Assembly: GCA_964426185.1 (NCBI GenBank)
Contig: CAYRPF010000016.1
Coordinates: 1 to 32,000, forward strand
Direction of reading: 5' to 3'
Length of the DNA stretch: 32,000 nt
Source of the DNA: an uncultured archaeon
GTDB lineage: Archaea > Asgardarchaeota > Lokiarchaeia > Sigyniarchaeales > Promethearchaeaceae
Notes under the pieces: model-generated
Told to the model about the DNA's origin: nothing
The model's input: the letters and a program-made list of their open reading frames with translations, nothing else
Databases searched by the model: none
Program-made: the position numbers and the translations under genes
Part shown: one piece after another, positions 1 to 32,000 of the stretch
Position numbering within the stretch: the stretch's first letter is position 1
Layout: each line of letters opens with the position of its first letter

Positions 1-137
1 TAAAAACTATAAAATCCGCTAAAAATTTAATCTAATACTTTTTTTCCTCCTTTTTTTATCCATTTAATTCTAAAGGAAGAAAATCAAAAATTTTATGAAA
101 AAGAGGAGAAAAAAAGTAGGGTTAATCGATATAATAT

Positions 138-428
138 TTATCGAATGATTTTGACAAAAGTACCAAACGCTTGTCCTGGAAGTCCACCATTTTTAAAATG
201 GGCACATACGGCACCGTTGTTTCCATGAACTCGGGTGATTTTAGCTGTTTTTAACTTTCCAGTTGGAGTTTCCCATGCAATAGTATGCCCCAACAAATTT
301 TTTGCAGCTTCTTTTCGTGTTTCGATTCCAGGGAACTGTAAGATGGTAAATCGGGGATGAATAATCTTTTTTGATTTCCGATAATTCACAATATATCCTT
401 TCTTTCCAATAATAATATCTTCAGACAT
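138..428 (-). CDS. rpl35ae: 50S ribosomal protein L35Ae
   Basis: 96 aa basic protein with G-x-IVNYR and KITRVHGNNGAV-x-A-x-F...GLPGQAFG, typical of the L35Ae family. Confidence 0.9.
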   Translation of the reverse strand: MSEDIIIGKKGYIVNYRKSKKIIHPRFTILQFPGIETRKEAAKNLLGHTIAWETPTGKLKTAKITRVHGNNGAVCAHFKNGGLPGQAFGTFVKIIR

Positions 429-724
429 GTAAATGACCTTAATTTCTTGGTATAATTAAGAAGATCAAATCTCCATTTATATTAAATTTTGTGAATATAG
501 GCTCCAGTATGTGATATGAAGGGATTGATCTACTTCTAGTTGATTTTTCTATCTACATTTGGCTTTAATTGTGGGATTATTCTCAAATCGAGGGTATTTT
601 CAGAAAATAATTGTTCTAACGTATAGAAATGTCCAATTTTCTCTCTTTCTCCCAAAATTTTATGCACCTTAACCAATTCGGTGAGAATATCAATAGATTT
701 GAGATTGAAAAAAAATTTCTTTAA

Positions 725-1516
725 TTATGTATAAATATCTCTCGCTGGAATGGGTGCTTGTTGATGAATATCGTTGGTTTTTTTGGCCAATTCTAGTAAA
801 TTCTGCTTGATTGTGTTCGCCTGCTCGTATAATGAGGTTAGATCAATCGGAATGTTGTATATCTTGGATATTTTTTCCAAAATTGCCGCCGCTCCCTCTG
901 GATTGGGAATTTGTGGATTTGCAGAAGTGAGAAAAACCACACCATTTAGCTGGTTGTTTAAGCATTCATTAAGAATTGCAGCTTCTGCTCCCATTATCAA
1001 TCCTCGAGGTGGAATTTGAATTCCTTGTTTTTGAATTTTTGCCAAAATTTCTTTTTCACCTGCTGCATACACTTCTACCGGGCCATCTCGTATTATATTG
1101 TTATCTGTCATGCCTTGAAGACAGATCACATCACTAATATTCTGGATCAAAGCCCATTCCATTAATGTGCGTGCTAAATCACGGTAACTTCCTTGATTAA
1201 ATGGAACTTCACAAATTGATAACACTAAATTGAATTTTGCACTCCAGTACAATCTAAATGGATGTTTGAGAACTCCATCATAGAACAATGTAATTGGGGG
1301 GAGATCTTCACTCAATACATAGCCTACTTGTTCCATTTTTAACTGGTTAATCATTTCATTTGTTAAAATTGTACCTATCATTCCGACACCTGTAAATCCA
1401 AGAATAAATAGGGGAGATTTGGTACGTTCTTTCAAAAAATCGCAATGTTTTGGAAAAATTACTACACGTGATGATTTTCCTTCTAAGTGATCTGCACATT
1501 TTATCTCTTTTGACAT
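725..1516 (-). CDS. PAC2-family proteasome assembly chaperone-like protein
   Basis: GFTGVGMIGTI, LPPI...G...HPFRLY, G-x-IMGAEAAIL and PNPEGAA motifs of archaeal PAC2 proteins. Confidence 0.85.
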   Translation of the reverse strand: MSKEIKCADHLEGKSSRVVIFPKHCDFLKERTKSPLFILGFTGVGMIGTILTNEMINQLKMEQVGYVLSEDLPPITLFYDGVLKHPFRLYWSAKFNLVLSICEVPFNQGSYRDLARTLMEWALIQNISDVICLQGMTDNNIIRDGPVEVYAAGEKEILAKIQKQGIQIPPRGLIMGAEAAILNECLNNQLNGVVFLTSANPQIPNPEGAAAILEKISKIYNIPIDLTSLYEQANTIKQNLLELAKKTNDIHQQAPIPARDIYT

Positions 1517-1742
1517 ATTTTCACCATAAGTAATTGATTAATTCCTCTTTAATACATAATTAACATCCTGCTTAAAATTTTGGGATAGTTAGGTAAGGAG
1601 CTTTGTGAGAAATGTAGAGGGATGAATTCAAGAATATAAAAAAAAGTCCAAATTTCATTAAAAAGGCAAAAAAGCAATTTATAAGGATTAAAAATATATA
1701 AGATATATCCACCAGTGATAGTGGTAGATCAACTTTGATCAG

Positions 1743-3605
1743 TTAAAAATTGTCACTTAGGTAAATTTTGCGAAGTTTTTGAGAAACTATTGACCATCGA
1801 AAAGTCGACTCGACCCTTCTTTCAGTAGAAGCTCGTATGTGCTCTGCATATAAGGGATTTTTCTGAAACTCTTCTCTCAAAGGTGCGTATATAATTTTAC
1901 TTAATAGCGCCGTTCGCTCGCTCTCGTTAAAAAGAGGATCGGCATAAGTTCTTTCCGTGATCTGCATGGCACTTAGCAATGAAACTAATGCCTGCGCTAA
2001 AGCTTGAAAATCATCGATCGGAACTAAAAGACCCGTCCCATTCTTAGGATCTTTATCCAAGGGAATGATTGATTCTTGCAAACCTCCAGCGCGTGTAGCA
2101 ATCACCGGAATTCTAGCAGCCATCGCTTCTAATGCAACAATTCCGAATGGTTCCCATCGACTTGGGGCGCAATAAATATCAGCAGCCAGATGTGATAGGA
2201 AATAAATACTACCAGCTATTCCGAAAATGAATCGAATATTGTTCGGAAATTGATATGCAATTTTCAAATAGTTAATCATATCTTTGAGAGTAAATTCGGA
2301 GGGAATCATGAGGAATAAGAATCGAGCGTTGGGAAAATGCAATAAAACAGTCGGAATTGCATCCAGAAGGGTTTCAATTCCTTTTTGGGGGGAAACTCGT
2401 CCAGTGACTAAAATCAATGGGCCGTCTGTAGTGAAATTATCTACCGTACCATCTGGATGATAAGGTGGTTTGATACAATATTTGGCTAACACTGATTTTA
2501 TTCTTGATTCACGAATTATTGGCTCGGAATCGCCTAATTTTTCCAATTTCCTTGTTAAGAGAAAAGATCGAAAATCCCATGAATGAAGTGATTCTGGTGA
2601 TTCTGATGATTCTGGTGAATGTTGAAGTCTGGCATTTTTATTGAGTAATTTAGATCCAAATTTATCTAAGACCATGGTTAGGATTTTATTATATTCCCAA
2701 TCACAGCCATTCCACGTGAAATCACACTTTTTCCGAATCAAATCCCCTCCACAATTCGGAATAATATCTGAATGCAAGAAGGACTCACTGACTGCTATTA
2801 CTTTATCCGCAAATACACAGCCCATTGCCTCTAAAGTCGGCGGATACGGGTCTTCTTTCTTGACCAAGGCATATAATTCCCGCAATGTTAGATTCATTCG
2901 TGAATTTCCTACTTGAATATTCATTTTTTCATTATTTAGCCCACATTCCCAATAAAACTGAAGATCACGCCTGGGCCAAGTAAGTAAATGCATAGTAATA
3001 ATTGTGTGTGTTGTTTTCTCTCTTAAATTCAACTGCTGAATGCAATTAAGGAGGGCGGGAAGTGGATGATGATCGTGTATGTGAATAATATCTGGAAGTT
3101 GAGATGGGAATTCTTCGATTGAAAATTGAATAAATTTTTTCATGGCGATAGCAAACAAGGCTAATTTTGCATTTAGTGTTGTCATTCCATAGATTTCTTC
3201 ATTATTTAGAATGAAATCGGCCAATGGATTTTTACCAACAACTAGAATAATCGGGACTTGTTTGAAATCTCCTTTCCAAAATTCTAGTTCTACTTTGTTA
3301 TCTTCTTGAGGAATGCCGGCTTTTTCAAATTCTAATTCAAAATATTCTCGATTGATTGTTTCACAGGCAATAAAAGTTTTTCCAGTTGAATTTTTAATAG
3401 GATGAAGATGAAGGCGGTTTTTCATGGTTTTATGACGCCCGTGAGAAGGAAGAAAAACTGTGAGATTTAAATCTGGAGAAGGGGCAAGGTTAAGGCATTG
3501 ATTTGCAGAAACTTCCCCTAAACCCCCTACTTTTGCAATACCTGCAAATTCAAAAGCAAATACCCAAATTTTTTTAGCTTTAGGTGATAGTGAGTTTTTA
3601 TTCAT
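1743..3605 (-). CDS. glgA: glycogen/starch synthase (GT-B glycosyltransferase)
   Basis: N-terminal KVGGLGEV (KxGGL), HIHDHH, GRVSPQKG, PSRWEPFGIVALEAMA and TRAGGL. Confidence 0.8.
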   Translation of the reverse strand: MNKNSLSPKAKKIWVFAFEFAGIAKVGGLGEVSANQCLNLAPSPDLNLTVFLPSHGRHKTMKNRLHLHPIKNSTGKTFIACETINREYFELEFEKAGIPQEDNKVELEFWKGDFKQVPIILVVGKNPLADFILNNEEIYGMTTLNAKLALFAIAMKKFIQFSIEEFPSQLPDIIHIHDHHPLPALLNCIQQLNLREKTTHTIITMHLLTWPRRDLQFYWECGLNNEKMNIQVGNSRMNLTLRELYALVKKEDPYPPTLEAMGCVFADKVIAVSESFLHSDIIPNCGGDLIRKKCDFTWNGCDWEYNKILTMVLDKFGSKLLNKNARLQHSPESSESPESLHSWDFRSFLLTRKLEKLGDSEPIIRESRIKSVLAKYCIKPPYHPDGTVDNFTTDGPLILVTGRVSPQKGIETLLDAIPTVLLHFPNARFLFLMIPSEFTLKDMINYLKIAYQFPNNIRFIFGIAGSIYFLSHLAADIYCAPSRWEPFGIVALEAMAARIPVIATRAGGLQESIIPLDKDPKNGTGLLVPIDDFQALAQALVSLLSAMQITERTYADPLFNESERTALLSKIIYAPLREEFQKNPLYAEHIRASTERRVESTFRWSIVSQKLRKIYLSDNF

Positions 3606-3642
3606 AATACACTAAAATAAATTGTTAAGCATTGAGAAAAAA

Positions 3643-5679
3643 TTATTCTTTTTCAAAAAATTTGTGAACTTCTTGTTTTAACAATGCTGGGTTAAATGGG
3701 ACGTATTTCATCTCTTTACGAATCCACTCGGATAAAAACTTTGCATAATGGCGAAATCGAAAATCCATTAAAACAATTAAACCCTTATCGTCCATTTTAC
3801 GAATCGGTCGGCCGCAAGCTTGATTAGAACGCTGCAATGCCGGAACTATATAACCGAAATCCCGTCCTCTGCCTGGAAATAAATGATTATAATAGGCAAT
3901 TTTAGCATTGCCACTAGGGGTGGGCCGTTGAAATGGAATACCTACAATGACCACTGTGTTCATGTAATCTCCGGGAAAATCTTCTCCTTCACTATTTCGC
4001 CCGCCACATACCCCTAGTAATACACCTCCTTGATATTTCTCTGAATTACTGCAATTTTTATACTGTTCCAGGATAATATCATTATCCGAAGCCGACATTT
4101 CCTTTTCTTCCCTAAACGGTTTCTTTTTGGCAGATTTGACCATTTTTGCAAAACCTTCATTCCATAAGCCTTGAACCACTTCATATGATGCACAAAATAT
4201 CCCCACATTTTTCGGGGTGTTCACGATGATAGGGTATAGTGCCGTTAAAATGTCTCTATACATATTAACAGTGCGATCTACTCCCCGAGTGCTTAAATAT
4301 TTGGTTACCATTACTTTTACATTTTCCTTTGGGAATGGCGGAGGCATTTTTAATATTTTAAGGGTTTTTCCACAGTTGTTTAAACCCAGTAAATGTGAAT
4401 ATGTAAAAGGATGTAAGGTTCCAGATAAGGAGAGAGTGGCAAAACTTTCTTTAAAAATCGGATCAGTTATAAAACGGGGGGATAAACATTTCAATTCTAA
4501 AGCCACGCTTTGTCCTCTTCTGGTCTCTTTGCTGGTAATACATGCGAAATATGCTGGATCATCAATAGTTTCAATCAATTTTTGAAAAATCAATACAATG
4601 GGTGCGATATAATCTCGAGGGGTTCTACCTTGATCAATCTTTTCTTGAAGAATAGCCTCTCCGTATTCCTTTAAATCTTCCAGTAAATTCTTCAAATCTG
4701 GCAATGATGACATGTGATTTAGATTTAAAATTCGTTGGAGAAACTTTGGGGGAAAAATTTTCGTTTCTTCTTGAATCCGAACTTTGAGACCACTTAGCAA
4801 ATCCCGCAAATTTTTTACAAAATTAATTAAACGGTAGGTTGCTCGAGTAATTTCTAAATCTTTTATCGCTTGGCGGAGAGTAAATGGTGTGATTTTATAG
4901 GAATTTATTCCATTTGCCATTTCTGGTAGATTATGGCATTCGTCCATAATAATAATGCAATCGGATAAAGAAACGCCCATATTTTCCAGGAAATTTTCCC
5001 GAATGTTTGGTTCAAAAATCCATTGGTAATTACATACGATTATTTTCTCATTTTCAATTAAGAATTTACTTAGGAAATATGGGCATAAATCATCTTGTTC
5101 GGCAATATTAACCAATTCTTGGGCATTGAGTGGCATTAAAGCCAATGATTTCATTTCTTCTTGAAATTGTGTACTTCGACGTTTTTTGAGTAAATTATTG
5201 AAATAATGACAGCGTTTATTCTTGCGCAGTTGAGAACAGACACTCATACTCTCACTGGGGTGCAACTGCAAGCGCTGAATGTTTTTATTGGGACACATTT
5301 CATTGCGTCCGCGGAGAGAAAGCGCGCCTATGGTTTGCGAAATTTTGAGTTCGGCAAAATGATGGGTTATTTCTTTAGTTTCTTGAATCACACGCGCATT
5401 TTGTGTAAAAGTTCGAGAACAGAAAATTATTTTACGTTTTTTATCATGTAGGGCTATTGGAAGTGCTGCCGCCAGCGCCATAATGGTTTTACCCGTACCA
5501 TTGGTGGCAATCAAAATAGAATTTTTTCCTAACGCAATTGCCTCGGATAATTGACCAATTATTCGTTCTTGATGGGGTCTAAATTTTGCATAAGGGAAGA
5601 ATTCACGAAAGCCGAGAGTAATATTTGTCGAGTCTGCGGGTAAATTTGAAATAATATTAATTCCTCCATCCAATCGCAA
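3643..5679 (-). CDS. xpd: XPD/Rad3/DinG-family Fe-S DNA helicase
   Basis: Q motif (RPHQ), Walker A NGTGKT, four Fe-S cysteines (MCP, VCSQ, RCHY, LCPYF), DECH, SGTL, SEGEDF and QACGRPIR; start codon uncertain. Confidence 0.88.
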   Translation of the reverse strand: MRLDGGINIISNLPADSTNITLGFREFFPYAKFRPHQERIIGQLSEAIALGKNSILIATNGTGKTIMALAAALPIALHDKKRKIIFCSRTFTQNARVIQETKEITHHFAELKISQTIGALSLRGRNEMCPNKNIQRLQLHPSESMSVCSQLRKNKRCHYFNNLLKKRRSTQFQEEMKSLALMPLNAQELVNIAEQDDLCPYFLSKFLIENEKIIVCNYQWIFEPNIRENFLENMGVSLSDCIIIMDECHNLPEMANGINSYKITPFTLRQAIKDLEITRATYRLINFVKNLRDLLSGLKVRIQEETKIFPPKFLQRILNLNHMSSLPDLKNLLEDLKEYGEAILQEKIDQGRTPRDYIAPIVLIFQKLIETIDDPAYFACITSKETRRGQSVALELKCLSPRFITDPIFKESFATLSLSGTLHPFTYSHLLGLNNCGKTLKILKMPPPFPKENVKVMVTKYLSTRGVDRTVNMYRDILTALYPIIVNTPKNVGIFCASYEVVQGLWNEGFAKMVKSAKKKPFREEKEMSASDNDIILEQYKNCSNSEKYQGGVLLGVCGGRNSEGEDFPGDYMNTVVIVGIPFQRPTPSGNAKIAYYNHLFPGRGRDFGYIVPALQRSNQACGRPIRKMDDKGLIVLMDFRFRHYAKFLSEWIRKEMKYVPFNPALLKQEVHKFFEKE

Positions 5680-5764
5680 TATATGTTCTATTCAAAATAT
5701 GTTACTAAATACGCTTGTCTGATTAATAGAATTTTTTATCAATCATTAATTCTGCATGTGATTT

Positions 5765-6679
5765 TTGAAGGATCAAGCATTTATTTTTTTCATGAAGTGG
5801 AGAAGAATTGGGAATTTCTTCTTGCAAAAGTTCCGAGACAATGAATTTTTCCTCAGCACCCTTATTTTTATCACATGTTTCTTTTTCCTTCTATATTCGG
5901 GTCAAAGAACGATTTTTCTCTATCTTTTTCCATTAGGCTCGTTTTTTATAGCCACTTTCTTTTACAATTTACATGATCATCTTTGCCATTCTCAATTTTA
6001 CACACCTGTAGTCTCCTTTTCTCCTTTTGGGAGAACCCTTGTCTATGCTCGGGTTAATGTTATATGCGCTTTACTTCAGATGTTTTTAATTTTTGCTTGG
6101 GTTCAAGATTTAAAGAATTATCGACCAGCCATTGAACTTTATGGAGATTACTATTTTATTTTAGAAGTCATAATTTTTAGTTGTGGAATGCTGATTACGT
6201 TAATTTTTAGCGCCTATTCACCCGAATTTCATATTCATGATGAAGATCAGACATTTACTCAAACAATTCCTGAAAATGAAATAGAATCCAAAGTTGAAAT
6301 CAATAATTTTTCAAGGTTTTTTCTCCCATTTTGGAGCAAGTATCTTTCGGGAACTCTAATTTTCATAAATTTTCTACTCTTAGCCCTCTTTGCTGTTCAT
6401 TCAATGATAAATAACTGGAATCAATCTTCAATCGGGATCTTTTCGTTTCAATTACATCTTCAATTGGTTAAAGATTCTATTGATTTTTCATTTATTGTAA
6501 GTGGATTTGCAATTGGGATTCTAAGTATAAGTATTGTAAGTATTATCTTCTATTGTGGTTATATCATGCTGAAAATGCAAAAATTTGATGCTTCAGATGT
6601 AATTAACAAACTTGATGAAATAAAAATGCCCTATAAATTAATAATAGAAAATATTCTGCAAAATCTCGTAAAAAAATAA
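5765..6679 (+). CDS. hypothetical multi-pass membrane protein
   Basis: About 300-codon ORF with several long hydrophobic segments; no family recognised; start uncertain. Confidence 0.6.
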   Translation: MKDQAFIFFMKWRRIGNFFLQKFRDNEFFLSTLIFITCFFFLLYSGQRTIFLYLFPLGSFFIATFFYNLHDHLCHSQFYTPVVSFSPFGRTLVYARVNVICALLQMFLIFAWVQDLKNYRPAIELYGDYYFILEVIIFSCGMLITLIFSAYSPEFHIHDEDQTFTQTIPENEIESKVEINNFSRFFLPFWSKYLSGTLIFINFLLLALFAVHSMINNWNQSSIGIFSFQLHLQLVKDSIDFSFIVSGFAIGILSISIVSIIFYCGYIMLKMQKFDASDVINKLDEIKMPYKLIIENILQNLVKK

Positions 6680-6694
6680 TTAATTTGAGGAAAC

Positions 6695-6886
6695 TTAATC
6701 ATCATCTTTAACCAGTTTATAATCACCGTTTTCCAAGCGACGATAAACTACATTGTTACCCCATTGATTATGAGTATAGATGATATTGCCATCGATTTTC
6801 TCAACGGATATTGTATATGGTAATTGTCGTTTTTCTCGAATATCTTCTTCGTAGAATTCGTATTCATCCATATCTTCTTGAGACAT
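6695..6886 (-). CDS. small acidic hypothetical protein
   Basis: 63 aa, ATG start, fills the gap between genes, protein-like composition. Confidence 0.6.
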   Translation of the reverse strand: MSQEDMDEYEFYEEDIREKRQLPYTISVEKIDGNIIYTHNQWGNNVVYRRLENGDYKLVKDDD

Positions 6887-6948
6887 AGTAAAAAGTAATA
6901 AGGGATTTAAAAAAAATTTTTTGATTCTGGATAATATCTGATTCTTTT

Positions 6949-8406
6949 CTATAGATCCTTGAGGCTATCTAAAATATCCACGATTTTTTGCCCACTTTCT
7001 CGCAATGTTTTAAACAATCCTGTTAATAATTCTGTGGATCCAGCAAGAGTTTTATAGAAAAGCATCAAGCTAAATTGCATTGGCACACTAATGATCGCAC
7101 CAGAGATAATCATCATTTGTTGACTCAATTCTCCGTATAATTGTTCTCTTTTAATCAATTGCTGTTCGGTGAAATTTGAAGTAGTTTGTTGATCCGAATT
7201 TCGGCCATATTGAGCAATTTCTTGATATAAATTTGATTTTAATTCACTGAAAGGAATTCCTAGATCTGTTAGGGCTTTTTGCGCTCCTTGATAATAATTT
7301 TGGAGGATTTCTTCAGCTGACAATTTATCGATGTTCTGAATAAATACTTCTGGTGCTATTCCGGAGAGGACTTGCAGAAAATAGTCTTTTAAATCATGTA
7401 TCACTGAAAGAGGAGTTAATTTAGCAGCATTGTTTTTCATAAAGAGAAAAATATGTCCATAGACTCTGCGAATTTCATCATTACTAAACAATTTTTCCAG
7501 TAATTGCCCTTTTTCATTAAAAATATGCACACTGAGAAATCCTAACACTTGGAAAAATTTATCTTCATCATTCGTAAAATGATCAAATAATTCAAATGGA
7601 CTCATTTTCGCTGTTTTTTTTATCAATTTTCGCAACGGAACACGCATTAAACCTGCGGAATCTTCCATCATTTCGTCTAATTGATCAATATCTATTTGGT
7701 TGGTGATCTTTTTCCAAATATTATCAGCTTGCGATTCAAAGGCGCTGCGTTCTCCTAAAAACTGTTGATAATAGTGTTCTTTATCAAAACCTTCAATCAA
7801 TTCAAAACTGGGAAACTCCTCTTGTGGGATAATTTGGCAGTGAAATTCAAAATAGGGATCGCCATGTAAAGCATTTTTAGTATTATGCAAGATTATCCGT
7901 TGATCTTTTCCCTTTAATTTTAACACAAAACTACTGCATTGAGTTAATAATCCTGCCATTAGAGCTCCATAACAATTCTGGTTGTACCAAAATTGATCAA
8001 ACGGTAAATTATCACGAAGTTTATCCTTCCCAATATCAAATGTCATTGGATCAATTTCAATTTTATATTTCAAAATAGGTCGCTCAGGATCACTACGATC
8101 CCATTCAGTAGTATATTTCTGCATGGGAGTTCCAAAGTAAATTTGCCACATAAGAGGGATGTATTCTAAGACTTTTACAGGATCTGAGGGAAACATTCGA
8201 AAAACAGCTGTTTGTCTTTGAGCACTTTCATCAGCTGCGGTGTACCCTAATTTATAACTTAAGTCAACAGCCATTTTTGGATCGTTTGTGATTTCAAATA
8301 GCTGGCGATAAATTTCGCGATAATAGAGTTGATAAAACAATGAAGGAACATGACGGCCCAAAGCGGTTCCTGCCTTTAATGCAATCCACTTAAAAGTATT
8401 GCCCAC
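6949..8406 (-). CDS. protein with N-terminal Bet3/TRAPP-V4R-like domain and helical C-terminal region
   Basis: LFYQLYYREIYRQL...DLSYKLGY resembles the Bet3 N-terminal helices; TKNALHGDPYFEF resembles the V4R terminus; GTG start with GGAGGT upstream, overlapping the previous gene by 17 nt. Confidence 0.55.
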   Translation of the reverse strand: MGNTFKWIALKAGTALGRHVPSLFYQLYYREIYRQLFEITNDPKMAVDLSYKLGYTAADESAQRQTAVFRMFPSDPVKVLEYIPLMWQIYFGTPMQKYTTEWDRSDPERPILKYKIEIDPMTFDIGKDKLRDNLPFDQFWYNQNCYGALMAGLLTQCSSFVLKLKGKDQRIILHNTKNALHGDPYFEFHCQIIPQEEFPSFELIEGFDKEHYYQQFLGERSAFESQADNIWKKITNQIDIDQLDEMMEDSAGLMRVPLRKLIKKTAKMSPFELFDHFTNDEDKFFQVLGFLSVHIFNEKGQLLEKLFSNDEIRRVYGHIFLFMKNNAAKLTPLSVIHDLKDYFLQVLSGIAPEVFIQNIDKLSAEEILQNYYQGAQKALTDLGIPFSELKSNLYQEIAQYGRNSDQQTTSNFTEQQLIKREQLYGELSQQMMIISGAIISVPMQFSLMLFYKTLAGSTELLTGLFKTLRESGQKIVDILDSLKDL

Positions 8407-8899
8407 TTGATTTTACCTCCTGTTCTATCTGAAATTCATGAATACAAGATTTATTACCTAAAGCTTTACTTTCGATAACTTCACCACTTATAACCTTATA
8501 ACCACTTCGTTCTAAAATTTCTTGAATCATCCCCACGCTAATATTGCATCCGGGAATTTGTATATCTTCATATTTGTATTTGCAAAGCGCACAATTCTTG
8601 TCTTCAACGTACAACTTATTTTCATTCTGTAATACAGATACTTTGCTATTCAAGGTGATTTTATATAGTTCCTTGACTAAATTTGGTAAGTTTGAAGAAT
8701 TTGGGGATAATTCCTGGAAAAAAGTTGCACCAATATTTGCTCCCATGGATTTTAATCTGTGAAAGATCTCTTCTTCACTCAGATCAAACTGCTTCATAAT
8801 TCTCTGAAGCCAGTATAACGCATTCCGCATTTGATTAAAGCCCATTTTTGGGGTAATTAATGATTTCCGAGTTAAATTTGTGAGTACGGGTTCCGTCAT
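8390..8899 (-). CDS. V4R/Bet3(TRAPP)-like domain protein, probable Zn site
   Basis: LKSMGANIG (cf. Bet3 LDKMGxNIG), then CALC...GCNISVGMI...ESKALGNKSCIHEF. Confidence 0.7.
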   Translation of the reverse strand: MTEPVLTNLTRKSLITPKMGFNQMRNALYWLQRIMKQFDLSEEEIFHRLKSMGANIGATFFQELSPNSSNLPNLVKELYKITLNSKVSVLQNENKLYVEDKNCALCKYKYEDIQIPGCNISVGMIQEILERSGYKVISGEVIESKALGNKSCIHEFQIEQEVKSSGQYF

Positions 8900-9021
8900 C
8901 TTATGTAAACTTCCAAGTAAGAATAAAGTATAAGAGATTTATTGGTAATTGAGAATATGAAAAATGTAATTTATTTTATTTGGCTTTGTTAATTAAAGTA
9001 AGCATTAGCTTTTTTGGGTAA

Positions 9022-10407
9022 ATGGAAATGAAAAAAAAACATCAGGAGACACAATGGAAAAATCGCCCGTATTGTGCTCGATGCAAAAAAGAATATGATA
9101 CTCCATTTTTATGGTGCCCAGAGTGTAATAATTTACTTGAAATCAAACCTTTGCACATTGATCATAAACCCGATCTTAAAAAATTCTGGGATTTTACAGA
9201 TTTCTTTCCACATTTTTCTAAAAAAGTTTCTTTGAAAGAAGGAAACACCTCCATTTTAAAAATCCACAATATTCCAGAGTTGCGTAATACATTAATGAAA
9301 TTAGAGTTTCGTAATCCTACGGGTAGTTTTAGGGATCGCGCAGCTGCATTACTTGTTTCAGATGCCCTTTCCCGAAAATCATCGGATATAATCACAGTCA
9401 GCACCGGTTCATTTAGTATTAGTATTTCTGCTTATGCCAGTCGAGCTGGATTAAAATCTTTGAATTTTCTCCCAGAGAATTTAGAATTAACCAAAATAGA
9501 ACAGATGAAGATTTATGGTTCTGAAGTTCACTTTAGTGGAAAGTGTATTAAGGAAGCCATGGAAGCTGCTGAAAAATTTTTACAAACCGAAACCCAACGA
9601 AATATTTATGTTCCTTTACCCAACCAAAACATTCTTACCATTGAAGGTCAGAAAACTATCGGTTTGGAAATTGCCCTTCAAAATCCAGAAATTGAAAATA
9701 TTGTTGTTCCTCGGGGATCGGGGACATTAGTATATTCTATTTACAAAGGGTTGCTAGATGCACGCGAATCTGGTTGGATTGATCAAATTCCCCATATTTA
9801 TTCTGTTTCTTTAAAGGAATCTGCTGATGCTCGGTTGGCTGAATCGTTAGAAATTAATGATCCTATTTTACTCTCAGAAGTCAGCCGTATTTTGCAAGAA
9901 ACTGATGGAAAGGAGATTGCAATTTCAGGGCAAAAAATGGTAGAACAAGCCTTAGAATTGGCAAAACTGGAAGGTATTTTCATTGAACCTGCATCTGCTT
10001 CGGTTTTAGTGGGTATTAAGCAATTAAATGAGCAGAATTCCCTTGATTTATCTCGAACAATCACAGTTTTAACCGGTTCAGGAATCAATGCTATGAATCT
10101 TTTTGCGTCGCAAATGCGTGAAGTGAAAAAGGCATTATGGGGGGTTACAGCGACTTCAACCAAAAAATTTGAAATACTCAGGATCATTGCTGAAGGAAAA
10201 GCTCATCACGGTTATGGTATTTGGAGTATGCTGGGAAAAAAGCGCAGTATTCAATCAATTTACCAACATTTATCGCAATTGGAAAAAGAAAATCTAATTT
10301 ATAATTCTCGTCCAAGTGATAAACGAGCACAATACGAACTTACAGAAAAAGGACTGCAAGTATTTCGACGGATGAGGGAATTAATGGAAATTAAAGCCAA
10401 AAAGTAA
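9022..10407 (+). CDS. threonine-synthase-like PLP fold-type II protein (Schiff-base Lys replaced by Arg) with N-terminal Zn finger and C-terminal winged-HTH
   Basis: CxxC...CxxC, SLKEGNT, NPTGSFRDR, EGQKT and EGIFIEPASA; C-terminal HGYGIW...SIYQHLSQLEKENLI...YELTEKG (PadR/ArsR-like). Confidence 0.8.
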   Translation: MEMKKKHQETQWKNRPYCARCKKEYDTPFLWCPECNNLLEIKPLHIDHKPDLKKFWDFTDFFPHFSKKVSLKEGNTSILKIHNIPELRNTLMKLEFRNPTGSFRDRAAALLVSDALSRKSSDIITVSTGSFSISISAYASRAGLKSLNFLPENLELTKIEQMKIYGSEVHFSGKCIKEAMEAAEKFLQTETQRNIYVPLPNQNILTIEGQKTIGLEIALQNPEIENIVVPRGSGTLVYSIYKGLLDARESGWIDQIPHIYSVSLKESADARLAESLEINDPILLSEVSRILQETDGKEIAISGQKMVEQALELAKLEGIFIEPASASVLVGIKQLNEQNSLDLSRTITVLTGSGINAMNLFASQMREVKKALWGVTATSTKKFEILRIIAEGKAHHGYGIWSMLGKKRSIQSIYQHLSQLEKENLIYNSRPSDKRAQYELTEKGLQVFRRMRELMEIKAKK

Positions 10408-10453
10408 GGGAAGATTTATTTCAATGATATTTATATAAAAGAATATACAAGGT

Positions 10454-10504
10454 GAAACTTTAATATATAGTAGTAACTTTAGTAACTTAAGCTTATTTTA
10501 CTAA
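10454..10504 (+). promoter_or_regulatory. BRE/TATA-like promoter followed by a 26-bp palindromic operator candidate
   Basis: GAAACTTTAATATA at 10454-10467; TTAGTAA-CT-TAAGCTTA-TT-TTACTAA at 10479-10504 (11 of 13 positions pair). Confidence 0.55.
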
Positions 10505-10525
10505 GTAAGATCCGAAGTGAAAATT

Positions 10526-11152
10526 ATGTCAGATGATTTAAAATCGGAGCTAGATCAAAAAATAATTTCGCAAGAAAGAAATGCAATATTGACAAAGGGA
10601 AGCTTTACTTCTCTTCAAGTTGCACTTGGCGCTTTAATGACTGCCCTGGAAACCGTTTCCACCATTCTCTTAAGCATTTACATCCCACAAACTAACGGAT
10701 ACTTCAATTTAGGGGATAGTGTAATTTTTATTACTGCTCTCCTCTTTGGTGCCTATATTGGTGGATTTACTGGAGCTTTCGGGGCGGGTTTAGCAGATGT
10801 CATTTTAGGATACTATATGTATGCCCCTATCACTTTCGTGGTGAAAGGATTAGAGGGTCTGGTTGTTGGCTGGATATATGAAAAATTCCGCACCAATCCT
10901 AACGGATTAAAAAAATTCAGTTTTAAACTATTGGCGATTATCTGTGGCGCGCCTTTCATGGTTGGGGGTTACTTTTTGGCTGAATTTTTTATTCTTAGTT
11001 ATGGTTGGGCAGCCGCAGCTGAATTAATTCCGAATTTACTCCAAGTTGGGTTAGGTGCAGTAATTGCCCTTCCAATTGTAAATTTGTTGGAATGTGTCCC
11101 TATAATTACCTCAATTCGGGAAAAACCAGTGGAAACGCCTGTTTCTTCTTAA
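10526..11152 (+). CDS. ECF transporter S component (HmpT/PdxU-like, possibly for vitamin B6)
   Basis: IPQTNGYFNLGDSVIFITALLFG, GAGLADVILGY and APITFVVKGLEG; about 6 TM segments; ATG at 10526 preferred over GTG at 10517. Confidence 0.8.
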   Translation: MSDDLKSELDQKIISQERNAILTKGSFTSLQVALGALMTALETVSTILLSIYIPQTNGYFNLGDSVIFITALLFGAYIGGFTGAFGAGLADVILGYYMYAPITFVVKGLEGLVVGWIYEKFRTNPNGLKKFSFKLLAIICGAPFMVGGYFLAEFFILSYGWAAAAELIPNLLQVGLGAVIALPIVNLLECVPIITSIREKPVETPVSS

Positions 11153-11276
11153 GGTGCAAGTAATTTTTTCAATTTTTTCTCTAATCTTTTAATTTACATT
11201 TTCAACTATTCGAAAATTTTTTGGGTAATTGATTTTATTAATAGTTAACTACTTACTGGCTTTGGAGAAATTAAAT

Positions 11277-12080
11277 ATGAATCGATTTGTTTTAGGCGGA
11301 AATTGGAAAATGCAGATTGTGGAAGTAGAGAGTGCAGTTAAGATTGCTAAAGAATTATCTTTCGCTTTAGATGATTTGAATTTGAAAAATGTGGAGGTTT
11401 TTATTGCTCCCTCTTATACTGCACTTTATGCAGTGGGACAAGCAATTAAAGGAACAAAGTTGAAGTTAGCAGGACAGAATATGTATTTCCGAGATAAAGG
11501 GGCCTTCACCGGCGAAATTTCACCTGATTCACTTTTAAATGCTGGATGTGAATATGTTATTTTGGGCCATAGTGAGCGTCGTCGAATATTTGGTGAAACT
11601 AACGCCCAAATTAACCAAAAGATGAAAAAAGCTTTAGAAAAAGGTTTAAAACCAGTGCTTTGTATCGGCGAAACTGCACAAGAACGCATGGATGGTAAAA
11701 TGGAAGAAGTAAATCGCATTCAATTGGAAGAATCTTTAGCTGATATTGCCCCGGAGCAGTTAAGCCAAATTGTGATTGCTTATGAACCAGTTTGGGCAAT
11801 AAATAATCCATTTCTAAATCCAAATGTGGAAATTAAAACTGCCACACCCGCACAAGCCGAGGATGCCCATAACTTTATTCGATCTTGGTTGAATAAAAAA
11901 TTTGGGGAAGAATACGCTAAAAATATCCCACTACAATATGGAGGTTCGATGAAGCCTGCAAATTGTAAAGGATTGTTAGAACTTCAAAATATTAATGGTG
12001 GTTTAATTGGCGGAGCATCTCTATCTGCAGAATATTTCATTCCGATTGTCAAATCTGCTATAGAATTAATTGATTTTTAA
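11277..12080 (+). CDS. tpiA: triosephosphate isomerase, bacterial/eukaryotic type
   Basis: GNWKM, GAFTGEIS, GHSERR, AYEPVWAI, YGGS and GGASL; ATG at 11277 with GGAGA upstream. Confidence 0.93.
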   Translation: MNRFVLGGNWKMQIVEVESAVKIAKELSFALDDLNLKNVEVFIAPSYTALYAVGQAIKGTKLKLAGQNMYFRDKGAFTGEISPDSLLNAGCEYVILGHSERRRIFGETNAQINQKMKKALEKGLKPVLCIGETAQERMDGKMEEVNRIQLEESLADIAPEQLSQIVIAYEPVWAINNPFLNPNVEIKTATPAQAEDAHNFIRSWLNKKFGEEYAKNIPLQYGGSMKPANCKGLLELQNINGGLIGGASLSAEYFIPIVKSAIELIDF

Positions 12081-12094
12081 TTTACTTAATTAAT

Positions 12095-12520
12095 TTATGT
12101 ATTTTCGATCGAAATTTGGCCTGATTTTTTCATTTTATATTTTATTCCTTTTATTACCACGAAGATTTCTTCTTCGCCTTGTTCATTTACATCCGCGCCG
12201 ATACAACCTCTATCGCGAAAAAGCATGGCATTCAATTGGGTGGCATTTAAATTATTAAAATTTAAGATTTCATTGGGTAATGGCTCTTTGTTATGTCGAA
12301 AATTCGATTGAATCCGGACGATATTGAATGATTGTCGGATCCGATGGGCCATTTCTTCTAATATATCATCGATATGTTTTTCCAAATGCTCAAGAGATTG
12401 CAATCCATACCCATCTGACCACACACTTTGCCGAGATCGATGTTTAGTGCGCGATATTGCATCAACCATTTGAATTAGTTCGTTGAACTTGAATAGTTCA
12501 AAATTTTTTTCTTGATTCAA
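12095..12520 (-). CDS. hypothetical protein
   Basis: 141 aa, TTG start preceded by GAGGGTG; no family recognised. Confidence 0.6.
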   Translation of the reverse strand: MNQEKNFELFKFNELIQMVDAISRTKHRSRQSVWSDGYGLQSLEHLEKHIDDILEEMAHRIRQSFNIVRIQSNFRHNKEPLPNEILNFNNLNATQLNAMLFRDRGCIGADVNEQGEEEIFVVIKGIKYKMKKSGQISIENT

Positions 12521-12614
12521 TTAAACACCCTCATGAATTCTACATATATTTCATTTTTTACTACCACATAATTGTTTACTAGTCCTATAAATTGTTTGGA
12601 TTTGATAATGTAAT

Positions 12615-14276
12615 TTAAGTATATTCTTTAAACATTTGAATGATTTCATCTGATATTTTTTCCAGCTTATCTTGCATTTCTGGTAAAAATACATCCATCT
12701 GCGATGCCAAATAATCAGAAAGAATTTGTCTTATCCGAAATTTCAACTCACGCTGTGAATCCTCATCGTATATAATATCCGGCATGTCGTTAACTTCTTT
12801 ATTTATATTGTAAGTTACTGTTTGCAGATATTGAGGAAAGGCTTTTTCCACCCGGGTAAAAAAATCACGGTTATTCTTGTATTTTTCTGGATTATCTCGA
12901 CGGTTGGCACGCGCATAAATATACAATTTCATGGCTGCTAAAAATTCATAGAAAAAAACGCGCGCTTCAAAATCATACTTTTCACAGAATTTCCAATACT
13001 CTTGAAAGAAATAACCCCTTTCCTTCTCTAAATTTTTGTATAACTTAAAAAAGAATAATGTCCAACCTAAATCTTGTGCTGGATCCGAATAACAACTCAT
13101 CTCCCAATCGATTAAGCCGGAAATTTTCGTCTCATTCACAATAATATTGCTGGGTCTAATGTCCCCATGAATAAAGGAATATCCTGTTAAATTTAACAAG
13201 GGCTTATGACCTTTAAACCATTTCCACAAGAATTTGATATCAGTATGAAATTCTTCATAAAGTTTCATTTCTTTGAAAGATTTGAGAACTTGCGCCACTT
13301 CGCTGAAAATATAATCCGAAAATATCATTCTGCGTGTGGATCTGGGATCTAAATAATATGATTGAAACTTGCGAGTGCGAATGTTGTGCAATTTTCCCAA
13401 TATGTGTGCTAAATCTGCCAAGAATTGTCGAGTTTGCTCCGGTGTGAAAGTATGAATTGTTTCTAGCACCGGCTGGCCTACTAATTTTTCTAAGATTAAG
13501 AAACGATAACCGAGCGGATCAGTGTTTTCTTCATAGAGATAAAACTTGGCTTTCGGGATATCTAATTTTTGAATTTTCTGCAAATTCTGGGATTCATTTT
13601 GGGCTTTAATCAAATTTTCATTGCGAGGATATACACGGAGAATAAATGGACGAATTTGTTTCTGTTCTTCCTTATCAAGGTATTCCACAATAAACTCGAA
13701 AACGGCGTTATTTAATCCAAATGCGAGTTCATTACAAGTTTTCATTTGGAGATATTTTTCACCAGGTGCCATTAAGTTTTGGCCGCGTTTACGAAACCAG
13801 ATGCGTTGCTGTAAATATTTTTCAATTCGTTTTCCCACCGCACGCGAATTTCGGAGCCCCAAATTCGTTCTAATATTTTGAAATACATTTTCATGGGGTA
13901 GTTCCTCGAGTATTAAGAAAGGATAGCCAATAAAATGGTCAGAAGTTTCGTACAGTACTTTTCCTAATGGATAGATCTGCAAACTTTTAATTTCTTTAAT
14001 TTGACGTAGATCAATGCCCATTTGATTATGTTTTTTAGCATTTAAGTATAGAATCAGTTTATATTTCCGGCTGGTTGGAATTTTATCGATGGTATTATAC
14101 GCCAGAATTAAGTCAAAGATGGCATTTTTGGCATTTTGTTCAATGATGGTTATTTGTTCTATATTCCGCCATTTTTCTCTGAAATGCAGAAATTTCTGCC
14201 ATCGGCTTCGCTTTTTAAAGTATTTAAATAGAGAGAGGCGCAACGATTCCACATCAATTTTCTCTTCCCTCTCCAT
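12615..14276 (-). CDS. APH/choline-kinase-like phosphotransferase with duplicated N-lobe
   Basis: HGDIRPSNI catalytic loop, LIDWE and DPAQDLG; two copies of GYxFLILExL. Confidence 0.8.
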   Translation of the reverse strand: MEREEKIDVESLRLSLFKYFKKRSRWQKFLHFREKWRNIEQITIIEQNAKNAIFDLILAYNTIDKIPTSRKYKLILYLNAKKHNQMGIDLRQIKEIKSLQIYPLGKVLYETSDHFIGYPFLILEELPHENVFQNIRTNLGLRNSRAVGKRIEKYLQQRIWFRKRGQNLMAPGEKYLQMKTCNELAFGLNNAVFEFIVEYLDKEEQKQIRPFILRVYPRNENLIKAQNESQNLQKIQKLDIPKAKFYLYEENTDPLGYRFLILEKLVGQPVLETIHTFTPEQTRQFLADLAHILGKLHNIRTRKFQSYYLDPRSTRRMIFSDYIFSEVAQVLKSFKEMKLYEEFHTDIKFLWKWFKGHKPLLNLTGYSFIHGDIRPSNIIVNETKISGLIDWEMSCYSDPAQDLGWTLFFFKLYKNLEKERGYFFQEYWKFCEKYDFEARVFFYEFLAAMKLYIYARANRRDNPEKYKNNRDFFTRVEKAFPQYLQTVTYNINKEVNDMPDIIYDEDSQRELKFRIRQILSDYLASQMDVFLPEMQDKLEKISDEIIQMFKEYT

Positions 14277-14316
14277 AACCTAATTAATATGATATTCTCC
14301 TTAAAAACTTGCGGTG

Positions 14317-15183
14317 CTATTTACGCTTCACGGTGGTGAATTTTACTTTTTTTTCTAAATCACGAAATATCCCAACTACTTGTTTATCATTAAAATCGGG
14401 TTCTAATGTTATAAATTTTTGATAATAGGCAAAGGCAGTCGGATACTCTTGTAAATTATAGCAGATCAAAGCTAGATTTTTCAAAGCAACGGGATTATTT
14501 TCATCCAAGCTTAATACCCGCTCCGCTATTTCTTTAGCTTCTTTAAAATTTCCCGTTCCAAATTCTAAAGCGGTAATTCGATTTAAAATTAATTTATTGT
14601 GAGGTTTTGTCCTTAAGGTTTGGCGGAGATGATAAATTGCCTTTTTATACTGCTGACTGAATTCATAGGCTAAGGAAATTGAGTAATGCGCCTCGGAATA
14701 TTCTTCATCCAATTCAAGTGCGCGCTTCAAACTATCAATAGCTTGGGTGTATTCATCAAGCTCAATATATGCATTTCCTAAATTATTCCACACCCGGGGA
14801 TCTTCTTCTTTTATTTGCAAAGCTAGTTTATAGCATTCAATCGCTTCATGATAGAGCACTTTTCCTTTTTTTTTCGCTAAAACTTGCATGGTCGAACCCA
14901 TATTTAAATACAACCCGTACATGATGCGGTCATATTCCACACCTTGAATTTGATGGGGAATCTCCCTAATTTTACGGTAATAGTTCAAACCTGTATCCAA
15001 ATCTCCCAACTGCACGTAGGTTAAACCGAGATGATAATACTTGAGAACTTCGAAATCCTTAGATTTTATATGATAAAAAAATGGAAGTGCTGCTTGATAT
15101 TCACCTTTACTGTATAATGACAGGCCCTTTTCAAAAATTTCTTTCTCCGATTTGCCTTCATATTCCTTTGGTAATGAGTTCAT
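14317..15183 (-). CDS. tetratricopeptide repeat protein
   Basis: Multiple TPRs (e.g. VWNNLGNAYIELDEYTQAIDSLKRALELDE); ATG at 15183 preferred over TTG at 15234. Confidence 0.85.
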   Translation of the reverse strand: MNSLPKEYEGKSEKEIFEKGLSLYSKGEYQAALPFFYHIKSKDFEVLKYYHLGLTYVQLGDLDTGLNYYRKIREIPHQIQGVEYDRIMYGLYLNMGSTMQVLAKKKGKVLYHEAIECYKLALQIKEEDPRVWNNLGNAYIELDEYTQAIDSLKRALELDEEYSEAHYSISLAYEFSQQYKKAIYHLRQTLRTKPHNKLILNRITALEFGTGNFKEAKEIAERVLSLDENNPVALKNLALICYNLQEYPTAFAYYQKFITLEPDFNDKQVVGIFRDLEKKVKFTTVKRK

Positions 15184-15254
15184 GTTGGTATTTCCTTTTA
15201 GATTTTCTACTCTTTTTTTAGAATTTTCATTCAAAACCTTTCAAATGGCGTTGC

Positions 15255-15296
15255 GTCCATACATCCCTTCAAATTTGATTTTTGGATGTATATCAT
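15255..15296 (-). promoter_or_regulatory. eukaryote-like SECIS element (3' UTR)
   Basis: Minus strand reads AUGA-U-AUACAUCC-AAAAA-UCAAAUUUGA-AG-GGAUGUAU-G-GA-C: UGAN/NGAN core, perfect 8-bp helix, unpaired A-run and apical mini-stem, just downstream of an ORF with in-frame UGA. Confidence 0.8.
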
Positions 15297-15319
15297 TCTA
15301 TGGGTTTTAGTGTTAAATT

Positions 15320-15655
15320 TCATTTTTTTTTACCACGCTTATTCGGAGGGGGAATTAAGAACAAATTCTGAAACGATGCCCAGCCACTTACCACCAACTT
15401 AGACTCATCCCACCATGACTCTAATGATTGCGCCATCAAAATGGGAACGGGAATTTCTGAATGTTTCTTTTCTCTTAAATCTGGTATGAATTGTTCGTGT
15501 ATAGTGGAGCGCGAAACTAAATTGGTTATGGCCACCTTAGTTTCTCCGCATCAGCCCTTATAGATACGTGGTATAATCAATATAACTGGATCATTTAGTT
15601 TGTGCATCCGCACCTTTTTTTTGATGAAATCCGATACTTCTGGTGATATTTCCAT
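15320..15655 (-). CDS. selenoprotein, 111 aa, G-U-C-G motif (HesB-like / CC-Se motif type)
   Basis: ATG at 15655 reads MEISPEVSDFIKKKVRMHKLNDPVILIIPRIYKG, then TGA (15553-15551), then CGETKV, continuing in frame into the track ORF 15320..15535; SECIS-like hairpin downstream. Confidence 0.8.
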
Positions 15656-15859
15656 ACACACTACCGAGTAACTTTAACCATTCCTAACCAAAAAATCTTG
15701 ATATCAAAGTAGTTAGATACCCAAACTGTTATTTTCCATAAATTTTTAATAAAAAAACATGGCAAAATATTTGCACAACCTTTATAAACTAACGAAAACT
15801 ATGGTTATTTAGAGTTGGAATTCCAACTGCACTCCCTAAACCCAACCTTGGTGAGAATC

Positions 15860-16285
15860 ATGGTAGACGATATGGAATTAGAACTTATCCGAAGAAAAAA
15901 AATAGAAGAGATGATGAAAATGAGTCAAAAAACCATCCCAAATGAAGTAATCAATATTGAATCAGTCGATCATTTCAATAAATTGGTAAATGATTACCAA
16001 GATAGCTTGATCATAGTAGATAATTGGGCAGAATGGTGTGGACCATGTAGAGCTTTTGCCCCAACCTATGATGCCCTTCAAAAAGAGTATCATGATAAAG
16101 ACGTGATATTTGCAAAGCTGAATGTTGATCACCATCAAGACATAGCTGCGCAATTCCAAGTGACGGGCATTCCGACAACTTTATTTATTCATAATAAGAA
16201 ATTAGTGCATCGACAGGTAGGAATGGCACCAAAGCCGCAATTTGCGCAGATCATTGATGCAGTTTTGAAGAAAATTAAGCAATAA
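15860..16285 (+). CDS. trxA: thioredoxin with archaeal N-terminal helical extension
   Basis: WAEWCGPC, AKLNVD and GIPT; ATG at 15860 with GGTGA ribosome-binding site. Confidence 0.92.
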   Translation: MVDDMELELIRRKKIEEMMKMSQKTIPNEVINIESVDHFNKLVNDYQDSLIIVDNWAEWCGPCRAFAPTYDALQKEYHDKDVIFAKLNVDHHQDIAAQFQVTGIPTTLFIHNKKLVHRQVGMAPKPQFAQIIDAVLKKIKQ

Positions 16286-16450
16286 GCAACAATCGATATT
16301 ACCTATAATTTGAGCAGAATCCCTTTTTTTTCAAATTCTATCAAATAGAGAATTTTACACCGATTCATTTGTTTGCACGCTACCTGCACTTAGCAAATTT
16401 TTTTAATTAAGAAAATCAGAAAATGAAAAGAAATTTTTAGGAAGATCGTT

Positions 16451-16879
16451 ATGGTTACCTTAGAAATCAAGATGAACGATAACCACGCCATGCACGAATT
16501 TGAGCAAATCCTACGTTCCGTATTCCACTTGACAAAAAAAGATGTCGAATGTTTCATGAAACTGCGTAAATTCGGGTCCGATGGAACATGTGTACAGAAT
16601 CTTACTAATCAAACCAATACCGATCGGAGCGTAGAACAAAAGAAACTTAACAAATTACGTGAACTTGGCTTGGTGACTCGTGTTCAGCTTACTTTGAGTC
16701 AATTTCAAGATCGATGTTCTCAAAATCAGCGGGAAGAATTAGCGCCTAGCACGAAAAAAGGGTATCTCTACGTTTACAGAACAATACCTGATTCGGAATT
16801 GTATGAAAAAATACAAAATACCACCACTGATTGGCTGAAAATTCTGAGAGACATATTTCTTTTAAGCGTTCAAGAGTAA
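16451..16879 (+). CDS. winged-HTH transcriptional regulator (TrmB-like N-terminal domain)
   Basis: FHLTKKDVECFMKL...DRSVEQKKLNKLRELGLVTR...KGYLYVY pattern. Confidence 0.7.
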   Translation: MVTLEIKMNDNHAMHEFEQILRSVFHLTKKDVECFMKLRKFGSDGTCVQNLTNQTNTDRSVEQKKLNKLRELGLVTRVQLTLSQFQDRCSQNQREELAPSTKKGYLYVYRTIPDSELYEKIQNTTTDWLKILRDIFLLSVQE

Positions 16880-16983
16880 CTAAAAAATTTGAGTCTCCAT
16901 AACCCAAATCATTTTAAGGTAAATGATCACAATATAAAGTATAGAGTTTTTGCACTAGTTAATAAAAAGGGATCGAATACACC

Positions 16984-17514
16984 ATGGTTGACTTCGTTTT
17001 AAAAATTGTACTATTAGGAGAAGGAGGGGTTGGAAAAACTTCTCTCGTTTACCGCTATATCGAAAATCGTTTCAGTCAAGATTTCAAATCTACGCTCGGA
17101 GTAAACCTCTTGAAAAAAAAAGTTGCCTTGGAAGATGAATTTGCTGGAAAATCCGCATCAATTCAACTATGGGACTTAGGAGGACAAAGTGCGTATCGAA
17201 AACTCCGAAAATTGTATTTAGAAGGTTCTCAAGGTGCACTGGTGGTATTCGACGTTACTTCACGTGAAAGCTTCGAGGCGCTTGAGGATTGGATTGAATC
17301 TTTGATAGAGATTCGTGGCAAGGAGGTTCCCATGATTATAATTGGAAATAAGATAGATTTGGAACCAGATCGCGTTATTAGCGATGAAGAAGCGCGTGAA
17401 TATGCGAAAAAATATAATACTGATGTGCTTTTTACTTCAGCTGCGACTGGTGAGAAAGTTGAAGATTCGTTTAAAGATTTAATTATGACAATTGTTCGAA
17501 AAATTTCGACCTAA
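16984..17514 (+). CDS. Rab-like small GTPase (Ras superfamily)
   Basis: G1 GEGGVGKT, G2 STLGV, G3 WDLGGQ, G4 NKID, G5 SAA; no C-terminal Cys prenylation motif. Confidence 0.92.
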   Translation: MVDFVLKIVLLGEGGVGKTSLVYRYIENRFSQDFKSTLGVNLLKKKVALEDEFAGKSASIQLWDLGGQSAYRKLRKLYLEGSQGALVVFDVTSRESFEALEDWIESLIEIRGKEVPMIIIGNKIDLEPDRVISDEEAREYAKKYNTDVLFTSAATGEKVEDSFKDLIMTIVRKIST

Positions 17515-17676
17515 GAATTATTTTTTTATTAATTTTGGGATATTCTTTTACACACATTGTTAGTAAATTAAAGTAATTTATGATTTCTCTCTAATCATGT
17601 ATATAACGAAAAGTGAATTAAGAGTCAGTTAAAAAAAAAGAATAAGAAAAGAAAAATGAAAATGCATTAAGGGCGG

Positions 17677-19053
17677 TTATTCTACTAAAATTTCGCCTTC
17701 CTTTTCAATTTCGGTTGTGCAATTCGATTCAATTTTCACATTGCTTGATGAATCGTCTTCTACAATGTTTTCATAGCGTCTAAAATCAATTTTTGCAATC
17801 TGTTTTGTAAGCACAAATATCGTAATTACACTCATTGCTGTAATAGCACAAACCGAGAATAAATTACCAATTCCAAGCCAACTGGCGGCAACTGGGGCCA
17901 ATAACATCCCAACAGGACTGGCAATGGAACTTAAAGCCCGATCTAAAGCAAATACGCGCCCTTGTAACTCTTTTCGCACAGCAAGTTGGATGTAGGTGAG
18001 ATAAAAGGTGTTTATCACAGGAATGCCGAACAAGAAAACAAAACCCGCTGCAGAAACCAACCATAAGGTGCCTTTTGGTGCTAAACCTATTATAAAATAC
18101 CCTGTAAAAGCAATGTAATGCCATAGTATAAAGTGAAAGCGTTTATTTTTCCAATTCTTTTTGATTGACATCAATAATGATCCACCAATGATACCAGCTT
18201 GAATGAAAAATCCGACGATGGCAAATTGAGTTGAAGTTCCATTATGTTCATAAAGAATTAAATATGAACTTAGCACGTTGATTGGCGTGATTAGAAAATT
18301 GTTAAAAATTGCGGTTGCAATAAGTACCCATAATCCAGGTGTTTCTTTTACGGCCCGCATTCCTTCTTTTAAATCAATTAAGAAGGAAGAAACTTTTTTT
18401 TCAGCTAAAATGGCTTCTTTTGGTGAAGATTGCACTTTTGAAACATTTGGAATTGTAATGAAAAATAGTGGGATCATCGCGAAGCCAAATGTAATCACAT
18501 CTAACCACATTAGTTGCACGAGACTGAAATAATTCAATAATAATGCTCCCAATAAAGGTGCGCTCATTTGAACAAGCGTGTCTACAAGTCCTTTGATTCC
18601 ATTCAGCTGGGAAAGCTTCTCATCAGGAACCATAGTCGACACTACAGCTGATGTAACTGGATAGTGAAAACAATTACCAATATATCTAAATGCATATAAG
18701 ATCATAAAAAGAATCATATTGGAAAGTAACCAAGGTGCTAAGATAATTAATACTAAAGTAACAAAAGCTTGCGATCCATCGGCGATTATTATAAGTTTTT
18801 TACGATCATATTTATCTGCAACCACACCTGCAACAGGGCTTAGGATTATGTGGGGAAAGAATGAAATAACCATGAAAATTCCCATCAGCATTGCATTTTC
18901 AGATTGTGAAGTCAGATACCAAGTAAAAGCAAATTGAACAATAGAGCTTCCGAATAAAGATACAAGTTGACCAATCCAGAAGAAAATGTATTGGCGAAAA
19001 GTGTCAGAATTTTTGACAATTGTGGTGAGCTGTAAATTTTTTGTAGTTTCCAT
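17677..19053 (-). CDS. MFS transporter, DHA3/MefA-like efflux family
   Basis: FWIGQLVSLFGS, motif A GVVADKYDRKKL and ELQGRVF; about 12 TM segments. Confidence 0.85.
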   Translation of the reverse strand: METTKNLQLTTIVKNSDTFRQYIFFWIGQLVSLFGSSIVQFAFTWYLTSQSENAMLMGIFMVISFFPHIILSPVAGVVADKYDRKKLIIIADGSQAFVTLVLIILAPWLLSNMILFMILYAFRYIGNCFHYPVTSAVVSTMVPDEKLSQLNGIKGLVDTLVQMSAPLLGALLLNYFSLVQLMWLDVITFGFAMIPLFFITIPNVSKVQSSPKEAILAEKKVSSFLIDLKEGMRAVKETPGLWVLIATAIFNNFLITPINVLSSYLILYEHNGTSTQFAIVGFFIQAGIIGGSLLMSIKKNWKNKRFHFILWHYIAFTGYFIIGLAPKGTLWLVSAAGFVFLFGIPVINTFYLTYIQLAVRKELQGRVFALDRALSSIASPVGMLLAPVAASWLGIGNLFSVCAITAMSVITIFVLTKQIAKIDFRRYENIVEDDSSSNVKIESNCTTEIEKEGEILVE

Positions 19054-19143
19054 TTTGATGTTTCACCTTAAATGGGGAAAAAACGAATCAAAAATCCACT
19101 TCTCAATAAAATTATAGTTATATGTAAATATTTACCACATTTT

Positions 19144-19471
19144 AAAATCTTGCAGAAGATTTTGCAAATCTGCAGATATGAAGCAATAAGGATTTAAGAT
19201 TTTTCTTCCTAATATTGTGATACACACTCCAATATTTAAATGTTGTGTATTAGTGTGTAATAATAAGGTATAACCGACTTACTTTTTTGTAACAATGTAT
19301 AATTTATTAATATTTTGCTTTAATTGTAATCCGGTATTTCACTGTATTAACTCTTTGGAGTTATTAATTAACTTAATTGCCATTTAAGCAATGTATTTGA
19401 AAGGTTACAACCATAATGGCTTCAATTTTTAATTATAAAAATTAGAATTCCTTTCATTATGATACACACTC
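19144..19471. promoter_or_regulatory. repeat- and palindrome-rich divergent promoter region
   Basis: AAAATCTT-GCAG-AAGATTTT at 19144-19163; ATCTGCAGAT at 19168-19177; TGATACACACTC at 19218 and 19460; inverted AGTGTGTA at 19252-19259. Confidence 0.45.
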
Positions 19472-19579
19472 ACTCACAAGTGATCTTTTTTCAAAATTCT
19501 TTCCGAATTATAACGAAAACGGAAAACGATTATTTCAATTAAAATTTATAACTTCGTTGGATTAAATTTTCATAAGCGT

Positions 19580-20872
19580 ATGTTAACAAAGCCAATTACC
19601 ACTCGTTTTTTAATTAGCATTTCGATCCTGGCGTGGATAGGTGATTTTTGCAATTCGATACTGGATGTATTGTATATTTTCTATACGGTAGAACTCGGAT
19701 TTGCACCTGGACCAATTGGTTTAATCTCTTCTACTTACGGTATTTCCTATGTTATCGGGGCCATTATTTTCGGTAGATTAATCGATAAATTGCCTCATAA
19801 AACAAGCCTTCTGATTGCTACAGGGGGACAAGTGGTAATTTCCAGCAGTTACATATTCTTAATTATTTTTTCAACGCATCTTCCTAATATTTTGTTGTGG
19901 ATTTTAGCCGGACAGGTAATTCGTGCTTTGGTATATTCATTTTTTTGGCCCACCATCGAAATGCTATATTCAGAAATTGCTCAAGGAAACAAACGATTAC
20001 ATGAACGTTTTATCAGCATATTTTGTATTTCTTGGTCTTTGGGTGCGGCTATGGGAACTTCTTTCGCAGGAATTTTTGGGGAATGGCTCATATTGGGTGG
20101 TTTTATCAGTACAACGCTGATTTATGCAATTGGTTTTTTAATCGTATTTTTTGGAATCAACTCAAATATTAATTCTGGGGCAGATAATAGTGCAGCCGAT
20201 AATCTCTCAAACCACCATCCCAAATCATCCTTTATGCAAGATGGAGATTCAGATAAGTCGGAAAATTCTTCCTCTCGAGTGATTTGGCTGACATTGACAG
20301 GAACATTGGTGTTTGCCATTATATCCAAAGGACTTTTAGCATATGTTCCTAATTATGCCGTGATTCCTGAAGGATTGGGCTTATCGAATTTAATTTCTGG
20401 TCAAATTATTTTTGCATTTGGGATCGGTCGATTTTTGGGCTTTTTAGTGGGTCAATGGATTCCTAATTCCTTTCATAAATTGATTCAGAATATTAGTATA
20501 ATTGGAATTTTCATGATAGCAATGGCTTTTACTAAGAACTCTTGGCTTTTAGTGGGTGAACTTCTTATAGTTGGATATTTTGCAGGAAGAGTTTATTATA
20601 TTGGGTTAGAAATGCTCATGAAATATGTTTCCCATGGGAAAGGTTCAAAAGCAAGTCTTTTCGAGAGTATTGTAGGGTTGGGCACGGTATTTTCACCGTT
20701 CATTGCAGGATGGTTGGCAGAATTAAATGTAATTATTCCATTTTTCTTTTTTAGCATCATGGCGGGCTTAAGTGCTCTTTATTTAAGATTACGGGGAAAA
20801 TCATTGATTAAAAGCGAAATACACTTGAAGCAAAAGAATATTTCGAATTTTCGAGAGAAAAACAACACTTAA
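19580..20872 (+). CDS. MFS transporter
   Basis: Motif A-like FGRLIDKLPHK, about 12 TM segments, central hydrophilic loop. Confidence 0.8.
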   Translation: MLTKPITTRFLISISILAWIGDFCNSILDVLYIFYTVELGFAPGPIGLISSTYGISYVIGAIIFGRLIDKLPHKTSLLIATGGQVVISSSYIFLIIFSTHLPNILLWILAGQVIRALVYSFFWPTIEMLYSEIAQGNKRLHERFISIFCISWSLGAAMGTSFAGIFGEWLILGGFISTTLIYAIGFLIVFFGINSNINSGADNSAADNLSNHHPKSSFMQDGDSDKSENSSSRVIWLTLTGTLVFAIISKGLLAYVPNYAVIPEGLGLSNLISGQIIFAFGIGRFLGFLVGQWIPNSFHKLIQNISIIGIFMIAMAFTKNSWLLVGELLIVGYFAGRVYYIGLEMLMKYVSHGKGSKASLFESIVGLGTVFSPFIAGWLAELNVIIPFFFFSIMAGLSALYLRLRGKSLIKSEIHLKQKNISNFREKNNT

Positions 20873-20907
20873 AGCAGAAGTAATATTTTGAATTTTCGAG
20901 AGAAAAA
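20821..20907 (+). repeat. imperfect tandem duplication, 2 copies, 44-bp period
   Basis: 20821-20862 versus 20865-20907: 3 substitutions and 1 indel, sharing GAATTTTCGAGAGAAAAA. Confidence 0.85.
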
Positions 20908-20909
20908 TT

Positions 20910-21209
20910 ATGGAACTTACTCGTGAAAATGTGTTACAAGTCTTAAAACCAGTAATGCATCCTATGATTAATGCTTCTTTGCTGGATCTTGATATTATCA
21001 AAGATGTTCAAGTGAAAGATGGTGAAATACACATGGTTATGGCCATGCCATTTGCGCAAATTTATGAGAATGTAAAAAGGGTTTTAATTGAAGCTGCAAC
21101 TCAACCTTTGGCCGTATTTGATGCCAAAGTAAAAGTTAAGTTAACTATTATGGACGATGCGGCTCGAGAGCGTTTTTTGGAATTAGAAAATAAAAATTGG
21201 AAGCAGTAA
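20910..21209 (+). CDS. DUF59 / FeS_assembly_P (SufT/PaaD-like) small protein, Cys-free
   Basis: LTRENVLQVLKPVMHPMINASLLDLDIIKDV matches the DUF59 N-terminal pattern. Confidence 0.7.
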   Translation: MELTRENVLQVLKPVMHPMINASLLDLDIIKDVQVKDGEIHMVMAMPFAQIYENVKRVLIEAATQPLAVFDAKVKVKLTIMDDAARERFLELENKNWKQ

Positions 21210-21497
21210 TTGTTACCATTCATTTTCATTATTCATTTCTTACTTCTCTTTAATTATTATTCAAACGATTTAAGAATTTAATGGAAGAATAATACAATAA
21301 CGCTTCCAAAATTCTATTTCCATGCTGTAACTGTACCCCCATTAATCGATGACGGTAAGCCTCAACTGTGTTTCCATATAAATTGCCAATTGTAATCATC
21401 CAACACGAAGCTATAATTTGCTTAGTTCGATGTAATCCATAGTATCTTAGCAATTTCTTGACTGTTTTTTTCACCGAATGTAGGCGAAGACTTCACT

Positions 21498-21535
21498 TTT
21501 TTAAGATTCGAGTGAATTTTTAAGATTCGAGTGAA
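21498..21535 (+). repeat. perfect 19-bp tandem repeat, 2 copies
   Basis: TTTTTAAGATTCGAGTGAA at 21498-21516 and 21517-21535. Confidence 0.9.
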
Positions 21536-21578
21536 TTAAAAAAAAATAGAGATAAACAATGCAGAAAAATTAATCAAG

Positions 21579-21872
21579 CTATAATAATTTCTCAATTTCA
21601 TTAATCCGATTCCAAATTTTCACACCTTTCTCAGTTAAATAAATTACTTTATTATTTTCTTTATCTAATTTATAAGCGATTAAATTATGTTTTAATAAAT
21701 CACTTTTTACCCGGAAGAATATATTTGGATAAGAATTAGAATTTGTTAATCGTTTGAAGAAAAGGGATTGTTGTAATTCAAAATTTGGACATTCTGCTAA
21801 AATTTCCAAGGTTTCAGAAAAACCGCGTCGACGAAATAATTTGAAGAAATTTGTACCTGAATTGTTTGACAT
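21579..21872 (-). CDS. small winged-HTH protein (HxlR/MarR-like)
   Basis: DLLKHNLIAYKLDKENNKVIYLTEKGVKIW wing and terminal helix. Confidence 0.7.
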   Translation of the reverse strand: MSNNSGTNFFKLFRRRGFSETLEILAECPNFELQQSLFFKRLTNSNSYPNIFFRVKSDLLKHNLIAYKLDKENNKVIYLTEKGVKIWNRINEIEKLL

Positions 21873-22095
21873 TGATAATTCCTTCTTTGTATTTTTGTTA
21901 AGTATCCTCCCTTAGTAGTAATGTCAGAGAAGTTGAATATAAAAAAATCGAATCCTATTTAAAAATTTGGAAAGGTAGATTTTCTACCATCGTAGGATCA
22001 TTTCATTATTGATGGATTGAAAGATAAATACTGCCCGAAACAGAATGAGGAGAAAATTTCAAAAGGGAAGAATATTTGCATGAATATGAATACAT

Positions 22096-23481
22096 ATGGG
22101 TGAAAAAATCTCATCAACTCAAGTTGATTTTGCCATTATAGGAGCGGGAATGGCGGGTTGCAAAATTGCATATCATCTATCCCAATTTGCTTCTTGCGTC
22201 CTAATAGAACAATCCTCACCAATAAAACCCTATTTAAATGCGAAAGTTATGTGCAAACATTCTTGGAATTGGTATTCTGAATTAGATATTGGTAATTCAA
22301 GCAATTGTCAAATTTCTACTTTGTCTCATTGGAAGACAATTTATGCCAGCCGAGAACATGAAGCCATTATTGACGGTCATGAATTTCAAGAGCAATTAGG
22401 TGTGGTGTTTAATGAATATGAACTGCGAGATTGGTACTTGAGTCATGCAGACAGAAATAATTTTGAAATTTTCTGGAATCAAAAATGCATTGAGGCAAAA
22501 CGAATTTCTTCTACTCAAGTCGGTGACCAAAAGTGGAAAATAATCAGTCAATCCACCTTGCGACCAAAAGATAAAACAGATGAATCTAAAACTATAGTTT
22601 TTTTGGCTAAATGTGTGATTTTGGCAACAGGTTCCACAGAATTAGATGTTCCCAATAATATTCAAAGTGTTTTTGGGTTTGAACCGTTAAAACAGCTGCA
22701 TTCAATTAGCTACTCATTTTCGGCATCGCCTGAGATTCTCGACCAAAATTTGCCTGTACAATATATTTATCGACTTCATCCACAAGTTAGTTTGAAGGGA
22801 ATGTTGTTTTTAAACCGTACGGTAGAATTCTTTACAATAGGGTTTGTTGACGATGCGTCCTATCCCGAAATGTCCACCAAATTTCATCGTATACTTCGAA
22901 ATTATAAACCCATTCAAAGATATTTCAAAGATGTCACACCCAATCCAAACACATTAACCGATAAGGATTTTCATTATGGCACTACTTGCGTAGGGCAAAT
23001 TTCTTCTATAGTTAAAGACGGCGTTATAGCAATTGGAGATGCTGCTGGATTGCTCTACTCCATGTATTTCGAAGGAACTTTAGGAATTGGAGCTTCAACA
23101 AACATCCTTGCAGAAGAATTACAGTCAATATTGCAAAACGGAGAAAATTTCTCTTCTTTCAATTTAAAATCCTATGAGGATCGTGTAAATCGCGAAATTA
23201 GCGAGCGTTATCTTTTAGCAGGTAGAATGGCTAAAGAATTATTTTATCAATTCGGTGAGAGCCCACCATTTTCAATTTGGGATGTGTATCTTCAAAATAT
23301 CAATGATCTTTCTCAAGTTCGAAAAAATATTCATGATGCTTATGTTAATCCCAATCTGAAAGAATATCCACTTGATAATGACTTTTGGGTGGGTGAGCAG
23401 CTCTTTCATCGTCTTCCCTCCATGAAAAAGGTGGTTTTACTCCCAAAATTTCTGCAATTTAAGCTAAAATATTCCTCCTAA
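22096..23481 (+). CDS. FAD-dependent oxidoreductase, geranylgeranyl-reductase-like (divergent)
   Basis: IIGAGMAG, VILATG and AIGDAAGL...EG FAD-binding motifs. Confidence 0.7.
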   Translation: MGEKISSTQVDFAIIGAGMAGCKIAYHLSQFASCVLIEQSSPIKPYLNAKVMCKHSWNWYSELDIGNSSNCQISTLSHWKTIYASREHEAIIDGHEFQEQLGVVFNEYELRDWYLSHADRNNFEIFWNQKCIEAKRISSTQVGDQKWKIISQSTLRPKDKTDESKTIVFLAKCVILATGSTELDVPNNIQSVFGFEPLKQLHSISYSFSASPEILDQNLPVQYIYRLHPQVSLKGMLFLNRTVEFFTIGFVDDASYPEMSTKFHRILRNYKPIQRYFKDVTPNPNTLTDKDFHYGTTCVGQISSIVKDGVIAIGDAAGLLYSMYFEGTLGIGASTNILAEELQSILQNGENFSSFNLKSYEDRVNREISERYLLAGRMAKELFYQFGESPPFSIWDVYLQNINDLSQVRKNIHDAYVNPNLKEYPLDNDFWVGEQLFHRLPSMKKVVLLPKFLQFKLKYSS

Positions 23482-23662
23482 TAAATACTATTTTTTCAAA
23501 TATCACAAAAATGTAAATCATAATTTTTATCTACTTTCAGAACGAGCTATTATTACCTCTTACTTGAGTGAAAATTTAACCCCGCTTCAAGGTTTTTGCT
23601 TTTACAGATGTAAAAGTTTAATTAAAACTTGAAGTGGTGAAATTTAGTGTAGTTGATAAAAA

Positions 23663-25153
23663 ATGACCGAAGAAGGAAAAGATAGTCATCTAGTTACCGA
23701 AGAACCTATTTTTAAGCCTCGAATGTCCCCAAATAAACCTGGAAAATTGAAATATGGGCGCACTTTCTTAATCGGGCTAGCGTTTTTCTGTTCATCGTTG
23801 GCGTGGAATTATTACAATTTCATAATGCCCATACTTTTAAAAGATTACTATAAAAGCATGGGATTGATACAAGGAATTGACACTGCAATCGGAGTGGTTA
23901 TGATTTTAGATAACATTATCGCTATCGTTTTGCTGCCTATATTTGGAGCTCTATCAGATAAAACCAAATCGAAATTTGGTAAACGAATGCCTTATATCTT
24001 GATAGGTGCAAGTTCCGCAATCATTGCCTTTTCAGTAATTGGATTATTATCCCAAAATCGAGGAGTAGCCGCTTTTGTCGGATTTATTTCTGTGGTGATG
24101 TGGTTTAATTTATCCATGGCATTTTTCCGTAGTGCCAGTGTTTCATTAATGCCTGATTTGACAGATCCGGAGGTTCGTTCAACAGGAAATGCCATTATTA
24201 ATTTGATGGGTGCATTTGCTATGGTTATTGCCTTAATTGGACCAACATTAATGGGAATGATTTATGATGTTCGATGGATTTCATTTGAAAATAAGTCACG
24301 CGCTGGTGGCTTTTATTATGTAAGCATTTTGACAGCACTTGCATTAATTATTTTGTTTTTGACCATTAAAGAAACACCTACAGGTAAAAAATTCATGGAA
24401 ATAGGAGATCATCCTATCGCTGTTGATCCGATTACCTTAGAATATATCGGAGAAAATGTTGAAGAGAACAAGCAAAAAGAAACCATTTGGCAGAGTCTGA
24501 AAGCAATTTTCACTGAAAAAGAAAAAAGTGCGATCTTCATGCTTTTAGTGATTTTTACCTGGTTTTTGGGTTATAACGCCATGGATACGTATTATTCTCT
24601 CTATGCTACTCAATTATTGGGTTGGGAAGAGTCTAGTGCTTCACAAGCTTTAATGGTTGCTCCAATAACCATGATTATCACCGCGGTATTTTCGGGAAAA
24701 TTAGCTGAAAAAATTGGCCGAAAGCGAACCATCTTTATCGGTTTAATCGGATTGAGTGCAACTATTTTAGTCCTTATGTTTGTGAAAACCTTTATCTTAG
24801 TGGTTATTCTCATTGCCATCGTGGGGGTTTTCTATGGAATGATAAATATTAACACCATTGTAATTATATGGCAAATGGCTCCCGAAGGTAAATTAGGGAC
24901 ATACACTGGTGCTTACTACTTTTTCAGTCAAATGTCAGCAACAGTTGGGCCATTAGCTGCTGGAGTGACCTTTGATATCTATAAAAGCATTACAAATGCA
25001 GTTGAAGGAACTCAATATGTAATGTTATTCCCATATTTGGTGTTTTGGGAATTAGTTGCTATGGTATTTCTCAGCCGTGTAAAAAGAGGTGAGACAAAAA
25101 AGTTTTCTGAGAAGAAATTGGCCGAGTTGCGCGATAAATATGAGGAGGATTAA
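23663..25153 (+). CDS. MFS sugar transporter (GPH / maltose-sucrose-like)
   Basis: FGALSDKTKSKFGKRMPYIL, SLMPDLT...RSTGNAIINLMG and GTYTGAYYFFSQ. Confidence 0.8.
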   Translation: MTEEGKDSHLVTEEPIFKPRMSPNKPGKLKYGRTFLIGLAFFCSSLAWNYYNFIMPILLKDYYKSMGLIQGIDTAIGVVMILDNIIAIVLLPIFGALSDKTKSKFGKRMPYILIGASSAIIAFSVIGLLSQNRGVAAFVGFISVVMWFNLSMAFFRSASVSLMPDLTDPEVRSTGNAIINLMGAFAMVIALIGPTLMGMIYDVRWISFENKSRAGGFYYVSILTALALIILFLTIKETPTGKKFMEIGDHPIAVDPITLEYIGENVEENKQKETIWQSLKAIFTEKEKSAIFMLLVIFTWFLGYNAMDTYYSLYATQLLGWEESSASQALMVAPITMIITAVFSGKLAEKIGRKRTIFIGLIGLSATILVLMFVKTFILVVILIAIVGVFYGMININTIVIIWQMAPEGKLGTYTGAYYFFSQMSATVGPLAAGVTFDIYKSITNAVEGTQYVMLFPYLVFWELVAMVFLSRVKRGETKKFSEKKLAELRDKYEED

Positions 25154-25165
25154 AGGAGGGAACAA

Positions 25166-25900
25166 ATGATGAAGAAAAAAACTTATCTTACTATTGGAAT
25201 TCTGATGGTTTTTTGCATGAATGCAATTTTGATCAGTCCAATTTTTGCAGCTACAGAGTGGACTGTCGAATCTGGGGATTATTTACTGTATTCAGTCAAA
25301 ATTCAAGATGCAAGCGCAATAACTAATGAGGGAACTTTTAATCTTAGTATTGATGCAATAGATACTGTTGCAGAAACGATGCAGTATTCAATTAAACCCG
25401 ACCTATCGACTGATACAACTAATTTAGCTGCTTCTTTAGATGTATCCGATCAACAAGCCAGCGGTAACAATCTTTACCTATCTATATTTAATGTGATTGT
25501 TTTGTATGATTTACAAACATTTGCTGATTTTAAAAACCATATCGGTACGTATTTGAAGGATTTGACCAGTTCATACCTCGAACTTTATGGCGATTATCAA
25601 CATTACCGCTATGGAATAAAGCAATTGTCATATGGGTGGGAAATTAAGTGGTGGGATATGACCCAAGAAATCAGTACATATCAAAAGATTCAATACAATA
25701 AAGATGGGATTCTCACCGCTTATGAAAACAGCAGTCTTTCTGCAGACGGCAAAGAAACCGGAGTAAAACTGAGTTTACAAACATATTCTGGAGCTTCAGG
25801 CGGAATTCCTGGTTATTCGTTGCAAATTATTTCTGGAATTATGCTTTTTACATTTGCAGGTTTAATTTGGAGTAAAAAACGAAATCTCATTAAAAAATAA
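25166..25900 (+). CDS. secreted/surface protein with IPGY (Loki-CTERM-type) C-terminal anchor
   Basis: Signal peptide (KKK plus hydrophobic stretch); C-terminal GGIPGY followed by a TM helix and KKRNLIKK. Confidence 0.75.
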   Translation: MMKKKTYLTIGILMVFCMNAILISPIFAATEWTVESGDYLLYSVKIQDASAITNEGTFNLSIDAIDTVAETMQYSIKPDLSTDTTNLAASLDVSDQQASGNNLYLSIFNVIVLYDLQTFADFKNHIGTYLKDLTSSYLELYGDYQHYRYGIKQLSYGWEIKWWDMTQEISTYQKIQYNKDGILTAYENSSLSADGKETGVKLSLQTYSGASGGIPGYSLQIISGIMLFTFAGLIWSKKRNLIKK

Positions 25901-25911
25901 AATATTCATCA

Positions 25912-25948
25912 TCCCCTAAGGGGGAAAATGTTTTTTTCTTTCTTTTTC
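25912..25948 (+). terminator. short hairpin plus T-tract between convergent genes
   Basis: TCCCC-TAAG-GGGGA followed by a T-rich run. Confidence 0.4.
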
Positions 25949-26018
25949 ATTATTCATGTCGTATTATGATTTTAGGATGTTAAAAAGATGAAAAAATAAA
26001 AGAATTGAAAAAAAAATA

Positions 26019-27362
26019 TTATCTATTCTTTAATTCGACCAGCACTTTTTGTGCTGCAGTAATGATTGGATAGGTGGTTGGGGCTGAGGTTATAAGGGGA
26101 TGGGTTCCAAATTGTAAGGTAAATAATTCTGCTATGCTCATTCGCTGCTGAATCGCTACAGAAATTACATTAATCATTTCAGCAGCGCTTTTACCTCCAG
26201 AAATCACTTGACCTCCTAAAATTGTTCCACAGTTTTTTGAAAAGATTAATTTTACTTTTACATCAGAAGTATCAGCAAATTTTCCTGGATGACGGTCTTT
26301 TGAAGATGTAGTGCCAGTAACTATATTAAAACCTGCTTCTTCTGCGAGTTTTTGGGTTAATCCTGCTGTGGCAATAGTTAATCCTTGTAAATTGGTTGAA
26401 AACACACCAATTGTTCCCTTGTTTTCCCGAACTACTTGTAATCCAAATAGATTTGCTCCAGCTATCCTAGCTTCAGCACAAGCAGTAGATGCTAACATCA
26501 CCTTGCTAGGACGTCGAGTGAAGAAATCAATTTTAGCCGCACAATCTCCTACTGCAAAAATATCTTTGTCAGAAGTTCGCAAATATTCATCAACCCAAAT
26601 ACCATTTCTTTCAACCCGTAACTCAAGTTTGGTTGCAAGTTCAGTATTAGGTCTCGCTCCAATGGCACAAATAACCATGTCAGCTTCAATTTGTTCTCCT
26701 GTTTCAAGATGAACGAAATTATCATCAATTGCAGTAACCTTTTTGCCTGTTAGGAGATTAACACCAGTAGCTCTAAATTTCTCTTCAACCACATCAGAAA
26801 TTTCACGATCAAATGCCACACCTAAGATGTTTGGGAGCATTTCGATAATTGAAATCTTCTTATCTCTTTCTCGGAGTAATTCATCAGCAAATTCCATTCC
26901 AATGAAACCCGCTCCAATAATCACTATCTTTTTCGCAGATTTAGTTGCTTCATAGGCTTTTTCTAAATAGGAATTATCTTTGGAGACATAATAAACATGA
27001 GGTTTGTCGTATCCAGTTATAAATTTTGGAACAATTGGTTTTGAACCCGTTGCAAGTACAAGTTTGTCATATTTAATTTTTTCACCGCTCTTCAATTCCA
27101 TAATTTTCTTAGATTTATCGCCATCGACAACTTCATCAATGACCAGATCTATATTAAATGCTTTATAACTAGCGTCTGGCATTACGTTGTTTCCAATGCC
27201 TTTTAATTGTCCGAAGGCATAAGGAATCCCGCATGGGATCGGAACATTTGGAAAATTGCGAACAGTCATAATTTTTTTGTTCGGATTCATCTGGGCAGCA
27301 ACTACAGAGGTGATCAATGCAGCAGGACCGCCTCCAACCACTAATACATCAGTTTCTTTCAT
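26019..27362 (-). CDS. CoA-disulfide reductase / NADH oxidase-family flavoprotein
   Basis: VVGGGPAA, single redox Cys in IPCGIPY, LATGS, IIGAGFIGME, FAVGDC and a C-terminal dimerisation domain; ATG at 27362 preferred. Confidence 0.85.
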   Translation of the reverse strand: MKETDVLVVGGGPAALITSVVAAQMNPNKKIMTVRNFPNVPIPCGIPYAFGQLKGIGNNVMPDASYKAFNIDLVIDEVVDGDKSKKIMELKSGEKIKYDKLVLATGSKPIVPKFITGYDKPHVYYVSKDNSYLEKAYEATKSAKKIVIIGAGFIGMEFADELLRERDKKISIIEMLPNILGVAFDREISDVVEEKFRATGVNLLTGKKVTAIDDNFVHLETGEQIEADMVICAIGARPNTELATKLELRVERNGIWVDEYLRTSDKDIFAVGDCAAKIDFFTRRPSKVMLASTACAEARIAGANLFGLQVVRENKGTIGVFSTNLQGLTIATAGLTQKLAEEAGFNIVTGTTSSKDRHPGKFADTSDVKVKLIFSKNCGTILGGQVISGGKSAAEMINVISVAIQQRMSIAELFTLQFGTHPLITSAPTTYPIITAAQKVLVELKNR

Positions 27363-27600
27363 GATTCTCACGCTTTTTGTTAAGTATTTTTGAAAAAATA
27401 ATGAAGTAATTATACAAAAATTTATACAATCAATTTTTGTAGTTCCTCTCACCTATTAAATGTCGTGAAAGTGCAAAACAATGTTCAGAAATGATCACAA
27501 ATTTTCGCACTTCAGAGCGCAAAGTGGAATTTAAAGTTCAATTGAGAGAATAAGATCCCCACAAACTTTATTAATTACGGCATTACTTTTTTCACAAACT

Positions 27601-28158
27601 ATGACTAAAAACTCTAATACAATAGGGAAAATGCATTTTTATTATGGAATGGGTCCTGGAAAAACTTCCATTACACTTGGTCGGATAATCCGTGCTTTAG
27701 GTCATGGATTAAAACCAATTTTGATCCAATTTCTAAAGAAACATGACCCTTCTGGGAAGAAAGGCTTTTTCTATGGAGAATATATTACATTAACTGAACT
27801 TCTCAATGTACCGATTATGCAATTCGGAAATTATCATTTTGTAAAAACTACCTCACAAGTTGAGGCTAACCGTCAAATGGCAGCAGATGCCCTCCAACAA
27901 ATGCAAGAAATTTTGCACTCTGACGATTACGATCTAATTGTGTTGGATGAATTGGGTTCGATGATTGAACTGAACCTTTATTCCGAAGAGCAAATTTTCG
28001 CTCTTTTGGCTTCACGCGACCCCCATGCAGAGATTATAATCACTGGGCATCAGCCTATTGAAAAAATTATTGAAATCGCAGATTATGTCACTCATCTGCA
28101 AGAAGTTAAGCATCCATTTCAACAAGGGATTCAAGCGAGAGAAGGCATCGAATATTGA
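27601..28158 (+). CDS. cobO: cob(I)alamin adenosyltransferase (CobA/CobO/BtuR)
   Basis: YYGMGPGKT, IQFLK, LDEL, IITG, ADYVT and KHPFQQGIQAREGIEY. Confidence 0.9.
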   Translation: MTKNSNTIGKMHFYYGMGPGKTSITLGRIIRALGHGLKPILIQFLKKHDPSGKKGFFYGEYITLTELLNVPIMQFGNYHFVKTTSQVEANRQMAADALQQMQEILHSDDYDLIVLDELGSMIELNLYSEEQIFALLASRDPHAEIIITGHQPIEKIIEIADYVTHLQEVKHPFQQGIQAREGIEY

Positions 28159-28260
28159 GCAAAAAGAAAATATTCAAAATGGATACCTCCGACATTATAT
28201 CATTAAACATGTTTTTTTGGAACTATAACACTAATCAACCTTAATCAAATCGTGAGAAAT

Positions 28261-29973
28261 ATGACTGAAAATTCTCAAAAAAATCTCCAGCAAAAGCTGG
28301 TAGAAGAAACGGAACGATGGATTAATTCCACCGTAGCAAAATCCTTGGAAAAAGTGCCAGAACGGAAAAGAAAATTTAAAACTCTATCTGATATCCCCGT
28401 AAAAGCTCTCTACACACCTGCAGACATTGCGGATCTAGATTATTTTAGGGATTTAGGCTTTCCAGGTGAGTTTCCATTTATTCGAGCGGCGCAACCCACA
28501 AACTATCGGGCGCGCTTTTGGACTATGAGGCAATTTGCGGGTTTGGGTACTGCGAAAGAAACAAACCAACGATTTAAATACTTAATCAAGAACGGCCAAA
28601 CTGGATTATCGGTGGCTTTCCACCTACCTACTCTATATGGACATGAATCCGGGTCTCCTATGAGTGCGGGTGAGATTGGTAAAGAAGGTGTGGCTATCGA
28701 TACACTTGCCGATATGGAAGTAGTCTTTGACGGAATTGACCTCAGTAAAATAAGCACTTCTATGACGATTAATGCCCCTGCTTCGATTTTACTGGCAATG
28801 TATCTTGCCGTAGGAGAAAAAAAAGGTATTCCTATGGAAAAACTCACGGGAACTATTCAAAACGATATCTTAAAAGAATATCAAGCCCAAAAATCTTATA
28901 TATTCCCTCCGGAGCCTTCAATGCGATTAATTGTAGATACAATTGAATTCTGTACAAATCACGTGCCTAAATGGAACACTATCAGCATCAGTGGTTATCA
29001 TATTCGTGAAGCAGGATCCACCTCCGTTCAAGAGTTGGCTTTTACGTTGGCGAATGGTTTTGCTTATGTAGAAGCAGGAATGGAACGAGGACTAAATGTG
29101 GATGATTTTGCTCCCCGATTATCTTTCTTTTTTAATGCACATAACAATTTCTTTGAAGAAATAGCAAAATACCGCGCTGCTCGTAGAATTTGGGCTCGTC
29201 ACATGAAGGAGATCTACCATGCTAAAGATCCTCGTTCCTGGCGCTTGAGATTTCACACCCAAACTGCTGGAGTATCGTTAACCGCTCAAGAGCCCTATAA
29301 CAACATCATTCGAGTTACTCTTCAAGCGTTGGCTGCGGTTCTAGGAGGTACGCAATCCTTGCATACCAATTCATTTGATGAAGCTCTGGCGCTACCTTCA
29401 GAAGAAGCGGTGAAAATCGCCTTGAGAACCCAGCAAATAATTGCCTATGAATCTGGTGTTCCTGATGTAATTGATCCTCTTGGTGGTTCCTACTATGTAG
29501 AATGGTTAACTAACCGGATGGAGGCAGAAGCAGAAAAATATTTCGAGCATATTAAAAAATTGGGTAATGGTTCTATGCTACAAGGGGCTTATGTCGGAAT
29601 AAAGAACAATTTTTACCAACGAGAGATTGCCAACTCATCCTATCATTATCAGAAAGAAATTGAATCGAAAGAGCTGGTACAAGTAAGCGTAAATAAATTC
29701 AATCAAGTCGCAGAAAAGGAGAAAAAACCCGAAATTCTTAAAATTTCCGAGAAAGTGGCTGAAGAACAGATTGCATCTCTTCAAAAGATAAAATCGGAAC
29801 GTAATAATGAAAAAGCAAATGCTTGTCTGGAAATTTTGCGAACAAAGGCTAAAACGAATGAGAATTTAATGCCATATATTTTAGATGCTGTGAAAGCCTA
29901 CTGTTCGGTGGGAGAAATCGTAGATGTATTTAGAGAAGTTTTTGGAGTTTATCGGGAGGAATCTATTTTTTAA
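28261..29973 (+). CDS. B12-dependent acyl-CoA mutase large subunit (isobutyryl-CoA mutase-like signature)
   Basis: WTMRQFAG, STSMTIN, QNDILKEYQAQK, ISISGYHIREAG, RFHTQTAG and QSLHTNSFDEA. Confidence 0.9.
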   Translation: MTENSQKNLQQKLVEETERWINSTVAKSLEKVPERKRKFKTLSDIPVKALYTPADIADLDYFRDLGFPGEFPFIRAAQPTNYRARFWTMRQFAGLGTAKETNQRFKYLIKNGQTGLSVAFHLPTLYGHESGSPMSAGEIGKEGVAIDTLADMEVVFDGIDLSKISTSMTINAPASILLAMYLAVGEKKGIPMEKLTGTIQNDILKEYQAQKSYIFPPEPSMRLIVDTIEFCTNHVPKWNTISISGYHIREAGSTSVQELAFTLANGFAYVEAGMERGLNVDDFAPRLSFFFNAHNNFFEEIAKYRAARRIWARHMKEIYHAKDPRSWRLRFHTQTAGVSLTAQEPYNNIIRVTLQALAAVLGGTQSLHTNSFDEALALPSEEAVKIALRTQQIIAYESGVPDVIDPLGGSYYVEWLTNRMEAEAEKYFEHIKKLGNGSMLQGAYVGIKNNFYQREIANSSYHYQKEIESKELVQVSVNKFNQVAEKEKKPEILKISEKVAEEQIASLQKIKSERNNEKANACLEILRTKAKTNENLMPYILDAVKAYCSVGEIVDVFREVFGVYREESIF

Positions 29974-30005
29974 AAAAATATAGAAAAATAAAAGAAGGTG
30001 TGAAG

Positions 30006-30401
30006 ATGGAACAAAAAATACGCATAATTGTGGCTAAACCAGGACTTGATGGGCATGATAGAGGTGCAAAAGTTATTTCTCGCGGATTGCGGGATGCTGG
30101 ATTCGAAGTGATTTATACAGGATTACATCAGACTCCAGATGATATTGTACAAAGTGTGCTTCAAGAAGATCCAGATGCTTTATTGTTATCAATTCTTTCA
30201 GGCGCTCACCCTGTGTTATTTCCAGAAATAATGAAGAAATTGCATGAAAATGGGATTGATGATGTGTTAGTTCTCGGTGGTGGGATCATACCGGAAGAAG
30301 ATGTTCCAGCTTTAAAAGAAACTGGTATTGGTGAAGTATTCGGACCTGGAACCAAGATTCAAGAAATAGCCGATTATATCCGTGCACATTTGAAACGCTA
30401 A
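30006..30401 (+). CDS. acyl-CoA mutase small cobalamin-binding subunit
   Basis: KPGLDGHDRG (DxHxxG), SILSGAH, GGIIP and FGPGT. Confidence 0.93.
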   Translation: MEQKIRIIVAKPGLDGHDRGAKVISRGLRDAGFEVIYTGLHQTPDDIVQSVLQEDPDALLLSILSGAHPVLFPEIMKKLHENGIDDVLVLGGGIIPEEDVPALKETGIGEVFGPGTKIQEIADYIRAHLKR

Positions 30402-30475
30402 ATATTTTTTCATTCTATTGTAAAAAAAAAAAATTTCAATTGAATACTTAAAAAAATACTTGGAATAGAATATAC

Positions 30476-31525
30476 ATGACTTTATCTAAGATATCTGATG
30501 AAAATATAAAAAAATTTATAGATTTACTCAAAGATCCTACCGATTCTGTCAAAAAAAAGAGAGCTTTAGCCAGATTAATTACCTTCATCGAAAATGGTGG
30601 ACCTGAAATTGCTAAAAAAATCATACCTCAAATTTATCATTTGACAGGTCACGCTCAAATAATTGGGATTACTGGAGCACCAGGTTCGGGAAAATCTACT
30701 TTAACTGCAAAAATTGCCGCACACTTCTTAGATCAAGGATTAAAAGTTAGTGTGGTGGCAGTTGATCCTACTTCTCCTTTTAGCGGTGGCGCTCTTTTAG
30801 GTGATCGAATCCGGATGAAAGATATATTTACTCATCCTAATTTCTTTATCAGATCAATGGCCAATAGAGGTCAACTTGGCGGATTAGCCATGGCTACAAA
30901 GGATGTAATCCATGTTTTAGATGCATATCATAGTGATATAATCATTGTTGAAACGGTAGGTGTGGGGCAATCGGAAATTGATATTTTTAAAAGCGCTCAT
31001 ACTACCTTGGTTATCACACCACCTGGTTTGGGAGATGAAATTCAAGCAATCAAGGCTGGGTTGATGGAAATTACCGATATTTTTGTAGTAAATAAAATGG
31101 ATCGAGAAGGTGCTGACAAAAGGGTGGCTGAATTGGAAACTATGCTAGATTTTGCTGAAAATATTGATGTGCAAAGTGATCAAACCCAAGCTAAAGTGGT
31201 GCGTTGTGATGGGTGGCGTCCACCGGTCATTAAGACTAATGGTCTTACAGGAGAAAATGTTCAATTACTCTTGGAGAACATCAAAAAACATCAAGAATTT
31301 TTAGAAAAATCAGGTTTTAAAAAGCGACGATTGCAATTTCGATATAAACACTATATTATTGAGATATTAAAGTATTTTCTTGTGAAAAATGTGGAAGAAA
31401 TAGTGTTTACCAATGAGAAAATTAATGAATTTATCGAAAAAATCCTAAGTTATGAGCATGGTTCAGACCCCTATTCTATCTCAGAGGCTATTATGGAAAT
31501 ATTTCGCGATAGGTATTTCACATGA
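30476..31525 (+). CDS. meaB: MeaB/ArgK GTPase chaperone of B12 mutases
   Basis: GAPGSGKST, VDPTSPFSGGALLGDRIRM, ETVGVGQSE and NKMD. Confidence 0.93.
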   Translation: MTLSKISDENIKKFIDLLKDPTDSVKKKRALARLITFIENGGPEIAKKIIPQIYHLTGHAQIIGITGAPGSGKSTLTAKIAAHFLDQGLKVSVVAVDPTSPFSGGALLGDRIRMKDIFTHPNFFIRSMANRGQLGGLAMATKDVIHVLDAYHSDIIIVETVGVGQSEIDIFKSAHTTLVITPPGLGDEIQAIKAGLMEITDIFVVNKMDREGADKRVAELETMLDFAENIDVQSDQTQAKVVRCDGWRPPVIKTNGLTGENVQLLLENIKKHQEFLEKSGFKKRRLQFRYKHYIIEILKYFLVKNVEEIVFTNEKINEFIEKILSYEHGSDPYSISEAIMEIFRDRYFT

Positions 31526-32000
31526 ACCCCCCGATTCTTCTAGTATATGGTGGTGGCAAATTTGGAACGATAGTATTTCAAAAATTTCATTCCACCCATC
31601 GCCTGCTGATAATTGATAATGATCGAGAGTGTGCTGCAGCTCAACTTCCTATTCCTAAAATTATTGAGAAAAACCTCAAAGTTCAAACTGCTCAAATAAT
31701 GCAAACAAAGGATTCATGTTTTATTTTAGGTGATATCGAGACCGTTGTCTATTTATTGGACAAAATTTCAATTGATTTTCTGATCCCAGTGGCACCAATT
31801 CACATTATGAAGGAGATACTAGTTTCACATTTCATTCAGCAATTTCCTTCTTTATTGATTTCTGAAGATGTAGAACTTGCATTGCCTTCGGATTTAATCC
31901 CCCCAGAACTCCAAATATTTTCAAATTCGCCCCAAACTCTTTATCTTTCTTATGCGAAATGGGAAGAACGATGCCCTGACAATTGTCCAGGGCCAACTGG
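31522..32000 (+). CDS. partial Rossmann-fold (NAD-binding) protein with Cys-rich segment; runs off the window
   Basis: Not in the ORF track. ATG at 31522 overlaps the meaB stop (ATGA) and reads MNPPILLVYGGGKFG...LIIDND...PVAPIH...SYAKWEERCPDNCPGP with no stop. Confidence 0.75.
   Translation, partial: MNPPILLVYGGGKFGTIVFQKFHSTHRLLIIDNDRECAAAQLPIPKIIEKNLKVQTAQIMQTKDSCFILGDIETVVYLLDKISIDFLIPVAPIHIMKEILVSHFIQQFPSLLISEDVELALPSDLIPPELQIFSNSPQTLYLSYAKWEERCPDNCPGPT

Follow-up and report, generated by a model that had tools for sequence, protein, structure and literature searches.

A threonine synthase-like protein with an appended winged helix-turn-helix: a candidate vitamin B6 regulator of Archaea

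A gene carried by the 32,000-nucleotide stretch of Lokiarchaeia DNA analyzed here (the window) encodes a protein that combines a threonine synthase (ThrC)-like domain devoid of the catalytic lysine with a C-terminal winged helix-turn-helix (wHTH), and that is probably a dimeric, vitamin B6-sensing one-component repressor of B6 uptake and synthesis. The anatomy of the protein, its conservation, the linkage of the genes and the co-occurrence of the regulator with a palindromic motif were directly observed; the ligand, the polarity, the binding to DNA and the absence of catalysis were inferred, with no biochemical or expression data. That B6 genes are regulated through the palindrome, with DNA binding deduced from sequence comparisons, is considered very probable indeed; that the putative regulator acts by repression, as inferred, highly probable; and that its inferred ligand is a B6 vitamer, quite probable. 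These partial judgments overlap, and the statement as a whole is put no higher than probable. It also appears likely, with somewhat more reserve, that an archaeal family named threonine synthase, distributed among Asgard archaea, Bathyarchaeia, Desulfurococcales and Thermococci, is the B6 regulator of these archaea, a fold-type II PLP pseudoenzyme that senses free PLP or PMP with no Schiff base formed and uses the palindrome AAGTT-N2-AACTT to repress a B6 ECF importer as well as pdxST, convergently with bacterial PdxR.

The coordinates of the features considered are collected in Table 1. In Pfam searches, residues 69-352 of the regulator matched PALP (E 1.5e-49) and residues 385-449 matched PadR (E 1.9e-5), the latter with 25 bits, just under the 27-bit gathering cut-off; PF03551 (PadR) matches were present in many homologues as well. 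The AlphaFold2 model (mean pLDDT 93.6) consisted of a confident ThrC fold, a low-confidence linker and then a separate wHTH, arranged as helix-helix-helix-wing-helix over residues 377-460, in agreement with the appended wHTH announced in the preliminary description of this DNA. Foldseek gave the threonine synthase 2ZSJ as the best fold match (TM 0.81 by target), and the wHTH alone yielded only weak PadR/MarR/Fur matches among PDB sequences. The N-terminal CxxC/CxxC was found, by alignment, to be common to ordinary archaeal ThrC-like proteins. In the recognition helix, the YQH of residues 414-416 is conserved at 97-99% across the family, which fits a single operator common to all of it. A homodimer model through the ThrC interface scored 0.83, the best control reaching 0.00; the mark set for this score is met by 20 of 30 solved pairs and by 1 of 23 single chains, and the runs showed a contact agreement of at least 67% and a pLDDT of at least 81. 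Dimerization via the ThrC-like domains is thus predicted from modeling, with the caveat that the model may pass through its resemblance to solved ThrC dimers.

Table 1. Features of the regulator gene, the following intergenic region and the S-component gene in the window.
Feature	Positions	Strand	Basis or remark
Regulator gene, ThrC-like pseudoenzyme + C-terminal winged HTH	9022..10407	+	461 aa; ATG 9028 possible alternative start
CxxC...CxxC putative Zn-ribbon (C18, C21, C32, C35)	9073..9126	+	alignment
Fold-type II PLP (PALP) domain, proposed sensor + dimerization domain	9226..10077	+	Pfam, Foldseek, dimer model
Arg104 replacing Schiff-base lysine	9331..9333	+	AGG codon; alignment
Ser130 + Phe131 replacing Asn87 + Thr88 (T. 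thermophilus ThrC numbering)	9409..9414	+	alignment
Thr206 replacing Arg160 of T. thermophilus ThrC	9637..9639	+	alignment
Gly-rich cofactor phosphate loop PRGSGT, retained	9709..9726	+	residues 230-235; alignment
PadR-like winged helix-turn-helix	10150..10401	+	Pfam, AlphaFold2, alignment
Operator site 1 (predicted), 16.7 bits	10446..10463	.	overlaps likely BRE/TATA element
Likely TATA box of S-component gene, TTTAATATA	10459..10467	+	sequence inspection + same-genus comparison; inferred, no transcription start data
Operator site 2 (predicted), 9.8 bits	10465..10482	.	directly 3' of likely TATA box
ECF S-component, HmpT/PdxU2 type, predicted vitamin B6 importer subunit	10526..11152	+	Pfam, PDB sequence search, alignment

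The NPTGSFRDR stretch with its AGG codon and the PRGSGT loop, both pointed out previously, are indeed present in the sequence, and in alignments with four threonine synthases of solved structure, Arg104 took the place of the lysine that holds PLP, which is Lys61 in the T. thermophilus enzyme. A private mutation or an assembly error was ruled out, given that contigs from three public runs cover the codon with no difference listed there and that Arg occupies this position in 91 of 91 close homologues from Lokiarchaeia and Heimdallarchaeia. In T. thermophilus ThrC, Thr88, Lys116 and Arg160 are substrate-side residues, Thr88 lying on the carboxylate side and Arg160 binding the substrate phosphate. 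Thr88 and Arg160 are replaced in the regulator, and Lys116 is kept as Lys158, which is present in 107 of the 108 wHTH-fused members. The fused family also keeps the cofactor-side features F103, D105, R106, the GxG loop (with G232 and G234 nearly invariant), E322 and T/S351. An Asn of ThrC contacts the 3'-O of the cofactor, and the subclade of the regulator has Ser there. The proposed change of STGN to STGS (residues 127-130) is real in the window protein, but it does not extend to the family, being specific to this Asgard subclade, with Asn in most other members.

More distant fused proteins were found in other Asgard groups, Bathyarchaeia, Desulfurococcales and Thermococci, and those of the Thermococcales and most TACK members also carry Arg. 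The lysine is absent from 99 of the 108 fused members, compared with its presence in all 36 unfused ThrC-like proteins. A tree built from the catalytic (PALP) domain alone united the fused proteins in a single clade (FastTree support 0.87), which sits among Lys-bearing archaeal ThrC-like proteins. On this tree, subclade A (support 1.00) groups the window protein with the Thermococcales and Desulfurococcales members and has Arg in 80 of 92 sequences, nine others making up two nested groups with Lys; in subclade B, Ile, Leu, Val, Met or Asn is found instead. The expectation that the Lys-to-Arg replacement would be conserved in such fusions was thus met by every close homologue, but not by nine of the 108 fused members (approximately 8%), in which Lys is found. 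As judged from the sequences, the loss of the lysine would be typical of the fused family and not required, since nine members have Lys and the operator is still there; these nine might bind the cofactor covalently and use it to sense another signal. The Lys groups (L070, L073, L078, L081 and L082; P0092, P0094 and P0095) are nested within the Arg clade, an apparent reversion, and the five Lys-bearing Lokiarchaeia loci keep tandem operators of 14-17 bits at the S-component gene. At six subclade B loci with Ile, Leu or Val, the regulator gene is divergent from that of the S-component, and a variant site, roughly TAGGCT-N2-AGCTTA, was seen.

The suspicion that similar fusions are misannotated in other archaea is consistent with the P. 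furiosus (AAL81530, Q8U123) and P. horikoshii (BAA30512) members, both named threonine synthase. The best NCBIfam match of the window protein, PRK05638 "threonine synthase", covers residues 18-448, HTH included, with 265.8 bits, below the cut-off of 421; TIGR00260, the thrC model, gave 81.5 for a cut-off of 167.1, and all PRK models were likewise below theirs. With its 442 positions, PRK05638 extends over the HTH, and a Thermococcus member scores 799.6 bits against it, far over its cut-off, so that in effect it models the fused family and its name looks like a misannotation. The closest named relative of the regulator is that of Ca. Harpocratesius repetitus (Lokiarchaeia/Promethearchaeota), with 69% identity. 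No description of the ThrC-wHTH family was found in the literature within reach, from which many subscription papers were missing. The fusion may figure in older domain surveys; surveys of archaeal HTH proteins such as that of Aravind and Koonin (1999) reportedly listed an HTH-threonine synthase fusion in archaea, with no function given.

The next gene encodes, as had been anticipated, an HmpT/PdxU-like S-component (PF07155, E 1.3e-35), whose sole match among PDB sequences was HmpT itself (4HZU chain S, E 1.3e-17); its frame is open from GTG 10517, and the ATG at 10526 agrees with the start context of a relative. HmpT binds pyridoxamine (PMC4860826). Its six pocket residues E41, H84, Q87, Y120, N140 and Q143 correspond to D, K, E, Y, N and Q in the window S-component, that is, three identical, two conservative and one changed, and among archaeal homologues His84 is Lys in 58 of 60, Gln87 is Glu in 57 of 60, and Glu41 is Asp or Glu. 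With these two pocket positions differing from HmpT, the vitamer that would be transported remains uncertain; Lys and Glu there might mean the binding of pyridoxal or of a phosphorylated vitamer.

The anticipated co-localization with B6 genes was confirmed: a related S-component, often with ECF A and T genes after it, occurs in 59 of 91 family loci from Asgard and TACK archaea, and pdxS/pdxT adjoin the regulator gene in three genomes (G238, G007 and G097) and in five or six more of one Asgard family. In the TACK sample, pdxS was found in the genomes of 5 of the 40 best full-length members compared with 140 of 301 genomes overall, and this scarcity suggests that the regulator often serves B6 auxotrophs. 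Several neighbors were recorded apart from this. In thirteen Heimdallarchaeia loci, the regulator and S-component genes are separated by one for a protein of about 115 residues, with a signal-peptide-like start and no Pfam match; this gene is divergent from that of the S-component and may use the same operator. Upstream of the regulator in the window (6949-8899, minus strand), a divergent gene pair encodes a 169-residue TRAPP/V4R-like protein with a weak MsvR match and a 485-residue protein of unknown nature; it is kept beside the regulator in Promethearchaeum, Lokiarchaeum and Harpocratesius, and no operator was found in the spacer between this pair and the regulator gene. Downstream, a triosephosphate isomerase gene (11229-12080), which scores far higher with bacterial-type models than with the archaeal-type PRK04302, is co-oriented with the S-component gene and probably lies outside the regulon.

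Within 10440-10525, the stretch proposed for binding assays in the preliminary description, a palindrome was located that goes together with the presence of the regulator across genomes. Site 1 is the best site in the window and the best intergenic one in the genome. The tandem pair of sites 1 and 2 ranks first genome-wide (26.5, the next tandem having 20.2, in 3.26 Mb) and is what two same-genus genomes conserve of the intergenic region, while an alternative TATA-like element at 10430-10437 showed no conservation in the genus; a sigma-70 promoter scan is uninformative for Archaea. An imperfect 26-bp palindrome at 10479-10504 and a TAGTAACTT direct repeat both overlap site 2; this palindrome was ruled out as the operator, as it is not conserved in the two same-genus genomes, where conservation stops near 10487. 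Autoregulation was also discarded, as a site was found at only 6 of 91 regulator genes, nearly all in divergent arrangements, and none before position 9022. A wider regulon in the source genome was likewise unconvincing, with the other single sites of at least 12 bits lying mostly within ORFs.

Across genomes, an unseeded search in 56 S-component upstream regions recovered the palindrome de novo, in the full form TTaAAGTT-NN-AACTTtAA, with 14.1 bits, compared with 7.0-7.8 bits in ten control searches with other genes or shuffles. A score of at least 10 bits was reached by 47 of the 56 S-component promoters versus 22 of 870 other genes, several of these 22 being pdxS or having a divergent promoter in common. 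The pdxS promoters had been left out of motif training, and the Thermococcales were wholly held out. In this order, the pdxS promoter carries a site in 17 of 17 genomes with the regulator (15 at 10.9 bits or more and two at 7.1 in the same position) versus 0 of 11 without it (3.4 bits at most), and S-component promoters score 17.6-21.8 bits in 6 of 6 genomes with the regulator versus 1.5 in 3 of 3 without it, in which a decayed remnant of the site is visible. Among Asgard and TACK genomes, 15 of 22 pdxS promoters have a site when the regulator is present, versus 1 of 29 when it was not found; the lone exception is a genome of 73% completeness with regulator-bearing relatives, and absence calls in this set are approximate. 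Sites are also missing from some pdxS promoters in spite of the regulator, three examples having been noted (G282, G543 and G048); in G007, pdxS lies downstream of the regulator in one operon and has no site of its own. The genomes are related and the counts therefore not independent, so that their independence is overstated, but the Thermococcales contrast holds within a single order.

Regarding position, the sites overlap or directly follow TATA-like boxes across loci. Those of the Thermococcales pdxS genes and of the Heimdallarchaeia begin right after such a box, often as tandem pairs 24 bp apart, which should cover the start site. In the window and some Desulfurococcales, the overlap of site 1 with a BRE-TATA-like string inflates its conservation. 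A mere BRE-TATA element was ruled out as the whole explanation for the palindrome, considering how rarely other promoters score at least 10 bits and that Thermococcales lacking the regulator keep TATA-like boxes and lose the site.

The source genome (3.26 Mb, 92% complete) was inspected for B6 and threonine genes. The preliminary description called for a search for a separate canonical thrC; none was found in this genome, the regulator being its only ThrC-like gene detected, and neither was homoserine dehydrogenase, so that the organism is more readily seen as auxotrophic for threonine than as reliant on the regulator gene for it. Neither pdxS nor a PF08543-type kinase was found in this genome. 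ECF T components are encoded elsewhere in it: a cluster at the end of contig C21 (37678-40779) comprises an ECF T gene, a fused ATPase and a partial S-like gene, and a 13.3-bit site at C39:19047, inside an ORF, lies 256 bp before another ECF T gene. Both are candidates for a shared energizing module. As a separate observation, an AIR-synthase-like gene (PurM/ThiL/HypE superfamily, about 340 residues, below all NCBIfam cut-offs) lies 3' of the S-component in six Bathyarchaeia-like loci and near the regulator in three further ones; it is a candidate for a missing archaeal B6 kinase, and the source genome contains a 37%-identical homologue without an operator (C97:3767-4813).

These observations could be integrated in a model in which the regulator, predicted to dimerize through its ThrC-like domains, would read the half-sites of AAGTT-N2-AACTT with its two C-terminal winged helices. 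The former active site would bind, reversibly and as a co-repressor, a phosphorylated B6 vitamer, most likely PLP or PMP, the lack of the lysine making for a reversible binding that suits a sensor. Two operator copies over and after the TATA box would block the loading of TBP/TFB or of the polymerase, as inferred from their position. The importer would then be off when B6 is plentiful and expressed when it is scarce, with the S-component working with an ECF A/T module whose genes lie at other places in the genome; where relatives possess pdxST, the same protein would control B6 synthesis. Repression is suggested by the overlap with, or location after, the TATA-like box, and, given that every conserved target supplies B6, repression would be expected of the form with bound ligand. 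The earlier inference of a one-component regulator of vitamin uptake is supported at the level of sequence, where each of the checks suggested for it turned out favorably.

Within the same regulon and operator, the effector could be different: a PLP-amino acid aldimine, an amino acid sensed with bound PLP as in GabR, or PLP attached to another lysine such as Lys158. This is judged unlikely. In its favor, Lys158 is almost universally kept despite the loss of the substrate-side Arg160, nine members have the canonical lysine, and MocR regulators use bound PLP for amine sensing (PMC5320631). However, the conserved targets serve without exception in B6 uptake or synthesis, the motif-bearing promoters show no recurrent gene of amino-acid pathways, and the carboxylate-side Thr is replaced by the bulky Phe131. 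Binding to the same sites could alternatively result in activation under B6 scarcity, or in repression independent of any ligand. Bacterial PdxR is an activator, with PLP acting as an anti-activator (PMC11619246), and in some loci the strongest site is over or upstream of the TATA-like element; yet sites that start right behind this element in Thermococcales and Heimdallarchaeia, often in tandem, differ from those of RbkR, a proposed activator whose sites in Sulfolobus are upstream of promoter elements (PMC5397151), and genomes without the regulator have kept the promoter and lost the site. We regard this option as quite improbable.

There is very little room for the remaining possibility, namely that the protein works as a threonine synthase or as another PLP lyase, perhaps bifunctional, and is linked to the transporter only incidentally. 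It accounts for the NCBI and UniProt names, the intact fold and the lack of any other detected ThrC-like gene in the source genome, but it faces the loss of the Schiff-base lysine and of the Thr88 and Arg160 equivalents, the failure to find homoserine dehydrogenase in that genome, the existence of a separate unfused ThrC-like gene in Pyrococcus and Bathyarchaeia, and a motif whose presence follows that of the regulator gene. The B6-sensing repressor was retained as the preferred reading.

Compared with known systems, the regulator resembles ThrC and the proteins of NF004170/PRK05638 in fold, predicted dimer interface and cofactor phosphate loop, and differs from ThrC by lacking the catalytic lysine and substrate-side residues and by its added wHTH. 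In Archaea, ThiR is an inactive thiamine-phosphate-synthase-like repressor whose design, like that of RbkR, is parallel to that of the regulator. RbkR joins an enzyme domain to an HTH, and its operators, which span lineages, serve genes for both the synthesis and the transport of a vitamin (PMC5397151), but both proteins use other enzyme folds and serve other vitamins, RbkR is still an active kinase, and in the regulator the HTH is C-terminal. PdxR and the MocR proteins (GabR, TauR) share with it a winged-helix DNA-binding domain, a sensor derived from a PLP enzyme and a regulon of pdxST plus a PdxU-type transporter (PMC5320631). In contrast, MocR proteins have an N-terminal GntR wHTH followed by a fold-type I aminotransferase domain and usually activate, whereas the regulator has a C-terminal PadR-like wHTH, a fold-type II ThrC domain without lysine and sites whose position suggests repression. 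It therefore fails MocR/PdxR membership on both domains and meets only the regulon feature, by comparative genomics alone. MocR proteins have been stated to be absent from Archaea (PMC5320631), and no described B6-responsive regulator was found for Archaea in the literature.

The ThrC-wHTH family can thus be considered a well-supported candidate for an undescribed family of archaeal vitamin B6 regulators, and this reading is directly testable in Pyrococcus furiosus, where the regulator, pdxS and the site are all present. Correcting the PRK05638 "threonine synthase" annotation matters in itself, as it can make threonine auxotrophs, Asgard archaea included, look prototrophic in metabolic models. 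In addition, many archaeal ECF S-components that carry a riboflavin-type annotation receive a B6 role from the operator; in most prokaryotes, B6 transporters are still poorly known (PMC9997740). If the proposal is true, the family would provide a reagent for measuring the cellular sensing of free PLP, and the gap in archaeal B6 regulation would be filled by a regulator built on a different PLP fold.

Follow-up and report, generated by a model that had tools for sequence, protein, structure and literature searches.

The 32,000-nt stretch of DNA analysed here (the window) lies on contig C16 of an Asgard archaeal genome that is 92% complete, with a GC content of 34%. On its minus strand it carries a short gene with an in-frame UGA and, in the 3' UTR of that gene, a small hairpin with an AUGA at its base. 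The locus raises the question of whether this hairpin is a SECIS element by which the upstream UGA is read as Sec, as an initial annotation made from the sequence had proposed. The evidence set out below makes it very probable that the hairpin works as a SECIS, of the lokiSECIS or eSECIS-like kind known from Asgard archaea, and that it serves from the 3' UTR the 111-codon gene upstream. An RNA of this kind is already known; the gene family that it serves, a third arm of the structure and the natural variants of its core are the parts worth following.

The letters and coordinates of the element, together with the distance of 23 nt from the stop codon to the AUGA, are exact as initially annotated when read against the sequence. 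The upper stem has nine positions, made up of 8 Watson-Crick pairs and a closing U-G pair, with 0 mismatches. Folding of the 41-nt core bears out the claimed perfect 8-bp helix with its U-G pair, and sequence and fold agree with the claim of AUGA and GA core letters and of an unpaired A-run. The core folds at -10.2 kcal/mol (z = -2.6), and 1 of 200 shuffled sequences is equally stable. The apical region is laid out as AAAAA-UCAAAUUUGA-AG, in which a ministem UCA-AAUU-UGA is possible between the A-run and the AG; the 3-bp apical ministem UCA/UGA is present in the fold of the core. When the whole 86-nt UTR is folded without constraints, the stem is kept, part of the AUGA pairs with a downstream CAUUU, and the z-score of the UTR as a whole is only -1.5.

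Table 1. Features of the selenoprotein gene and its SECIS in the window, and other SECIS elements of the host genome.
Feature	Position or sequence	Strand	Basis or remark
Selenoprotein gene, 111 codons, own stop TGA	15655-15320	minus	translation with TGA read as U
In-frame UGA, proposed Sec codon 35, motif YKG-U-CG	15553-15551	minus	column invariant in alignment A5
8-bp UGA-proximal hairpin, 6 nt past the proposed Sec UGA	15544-15513	minus	z -2.7 in window
Stop codon TGA of the served gene	15322-15320	minus	sequence read
Whole SECIS region	15309-15232	minus	core at 15296-15256
Outer (lower) helix, 5' strand UAAAACC	15309-15303	minus	duplex fold with 15238-15232; homologous to outer helix of relatives
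AUGA, 5' half of presumed kink-turn (tandem G.A) core	15296-15293	minus	sequence; invariant in 18/18 aligned elements
Upper stem, 5' arm UAUACAUCC	15292-15284	minus	fold and covariation
Apical region AAAAAUCAAAUUUGAAG, 17 nt	15283-15267	minus	fold; AAA at loop positions 3-5 family-invariant
Upper stem, 3' arm GGAUGUAUG	15266-15258	minus	fold and covariation
GA, 3' half of presumed kink-turn core	15257-15256	minus	sequence; GA in 17/18 aligned elements
C directly after GA	15255	minus	sequence
Weak side hairpin (third arm) CAA-CGCCAU-UUG	15253-15242	minus	flank comparison and constrained folds of relatives; 3 bp only
Outer helix, 3' strand GGUUUUG	15238-15232	minus	constrained folds and duplex fold
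selD SECIS	GUGA-U-GGAGAAGA-GUAAACUUUAAG-UUUUCUCC-U-GA		host genome
SECIS of VhuD-like gene with two U	AUGA-A-CGUUGAUC-GUAAACUUUUG-GAUCGACG-G-GA		host genome
SECIS of C86 paralogue	loop AUAAACUUCG		host genome
SECIS of UU paralogues on C15 and C43			host genome
SECIS element on C42			host genome

An AT-rich genome holds many weak hairpins, and relaxed descriptors of the element give 386 matches against 222 in the control, so that a chance hairpin beside a broken or split gene has to be considered. More demanding descriptors speak against it. A strict lokiSECIS descriptor (AUGA, 9 pairs, a loop beginning with AAA and ending with G, then GA) has one match in the 3.26-Mb genome, which is the window site, and 0 in the reversed genome. 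A medium descriptor, which asks for AUGA-N-8 perfect pairs, then 9-24 loop nucleotides with AAA in positions 3-5 of the loop, and N-GA, matches 7 times in the genome. Ten block shuffles average 0.3 matches and the reversed genome has 0, so that the count exceeds chance by far; at least 4 of the 7 matches follow, at 15-27 nt, an ORF whose in-frame TGA is conserved. Together with the covariation over 18 elements, the score of a covariance model and the conservation of the TGA in 39 genes, all described below, these counts effectively refute the idea of a chance hairpin, the probability of which is close to nil.

Searching all six frames of 400 genomes from the phylum for relatives of the gene yields 44 of them in 23 genomes. 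In 39 of the 44 (23 of the 400 genomes) a TGA stands in the identical alignment column, as [YF]xG-U-CG or as a double G-U-U-G. Downstream of the stop codon, 34 of these 39 TGA-bearing genes carry the same hairpin, and its common design consists of AUGA, one mostly unpaired position, 8 pairs, a loop with an A-rich start (mostly [AG]UAAAC), one further position, and GA. The 3' core reads GA in 32 of the 34 hairpins, AA in 1 and UA in 1, and in the 18 UC-type genes for which the distance was measured exactly the SECIS starts 1-34 nt past the stop codon. The stems vary widely in sequence, from AU-rich GCAAAUUU/AAAUUUGC to GC-rich CCCGCCCC/GGGGUGGG.

This variation leaves the pairing in place. In an alignment of 18 elements (A1), made with MAFFT and with no structure fitted, all of the 8 inner stem pairs show double-sided, compensatory changes. 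Paired cells make up 88% of this alignment; sliding the partner lowers the share to 24-48%, and shuffling lowers it to 61.5%, with none of 500 shuffles as high as the real alignment. In 14 of the 18 elements the stem opens with a non-Watson-Crick position, which would suit stacking on the presumed G.A pairs. Even the closest orthologue (G001, 49% protein identity) has two compensatory C-G to U-A pairs relative to the window.

Fourteen paralogous elements served to train a covariance model (R1); the window element, its orthologue and the host-genome paralogue were left out. On the 32-kb window, R1 gives the SECIS as the sole significant match, at 26.4 bits (E 8.6e-5), with the runner-up at 11.2 bits. 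The model also finds the SECIS of the host selD gene (20.3 bits) and the UU-subfamily elements, which had been held out, and it has no match at four loci of relatives without the TGA. Downstream of all five relatives that lack the TGA, and have CC, DC or another motif instead, the AUGA/AAA/GA hairpin was not found. The covariance-model check, the compensatory changes behind TGA-bearing orthologues and paralogues, the loss of the hairpin in relatives without TGA and the match to another SECIS of the genome, each of which the initial annotation had put forward as a test of its claim, thus come out as a SECIS would have them; the findings that could have spoken against a SECIS, on conservation, on the match to other SECIS elements and on absence in non-TGA relatives, all favour it. 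The tie between the hairpin and TGA-bearing genes likewise upholds the annotated view that the element supports a Sec reading of the UGA.

A conserved hairpin could also have another job: it might regulate as a kink-turn bound by L7Ae, govern mRNA stability, end transcription or act as a signal on the next gene, with the UGA recoded in some other way, for example by the 8-bp hairpin that begins 6 nt behind it. The location is suggestive of such a role, since the element sits between two co-oriented genes, ~70 nt ahead of the start of a TPR gene, and the hairpin behind the UGA is strong in the window. However, the 3'-UTR hairpin is found behind the TGA-bearing members, selD and VhuD, and is not found behind relatives without the TGA. 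The UGA-proximal hairpin is not conserved, with a median z of +0.45 over 21 homologues among which the window alone is significant, and therefore cannot be the insertion signal of the family; it may help locally in the window. This result also speaks against a bacterial-type SECIS right behind the UGA as the conserved signal, and that reading was rejected. The terminator reading of the window hairpin was rejected as well, as there is no terminator-like site. T-runs, the usual archaeal termination signal, follow the outer helix in most relatives and do not come before the SECIS. That the RNA serves a different purpose is, on balance, highly improbable.

With the SECIS reading preferred, attention turns to the protein. 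Conserved residues occur past the UGA (P71, G91 and L98), and translation is taken to go on beyond the UGA because the residues after it are conserved. The ORF of the window is intact on either side of the UGA and keeps all of the family-invariant residues. An AlphaFold model of the window protein has a pLDDT of 91 and a pTM of 0.82, and its top Foldseek matches in the PDB are IscA, SufA and HesB-type proteins, the best being IscA (1r94_A, E 5.7e-5, TM 0.60/0.66). At the level of sequence, Pfam gives no significant family for the window protein and a profile search of PDB sequences with it gives no match. The family NF041239 (CC/Se motif family (seleno)protein) has sub-threshold matches to 20 of 21 members, with a best E of 1.8e-9; the window protein itself reaches 13 bits, against a cut-off of 40.

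Members of the family occur in the cultured Promethearchaeum syntrophicum MK-D1 and (Candidatus) Lokiarchaeum ossiferum as well as in Promethearchaeum/Promethearchaeota MAGs, where they are recognised by the DNA pattern with TGA. Both cultured genomes have three family genes apiece, and the names of these relatives place the host, as a Loki-type Asgard archaeon, in the taxonomic family of the two cultures. In public protein sets the family is present only as C-terminal fragments of 51-71 aa, named 'hypothetical protein', or as full-length proteins with W at the TGA. Seven selenoprotein families are known from Asgard archaea (Huang, Xiao, Zhang 2024, PMC11227280) and eleven from archaea (2026 review, PMC13188914); an IscA-fold G-U-C-G family is absent among the Asgard selenoproteins of both sources, and NF041239 is not flagged as archaeal.

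The family loci comprise the window gene, L010-L029 and L035-L072. A sister subfamily with two adjacent candidate Sec codons (G-U-U-G or Q-U-U-G) counts 8 genes in 7 genomes, including MK-D1. Each of these UU genes (G000 C43:5685-5999 (+), C15:29765-30103 (-), L066-L071) has its own SECIS. Directly upstream of the UU paralogue on C15, and in tandem with it, lies a Cys-Cys paralogue with the motif MRS-CC-S (G000 C15:30136-30393 (-)), which has no TGA and no SECIS of its own.

The host genome contains the machinery that such a gene would need. It has one tRNA-Sec, a selD gene that itself has an in-frame TGA, SepSecS, a PSTK-like gene, and SelB/EFSec above the curated cut-off; the wing domain of bacterial SelB (PF09106) has no match in the genome, as expected for an archaeon. 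A protein resembling SBP2, which is a long protein with an L7Ae domain, is not evident in the genome, where only two L7Ae-family matches occur (ORFs of 124 and 137 aa), and SBP2 was not found in Loki either (Mariotti et al. 2016, PMC4989117). The neighbours of the selenoprotein gene are a divergent thioredoxin gene, a Ras-family GTPase gene and the TPR gene. The thioredoxin (WCGPC) is encoded at 15815-16285 (+), and the small GTPase, of a family typical of Asgard genomes, nearby at 16984-17514 (+). Contigs from four DNA metagenome runs (hydrothermal vent, marine, sediment) cover the region without differences, so that they offer no population variation to exploit.

The structure extends beyond the core. 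Constrained folds, in which the upper stem and an unpaired core are imposed, give a three-armed shape in about 15 of 18 relatives. Their outer helix has 6-9 bp, starts 5-7 nt before the AUGA, and closes after a second small hairpin that stands behind GA-C. In 18 of 18 cases the duplex of this outer helix surpasses its shuffled controls in stability, with a median z of -2.1. From a MAFFT alignment of the extended elements, RNAalifold recovers the upper stem alone and misses the outer parts, because the flanks are misaligned. In the window, the outer helix has 7 pairs at -6.6 kcal/mol (duplexfold), with a z of -1.2 that is not significant when the helix is taken alone, and the side hairpin is visibly homologous in sequence to the CAAAGCCGUUUG-type hairpin of relatives. 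As predicted from these sequences, the third arm is a feature of the family that is weak in the window. In the portions of PMC4989117 and PMC11227280 at hand, no description of an outer helix enclosing a second small hairpin was found.

The three-armed shape also bears on the members that depart from the common design. Five distant TGA-bearing members are without the canonical core; in two of these the three arms are still present, with AAGA or AAAA replacing AUGA. At L055 and L056 (G186 and G187, from another family of the class) and at L020 (G014), outer helix, A-rich-loop hairpin and side hairpin are all kept, with AAGA, AAAA or UUCA at the place of AUGA and no 3' GA; these are candidate SECIS elements that would work without a kink-turn.

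Compared with the other SECIS elements of its genome (Table 1), the window element differs only in its loop, which holds AAAAA and the ministem and is 17 nt long, versus 10-12 nt; the loops of other paralogues are likewise 10-12 nt. A perfect SECIS on C42 (G000 C42:2550-2583 (+)), with the loop AUAAACUUCG, follows a C-U-U site (TGC TGA TGA) at a distance of ~140 nt, and the ORF upstream of it is open right up to the SECIS. In the closest orthologue, the loop of 23 nt has CAAAA, a 4-bp ministem at the same place as in the window but of different sequence, and GA. The element of this orthologue (L010:1409-1463 (-)) has a perfect 9-position stem and an AUGA...UA core, which could be a natural core variant or the mark of a weakened element. 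A further orthologue (G002, L011:1813-1867 (+)) has a ministem of 2 bp at most, drawn by eye, and an irregular lower stem, and its ORF, for want of a stop codon ahead of the SECIS, continues across the hairpin and gains 19 residues. A ministem at the same place in the orthologues is suggestive, in a sample too small for covariation. The apical stem of form 2 that had been claimed for the window therefore stands as far as the 3 bp here and the 4 bp in the closest orthologue go, yet it is weakly supported and differs in sequence between them.

The same orthologues can be taken to indicate decay, that is, a SECIS of real ancestry that has drifted in this genus, in which case Sec would be inserted poorly or no longer and the gene would be turning into a pseudogene. 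All three orthologues of the genus have atypical elements, with loops of 17-23 nt, the UA of G001, and the irregular stem and ORF read-through of G002, and the outer helix of the window is not significant by itself. Against this, AUGA/GA core, 9-position stem and A-run are all intact in the window; so is the ORF on both sides of the UGA, with its invariant residues and a confidently modelled fold. The window element also outscores the SECIS of the host selD gene with R1. Decay is therefore very unlikely, and the window hairpin is best regarded as a working SECIS.

For a working SECIS, the following mechanism is proposed. The AUGA and GA would form tandem sheared G.A pairs, making up a kink-turn-like core at the base of the 9-position stem. 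The A-rich start of the apical region would be displayed above this core, with the A-run and the length of the stem positioning it. The fold may then recruit SelB/EFSec with Sec-tRNA(Sec), either directly or via a putative kink-turn-binding adaptor, whereupon the UGA at codon 35, which stands 254 nt upstream of the AUGA, would be decoded as Sec. The UGA at the end of the gene, 23 nt from the core, would be too close for recoding and would terminate translation. This last step would be explained by a minimum-spacing rule like that of eukaryotes, where such a rule for recoding is reportedly known from spacing studies on deiodinase SECIS elements. The distance is shorter still at some other loci: at L012, L015 and L016 the AUGA begins 1 nt past a TGA stop codon, and at L053 stop codon and AUGA share their UGA.

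Taken jointly, these observations probably describe an uncatalogued family of Asgard selenoproteins of ~100 aa, with an IscA/HesB fold, a G-U-C-G active site and a G-U-U-G sister group (39 genes in 23 genomes), which is served by a three-armed SECIS. On this joint reading, the ministem, akin to type II, was acquired in the genus of the window, and the frequent occurrence of a terminal UGA within 1-23 nt of the core implies that recoding needs a minimum distance, like the one in eukaryotes. With the family present in the two best-known cultured Asgard archaea, it becomes possible to test whether Sec is inserted, which factor binds the SECIS and what the third arm does. About 34 natural SECIS variants with diverse stems and loops, including the UA core and the non-AUGA forms, could define what the Asgard machinery requires. 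Since the family escapes both gene callers and public protein sets, the selenoproteomes of Asgard archaea are under-counted.

Among known systems, the nearest to the window protein are the HesB-like selenoprotein (TIGR01911) and NF041239, with which it shares a length of ~100 aa, the IscA/HesB fold, and a candidate Sec that takes the place of the first cluster-binding Cys in IscA. It differs from both in being without a C-terminal CxC, and the motif of its family is G-U-C-G (G-U-U-G in the sister subfamily) in place of the UxGP or CxxU given in the 2026 review (PMC13188914). The gene also stands outside the seven Asgard selenoprotein families of PMC4989117 and PMC11227280.

The RNA can be set beside three kinds of SECIS. 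With those of euryarchaea (Methanococcales, Methanopyrus) it shares an archaeal 3'-UTR site and the presumed ability to act from afar on a UGA upstream. It has neither the GAA/A asymmetric bulge nor the GC-rich lower stem of 10 bp and upper stem of 3 bp found there; its stem is AU-rich and uninterrupted, and its conserved letters are AUGA, AAA and GA, in contrast with the GAA_A type. With eukaryotic SECIS elements (RF00031 SECIS_1 etc., form 1/2) it has in common the 3'-UTR site, the AUGA...GA core of the quartet type, unpaired A residues above helix II and, as in form 2, an optional apical ministem. Helix II, with 9 positions, is shorter than in the eukaryotic element, as had been annotated, and a side hairpin is inserted on the 3' side ahead of the lower helix, unlike in eukaryotes. 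No SECIS family of Rfam reaches its gathering threshold in the window, and at E values of up to 10 the segment 15180-15340 (161 nt) yields noise only (SAM-V, snoR07 and others) and no SECIS family. The elements of Loki are likewise without a match to SECIS models (Mariotti 2016, PMC4989117). As for the kink-turn motif, in which tandem sheared G.A pairs adjoin a 3-nt bulge and a canonical helix to give a sharp kink, the AUGA/GA letters of the window would allow it.

The closest agreement is with the lokiSECIS itself, the rules for which are AUGA, a 9-bp stem, a loop of the form AAAAA...AG, GA, and a place near the end of the CDS (Mariotti 2016, PMC4989117). The initial annotation had placed the element with the eukaryote-like SECIS known from Loki and not with the methanogen type, and it fits these rules without a GAA/A bulge. 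AUGA, the stem of 9 positions, the AAAAA...AG loop and GA are all present in the window, the element belongs to the 3' UTR of a gene that contains an in-frame UGA and whose genome also encodes Sec machinery, and it shows compensatory conservation (34 of 39 homologues, 8 of 8 pairs, 26.4 bits with R1). In the lokiSECIS and the Asgard eSECIS-like elements, the 5' core is AUGA, rarely GUGA, the 3' core is GA or AA, and the loop ends in G, usually after A (PMC4989117, PMC11227280). The loop is exactly 11 nt in the canonical lokiSECIS of the PrxL/VhuU/HdrA-VhuD form (PMC4989117), whereas that of the window has 17 nt. The more recent division of Asgard eSECIS-like elements into types I and II allows stems of 7-15 bp with up to 2 mismatches and, in type I, loops of 8-20 nt (Huang 2024, PMC11227280), and an apical ministem, the mark of type II, is found mainly in selD (PMC4989117, PMC11227280). 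The window element fits type I by the length of its loop and type II by a 7-nt bulge, a ministem of 3-4 bp and a small loop, and like the lokiSECIS it occurs in a Loki-type Asgard host whose Sec pathway is the archaeal/eukaryotic one.

Follow-up and report, generated by a model that had tools for sequence, protein, structure and literature searches.

Evidence for an unannotated lokiarchaeial selenoprotein gene and its probable place in the CC/Se-motif family NF041239

Introduction

Selenoproteins of Asgard archaea were surveyed in 2024 in more than 400 genomes, on the basis of homology to known selenoproteins, and seven families were described: SelD, FrhA, HdrA, FrhD, Prx-like, AhpF-N, and DsbA-like (PMC11227280). 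A review published in 2026 gives eleven archaeal selenoprotein families (PMC13188914). The Asgard type I eSECIS-like element has an AUGA_GA core and unpaired adenines that open its apical loop (Huang 2024, PMC11227280), and the Asgard eSECIS-like elements are credited to Mariotti 2016, a source represented here by its citation in PMC13188914. Two described selenoprotein families are close to the protein reported below. NF041239 (NCBIfam, Moor_selen_rel) was first predicted in Moorella thermoacetica. The 2026 review, which was the only paper found in a full-text literature search for NF041239, lists this family in its table as Moorella-type, with the motif CxxU and without an archaeal mark (PMC13188914). 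The other is the HesB-like selenoprotein TIGR01911 of Methanococcales and anaerobic bacteria, whose euryarchaeal member is a 75Se-labelled archaeal precedent of unknown function (PMC11097638).

The gene described here is located in the window, by which we mean the whole stretch of 32,000 nucleotides that was analysed (positions 1 to 32,000 of contig CAYRPF010000016.1, assembly GCA_964426185.1, from an uncultured archaeon of the Promethearchaeaceae). An earlier note on this DNA had proposed a hidden selenoprotein gene at this position, outside the set first described for Loki. We find that it is a real selenoprotein gene that is unannotated as such, and that it represents a new archaeal branch of a known but functionally uncharacterised family. 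The family is absent from the archaeal lists of both the 2024 survey (PMC11227280) and the 2026 review (PMC13188914).

Results

The selenoprotein coding sequence comprises 111 codons on the minus strand (15323..15655). It starts with an ATG at 15655, is bounded upstream by an in-frame TAA 7 codons 5' of this ATG, and ends at a TGA stop codon (15322-15320). One in-frame TGA is present inside the frame, at codon 35 (15551..15553, minus strand), and we read it as selenocysteine in the local sequence I-Y-K-G-U-C-G-E-T-K. The TGA is followed by TGC (Cys36), with Gly codons on either side of the pair. Sec35 and Cys36 are the sole selenol or thiol residues of the protein, as there is no second Cys. 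Translation reproduced all coordinates of the frame proposed in the earlier note, and also the placement of the TGA beside a Cys in a Gly-flanked G-U-C-G context. The same note had taken the 71-aa ORF of the ORF list for part of a longer frame, and this is correct: its GTG at 15535 falls after the TGA, and the ORF is the portion of the selenoprotein frame 3' of that codon.

Gene callers and NCBI annotate the post-TGA portion alone, as a hypothetical protein. This would fit the alternative that the internal TGA is a true stop, in which case the product would be the 71-aa ORF or nothing, and the frame before the TGA would be noise or the remains of a pseudogene. A stretch of 34 codons free of TAA and TAG is also not rare, with an estimated chance probability of about 15% at 34% GC. 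The open upstream stretch is thus weak evidence when taken alone, and the case therefore rests on comparative evidence. The upstream frame is far above chance because the TGA column and the sequence on its two sides are conserved in 35 loci and because a conserved SECIS element follows the stop codon.

A profile search covering 400 genomes of the phylum gave matches in 24 genomes, 17 of which have a TGA at the Sec35 column. Across the 35 loci of these 17 Lokiarchaeial genomes, the TGA occupies one identical alignment column, and the protein, which could be aligned over its full length with 33 relatives, is conserved on both sides of it. Among the genomes with a TGA are 12 of the 13 members of the window's own GTDB family. 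Homologues were expected to have TGA or Cys at position 35, with conservation spanning both sides, and this is what was found; the possible objection that conservation might be limited to one side of the TGA fails on the alignment of the family. That the 34 N-terminal residues are conserved over 35 loci with the TGA fixed at one column argues strongly against a true stop. Most of the 35 loci encode the dyad as G-U-C-G, one clade has G-U-U-G, and three distant members have U-S-G. Cys forms exist as well, and these too are difficult to reconcile with a stop: the metagenomic protein P0004 has G-C-C-G (the codons behind P0004, P0005, and P0006 being deduced from P0014 and near-identical loci), L058 and L062 have D-C-F-G, and a C-C form is present within the window's own genome. 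The deep branches of the family tree are poorly resolved. Five distant relatives without a TGA, all from GTDB family f3 (L036, L037, L039, L041, and L042), carry a CxxC motif, P-G-C-P-K-C, in the place of the U-C dyad.

A DNA pattern for F-E-R-x-Y-R-G-U-C-G gave 9 Asgard loci and 2 bacterial matches. It puts names to some of the hosts, which are Promethearchaeum syntrophicum MK-D1, Candidatus Lokiarchaeum ossiferum B35, and Promethearchaeum/Promethearchaeota MAGs. The 2 bacterial matches are without a homologous frame and were rejected as chance.

As a second alternative, readthrough of the UGA might insert Trp or Cys in place of Sec, either through near-cognate decoding or because the genetic code is a different one. 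The gene calls in ENA seem to speak for it, as they give W at this position. However, the ENA-derived protein P0014 proves to be a translation of the window gene in which W stands for every TGA, and its W reading continues past the gene's own stop into junk. It follows that the W of the ENA homologues is a TGA translated under another code. ENA protein P0005 is nearly identical to the TGA-bearing locus L020 (G140). As P0014 and P0005 both trace back to TGA, the 'Trp' homologues were rejected as Trp codons, and the objection that homologues might have Trp or another non-Cys residue at this position loses its basis. The aligned residue in relatives is Cys and not Trp, which also argues against this kind of readthrough. 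The practice of writing TGA as Trp affects four ENA-derived proteins (P0014, P0005, P0006, and P0008), which appear as false 'Trp' homologues of selenoproteins with tails that run past the real TGA stops.

The TGA is also not a sequencing error. Contigs from 3 of 4 metagenome runs (X1, X4, and X5, from separate studies, one of which may have supplied the sample behind this genome) show 0 differences at 15551-15553, and P0014, as an independent ENA protein, agrees on the TGA. The concern that the reads might hold another codon at this position therefore failed.

A eukaryote-like SECIS element of Asgard type I was identified in the 3' UTR (15242..15310, minus strand) by motif scan, by a held-out covariance model, and in the minimum free energy (MFE) fold. 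The SECIS start lies 26 nt past the stop codon. Its core consists of AUGA (15296-15293) and GA (15257-15256). The upper helix of 9 bp, in which 15292-15284 pairs with 15266-15258, is present in the MFE fold and closes an apical loop of 17 nt (15283-15267), the first bases of which are AAAAA. The element thus shares with the published Asgard type I elements the AUGA_GA core, the leading adenines of the loop, the upper helix, and the 3' UTR position (PMC11227280). It differs in that it serves a family outside the seven described, and its lower stem lacks clear conservation: a conserved lower stem was not found across the SECIS elements of the family, whereas the MFE fold of the window element pairs AAAACC with GGUUUU outside the upper helix (z -1.55).

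In a strict scan, a like architecture was found 4-50 nt 3' of the stop codon in 26 of the 35 relatives. Tolerance of one mismatch, or a search with the covariance model, adds a SECIS element in five further relatives, and in the remaining 4 of 35 none was recognisable by motif scan and covariance model. An alignment of 26 elements showed that AUGA and AAA are invariant and that compensatory changes occur at all 8 of the 8 helix pairs. Such conservation with covariation is not expected behind a decayed frame, and a SECIS element after the gene also argues against readthrough as Trp or Cys. The covariance model (R1) was built from 26 SECIS elements of other genomes. As it holds no element of the window's genome, a scan of that genome is a held-out test. 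The top three matches in the whole 3.26-Mb genome were all located behind family members, namely, the paralogue on contig C43 (36.4 bits), the window gene (35.7 bits), and the paralogue on contig C86 (28.4 bits). The window SECIS, second best genome-wide, has an E value of 1e-3 in that search and of 2e-5 among the loci examined. Weaker R1 matches on contigs C47, C8, and C5 and at 16909-16969 of the window were rejected as chance, as they have no upstream TGA-containing frame or no GA and helix. A scan of both loci with Rfam (E <= 10) found no SECIS family and gave two chance matches only.

The predicted SECIS hairpin would direct tRNA-Sec and SelB to decode the UGA at 15553-15551 as Sec. The frame ends in a second UGA, which probably stays a stop codon, as it would be too near the SECIS core (26 nt; 4 nt in some orthologues). 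In eukaryotes, recoding follows a rule of minimal spacing between UGA and SECIS. By analogy, the terminal UGA probably falls inside the minimal distance for recoding. The same arrangement, with a terminal TGA 4-26 nt before the SECIS core and the Sec-UGA about 250 nt upstream, is seen at L043, L046, L047, and in the window (15320-15322).

The machinery for Sec insertion, which the earlier note had listed as a check, is present in the window's genome (G000; 3.26 Mb in 155 contigs). ARAGORN found a tRNA-Sec (C3:27670-27760), and homology searches found SelB (248 bits, over the cut-off), SepSecS (439 bits), SelD (202 bits), and a PSTK-like gene whose score of 100 bits is under the curated cut-off. 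SelD has an in-frame TGA of its own and is thus Sec-containing. Its gene is followed by a 3' UTR SECIS element of the GUGA type with a UAAAC loop (L003:216-279, minus strand, contig C26), which scores 16.9 bits under R1. With regard to the genetic code, TGA closes 290 of 1585 long ORFs (18%) in this genome, and TGA is therefore not reassigned. Moreover, the only tRNA with a UCA anticodon found by ARAGORN is the tRNA-Sec. Both results argue against decoding as Trp or Cys, which we regard as very improbable. Taken together with the comparative data, they leave us highly confident that positions 15655-15320 of the minus strand are a single gene for a selenoprotein of 111 residues whose UGA is decoded as Sec; this confidence covers identity and decoding, not function.

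An AlphaFold2 model, for which the family alignment was the input, has a pLDDT of 92.5 and a pTM of 0.84. In this model, the N- and C-terminal parts around Sec35 form one domain, and residues 35-36 form a predicted turn between strands 23-34 and 37-48. That both parts fold together again argues against a true stop at codon 35, an explanation to which we give hardly any credence. The earlier note had suggested a comparison with the HesB fold, and this proved fruitful, with IscA and SufA as top matches. The ten best PDB matches are all of the IscA, SufA, DsrR, or HesB type (Foldseek probability, 1.0; TM, 0.60-0.69). The VIA Z scores are 8.9, 8.5, 8.2, and 8.1 at the top, falling to 5.0 over these ten, and the first unrelated fold is at 2.8. 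Based on this modelling, the window protein is predicted to have the IscA/HesB fold. When the family was aligned by hhalign with canonical Asgard IscA (E 1e-4), Sec35 was paired with the Cys in GGC(A/S)G, and Cys36 with the Ala or Ser next to it. In the model, the Sec35-Cys36 pair is thus placed at the tip of a beta-hairpin, at the site of the first cluster-ligand Cys of A-type carriers. Neither the family profile nor L040 retrieved IscA from the PDB by sequence, and the link runs by fold comparison and hhalign only.

The fold is common to this protein and the A-type carriers IscA, SufA, and HesB (PF01521; PDB 1x0g, 1s98, and 2d2a), with Z scores of 8.1-8.9 over 88-99 aligned residues. In contrast, about 7-12% of the residues are identical, no Pfam family, PF01521 included, matches the window protein at E <= 1, and the neighbouring gene encodes a thioredoxin and not isc or suf proteins. 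Of the three ligand Cys of these carriers, the first position alone is kept, as Sec35; the C-terminal Cys-x-Cys has no counterpart in the family alignment (A3). PF01521 is matched by 7 of 34 family members (best E, 9.7e-6).

The family link is to NF041239, whose profile finds 30 of the 34 members at E <= 0.1 (best E, 8.8e-12), and the matches cover profile positions 4-88 of 91. Most members are under the curated cut-off of 40 bits: the relatives score 19-40.2 bits, and L033 alone reaches it. For the window protein itself the score is 13 bits (E 0.079), from its N-terminal part only. As this is far from the cut-off, the link to NF041239 runs through the relatives (alignments A1 and A3, and the orthologue L049, with 19.1 bits across residues 2-98). 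The dyad of this family is U-C in the window gene and U-C, U-U, U-S, or C-C at the same column in relatives. These sequence comparisons place the window protein, through its relatives, in the CC/Se-motif family NF041239 as a diverged archaeal branch. The first reading of the N terminus as that of a HesB/IscA-like 'CC/Se motif' protein thus holds for the family, through the 30 of 34 NF041239 matches, the predicted IscA fold, and the position of Sec35 on the ligand Cys of IscA, with the window protein alone at 13 bits. The archaeal proteins resemble NF041239 in being single domains of about 100 aa with full-length HMM matches, in the Cys/Sec dyad after a conserved hairpin, and in having both Sec and Cys forms. 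They differ in that the two residues of the dyad are adjacent, with Sec first (U-C, U-U, or U-S); the motif given for NF041239 is CxxU with one Sec (PMC13188914). They also have a eukaryote-like SECIS element in the 3' UTR and not a bacterial in-frame SECIS, and there are five copies in the window's genome. The HesB-like selenoprotein TIGR01911 is likewise small and IscA-related, but its motif is UxGP, compared to U-C-G(-E) here, its SECIS is of the euryarchaeal and not the eukaryote-like type, and 0 of 34 family members match it at E <= 0.1.

The five family members of the window's genome show several versions of the dyad. The C86 paralogue (L002:1066-1365, minus strand) is 23% identical to the window protein. 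It has one internal TGA, gives V-Y-R-G-U-C-G-T-E when read through, and shares with the window protein a C-terminal G-W-A-x-F-x-x-L motif. The C43 paralogue (L057:1001-1321, plus strand) has two adjacent TGA codons (K-G-U-U-G), followed by the SECIS element that is the genome's best (L057:1336-1398); its neighbours recur in G135 and G137. On contig C15, a C-C paralogue (M-R-S-C-C-S; L069:1459-1779, minus strand) is immediately followed by a U-U paralogue (T-S-Q-U-U-G; L069:1118-1459, minus strand). This pair has a SECIS match at L069:1055-1116 (24.4 bits) and a DGC-like Cys-rich ORF upstream.

The gene neighbourhood is also conserved. Divergent from the selenoprotein gene lies a gene for a thioredoxin of 141 aa with a WCGPC active site (15860..16285, plus strand; PF00085, 89.7 bits). 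Its orthologues adjoin family members in 11 genomes from two GTDB families and in two gene orders. It is followed on its 3' side by a gene for a 142-aa protein of unknown function (16451..16879, plus strand), which has no Pfam match and is found at the same position in 6 other loci. Directly downstream of the SECIS element and on the same strand as the selenoprotein gene is a gene for a TPR-repeat protein (14320..15183, minus strand; Pfam TPR families), with orthologues downstream in 8 loci. The whole cassette of thioredoxin gene, 142-aa ORF, and TPR gene around the selenoprotein gene is repeated in 7-8 genomes. Further along the window, at 16984-17514 (plus strand), there is a gene for a Ras-family small GTPase (PF00071, 163 bits), a typical eukaryote-like signature protein of Asgard archaea. 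C86-type paralogues have other partners, adjoining a PP-loop ATPase with an SGGxDS motif in 8 loci and ferritin in 3 loci. The C86 paralogue itself adjoins such an ATPase, an arrangement kept in 8 genomes, and has a ferritin gene close by.

Discussion

Because the thioredoxin gene is a conserved neighbour, a thioredoxin-coupled redox role of the Sec-Cys pair suggests itself. The pair would cycle between the selenol/thiol and the selenenylsulfide form, the divergently encoded WCGPC thioredoxin would keep it reduced, and the reduced pair would deliver electrons, or else a bound form of S, Se, or a metal, to a target. We put forward such a redox centre at Sec35-Cys36 tentatively, giving it slightly less than an even chance; its basis is gene neighbourhood and analogy. 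It is supported by the adjacency of thioredoxin genes in the 11 genomes and by the presence of two thioredoxin-reductase-like genes in the window's genome. The paralogues beside PP-loop ATPase and ferritin genes count against it, as they would equally fit a role in sulfur or iron metabolism.

The analogy is with animal thioredoxin reductase, a flavoenzyme that carries a Gly-Cys-Sec-Gly redox centre on a flexible C-terminal tail. Both systems have a vicinal, Gly-flanked pair of Cys and Sec and a link to thioredoxin, but no homology is implied. The order is reversed here (G-U-C-G), and the pair would be located in a hairpin of a small IscA-fold protein and not on a flexible tail.

Alternatively, the Sec-Cys pair may be a ligand site, at which a dimer would bind iron as such or in an Fe-S cluster, or else a metalloid or soft metal, or it may deliver persulfide or perselenide. 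A-type carriers and sulfur relay proteins, which deliver bound species, provide a precedent. This agrees with the predicted IscA fold, in which Sec takes the place of an IscA ligand, with the paralogue clade next to PP-loop ATPase genes in 8 loci and ferritin genes in 3, and with the scarcity of canonical PF01521 carriers: of the 121 genomes sampled in the phylum, such carriers were found in only 4, and none was found in the window's genome. On the other hand, the C-terminal Cys-x-Cys ligands are absent, the window protein has no thiol other than Cys36, and the conserved neighbour in the clade of the window gene is a thioredoxin gene and no Fe-S assembly gene. We therefore consider a ligand or carrier role possible but rather unlikely.

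If we look beyond this gene to the thioredoxin-coupled redox role in the family as a whole, it is conceivable, although doubtful, that Lokiarchaeia, which are mostly without canonical A-type carriers, turned the IscA scaffold into thioredoxin-coupled selenium modules for redox or transfer reactions (U-C, U-U, and U-S), or that selenium acts there as a ligand in the handling of Fe-S clusters or metalloids. If this is true, the vicinal Sec-Cys hairpin would correspond to the Gly-Cys-Sec-Gly centre but stand on its own, or would provide a selenium ligand, and in either case this would be selenium chemistry that is undescribed for archaea. The pairing with thioredoxin and the Sec at the ligand position of IscA provide a concrete biochemical hypothesis for a family of unknown function.

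The public annotation of this family consists of truncated 'hypothetical' fragments or false Trp forms. Surveys that work by homology to known selenoproteins miss a multi-copy family of the NF041239 type, and the Asgard and archaeal counts are therefore underestimates. Genes with a terminal TGA 4-26 nt from the SECIS element offer a natural test of how distance decides between stop and Sec. As the family is present in the two cultured Asgard archaea, P. syntrophicum MK-D1 (with orthologues near 1,666,325 and 3,777,938 of NZ_CP042905.2, for example) and L. ossiferum, Sec insertion by means of a eukaryote-like SECIS element becomes testable on a small and abundant target. The Asgard selenoproteome is larger than the current lists of seven Asgard and eleven archaeal families.
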